A stretch of DNA of 64,000 bases from Octopus sinensis (Eukaryota), in NCBI RefSeq assembly GCF_006345805.1, contig NW_021837029.1:2938-66937 (forward strand), given 5' to 3'. A model generated the notes under the pieces. It was not told where the DNA came from and did no database searches. It was given only the letters and a program-made list of their open reading frames with translations. The translations under genes were made by a program, and so were the position numbers. Of the stretch, positions 1 through 64,000 are shown one piece after another (within the stretch, counting starts at the first letter, position 1; every line of letters begins with the position of its first letter).

Positions 1-13494: not shown

Positions 13495-13620
13495 TAATCA
13501 AATGAATAATAACAAACGATGGATAATTGTCATCTCATTACAGCTGTGTCTTACGTAACTTTTTAATAGCAGAATGAGAACATTACATCTCTATAAAAGA
13601 TTACGGAATCATCAGTTCAA
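13495..13620. repeat. Unclassified dispersed repeat (second copy 25518-25665)
   Basis: TAATC(A/G)AATGAATAATAACAAACGATGGATAATTGTCATCTCATT...GATTACGGAATCATCAG present twice, each directly after a (TA)n tract. Confidence 0.7.
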
Positions 13621-13991
13621 TACGCAAACAACAAGAGAAAGAAATGGAAAACAGAACAAGTAACATAAAGAACGACCCTTCATCAGTTGCCAGCTATCTA
13701 TCAACTACTCATTTCGAGCATTGAACCACAATATGAGTCTTCGAAGACAGTTGCTTTCATAAGCACCATAATAAAATTTGGGATTTATGGAGGGTCAAAG
13801 TTGGGAGCAAAAACAAGACAGTGGAGACATACAAGGAAACAAAGATGTTCGAAATGAGGAGTAGATGGACAGCCGACACCTGATGAAGGATCGTTCTTTA
13901 TGTTACTTGTCCTGTTTCCCATTTGTTTCTCTCGTTGTTTGTTTTCGTATTTCATGTTGTTTACTGTTGGTGACGTCCTGTACCCATATAT
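13621..13991. repeat. Two diverged inverted copies of repeat family P2 (CGAAA...CTGATGAAGG...GTCCTGTACCCATATATGC), possibly Penelope-derived
   Basis: 13621-13718 (-) aligns to 13849-13949 (+); further copies at 31408-31592 (+) and ~52325-52378 (-). Confidence 0.6.
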
Positions 13992-14065
13992 GCATATATA
14001 CATACATAGATACATATATATATATATATATATCTATATATGTATATATATATACATATATATAT

Positions 14066-14097
<32 letters not shown>

Positions 14098-14156
14098 CTA
14101 TCTATATATACAACATACATACATATATATATATGTATATTATATATATATCTATA

Positions 14157-14534
14157 TCTCTCTATATATAAACGGCAGTTTGTTGTGTGTGTGTCTGTGT
14201 GTCTGTTAGGTTGTACCCTCACCTGACCACGGCTTCAACCGATTCTGATGAAACTTGATACACACATAGCCCAATGTCATAATTCAAAACTAACGCAGCG
14301 AAAATTTTGAAAAGTTCCCCCAGTTCTGAAAAAAATCGATAAATTCGACATGGGGTCGAAAATCAGAAACACAAACCACAGACTGTCTAGGGGACGCAAC
14401 TCGACCTTTTTAACTCTCAAAAAAATTTACCATCATTTTTTTTCCATTTTTTTCTATTTTTTGGCTATAACTCTCTAAAAATGCTTTATAGTTATTTCCC
14501 TTACAAACCCGAGAACGCCGGGCGATACTGCTAG
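14157..14534 (+). mobile_element. Non-autonomous Helitron
   Basis: A|TC 5' end, subterminal hairpin CCCG-AGAACGC-CGGG (14508-14522), 3' CTAG|T; second copy at 37616-37997 (-). Confidence 0.85.
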
Positions 14535-14783
14535 TCTATATATATATATATGTATGTATGTATGTATGTATACGTATATGTGTATATGATATGTATGCAT
14601 GTGTGTATGTGCATGTGTATGTGTTTGTATATGTAAATACATGTTTCTGAATGTATGCAATGTATGAATGTTTTTTATGTAGAAAGAGAGTGGGGAGGGG
14701 AAGAGAAATAGAAAGGGAGAGAGAGACAGGGATATAGACAGACAGGGAGACACAGAAAGTTATTGACAGACAGACAGACAGAC

Positions 14784-14817
<34 letters not shown>

Positions 14818-16168
14818 GATAGGTAGGTAGATCTCCCCTATCCCTTTATTCTTCATGCTGTCAAACTTCTCACAGATATATATATATATATACAAATACC
14901 CCTTTATTTCTTCCTTTCTTTTCTTCTCTCTATCTTTCGTGACCTTTCCATCCTTTATAGTATAAAATTCAATCAAAACGAAATCATCCCAAAACGCGTT
15001 TTTCTTTGTTAGTTTTTTAAACTTATTTAACTGTTTATTTTATACATGGATTTTTTTCCCTTCCGTTTTGTTTACGTTTGTTGTTTTTATTTTTATTTTC
15101 CTTTCTTTTTTTTTTCTTCTGGATTTTTCAGAATTTCCTCCAAACAATTTTGCCTTCCCTCCCACCATCATTTGAATTATATAAATTAAGATGCTTCATA
15201 AAAGACAAACATAAGTTGTATCCGCGCTTCCATACATACAGAGACATATATACACATATATATATAATTTATAGGAACAAATACATACTCGCATATATAC
15301 ATAAGTAGATAATATGTCTTTGTGTATGAGTGAACACACACACATACATATATATGCATGTAAATATATTTGTGCATATATATATATATATATATAATAT
15401 AAATATATATATATATATATATATAATATATATAAATATATATACAGAGAGAGAGAGAGAGAGTGTGAGTGAGAGAGAGACAGACAGACAGACCGCGCCC
15501 GCACACGATCAAGCACACGTGCACGCACACACATGAACACATGCGCACACACGCCCACACGCACATACGCATACACACTCGCATGCACACGCGCACACAC
15601 ATGGATATATATACATACTTATATACGTGTGCGTATGCGATTATATATATGTATGTATGTACGTATATTTATACATACACGTGTGTGTGTGTGTGTGTAG
15701 GTGTGTGTGTGTGTTCTCTCGCGCGCACATGTGTGTGTGCATATATGCATATATAGGAGTGCTTATGGATGCAAATACATTTTCCTTCTCATATTTACAC
15801 ACAAGCATTCGCACAACAAAATTCGATGACAAATACATAGATAGACGCCTGCACTTTTGGTAAGATATATAATGAGAGAGAGAGAGAGAGAGATAGAGAG
15901 AGGGAGAGAGAGAGACGGAGAGAGAAAGAGAGAGTAAGAAAAAAGTAGATTAGAAAGGGAGCGACTGATAGAGAGAATAATAGAAAGAGAGACATAGAGG
16001 TGTCAAGACACGCCTACATTCATGTATATCTATCTATCAATCTGTCCGTCCGTCGTCCGCCATTTGTCTGTCTGTCTATCTATCTGTCTATCTATCTATC
16101 TATCTATCTATCTATAGACAAATAGATAGATAATAAACACAAATTTATGAATACCTATGCAATAATAT

Positions 16169-16263
<95 letters not shown>

Positions 16264-16371
16264 AAATCTATTGATGTACATGTATTTATATATGTATACA
16301 CACCCGGCTTCGTCTTTTTTCTTTTTCGGTAAAGTCTCCATATATATATATACACACACGCACACACAACG

Positions 16372-16404
<33 letters not shown>

Positions 16405-16790
16405 GCATCATGTATTATGTATGTATGTATGTATGAATCCCCCCTCTCTCTCTATATATATATATATATATGAAGAGAGATAAGAGAAGAGAGTGAGTGG
16501 GTGTGCCTAATTTGGTGTGTGTTGGTTGAGTTTAAGAGAACGAGATACATACATACAAAAGCATAAATGCATTTCCTATTAAATTATCAAACCATCAGTT
16601 TCTATTCAATGGTAAAATTGGAAGAACATTACGTATACATATCCTATGAGAATGCGTATACCCTACCGGAGACACAAACAAGCTCATACACGCACACATA
16701 CATACCTGTGTGTGTGTGTGTGCTTGTGTGTGTGCTGCTTGTGTGTGGTGTGTGTAATATATATATATATATATTGTGTAAATATATATA

Positions 16791-16914
16791 GGGAGAGTTT
16801 ACGAAAAAAACAAAATACGAAGACAGGTGGTGTACAAAACAAACAGATGTATTAGTATAACGCTCAGGAATAGAAAAGTATTTTACGTTTCGAGCCTACG
16901 CTCTTCTACAGAAA
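16791..16914 (-). mobile_element. P1 family partial copy
   Basis: Matches 12893-13019 in reverse complement. Confidence 0.55.
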
Positions 16915-17238
16915 TATATATATATGCATATGTATATATATATCTCAAAGAAGTTTCATATATCCCAGAGACAAGTACTTAATGTAAAGAATATAGAGTT
17001 AATATGTGTACTTATGAAATCCTGTTAACCTGTCAGGTTTCTCCGAGTTATATTTGATTCCTAACTGATTATTAATCATGAGACATAGCACGACACTCTC
17101 GTGGCTTAACAGGATTTCTATGTGTGCGCGCATACACACGTACACATATGCTTGCGCGCACACACATACACATATATACCTAGATGTATATTCATGAATA
17201 CGAATGTACACATGTGTATGTTTATACATATATACATG

Positions 17239-17239
17239 C

Positions 17240-17303
<64 letters not shown>

Positions 17304-17312
17304 TTATCTATC
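17239..17312. repeat. (TATC)n array 5' of the Tx1-like element
   Basis: Direct inspection. Confidence 0.95.
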
Positions 17313-17530
17313 GGACAGACAGACGCAAGTCAAATGGGCTCCACGTAAATTGGTATTTTTATACGTTCAAAAGTGTATATTGACAAATATTTTGTGTTTA
17401 AAAGTTGTGCAACAACATCCACTGCAAACCTTTGATAAATATCTACACAAAATTTTGCCCCTTGTGGGCAAAATTTAAAAGAAAAATTCTCATAGCCTTC
17501 GTGGTTTCATTTAGCCATTTTATTTCCAAA

Positions 17531-19665
17531 ATGGCCACTGGTCACCACGAGGCTGAGGTGCAAGTCAAGCGTGACGCAGAGACAGAAAAACAGGATGCTC
17601 TGTTAGCATACGCTGAACCTGACAACAACCCACCACCTCCACCACCATCAACATCGACAACAGCAACAAATACAAAACAAAGGTCGCAAGGCCAAGCACC
17701 GTCAACACCATCAGTAAGTCCACCACCAACACCGACAACAACACCATGGCAGAATCTGCTACTAAAACTACTATCCCTACTAAAGACATCGCCACCAATA
17801 ACAATACCAACACCACCATCACCGCCACCAAAGACCGTGCCGTCAATGCTACTAATACTACTAACACCACCGCCGTCACCAAGAACGACAATAACAACAA
17901 CAACAACGACGACGACAACAACAATTCCCTTCAACCACTGCTCACTCCATCACCAACAAGTGAAAAAATAACGACGACAAGCAAACGAAATGCCGAAATT
18001 TGCGCTAATGCAGGACTAAATTACGCAGGCAATTTCCCACCCCTTGCTAGTTGCATAATCAGCAACCACAAACCTACAACCCACACCCCTGCCATCAACA
18101 CCAACACCACCGGCAGTAACAACAATAACAAAACAACAAACTTCGCCGAGGCGATAAAAGAAAAGGTAACAAAAGTTTCGTTTACTACACAACAGATTAA
18201 AGATTGCAGAAACCTTATTACAAATGAAAACGGAAAAATACTCTTACACATACCTCAGCACATATGAATGAGGAGAAAAAGACAATTGTATATAAAATCA
18301 CAAATAAAAAACTAAAAGTCCAGAAAAGGCAAGCACAGACAAAGTCGAAAAGTGCTTACGCCCCATCTGGGGATACAAGGATTGTGTGACTTGGGCGAAC
18401 AAGTTCGCACACGTACAGTGGTTTTTCAGAATGAAGAGTTGGCGAAGAAATTCTCAACGATAACCCTTCATTCTGATGAACTAACGTTGACACCGAGTTA
18501 CCTCGGCCAGAAGGTGACGAAAGTCATTATCAGTGGTGTCCCCCAAGTGACTACAACACTGTGGATAACATCCGCCTTAACATCCGAAATGGAGGACTTA
18601 AACATCCTAGATATCGGTGTTTCGGAAAACAAGGACTGGCTGGGAAAGAGAATAGAGTTCCTCTTCCACATAAGTCAAGAGGACATAAATAAAATCCCCA
18701 CCCACGTACATCTTGAGGATGGCCGCAAGTTATACGTAGTAGTCGAGGGCAGAAGGCCACGATGCTATACATGTGGCAGTGAGGCACACCTCAAAAGGAG
18801 TGCAAATCTGCCGCAAAATTACAACAACAACAACAGCCACAGGAAAAATCACAAAAGCCAGGATTATTGCCCACACCACAATATGGACAGCTAGTCAAGA
18901 AGCTGTATGCGGAAATGCAGGAAAAACAACAAAGAACAAGCCAAACCAACAAAACAACACCAACACCAGCGCCAAGAACAGAATCATCACCACCAACAAC
19001 AAATAAACCAATTCCAACACCAAGAATAACAACGAAGAAGACAAGCACCAAGGATGTAGGAGAGACAATAACCACAACAAACCCCCAGCAACACCCTCCC
19101 CGCGCACCACAACAATATCTACAACCGCACAAACACACCCAGACGCTTTACCCTTGCCCCCTGCTGATTCGTCAGACTTTTCATCTAACGATGAAAGTTC
19201 GACAGAATGGCAAATAGCCACAGGGGGTAAAAGAAAAAGATCAAGAAAAACCAAACAAGAAATCGCAACCAAAGCAGGGAGATACCTGAACCCTGAAAAC
19301 TCCATACACAAAAAACAAGCACCAACACCACAAAAACAATGCTATCAGCGATAGACACAAAAGACTCCAAACTAATGGAGTACATCACAGGATACACAAA
19401 CATTTGTGAAGATGACTTTAAAAATAGCAATCATCCACGCACTACACCACCCAAACACATCAAAATACTACACATCACAAAACAACACCACAAACTCAAA
19501 GCCCTCTTCCCAAATGCTGTAGGGGTTTCCAGAAATATCTGTCCCAAAAACTATATAGAAACCTCCTCGAAGACACATCAAAGAACGAGGAAGCCAAAAC
19601 TTTCGACACAAGTAAGTAACTCTCTGTACTTTCATTTGTGTGTTTTAAAGCACACACCCCAATAG
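17531..19665 (+). CDS. Tx1-like ORF1 (gag-like): low-complexity T/N/P N-terminus, RRM-like region, CCHC zinc knuckle; several frameshifts
   Basis: ATG at 17531 (MATGHHEAEVQ...); KVTKVIISGVP...LYVVVEGRRPRCYTCGSEAHLKR(EC) = C-X2-C-X4-H-X4-C with a frameshift before the last C; stop 4 nt before the ORF2 ATG. The exact C-terminal frame is uncertain. Confidence 0.75.
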
Positions 19666-19669
19666 AATC

Positions 19670-22600
19670 ATGGTCAAGATTGGTTGTGTGAATGCGCGTG
19701 GCTTGGGGTCTCCTTGGAAACAAGGATACCTCCTAAATGACATCAAGTCACATGATTTGGGAATCATAGCCATAAGTGAGACCAGACTCCACGAGCCACG
19801 GGCCCTAAAGTCCATGTTTGGCGGACAGTTTAACATTTATTTCGCTCCCTGTCTGCCGAGGATGGGCGGTAGTGGCACCGCGGTACGTTCTTTTTCACAA
19901 GAGCCTGGATCTCGAAGTCAAGACGATATTCGTAGACCCGGAGGGTAGACTGATCGTTCTGGATGTTGACGGCAGCAATGGGTGCGCTTTTCGACTCGTA
20001 TCAGTCTACGCACCGCCCTTAACAGGTCGGGCGGATTTCTTTCGACGTCTAGAAGTATTCTTGGGAACGTCTCGTCCTTTACTCTTAGTGGGGGATTGGA
20101 ATGCTACCTTGGACACGCATGTAGACTACGTGGGTAGAGACAGAACAGACAGGGGATGCAAATGCCTCAGAGACCTGCTCAGACGATTCCAACTGTCTGA
20201 CAGGTACCGACTCGACCACCCAAATGCACCAACGTGGACATGGAGCAACCGCAGTGGGTCGTCGAGATCGTATCTAGATAGGATACTGTGTAGGACAGTA
20301 GACAAGGATAACTTAGGATGTCCACAATTCCACACAGTCAGCTACACGGATCACAAATTGGTGACGTGTACGCTAGACTTAGATAAGGCACATAGACAGG
20401 GTCCTGGGTACTGGAAACTGAACGCATCATTCCCGTCCAGACAAGTTTTCAGAGACCGGATTAGCACACTAGTAAAGAGGGCTTTGACGGGAGCCATCAT
20501 CAACAACAAATGGTGGTTTGCCCTCAAGAGAGCAGTAAAAGCAGAAGCGATTAGGTACAGCAAAGCACTAGCCATAGATAGAAATAGAGTAGAGGGTGAG
20601 CTAGTTAAGAAGCTAGAAGAGGCAATTAGAAGCGGCATCGCATCCGACGTTTTGGCGGCGAGGTTGGCCCTCGACCAACACTTCAACGCCAAACACGAAG
20701 GATGTGCTGTCAGAGCTAGGATGCGTGCTCTAAGGAACGAAGGTGTTGGAGCCGCGAGAGAGGCCCGGGTGGCAGAGGCGCAACAGGGCAACAAAGCCAC
20801 CATTCGGTCACTGGTAGATGAACAGGGGCGCGAATTGCTCGAGCCAAGTAAAATGTGTGAGGCCTTTCAGCAGCATTTTGCCCGACTGTTCGGGACGAGT
20901 GGAGGGCAAGAACGTAGGGTAGACTTCAGTGCCTACCTACATAGCCTGCCACGACTCTCGACAAGAAAGGCAGGGTGCTGCGAAGGTGCCATCACGGCGG
21001 CGGAAGTGCGGGAAGCGATGGCAGAATGCTCGAGGGACAAATCACCGGGTTTGGATGGTCTACCCTACGAATTTTACTATTGTATGCCAGACTTGTTTGG
21101 AGACGTCTTGGCAGCGGTATACTGCAACTGGCAGCAAAACGGGAGCATACCCGGTTTTGTGAGTCGAGGAGCTGTAACTCTGCTGAAGAAAGATCCAAAC
21201 AAGGGAAACATTATAGATAACTTTAGGCCAATCACTCTGCTCAATGCAGACCTGAAAATTTTGACAAAGGTGTTAGCCAAGAGGTTGGCGCTTGTCATGG
21301 AGAAACTGGTCGACAACGCACAAACGTGCGCCGTGCCGGGCCGGAGCATCCATGACAACCTCCATCTGATGCGCTACATCATAGACAGGGTAGTTAACGA
21401 ACCTGGCATGGGTGGGGCCCTGATCAACTTGGATCAATCGAAAGCCTTTGATAGGGTAGACCATCGATACTTGGAGGCAGTCCTGAGAGCGGCTGGTTTC
21501 GGTCCCGTCTTCCGCGGCTGGATAGCTGGCTTGTACAGAGGCATCCGTTCGGTAATTCGCGTAAATGGACATCTATCGAGACCCTTCGACATTGCACGTT
21601 CGGTCCGTCAGGGATGCCCCCTCTCGGCGCTTCTATACGTATTGACTCTTGAGCCACTACTGCGGAAGCTGGCGACTCTGAGGGGCATCCCGCGAGAATT
21701 AGGATGCGGGACGAGCGTGTCTGCATACGCGGACGACGTCACCGTCATAGTGTCAAGCCACGAGCACATCGAGCGGGTCGGCGAGAGACACTGAAAGACT
21801 ACGAAGCGGTGACAGGAGCAAAAATCAACCGGGAAAAGTCAGTGGGCTTGCGGCTCGGCACCTGGAGAAGCAAGCCCATGCCGTCCACCAGTACCTCCGT
21901 CGTGGACGCTGGACAGACGGCCCGGTTGAGTTGCTCGGGGTCTGGTTCGGTCCGGACCTCCAAATGGAGAAGAACTGGAACGAGATAACGAGTAGGGTGG
22001 TCACTCTCGCCAGCAATGGGCCGAGAGGAAACTGTCCCTAAAAGGTCGGGCGGAGGTGGTGAACGCGTACATCGCGTCCATCATCTACTACCGCCTGACC
22101 GTCGTACCTTGTCCCGACCCTACCATCACCAAACTAGAACGCATCCTCTTCCGCTTCTTGTGGAAAGGATGCGTCCCGATGGTCAGGCGATCATTTGCTG
22201 TCAACACCCGTTAAAAGGAGGGCTGGGCATGCCGTGGTTGATGATGCGCAGACACGCGCTGAGACTGCGACATCTCCGGCTCTATGTAGACGACGGTGAA
22301 CAGGTGTGGTCGCCGTTTGTGAGGCACGCATTCCCGCAACTCGTCTCCATGACCGAACTACAGTCGTGGATCAAAAAGAGGCCGAAGAAGGGCGAATGGC
22401 ACCGCGAGTGTCGCGTTGCTCTCAAGCAACTCTGCCGTCCCGGGTCGACCTTGAGTGACTTCAACACAACCAAAGCATTCTATAGGGGATTAGTGGAGGG
22501 GAGGTACGACGACGAGCTCGGGGCAAACCTGGGCGTCGACGAGGAATACCTGACCCGCCTGTTTCAAACGACTTTCGGCCCGGGACCTATGGACAACTTC

Positions 22601-23108
22601 CAGAGATCCCTGGCCTGGCGGTGCTACCGAGAAGCGCTACCCGTTCGGGATAAGCTCTATAGGCATGGCTCGAGAAACACGGGGCCGACCTGCCCGAGAT
22701 GCGGGCAGAGCGACGAAACCGCTCTGCACGCAATCGTGCAGTGTCCAGCAATTTCCCACCTGTGGGCTTATGTCGAACGACTGCTGTCACGTGTGGGACG
22801 TGTCGGTTTATCAGCCGAGTCTATCGTTAATATCGTCACGCCTCCTTCCTTCAAACGGGAAGGAAGAGCTATTTTTATCATACTTGTGGCTATGGCGAAA
22901 GAATGTATCTGGTGGACGCGTCTGAAAGGATTAGAGACAAACACTTTCCTCTCTGGTCAATCTCTCATCAACTTCTTCAAGTATCACTTGAAGAAAAAAG
23001 TGAGAGTAGAGAGGCAAGTTTTGTCTAGTGAATGTTTTAAAAAAGATGGTGAATGTAGCAAGGATGGCACGTATGAATGACGAAGCCACCTTGACTATGA
23101 TTCTATGA
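19670..23108 (+). CDS. Tx1-like ORF2: APE endonuclease, reverse transcriptase and C-terminal zf-RVT (~1145 aa after frame repair)
   Basis: MVKIGCVNARGL, IAISETRL, LVGDWNA, SYLDRIL, TDHKLV, GYWKLN, KSPGLDGL, FRPITLLNADLKI, DQSKAFDRVDH, RQGCPLS, AYADDV, GGLGMP, CPRCGQSDETALHAIVQC. About six small indels; I saw no in-frame nonsense substitutions. Confidence 0.92.
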
Positions 23109-23505
23109 ACCGTAAAAATTAATACAGAGAGTTGCTTATTTGCAAAAAAAAAAAAAAAAAAGAAATATAACATGTGACTTCATTGACCGAGGTTACCGTG
23201 GTCTTTTCCGTAGGCTTTTCTTTCCACGGGTAAACCTCACCTGTCCTCCCCCTTACACTTCATATTGACATTTCTGTGATAACGATCCCTATTGATCAAT
23301 TTTTTTCCTCTCCCCCCTTTTTTTAACCCCCCCCTTTTTTTCGTCCTCTTTCTCTCCTTTTACGATCCCCTTTGATCGACGCCCCCCATTTTTTATTTAT
23401 TTATTTTTTTATTATTTTTATTTTTTATTTTTTTTACCTTCAAAAGAAAAGCTCTACCTTGTAATTTGTTCTATCTGTGTGCAGCCCTGTGTGGCTATAA
23501 AGAAA

Positions 23506-23536
23506 CATATCTATCTATCTATCTATCTATCTATCG

Positions 23537-23568
<32 letters not shown>

Positions 23569-23641
23569 CTATCTATCTATCATCTATCTATCTATATCTA
23601 TCTCTACTATCTATCTCTATCTATCTATCTATCTATATATT

Positions 23642-23697
<56 letters not shown>

Positions 23698-23733
23698 CTC
23701 TCTAGCTATCAAGGCTATCTATCTATCTATCTA

Positions 23734-23771
<38 letters not shown>

Positions 23772-23793
23772 CTATCTATCTATCTATCTATCG

Positions 23794-23825
<32 letters not shown>
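23506..23825. repeat. (TATC)n array 3' of the Tx1-like element
   Basis: Direct inspection; begins immediately after TAAAGAAA. Confidence 0.95.
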
Positions 23826-23828
<3 letters not shown>

Positions 23829-23896
23829 CTCTCTCTCTCTGAATCTACATGTGTGTATATATTCGTACCCCCCACACCCAACATGTATATAGATAG

Positions 23897-23928
<32 letters not shown>

Positions 23929-24503
23929 TTGTATGTATACCCTACGATGGAGCGGTGTCCAGTCAAAGTGGAGGATATATATGTTACAGAATCCGGAAAA
24001 TCAACCTGATGATATGATTATGACTCGAGAAGGACTTTTGATACTGTTTTTTTCCTTTTTTATTTTTGGTACGTGTATACAAATTACATCAGTTTTATTT
24101 GAGATGATTTGTATGAATTTCGCCAAAAGACGCTTAGCTCATTAAAGAAAAGCTTCTTCCTCCGCGAAATCGGGATAACTGCGGTCCATCTGAAAAACGA
24201 ACCCTGCAAGATGTGGTGGTTGTTGCAGTGATACAATCATGTCCACGGGGCGCGGCTGGACACGCCATTTTTTTCTTTTTGTTTTCTTGGTAATGTAGTT
24301 CTGGGGATTTTCTCGATAATATGAACTTTTTGTAATTTTTGTGTTTTTTTGTGTCTTTTCTTCCTGTGAAAATACGTTGCCAAATAGAAGTATTACAATT
24401 TAAAAAAAAAAAATTGTAAAGGTAACTTAAAATTTTGCTCTAAAAAAGAAATTAATTTATGCCAGTTAGTACAACTAATCGTGAAAATCCTATTATCACA
24501 CCT

Positions 24504-25088
24504 GTTTGTTTACTACCCACAAAGGGCTAAACATAGAGGGGACAAACAAGGACAGACAAACGGATTAAGTCGATTATATCGACCCCAATGCATAACTGGT
24601 ACTTATTTAATCGACCCCGAAAGGATGAAAGGCAAAGTCGACCTCGGCGGAATTTGAACTCAGAACGTAGCGGCAGACAAAATACCTATTTCTTTACTAC
24701 CCACAAGGGGCTAAACACAGAGGGGACAAACAAGGACAGACAAACGGATTAAGTCGATTATATCGACCCCAGTGCGTAACTGGTACTTAATTTATCTACC
24801 CCGAAAGGATAAAAGGCAAAGTGAACCTCGGCAGAATTTGAACTCAGAACGTAACGGCAGACGAAATACCTATTTCGTTACTACCCACAAGGGGCTAAAC
24901 ACAGAGAGGACAAACAAGGACAGACAACGGATTAAGTCGATTATATCAACCCCAGTGCGTAACTGGTCCTTAATTTATCGACCCCAAAAGGATGAAAGGT
25001 AAAATCGACCTCGGCGGAATTTGAACTCAGAACGTAGCGGCAGACGAAATACCGCTAAGAATTTCGCCCGGCGCGCTAACGATTCAGC
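24504..25088 (-). mobile_element. SINE family M, tail A: one head plus three tandem 184-bp units
   Basis: TACTACCCAC at 24511, 24695 and 24879 (period 184); head at ~25040-25088. Confidence 0.9.
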
Positions 25089-50851: not shown

Positions 50852-52212
50852 CAGTTGCGGCCAAAATGTTCAGAACGGCATTGTTTTCGTCAGAAAAGTA
50901 GATATAAGTTTTTATCAAAGTTGTTTATATTCTATAATTTTCACAGACAATAAATACAATATTAATTGTTATTGTCTGAGATTTTGGTGTAATTTGAGAG
51001 GATAATACAAAAGTTATGGATGATTTAGTGATTTACTGCAAAACCCATAGCGGCCAAAATGATCAGAACGGTTGAAAAAATAACAAAATATCAAAAATGA
51101 CAGAGAATACTGGAATTATTTAATATTTAGTGTGAAGCCCTTTAGCTTCAATCACACTGACATCTTCGACTGCATGAGGAAATTAAATTTTCAATTCCTT
51201 GCTGGGTGATCTTATTCCATTCTTCCTGAAGGGCATTCCATAATTGCTCAGTTGTTTTAGGATTTCTGGCTTTCGAACGTTCTCCTAGAATATTCCACAC
51301 ATTTTCAATAGGATTGAGATCTGGGCTTTGAGCTGGCCAATCCATAACAATAGCCTTTTCAGCCTTGAGGAAGTTCATGACCACCTTAGCCTTGTGACAT
51401 GGGGCATTGTCCTGCATGAATATGAGTGGTCGCTTAGTTGAATTACTCAGCACAGGCAAGACATGATCTTTTACAAGTTGTTTATAAACTCCTGCATTTA
51501 ACTTTCCATGTAATCTCACCAAAGGGCCCACACCATCTCCAGATATCATTCCCCAAACCATGACACTTCCTCCACCGAATTTAACACTAGTCTTAAGGCT
51601 GCTCATTTTTCGAGAAACAGCAGCAGCAGTTTTAAATCTGTTCTTTTTAACCAACTTTACCATAGCACAATCTTCTCTCTTGGTCGTTTTTCTTGGCCTA
51701 TTTATAAACTTTCTTGCTTCACACGAACCACAATCATCGTAGACCTTAAGAATACCTTGTACAACACTTTTTGACTTGTTAACAATCTTTGCAATAGATC
51801 CAATACTTAAATTATCCTTCCTTCGAAGCTTAATAATCTGCTGACGAATTGGTAACGGAGTAAGTGGCATTAAATTAACAAAGTACACTGCAAATATTCT
51901 TACTAATGTTTAGTAAACGAACCGTCACGTAAACAAATTCAAAACATTAGAATTCGCCGATTTAAATATACTAAAACACGAGTAAAAGCAACTGTTCTGA
52001 TCATTTTGGCCGCCATGGGTTTTGCAGTAAATTACTAAATCATCGATAACTTTTGTATTGTCTTCTCAAATTACACCAAAATCTCAGGCAATAACAAATA
52101 ATATTGTATGTATTGTCTGTGAAAATTATAGAATATAAAACAACTTTGATAAAAAATTATATCTACTTTTCTGACGAAAACAATGCCGTTCTGAACATTT
52201 TGGCCGCAACTG
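50852..52212 (-). mobile_element. Tc1-family (DD34E) transposon with ~220-bp IR/DR-type TIRs, internally deleted, 1361 bp
   Basis: TIRs 50852-51071 and 51992-52212, each with outer and inner repeats GCGGCCAAAATG(T/A)TCAGAAC; TA flanks at 50850-51 and 52213-14. Confidence 0.93.
51119..51888 (-). pseudogene. Tc1 transposase lacking the segment with the first catalytic Asp; 1-nt frameshift near the C-terminus
   Basis: Paired-like N-terminus, RPRKTT, then a jump to VKFGGGSVMVWG; FMQDNAP...WPAQSPDLNPIE (D34E); VIEAKGLHTKY* in the shifted frame. Confidence 0.88.
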
Positions 52213-52232
52213 TATAAATAATATATATGCAA

Positions 52233-52282
<50 letters not shown>

Positions 52283-52377
52283 TATATTATTATATATATA
52301 TATATTATATATATATATATATACATGTGGATACAGGACGCCACCAACAGTAAAGAACATGAAATACGAAAACGAAT

Positions 52378-52770
52378 GACACTGCGGCCATACAAGGGCA
52401 CCTCTTTGAGGTATTTTAGTCGAACTAACGCCTGGTACTGATTCTAAAGGGCCTTTTTGCCTAACAACTAAGTTACGGGGACGTAAACATACCATCACTG
52501 GTTTTCAATCATTGGTGGTGGGGGACTAACACAGGCACAAAGCTACACACACACACACACAGACAAACCTACACATACACACACACATACACAGACAAAC
52601 CCACACATACACACACATACAACGAGCCTCATTCAGTTTAGGTCTACCAATTCTATTCACTATAGCCCGAGGCTATAGTAGAAGATACTTGTGCAAGGTG
52701 CCACACAGTGGGACTGAACCCGGAACCATGTGGTTTGTAAGCAAGCTACTTACCACACAGCCACACCCGT
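52378..52770 (-). mobile_element. Composite SINE family C (diverged)
   Basis: Both halves with an (AC)-rich internal tract. Confidence 0.8.
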
Positions 52771-52800
52771 GTCTAATATATATTATATTATATATTGGTA

Positions 52801-52962
52801 CAGGAGTGGCTGTGTGGTAAGTGGCTTGCTTACAAACTATATGGTTCCGGGTTCAGTCCAGTCCCACTGTGTGACACATTGGGCAAGTGTCTTTTACTAT
52901 AGCCTCGGGCCGACCAAAGCCTTGTGGGAGGATTTGGTAGACGGAAACTGAAAGAAGCCCGT

Positions 52963-53002
<40 letters not shown>

Positions 53003-53207
53003 GTGTGTGTGTGTGTGTACGTGTTTGTGTCTGTGTTTGTCCCCTCAACATCGCTTCACAACCGGTTCTGGTGTGTTTACGTACCCGGTAAAAGAGACCA
53101 ATAGAATAAGTACTAGGCTTACAGACAATAAGTCCCGGGGTCGAATAGCTCGATTGAAGGCAGTGCCCCAGTATGGCCGCAGTCAAATGATTGAAACAAG
53201 TAAAAGA
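52801..53207 (+). mobile_element. Composite SINE family C
   Basis: Both halves with internal (TA)n(TG)n. Confidence 0.85.
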
Positions 53208-53648
53208 ATATATGTGTGTATGTTTGGGCGTGTGTGTGTGTATACTTTATATGTGCGTTAACAAGGCAACCTATGGTTTCATGTGGAGGGGTCTTCACAA
53301 TTGTTTAAACGTGCAACATGACACACACAAACACACACACACATATATATGTATGTATGTATGTAGTGTTAGTGTAGGATGTATCAGGGAGTGATGACAA
53401 GAATACAAATCCAGTTGTCGGTCTGCACACACCAGAATCCTTAGAATGTATGGATGTACATTTTAGTTACGTAATATTACTGCAAAATGTGCATTGACTT
53501 TTCTTTACATGCCTCTGTGCGTGTGCTTGAGTATATGCATGTATATATGTATGTATGTATATACATATATATAAATATATGCATATATAAATATATGCGT
53601 AGGTGCAGATATATATATATATATATATTATATATATTATATATATAT

Positions 53649-53681
<33 letters not shown>

Positions 53682-53770
53682 ATTATATATTCTCACGTCG
53701 TTTGCTATCTATCTACCCTGTATCTACCTACCTACCTACCTACCTACCTACCTACCTACCTACTACCTAC

Positions 53771-53814
<44 letters not shown>

Positions 53815-53952
53815 ATATCCGAATATATAGTATGAGAACACATATGTAAATGTAAATACCTATTTATATATTTAAATATATGAACCCATTTATATATCTA
53901 AATATATATATTTTTGAATGTGTGTCTATGTGTAACTAGATATATGTCACTA

Positions 53953-53994
<42 letters not shown>

Positions 53995-54296
53995 ACTATA
54001 TATATATACATATACATAAACGTATATATATTCATATAATTAAGTACACATGCATACATACACACACATATACACACACATATATATATACGCATATATA
54101 ACACACGCACATATATATATATATATTATATATATATATATACATGTACAGACACGCACACACTCGCATACCCAACGTCATGTATATGCCAGTATATATG
54201 CAGTTCTCTTCGTGTGCAGTACGTGCACAAGCATGCGCATTTGCATGCATGGGTGGATGTAATATTGCTCAGTGGATGGAACGGAGGACTTTTATG

Positions 54297-54334
<38 letters not shown>

Positions 54335-54978
54335 CACAGGAAAAAAATCCCAAGCAATATAAAATGGACCGTTATTGTTAAATATGAATGAATATGCACT
54401 CAGTATATGTGTATATGTATGTTTTGGTATATATGTATGTTACTATATATTCATATATATGTATGTATACATGCATATATATATATGCATATGAATACAC
54501 ACACACATTTATACACACATGCATGTAAATATGCATATCCACACGCACATACACACTCACACACGCACATATAGACACACACGCATACTCACACAGAGAT
54601 ATGCATATACATTTTCATGAACTCATACGCATACGCACTGATATATGTATATTTGTGTGTGTGTGTGTATGCGTGTGTGTATATATGTATATATATGTAC
54701 GCATATATATATGTATATATACATATATACGCATATATAGATATATGATCATTTATATACATGTATATTGCAACACACATTTACATATATCTATTGTATA
54801 CATACTACTAACATATATATGCAGATTTACACAAATATACACATATGAATCGGCATGTACCAATCCATCCATACAGCCACACTCACAAACACCTGTACGG
54901 TGAGACAAATATACGTATATATTTAGATATACGTGTATACACCCCCCCCCACACAAATACATATATATATAGATAGTT

Positions 54979-55020
<42 letters not shown>

Positions 55021-55189
55021 GGAGAGAATGAGAGATAGAGAGAATGCATGTGCGTGCCTGTATGTGTGTGTGTATTCATGTACATATGTATAAACACCTA
55101 TTGCAGGTATAGATGCATATAAATACATATATAACTATATAAATATATGTATATATAAGCAAATATACATTTCTATATTTGAGGGTTTG

Positions 55190-56290
55190 TCGATTAGCAT
55201 CGATCACAACGTTCAGTTAGTACTATAAATCCCAGAAGGTAAGGGGCCGGAAGAAATGCTGCTAAGCATTTGGACCGATGCGCTAACGATTTTTCCAGCT
55301 CATTGCCCTAATTTCCGCCGAGGTCGACTTTGCTTTTCATCCTCTCGAGATCGATAAAATGAATCCAGTTGAGTACTGCTCTCAATTTAATCGGCTAGAC
55401 CCCTCCCCTCAAATCTCAGGCGTTGTGCTTATTGTAGAAAGGATTGTTATTGTTATCGTTTCTTCTATAGGCAGAAGGCCAGGAATTTGATGAGAGGGTG
55501 CTAGTCGATTACATCGACCCCAGTACTTAAGTGGTACTCAATGTATTTAAGGCGGCGAGCTGGCAGAAACGTTAGCACGCCGGGCGAAATGCGTAGCCGT
55601 ATTTCGTCTGTCGTTACGTTCTGAGTTCAAATTCCGCCGAGGTCGACTTTGCCTTTCATCCTTTCGGGGCCGATAAATTAAATACCAGTTGCGCACTGGG
55701 GTCGATGTAATCGACTTAATACCTATGTCTGTCCTTGTTTGTCCCTTCTATGTTTAGCCCCTTGTGGGTAATAAAGAAATAGGTACTCAATATATTGACT
55801 CCGAAAAGATGAAAGGCAAAGTCGTCCTTGGCCGAATTTGAACTCAAACGTAAACCCAGAAGAAATTTTGTGCAAAACTGTTGTTTCTAACAATCCCGAA
55901 AGGCTGAAAGACAAAGTGTCTTTCAAAGTGCGTCGGTGTCATTTGAATTCGGAACGTAAAGCCGGAAGATACAATGCTTAGCCGTATTTCATGTCTTCAC
56001 ATTCTGTGTTCAAATTTCATGGAGGTCGACTCTGCCTTTCATCATTTCGGTGTCGATGAAATAAGTACCAGTTGGCCTTGTACCAAAATTTGAAAAAGCG
56101 GCAACAAAGAGCTTAGCAGGATTTCGTCTGTCGTTGTGTTCTGGGCTCAAAATTCCGCCGAGGTCGATATTTCCTTTTATCCTTTCGGGCTCGATAAAAA
56201 TACATAACCTGCCAAGTTCTGTGTTCGATGGAATCGACTTCCACCTTTACTCACAGACTGCAACCTCGGTGCCAAAACTGAAACAATTAT
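55190..56290. mobile_element. Cluster of about six nested and tandem SINE family M copies
   Basis: Includes an intact tail-A copy at 55551-55781 (+) inside a minus-strand copy, with 15-bp TSD GGTACTCAAT(G/A)TATT at 55533-55547 and 55782-55796. Confidence 0.8.
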
Positions 56291-56325
56291 TACTAAATAA
56301 ATAACTAAAGTCACAACGAAATTTT

Positions 56326-56490
56326 GGCGTAGGAGTGTGGTAAATAGCTTGCCTACCAACCACATGGTTCCCAGTTCAGTCCCACTACGTGGCATCTTGG
56401 GCAAGTGTCTTCTACTATAGCCTCGGGCCGACCAATGCCTTTGTGAGTGGATTTGGTAGACGGAAACTGAAAGAAGCCCGTCGTATATCT

Positions 56491-56531
<41 letters not shown>

Positions 56532-56750
56532 TGTGTGTATATATGTTTGTGTGTCTGTGTGTTTGTCTCCCCAACATCGCTTGACAACCGATGGTGGTGT
56601 GTTTACGTCCCCGTTACTTAGCGGTTCGGCAAAAGAGACCGATAAAATAAGTACTAGGTTTACAAAGAACAAGTCCTGTGGTCGATTTGGTCGACTAAAG
56701 GCGGTGCTCCAGCATGGCCGCAGTCAAATGACTGAAACAAGTAAAAGAGT
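56326..56750 (+). mobile_element. Composite SINE family C
   Basis: Complete copy. Confidence 0.88.
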
Positions 56751-56988
56751 TCTCTCTGACGAAAGGAAACACGGATGGACCAATCCAATCACAGAATGCA
56801 CTCATTAATCTTTCTCCACTCTTTCGAAAGGCGGTGTAGTCTGAAATATCAGGGCTTTTTCCTTATTCTTCACGATAACTGAACTTATTGACGCTCAATA
56901 AATTCCTTCTTCGGATTTATATTACACACACAAAACTTGCCTTTATAATTTGCTACACATAAGTCATTTGTGTTCGACTACACAATGA

Positions 56989-57028
<40 letters not shown>

Positions 57029-57816
57029 ATTATATATAGTATATATATATATATATATCATATAATATATATATATATAAACCTAAGTATGTATATGTGT
57101 GTATGTACGTGTATCTATCTATCTATCTATCTATCTATTCACACATTCTGCGCTCAATCCTAGATTTAATTTAATTAAATTTCAATTTGCATATAAATAT
57201 AAATTTAATTTAAATATATACAATGTTATATAGAATTAATTAATACTTATGATCAACGAGGCGTTACTAAAATATTTTATCCTATATTAATTATCAAATA
57301 ATCATCACCGAATGATTTAATTGTGCTATTAACTAAAATAAATCATTCTGTGACAACATAGGAAATACTGTACGAACAACAGTAATATGAGTTCAAATTC
57401 AGTCGAAAAAGCGCCTACTGATCCATTTGAGAGATACCTATACCTTTATTAGGAGATGTTGTTGTTTAACATGACGGTAACCCAAATAAAGGAGATACTA
57501 TGGTCAAAAACGTTACAGTTGTGACCATCCCATCTTCTATATAGACTTATGTTGAGTAATATCAATTGCATCGTGCTTTCAGCAGCGGATGATTTAAGGA
57601 AGACGTGATAATAATAAGCGGTAAATCGAACGGTTTTAGAAAGATCCTTGTATATTAACTTGTGGTAGGCCGTCTCTTCATTAATTGTTGGTACATATGT
57701 TGTAGTCACTTTACCTAACAGAACCCCACCACCAAAAAAAAACCAAAAAAATAACTGCCGAATATCTCCAAATCAAACCTCTGGAAAATTGGACAATTTA
57801 GTCCTGTTTAATATAT

Positions 57817-58040
57817 ATTTCTTTATTGCCCACAAGGGGCTAAACACAGAGGGGACAAACAAGGACAGACAAAGAGATTAAGTCGATTACATCGACCCCA
57901 GTGCGTAACTGGTACTTAATTTATCGACCCCGAAAGGATGAACGGCAAAGTTGACATCGGCGGAATTTGAACTCAGAACGTAGCGACAGACGAAATGCCG
58001 CTAAGCGTTTCGCCCGGCGCGCTAACGTTTCTGCCAGCTC
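57817..58040 (-). mobile_element. SINE family M, tail A, monomer with 16-bp TSD
   Basis: GTCCTGTTTAATATAT at 57801-57816 and 58041-58056. Confidence 0.92.
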
Positions 58041-58137
58041 GTCCTGTTTAATATATGTCTTCATTTGGAAGTATAGAGCGAGGCTAAGTGTAAATTATTT
58101 TGTGTGTAGATGTGAATGAATGTCTGGATATGTATAT

Positions 58138-58356
58138 ATCACACGATCACGTGACCGACCACACTGTCTGGTGTTACACATCGCTGGTTACAATGCATTG
58201 CAAGCAGGCCAGCATTCCCCCTTGATGGAAAGGGGATTGGAGCAACGGGAAATGAAGTGCCTTGCTGAAGAACACAGCGCACCGCCAGGTCTGGGAATCG
58301 AACCTACGAACTAGCAATCGTGAGTCCAGCGGCCTAACCCCTAGGCCACGCGCCTT
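58138..58356 (-). mobile_element. SINE with CORE-like head and tail iii
   Basis: The tail GCATTGT(A/G)ACCAGCG..GTGT...GGTCGGTCACG is shared with 58561-58871, which has a different head and body. Confidence 0.7.
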
Positions 58357-58560
58357 CATGTATATGTATGTTTCTGTCCCTCCCCCCCTCTCTCTCTCTA
58401 TATATATATATCGTTGTAATTGTTTGATTACAACGATTACATCTTGAAAAAAATCCGCTCTCATCATGTGATTTAAAATAAATAGAGGTAGAAGAAAATT
58501 CAAATCGACTCGCTTTGCTAAGCATTAATAAAACAAGTTAAGATATATATATATATATAT

Positions 58561-58870
58561 CGCCGTGATCACCGTGACCGACCAGGCTATCAGATGTTGC
58601 TACACAACGCTGGTCACAATGCGCTTCGCATTGTTTTAGCCTTCAAATGACGCCATCCCGCTGGCTAAGCGAGCAGTTCAACAGAAGAAAAAGTGAGAGA
58701 AAATTGTGGCGAAAGAGTACAGCAGGGATCGCCACCACCCCCTGCCGGAGCCTTGTAGAGCTTTAGGTGTTTTCGCTCAATAAACACTCACAACACCCGG
58801 TCTGGGAATCGAAACCGCGATCCAACGACCACGAGTTCTCTGCCCTAACCACTGGGCCATTGCGCCTCCA

Positions 58871-58871
<1 letters not shown>
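58561..58871 (-). mobile_element. SINE family A with tail iii
   Basis: Head and body as at 166-350; different 3' part. Confidence 0.8.
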
Positions 58872-58911
<40 letters not shown>

Positions 58912-59159
58912 GCATTATCAAAACGCCCCCTTCATTTTCGCTTATTTCTTCCTATTCCTTTTTCCCCACCTCCGTTTTTCATCTCTTTATATCTTCTCCA
59001 CCTTTATCAGTTTCCTCTCTCCTTTACCAAACTCTGTGTCAGAAAAACCTATATATATATAGATGTGCAAATCCAACAGTTTTGAGTGATAACTTGTCTG
59101 AAGACCCTGTGCATTCACAGGTGAAACTCAGAGTAGTAAGAGACTGACTCAAATAGTCC

Positions 59160-59372
59160 TTTCTATTATGGGAACAAGGCCTGAAATTTGAAGAGAGAAT
59201 ACTTGTCGATTAAATCGACACCAATACTAAACTTGAACCTGTTTTAGAAACCTCGAATGGATGAAAGTGAAGTTGACCGCAACGAAAGTTGAACTCAAAA
59301 CGTTAAAGCTGAACGAAATGCTACTAAGCATTTTGTCTGGATTGCTAAGCTGTCAGCTCGCCGCCTTACTAA
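59160..59372 (-). mobile_element. SINE family M, tail B, diverged
   Basis: CAAGGCCTGAAATTT...TTGAACTCAAAACG...CAGCTCGCCGCC. Confidence 0.7.
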
Positions 59373-59660
59373 GCCCAAATAATACACACACACACACACA
59401 CACACACATAAAAGAAGAGACAGCGAGGATAACGACAACCATTACACAAGGAAATCAAATTCCCTGTTATTCGAAAATCTCTTGATAAAGTCTCTTATAT
59501 ATTTGCTTCTTAACTGAAACTATTGTTCAGCAATATGACCAAAACCTGAGACCCGTGAAAGAACTCGCTTCCCAGAAGCAGTTCAGTAAAATATACAACT
59601 GAAAATTTACTCTTTCTCCAAGCAAATTTGTTCCAATCCTGTTGCTGTTGTTAAGATGAT

Positions 59661-59969
59661 GTTGATGCTGTTGAGCGAGAAGTCCGGAACGTGGTCCTTT
59701 GCTATTCGAAAGACCCGCAGAAGAGAAAGCAGATCAACCCCCGACACCGAGAGCATCGACGGATGGATGAATGCGCATCCAGACTCAACGGTTGCGTAGG
59801 AAGTCGGGGACAAGAAACAGGAAGAAAGAATGAGAGAAAGTTGGAGCGAAAGAGTACAACAGGGGTCGCCACCACCCCCTTATATATTTAAAGCTCCATC
59901 GTGGAGCTTTAGGTGTTTTTCGCTCAATAAACACACACAATACCCGGTCTGGGAATCGAAACCCCGACC
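59661..59969 (-). mobile_element. SINE family A, tail i, 5' truncated
   Basis: Reverse complement of 220-549. Confidence 0.8.
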
Positions 59970-60065
59970 TATCAACTCATTTTAGATCTCTCTCAGGTAA
60001 ATGAAATAATTTCTTGGTATTTACACACAGAAGGAATCAAGAGCGAAAAAAAAAGTCCAGTTTTA

Positions 60066-60501
60066 GGCGCAGGTATGGCTGTGTGGTTAGAAGTTTTCTT
60101 CCCAACAACGTGGTTTTGGGTTCAGTCCTACTGGGTGGTACTTTGGGCAAGTGTCTTCTACTATAGCCCCGGGCCTACCAGAGTGAATTTGGTAGATGAA
60201 AACTGAATGAAATCCGTCGTGTGTATATATATATATATTATATATATATATATATAAATTGGAAAAATAAACGTTTATCAATTCAAAATGAACAATTAAA
60301 TTACACCATATTGAAAATTACATATAATAGAAATTCATAAAAGGTGTTTTTTTTCTTTCTATTTTTTCTATATATATATATTATATTGTATGAAATTTGA
60401 TTTAGTGTTTCTAAATTGAATTTTTCCCTGTAAGTTAGGATTAATATTCCTCAAATAATTATATATTATATATATAGACATATATATATATATATATATT
60501 A

Positions 60502-60577
<76 letters not shown>

Positions 60578-60854
60578 GTGTGTCGGTGTCTGTGTGTTTG
60601 TGTATCTGTGTGTTTGTGCGTGTATTTGTGTGTGTGTATATGTGCGCGCGCAATTGTGTTTGTGTGTTGACACCGCTTGACAACTGGTGTTTTGTTTGTT
60701 AGCCCCCTACAACCTAGCAATTCAGCAAAAGAGACTGATAGAATAAGTCCAAGACTTATTTTTATTTAAAAAGAAAATTATCAGTACTGGGGCTGATTCG
60801 TTCGACCAAAATCCTTCAAGGCGGTCTCCCATCAGAGCTGCCGTCCAATAAAAG
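60066..60854 (+). mobile_element. Composite SINE family C with a greatly expanded or interrupted internal spacer
   Basis: 5' half at 60066-60222, 3' half at ~60655-60854; AT-rich DNA and (TA)n(TG)n between. Confidence 0.7.
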
Positions 60855-61324
60855 ATTAATAAAAATATAAATGTCGAATACGATTTCTTGGTATGGTTAA
60901 GATGCCCCGGTGCAGGATGTTATTCAAAACTTGCAAATTTGCTGATCTATCCAACAGCATTAACTTAAAGTCGTTCATCCATCAACGTCGCACAACACAA
61001 CACTGAAAAACTTCTTTACTTTCTGATCCGATAAAGCAGCTTCTTTCTTAACTCTCGGTTTTTCCAGGGTTGTGACGGCCAATGCAATTCAATTTTTTAC
61101 CCCTTATATATTTGAGAAATTAGGTGTTTTTCACACTTAGTCATTTAACTGTTTGTTGAATGGTTCGACGATAATTTTAGGATTAAAGAACTTTTGAAAT
61201 TATTTTCATCACGGACGTTATAAGTACAGGATAAGTAATTCTCATTTACCTTTAAAAGACCTGCATCCCTTTCACTCGCATACTCCTCTTTGCTGCAACA
61301 GATGATGCCTTACAATTTGCATCA

Positions 61325-61444
61325 AAGTATAACTTAATGTCTGTGTTTTAACGTTGTAATCATGTCAAAATTTCGGCACAGAAGTATTACTTAATGTCTG
61401 TGTTTTAACGTTGTAATCATGTCAAAATTTCGACACAGAAGTAT
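61325..61444. repeat. 57-bp tandem duplication (2.1 units)
   Basis: AAGTAT at 61325, 61382 and 61439; ACTTAATGTCTGTG at 61332 and 61389. Confidence 0.95.
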
Positions 61445-62030
61445 CAATCTCCTAGCTTATTTGTTTCAATTTTTGGTTCACAGATAAGGACATAAGCATC
61501 GCTTTTGGAGATCTGAGAAAATAATTTCTGAAATATTAACGAAAATTACAAGATAACACAAATTGTTTTATGTTACGTACAGTGGCTACTGTTAAAATCG
61601 ATATTGTACTACATTGTTGAACCTACAAATCTGGAAAGTGTATTATTCAAAATATAACAAACTAACTTTAGACCACTTCAATATGATGTATTCTTTGCTT
61701 GTGACTATGTATGATTAGAATTGAAAACTAATTATTGCTAGATCATATCACGACACTGTATAAAAAGAATTATTTAGAAAAATAAGTTTCAATTTATGGA
61801 TTTTCGAGGAATTTATACATACTTTTTCTCTCTACGATGACGAAAAGTTTATTAGAAGGGAATGTGAAAGCGAATACGAAAGAGTAAGTCTTATATAAAT
61901 AACAAGGAGCAGGAAGAGGAGAGAATGAATGATTTCAAAAAGTAGAAGGATTAAGAGATTAAGGGGATAATAGAGGGGAAAGCTATTGAGAAAGAGTTTA
62001 TTTCTTAGAGAGCAATGTGAAAGTGAATGA

Positions 62031-63500
62031 TCTTACTAAAATGGGTGTTATGTTCGTCTGTTTGCCGTCCGTCTGTCTGTCTGTTTGTCTCCTCCTCACG
62101 GTCAAACGGCTGACCAATGGTCACGATGGTTTCCGAGATTACGAAGGAGTTAACCAGGAAGGATGTTAGCGAAAAAATGAGAAAAAGTATGATTAATTAG
62201 TAGATTATTTAGTTGATTATTTAGTTTTGTATTAATAAATCACCTTTGATTTTTTTATTGCTAAAATTCCGGCGACGAGGATTAACTCTGGACTCCCTCC
62301 TCGTATAGTTCGGGAATTTAGAGGGTTTAGATTTGCGATACTGTCCCTTTATTTCCCATCGTAGACGGGCAGATTTGTTGTCTTTATAATGGGCGTTATG
62401 TCCATCTGTCTGTTTGTCTCTTTGTTTGTTTCCTCTTCACGGCCACACTGCTGGACCAATGGTTACGATATTTTTCGGGATTATAAAAACAATCGTCTGG
62501 AAGCTTTTTAGCATTACAAAATCAGAAAGTATGATTATTTCGTGGATATCGATTTTTGTATTGATAAATCCCTTTCGCATTTTTATTAAAAATTCACCGA
62601 CCACGAGTAACTCTGGATTTTCATCGTATAGTATACAGCCCCATCGTATATACGAAGGGGGTCACGAGGACGGTTAATAGCGAAAATAAAATGTGAAAAG
62701 TGTGTGTCAGTATAGAGTGTGTGTGATTATTAAGTAATTGTTGAAGTGTGTCAGTCTCGAGCAGGATTTGAAACGGCTAATCGAAGCAGCTGTTGTTTAC
62801 ATTTCAGTTTTGTCAATGAAAATAACCCATGGTACCAGAACATCCAGATATTATTCGCATAAAACAGTGAGAGATAAGTCTTAGTTTAATTTTTTGCAAC
62901 CCTAAAGATTCCGCTCGCGTATTCACAGCAAACAAGAAACAGCCAGACTTTAGATCGTGGAAATGTATTTTTACACACGGCCAGTTATACGTCGCTGAGT
63001 AGAGCAACGGACTCCAATAATTTGAAAATTAGTGTCGACCAACAAAAAAATATTGTGTACAAAGAAGTTTTGTAATCATATTGATATTATCGAAAGGAAT
63101 ATGATTCATAATTTGAATAAGGAAATTTGTGAACTTAGAATGTATAAGAGTATAAACAAGCGTAGAAGAGTGTAAACAACTAAAATAAAAGTATATCTAA
63201 ACATTATTTTCGTAATACTTTTTTGGTAATAGTCGAAGGAAGCTCTGGCTTTCGTTAGGAGTAGTCCACATATCCATTCAAGATACGGAGGCTGGGAGCC
63301 TATTTCAGGTGCGGGAGTGAGTCGTCATCACATGTCACTTATGGCTGCAACAGAATGCTCTGTCACCAACAATAATGTGATTTCTCTAAGCTGACATCAT
63401 CCAGAAATCTATCAAAGTCCGTTTACACATTTCTCAATACATACTGCTGTTATGACCCCCCCTATTTTATGCCTCCATCGTAGATGGGTAGATTTGCTAG
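62031..63500 (+). mobile_element. Head-to-tail pair of non-autonomous Helitron-like elements (62031-62380 and 62381-63500)
   Basis: A|TC start at 62031; both begin ...AATGGG(T/C)GTTATGT.C.TCTG..; 3' hairpin CCCATCGTAGACGGG at ~62355 and CCATCGTAGATGG followed by CTAG|T at 63497-63501. Confidence 0.6.
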
Positions 63501-63506
63501 TAAATC

Positions 63507-63736
63507 TATTTCTTTACTGCCCATAAGGCGCTAAACACAGAGAGGACAAACATGGACAGACAAACGGATCAAGTCGATTACATCGCCCCCAGTGCGTAAC
63601 TGGTACTTAATTTATCGACCCCGAAAGGATGAAAGGCAAAGTCGACCTCGGCGGAATTTGAACTCAGAATGTAGCGGCAGACAAAATGTTGTTAAACATT
63701 TCGCCCGGCGTGCTAACGATTCTGCCAGCTCGCCGC
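63507..63736 (-). mobile_element. SINE family M, tail A, monomer
   Basis: Complete head-body-tail. Confidence 0.88.
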
Positions 63737-64000
63737 GCATTCGTACCTTATCTTCGCTCTTCATCCATAATAGCTACTTTCACCCAGTACTTAATCATGA
63801 CACAGCAAGCTGTGGGATGTGCATTGTTCTCTCAGTGCAACTGTCACAATATTTCAGGACAGAGAATAGGAAAATAAGTTATCCGTTATGATCTGTGATT
63901 ATTTTATTGAATGAGCAACGGTCATATGTTCCTCGAACACTGGTGCTTAGATATAGCTACGGGATTAAACATTAACTGTAATGTCTAAACTCTGATTTCG

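What the first reader, a model, noticed from the sequence alone, without database searches (positions are those of the whole stretch)
23457..23505. The 3' end of the Tx1-like LINE matches the tail of an abundant SINE: a probable LINE-SINE partnership
Seen: the LINE ends CCTTGTAATTTGTTCTATCTGTGTGCAGCCCTGTGTGGCTATAAAGAAA. SINE-M tail A (7170-7225, 44133-44179, 55735-55781, 57817-57870 rc, 24511-24560 rc) ends CCTTGTTTGTCCCCTCTGTGTTTAGCCCCTTGTGGG(C/T)A(A/G)TAAAGAAA; my hand alignment gives about 38 matches in 50 columns. Both carry a 4-bp hairpin just before TAAAGAAA with different stem bases (AGCC-CTGTGT-GGCT versus GCCC-CTTGT-GGGC). SINE copies have 15-16-bp TSDs. Established: SINEs borrow 3' tails from partner LINEs that use stringent 3' recognition (L2, CR1, RTE), whereas L1-clade elements usually rely on poly(A). 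Inference: this Tx1 family, or a close relative, recognises a structured non-poly(A) 3' end and mobilises SINE-M tail A.
Basis: partly seen in the sequence, partly recalled or inferred. Interest (0 to 1): 0.78.

Follow-up and report, generated by a model that had tools for sequence, protein, structure and literature searches.

The report
Octopus LINE and SINE share tail
A broken L1/Tx1-type jumping gene in this octopus window ends in the same roughly 45-base hairpin-containing tail as an abundant short repeat (SINE), and related LINEs in Octopus and Argonauta carry even closer versions, so this LINE group is very probably what copies that SINE.

Summary
The LINE (window 17313-23505) ends exactly as quoted. 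Its last 49 nt align to the SINE tail-A consensus with 38 matches in 50 columns. That local score is 38, against 14.5±2.5 for 5000 shuffles (maximum 28), and it is the best non-SINE match in the 64 kb.

The tail belongs to the LINE and is not a stray SINE fragment. Five further LINE 3' ends end in the same motif: two distinct copies in Argonauta hians plus a truncated fragment beside one of them, one in Octopus sinensis, and one from a Logan read assembly. Their ORF2 C-termini are 43-62% identical to the window's.

The O. sinensis copy (84-86%) and one Argonauta copy (80-82%) match the SINE better than the window copy does (77%). A sister lineage is therefore the likelier partner.

A 4-bp stem with a CTTGT loop is kept through compensatory changes (C-G, G-C, A-U). 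No element has a poly(A) tail. LINE and SINE insertions share 11-18-bp target duplications and mostly TAT-starting 3' junctions.

ORF2 is L1-like (APE, RT, zf-RVT; the best solved relative is human L1 ORF2p). The Tx1 assignment rests on elimination, not on a phylogeny. Mobilisation is inferred, not shown.

This is a new member of the known class of stringent LINE/SINE pairs. I found no description of it in the searchable literature.

The parts
17313..23505 (+). Defective full-length-like L1/Tx1-type LINE copy
   Evidence: It is bounded by (CTAT)n on the left and CA(TATC)n on the right. ORF1- and ORF2-like reading frames are present. The only match to it elsewhere in the window is a 36-bp stretch (46612-46646).
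17531..19217 (+). ORF1 region, broken across several frames, with a degenerate CCHC-like knuckle (CYTCGSEAH)
   Evidence: The ORF list gives the frames. Pfam found no family. The knuckle was read by eye.
19670..23080 (+). ORF2 with APE endonuclease, reverse transcriptase and a C-terminal zf-RVT zinc-binding domain. It is inactivated by frame-3 stops at 21792, 21810, 21927 and 21993, by a frameshift near 22193, and by a frame change near 19880-19950.
   Evidence: Pfam hits: Exo_endo_phos 7.9e-8, RVT_1 3.4e-27, zf-RVT 3.5e-8. tblastn with relatives maps the frames. The best solved relative is human L1 ORF2p at 2e-38.
23081..23505 (+). LINE 3' UTR, rich in T and C runs, with no poly(A)
   Evidence: Read directly from the sequence. 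It is homologous to the 3' UTR of the closest relative, L004 (81% amino-acid identity), up to window 23471, where the L004 contig ends.
23457..23505 (+). The LINE 3' tail shared with SINE tail A (the finding)
   Evidence: 38 of 50 columns match the SINE consensus. Score 38 against a null of 14.5±2.5.
23483..23496 (+). Tail hairpin: AGCC / loop CTGTGT / GGCT, followed by the terminal TAAAGAAA at 23498-23505
   Evidence: Coordinates. The MFE fold contains this stem. The homologous stem in relatives shows covariation.
17240..17312 (.). (CTAT)n microsatellite on the LINE's 5' side
   Evidence: Tandem Repeats Finder and the sequence.
23508..23840 (.). (TATC)n microsatellite on the LINE's 3' side. 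It is the same repeat as on the 5' side, so the LINE sits inside one microsatellite.
   Evidence: Tandem Repeats Finder and the sequence.
6998..7400 (+). SINE with tail A: a full unit 6998-7228 followed by a second unit covering SINE positions 47-229
   Evidence: blastn and the sequence.
24501..25090 (-). SINE tail-A array: one near-full unit followed by two units of SINE positions 47-231 (period 184)
43953..44213 (+). SINE with tail A (43953-44183) followed by 31 bp of a second unit
55553..55783 (+). SINE with tail A, flanked by the 15-bp target-site duplication GGTACTCAAT(G/A)TATT
57816..58041 (-). 5'-truncated SINE with tail A, flanked by a 16-18-bp target-site duplication containing ATATATTAAACAGGAC
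63506..63735 (-). SINE with tail A

Best explanation
The window holds a dead copy of an L1-superfamily, Tx1-like LINE. Its RNA ends without poly(A), in a tail of about 45-55 nt. The tail has three parts: a T/C/G-rich leader (…TCTNTGT…), a 4-bp G+C-rich stem closed by a CUUGU-type loop, and the terminal (A/U)AUAAAGAAAU.

This tail is the conserved 3' terminus of a whole LINE clade in octopods. The abundant SINE acquired a copy of it from a member of that clade. That donor was closer to the O. sinensis copy (L008) and one A. hians copy (L007) than to the window copy.

My inference is that the ORF2 protein binds the stem-loop and terminal motif of its own RNA ('stringent' recognition). It then starts target-primed reverse transcription at the exact RNA end, at a nick made at sites that mostly begin with TAT. 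SINE RNA carrying the same tail is copied in trans.

Shown: tail homology, the shared terminus, conservation across LINE lineages, compensatory stem changes, absence of poly(A), and similar insertion junctions. Inferred: protein-RNA recognition, trans-mobilisation, and the LINE-to-SINE direction of transfer.
For: (1) The window LINE tail matches SINE tail A with score 38 against a null of 14.5±2.5 (0 of 5000 shuffles reach it). It is the best non-SINE hit in the window.

(2) Independent LINE copies whose ORF2 C-termini are 43-62% identical to the window's end in the same motif, 220-270 nt after the stop codon where the end is held. They are:
- L008, O. sinensis: …TGTCCCCCTCTATGTTTGGGCCCTTGTGGCTAATAAAGAAAT
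- L007, A. hians: …CGTCCCCTCTATGTTTTTGCCCTTGTGGCTAATAAAAGAAATA
- L010a and L010b, A. hians
- L011-L014, Logan read assemblies
L008 scores 55 and L007 scores 49 against the SINE tail, with 0 of 5000 shuffles reaching either. blastn gives 87% over 46 nt for L008.

(3) The 3' UTR of the closest relative, L004 (81% amino-acid identity), runs without a break into the tail start at window 23442-23471.

(4) In L008 a periodic host motif resumes directly after …AAAGAAAT, which fixes the LINE terminus.

(5) The SINE tail is 77% identical to the window LINE, 84-86% to L008 and 80-82% to L007. LINE tails are 70-89% identical to each other.

(6) In the stem, 90.8% of cells are paired, against 18-51% when the 3' partner is slid. 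One pair is CG in 8 sequences, GC in 7 and AU in 1. RNAalifold predicts the same 4 pairs.

(7) A. hians has SINEs with a core resembling the Octopus SINE's. Their tail A carries the LINE-type stem GGCC/GGCT, and they have 12-17-bp target-site duplications.

(8) The 3' junctions of both LINE and SINE copies mostly start with TAT(T/A).

(9) ORF2 has the L1 architecture and its best solved relative is L1 ORF2p. L1-Tx1 is the only L1-type group reported in Octopus vulgaris, with 13 recently active families (PMC13282606).
Against: - The window copy itself is only 77% identical to the SINE tail and is defective, so it is not the source.
- Only six LINE 3' ends could be examined, and they come from four or more species.
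- The CG/GC covariation amounts to about two or three independent events, because all Octopus SINE copies inherit a single change. The stem is only 4 bp, and single-sequence folds are no more stable than shuffles for four of the five tails (z from -0.13 to +0.49).
- The outer helix shows only one-sided changes.
- Tx1 membership was not tested by phylogeny.
- Other LINE clades abundant in octopus (RTE, CR1, Dong-R4) could not be searched for the same tail outside this window.
- There is no experimental evidence of mobilisation.
- The SINE head gave no tRNA hit.
Confidence: 0.75

Rival explanations
1. The similarity is chance resemblance between two T/G/C-rich, low-complexity ends.
For: The 5' half of the SINE tail (GTTTGTCTGTCCTTGTTTGTCCCC) also gives scores of 28-33 against an unrelated repeat and against other TG-rich stretches in the window.
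Against: - No dinucleotide shuffle out of 5000 reaches the observed score.
- The match ends at the 3' terminus of both elements.
- Five other LINE 3' ends found through their protein, not their tail, end in the same motif, and two of them match better.
Confidence: 0.02
2. The tail is not part of the LINE. A tiny, old, 5'-truncated SINE fragment happens to lie next to the true LINE end in the T-rich stretch near 23440.
For: The tail is 77% identical to the SINE, whereas SINE copies are 86-92% identical to each other. A T-rich run precedes it.
Against: - The same arrangement recurs in six LINE copies from at least four lineages.
- The tail sequence differs from LINE copy to LINE copy: for example, L010a has loop AGGT and L011 has stem AACC/GGTT.
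- The L004 3' UTR is collinear across the supposed junction.
- No SINE body lies upstream of any of the LINE tails.
Confidence: 0.03
3. The tail is shared, but the enzyme that moves the SINE belongs to another LINE clade (RTE, CR1 or L2) carrying a closer copy of the tail. On this view the Tx1-like LINEs are fellow users of the tail, or acquired it secondarily.
For: RTE, CR1 and Dong-R4 are the most active LINEs reported in octopus (PMC13282606; PMC9115989). Tail exchange among SINEs and LINEs is documented (PMC5786205). I could not scan whole genomes.
Against: - A profile of the tail finds no carrier in the window or in 17 fetched loci other than these LINEs, SINEs and short unclassified elements.
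- The tail is conserved across deeply diverged members of this one clade (43-62% amino-acid identity), as expected for a cis-required element.
- LINE and SINE junctions share the TAT-start preference.
Confidence: 0.1
4. The transfer ran the other way. An ancestral LINE of this clade captured its 3' end from the SINE, for example by template switching, and kept it.
For: Template switching onto other RNAs is known for L1-type enzymes (PMC4494074). Both LINE and SINE versions of the tail are old, being present in Octopus and Argonauta.
Against: The same SINE body occurs with at least three different tails (A, B1, B2), whereas all six LINE 3' ends that could be read to their end, whatever their lineage, carry the A-type tail. 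That pattern fits the SINE being the borrower. This rival would not change the functional partnership.
Confidence: 0.08

Closest known systems
UnaL2 / UnaSINE1 of eel, and zebrafish ZfL2 (L2 clade; stringent type; Kajikawa & Okada 2002; PMC4176376)
   Same: The LINE and SINE share a 3' tail that ends at the same nucleotide. The tail contains a short conserved stem-loop whose loop sequence is conserved while the stem varies. There is no poly(A). The LINE's ORF2 protein recognises the tail RNA.
   Different: The LINE clade differs: L2 there, L1/Tx1-like here. UnaL2 ends in short tandem repeats used for template slippage, whereas these elements end in a fixed AAUAAAGAAAU. Nothing has been shown experimentally for the octopus pair.
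Stringent L1-clade LINEs of maize and sorghum with their SINEs, and Chlamydomonas L1-1_CR / SINEX-3_CR (Ohshima 2012, PMC3472496)
   Same: L1-clade LINEs have a conserved 3' end of about 45-50 nt that forms a hairpin with compensatory mutations and is shared with SINEs.
   Different: Those are plant and algal lineages, and at least the algal pair ends in poly(A) after the conserved part. The octopod tail has no poly(A), and the LINE is an animal Tx1-like lineage.
Tx1-Mar LINEs and SINEU of crocodilians (Kojima 2015, PMC4494074)
   Same: A Tx1-group LINE is inferred to mobilise a SINE, partly from a shared target-site preference.
   Different: SINEU has poly(A) tails. The link there rests on a shared target (the Mariner-N4_AMi transposon) and on shared snRNA-derived 5' heads, not on a shared structured 3' tail.
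Microsatellite-specific Tx1-group LINEs: Kibi in (TC)n, Koshi in (TTC)n, and crocodilian Tx1 families in (TTCC)n or (TTTC)n (Kojima & Fujiwara 2004, cited in PMC4494074)
   Same: The window LINE lies inside a single (TATC)n microsatellite.
   Different: Only this one copy sits in a microsatellite. Relatives and SINE copies lie in ordinary A/T-rich sites that begin with TAT. This looks like a short nick-site preference rather than strict microsatellite specificity.

Membership tests
Stringent-type LINE/SINE partnership (shared 3' tail) | The SINE 3' end is homologous to the LINE 3' end and ends at the same terminus | tested here: met
   The window LINE matches 38 of 50 columns. L008 is 84-86% identical and L007 80-82%. 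All end in …AAAGAAAT.
Stringent-type LINE/SINE partnership (shared 3' tail) | The tail is conserved among diverged members of the LINE lineage | tested here: met
   Six LINE 3' ends carry it. They come from Octopus, Argonauta and an unnamed Logan sample, and their ORF2 C-termini are 43-62% identical to the window's.
Stringent-type LINE/SINE partnership (shared 3' tail) | A conserved stem-loop supported by compensatory changes | tested here: met
   The stem is 4 bp and 90.8% of cells are paired. Two pairs show two-sided changes (CG/GC/AU). The CTTGT loop is nearly invariant. The support is modest: the stem is short and the independent events are few.
Stringent-type LINE/SINE partnership (shared 3' tail) | No dependence on a poly(A) tail | tested here: met
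   No LINE or SINE copy examined has poly(A) after the terminus. The flanks begin directly with target sequence.
Stringent-type LINE/SINE partnership (shared 3' tail) | The LINE protein mobilises tail-bearing RNA in trans | not testable with these tools
   This needs a retrotransposition assay.
Tx1 group of the L1 clade | ORF2 has an N-terminal APE endonuclease, an RT and a C-terminal zinc-binding motif, with an ORF1 upstream | tested here: met
   Pfam finds Exo_endo_phos, RVT_1 and zf-RVT. An ORF1-like frame lies upstream but has no Pfam hit.
Tx1 group of the L1 clade | The RT groups with Tx1 reference elements in a phylogeny (RTclass1-type test) | not testable with these tools
   No Tx1, L1, RTE or CR1 reference sequences were available. 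Indirect evidence: the only solved relatives spanning EN and RT are L1 ORF2p (2e-38, against 4e-20 for R2). One distant hit is named 'Transposon TX1…' by its source. L1-Tx1 is the only L1-type group reported in O. vulgaris.
Tx1 group of the L1 clade | Target-specific insertion (typical of the group but not universal) | tested here: inconclusive
   The window copy lies inside (TATC)n. Other copies do not lie in microsatellites, apart from (ATT)n after L007. The 3' junctions mostly start with TAT.
tRNA-derived SINE | Short, non-coding, multi-copy and flanked by target-site duplications | tested here: met
   The element is about 230 bp. The window has about 20 body matches. Target-site duplications are 11-18 bp.
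tRNA-derived SINE | The head is recognisably derived from a tRNA with A and B boxes | tested here: not met
   ARAGORN and Rfam found nothing, even when Rfam was run on one copy (55540-55800) at E-value 5. By eye only a B-box-like GAGTTCAAATTCC is visible. I therefore call it a SINE on structure and behaviour, and the origin of its head remains unproven.
Relaxed (poly(A)-dependent) L1-type mobilisation, as for Alu/L1 | The elements end in poly(A) or an A-rich tail | tested here: not met
   All copies end in …AAAGAAAT(A/C) with no A-run.

The most novel reading that the evidence does not exclude
A single L1/Tx1-like LINE clade, present across Octopoda, recognises a CUUGU-loop hairpin plus a fixed non-poly(A) terminus. 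It has driven the octopus-specific SINE expansion (SINEs make up about 11.6% of the O. vulgaris genome) through several tail variants. These would include not only tail A but also tails B1 and B2, which carry the same loop on different, compensated stems (TGGC/GCCA and AGGC/GCCT). This would be an animal example of ancestral 'stringent' RNA recognition within the L1 superfamily.
Probability: 0.3. Interest if true: 0.65.

Novelty: new member of a known kind. Interest (0 to 1): 0.5.

Why it matters
SINEs are among the largest components of octopus genomes: 11.6% in O. vulgaris, nearly all of it 'unclassified' (PMC13282606). Their expansion has been linked to cephalopod genome evolution, yet the papers I could search name no LINE partner.

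Identifying an L1/Tx1-like clade as the partner tells researchers which reverse transcriptase to look at for SINE activity. Published attention has gone mainly to an RTE element.

It also adds an animal case of stringent, hairpin-based 3' recognition within the L1 superfamily. That bears on Ohshima's proposal that poly(A) dependence in L1 is a derived relaxation.

Finally, it gives a compact motif to test: a 4-bp stem, a CUUGU loop and the terminal AAUAAAGAAAU.

Tried and rejected
- **Metagenome scans.** I made two scans to collect more LINE tails. One used a protein profile of the ORF2 C-terminus and one used a degenerate tail pattern. Both returned nothing, so that collection holds no octopod DNA.
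- **Short contigs.** L001, L005, L006, L015 and L016 stop before the LINE 3' end. L004 stops inside the tail.
- **L009.** It ends …CTCTTGTGGCCAATCAACACACA. Only the loop and 3' stem are recognisable, and it gives no significant score against the SINE tail. I did not count it as support.
- **Distant LINE relatives.** The 3' UTRs of L002 and L017 (38-47% identity, unknown organism) do not carry tail A.
- **SINE head.** ARAGORN and Rfam found no tRNA-like head.
- **ORF1.** Pfam found nothing.
- **Organism and clade names.** The listing of cluster members gave only one uninformative name ('exonuclease III') and no organism or clade names for the LINE relatives, so the Tx1 assignment could not be tightened.
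- **Literature sequence search.** Full-text searches for the SINE and tail sequences found no paper.
- **Fold stability.** Single-sequence folding of the tails is no more stable than shuffles, except for the Argonauta SINE (z = -2.8). I rely on covariation, not on energy.
- **Extended outer helix.** A helix pairing TCT with AGA and TGTT with AATA is compatible with the sequences (85.9% of cells paired), but it has no two-sided changes. I do not claim it.
- **MAFFT global alignment.** The alignment of the window and L004 3' UTRs misplaced the truncated end. A local alignment was used instead.

Full report
**What is in the window**

The window is octopod genomic DNA. Protein relatives of its LINE come from Octopus sinensis, O. 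bimaculoides and Argonauta hians.

Positions 17313-23505 (+) hold a LINE copy lying inside one microsatellite: (CTAT)n at 17240-17312 and (TATC)n at 23508-23840. Its ORF2 carries an APE endonuclease, a reverse transcriptase and a C-terminal zf-RVT zinc-binding domain. ORF2 is broken by four in-frame stops (21792-21993) and at least two frame changes. An ORF1-like frame starts at the ATG at 17531.

The 425-nt 3' UTR has no poly(A).

**The SINE**

A repeat of about 230 bp occurs some twenty times in the window. Nine units carry 'tail A'. The consensus is …CGTTTGTCTGTCCTTGTTTGTCCCCTCTGTGTTTAGCCCCTTGTGGGTAGTAAAGAAATA. Other copies have the same body with different tails, which I call B1 and B2.

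Two tail-A copies have clear target-site duplications of 15 and 16-18 bp, and a third has a weaker 11-bp one. ARAGORN and Rfam do not recognise the head as a tRNA. I therefore call it a SINE on its structure and behaviour only.

**Is the resemblance more than chance?**

In 5000 dinucleotide-preserving shuffles the mean is 14.5, the SD 2.5 and the maximum 28.
- In a scan of both strands of the whole window, the LINE end is the best hit outside SINE copies.
- The runners-up score 31-33. They belong to another repeat that shares only the TG/TC-rich leader.
- The match also ends at the 3' terminus of both elements.

**The tail belongs to the LINE clade**

I looked for relatives by protein, not by tail, and fetched their loci.

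| Locus | Source | Identity of ORF2 C-terminus to window | 3' end |
|---|---|---|---|
| L008 | O. sinensis chromosome | 43-45% | …TGTCCCCCTCTATGTTTGGGCCCTTGTGGCTAATAAAGAAAT, 233 nt after the stop codon |
| L007 | A. hians | 54-59% | …CGTCCCCTCTATGTTTTTGCCCTTGTGGCTAATAAAAGAAATA, then (ATT)n |
| L010a | A. hians | 62% | …TTCTGTGTCAGCCAGGTGGCTAAGAAAGAAAT |
| L010b | A. hians, 5'-truncated 3'-UTR fragment just downstream of L010a | not applicable | …TCTGTGTCGGCCCTTGTGGCTAATAAAGAAATC |
| L011-L014 | Logan read assemblies | 59% | …GTCTTTGTTTAACCCTTGTGGTTTGAATAAA, at the contig edge |

Further points:
- In L008 a periodic host motif resumes immediately after …AAAGAAAT, which fixes the LINE terminus.
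- The closest relative, L004 (81%), stops at a contig end. Its 3' UTR is collinear with window 23442-23471, so it runs across the start of the reported tail.
- No SINE body precedes any of these LINE tails.
- The tail is therefore the clade's own 3' end, not a neighbouring SINE scrap.

**Which LINE is the partner?**

Over the last 44 nt or so, the Octopus SINE consensus is 77% identical to the window LINE, 84-86% to L008 and 80-82% to L007. LINE tails are 70-89% identical to one another.

Against the SINE tail, L008 scores 55 and L007 scores 49, with 0 of 5000 shuffles reaching either.

The SINE tail thus nests within LINE-tail diversity. It is nearer to the L008/L007 type than to the window copy.

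A. hians also has SINEs whose core resembles the Octopus SINE's. Their tail A has the LINE-type stem, and they are flanked by 12-17-bp target duplications. If these are the same SINE lineage, the association predates the split of Argonauta and Octopus; that homology and dating are my inference.

**Structure**

All tails can form a 4-bp stem closed by CTTGT. The window LINE has a 6-nt loop, CTGTGT, and L010a has AGGT.

| Element | 5' stem / 3' stem |
|---|---|
| Window LINE, L010a | AGCC / GGCT |
| L008, L010b, Argonauta SINEs | GGCC / GGCT |
| L011 | AACC / GGTT |
| Octopus SINE | GCCC / GGGY |

On a 19-sequence alignment, 90.8% of cells pair, against 18-51% when the 3' partner is slid by 1-3 columns. 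One pair is CG in 8 sequences, GC in 7 and AU in 1. RNAalifold predicts the same four pairs on its own.

The limits of this evidence are real. The CG-to-GC switch is a single event inherited by all Octopus SINE copies, so there are only about two or three independent compensatory events. The hairpin is also too small for single-sequence energies to stand out.

An outer helix pairing TCT with AGA and TGTT with AATA is compatible with the data (85.9% of cells paired) but shows only one-sided changes. I do not claim it.

**Insertion signature**

None of the copies has poly(A). The flanks start directly after …GAAAT(A/C).

Most 3' junctions begin with TAT(T/A): TATTTC, TATTTT, TATTAA, TATTAT and TATATT in Argonauta SINE and LINE copies, and ATATAT, TATTTCG and (CA)TATC(TATC)n in the window.

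The shared junction type is weak evidence, because the numbers are small. It does agree with one endonuclease serving both LINE and SINE.

**Mechanism proposed**

Steps shown:
- a common, co-terminal, conserved tail;
- a compensated stem;
- no poly(A);
- similar junctions and target-duplication lengths.

Steps inferred:
- the ORF2 protein binds the stem-loop and terminal motif of its template;
- reverse transcription starts at the exact RNA end, on a nick at a TAT-type site;
- SINE RNA bearing the same tail is copied in trans;
- the SINE borrowed the tail from the LINE. The same SINE body carries at least three tails, whereas every LINE lineage examined has the A type.

**Comparison with what is known**

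Sharing of 3' tails between SINEs and stringent LINEs is textbook for L2, CR1 and RTE (Ohshima and Okada; PMC3747384).

Within the L1 clade, stringent pairs with compensated hairpins are described for maize and sorghum and for Chlamydomonas (PMC3472496).

For the Tx1 group, Kojima inferred that Tx1-Mar mobilises SINEU in crocodilians. That inference rests on a shared target and poly(A) tails, not on a shared structured tail. Tx1 families that insert into microsatellites are also known (PMC4494074).

Recent octopus repeat papers list 13 recently active L1-Tx1 families and about 900 'unclassified' SINE families. They make no partner analysis (PMC13282606; PMC8967140; PMC9115989). Text searches for the sequences themselves found nothing.

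I therefore rate this a new member of a known kind. Repbase entries, which I cannot read, may already note it.

**On 'Tx1-like'**

Domain architecture places the element in the L1 superfamily. So does the fact that the only solved relatives spanning the endonuclease, RT and C-terminal region are L1 ORF2p.

Assignment to Tx1 rather than L1 proper rests on three weaker points: elimination, since L1-Tx1 is the only L1-type group reported in octopus; one automatically named distant hit; and the microsatellite context. No phylogeny could be run, so this remains probable rather than shown.

**Limits**

- The metagenome collection contains no octopod DNA.
- Other LINE clades could be excluded only within the window and the fetched loci.
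- Nothing here is experimental.

Noticed in passing
window 17240-17312 and 23508-23840: The LINE sits inside a single (TATC)n/(CTAT)n microsatellite, with the repeat on both sides. Tx1-group LINEs that target microsatellites are known. Here it may simply reflect a TAT-start nick-site preference, since relatives are not in microsatellites.
   Followed up: partly
window 17453-17473, within 17313-17530 upstream of the ORF1 ATG at 17531: The LINE's 5' leader contains AAAATTTTGCCCCTTGTGGGCAAAATTTAAAAGAAAAA. This is a perfect GCCC/GGGC stem with the same CTTGT loop. It resembles SINE tail B1 (score 30; 4 of 3000 shuffles reach it). It could be a 5'-UTR element. It could also be the 3' end of another element joined by template switching or by insertion next to a tail.
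   Followed up: partly
window 5681-5832(-), 32609-32800, 38610-38840, 45961-46400, 55310-55430, 55973-56290, 59205-59363(-): The same SINE body occurs with other tails.
- B1: …CCCAAAATTGCTGGCCTTGTGCCAAAATTTAAAACCA
- B2: …CAAAATTTCAGGCCTTGTGCCTATAGTAGAAAGGA(TTA)n
Both keep the CTTGT loop on different, compensated stems (TGGC/GCCA and AGGC/GCCT). The 3' UTRs of the distant LINE relatives L002 and L017 (unknown organism) have a B-like motif. This suggests several tails come from one LINE group. No octopus LINE with a B tail was found.
   Followed up: partly
window 24501-25090(-), 6998-7400(+), 43953-44213(+): Tail-A SINEs form head-to-tail arrays with a 184-bp unit covering SINE positions 47-231. 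The junction is always the same: …AAAGAAATAGG|TATTTCGTC. SINE position 47 starts TATTTC, which is the preferred junction sequence. The arrays may therefore arise by SINEs inserting into SINEs at that site with homology-assisted 5' joining, or by template switching.
   Followed up: partly
window 26179-26710(-), 44264-44569(-), 45371-45566(-), 10638-10862(-): These are further degraded fragments of L1/Tx1-like ORF2, 28-45% identical to relatives by tblastn (apart from one 15-aa piece). None has a recognisable tail nearby.
   Followed up: no
window 13150-13450(+), 49850-50250(-), 52950-53250(+): A second abundant repeat is present. It contains …GGCATCTTGGGCAAGTGTCTTC…, which looks CORE-SINE-like by eye, and an internal GTTTGTGTGTCTGTGTTTGTCCCC that resembles the 5' leader of SINE tail A.
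   Followed up: no
window 32589-32607: An isolated tail-A end (TGTGGGCAATAAAGAAATA) is joined directly to a 5'-truncated SINE body that carries a B-type tail.
   Followed up: no
L007 4700-4860, 4915-5160 and 5690-5851; L010 5120-5150, 6120-6446(-) and 6735-6786(-): In two 7-kb Argonauta hians loci the tail-A motif occurs four or five times each. It ends SINEs, a short 150-nt element and LINE fragments, so it is very abundant in that genome too.
   Followed up: partly
protein P0089: A public protein labelled 'MAG: zinc-binding domain-containing protein [Herbaspirillum sp.]' is 60% identical to this octopod LINE's ORF2 C-terminus. The bacterial bin is probably contaminated with animal DNA.
   Followed up: no
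L002 and L003 (ENA ERZ25071366 ctg14421c): A related LINE (47% identity, unknown organism) occurs as direct tandem copies about 6.5 kb apart. A TGGC-CATGT-GCCA hairpin lies between the ORF2 stop and the next ORF1.
   Followed up: no
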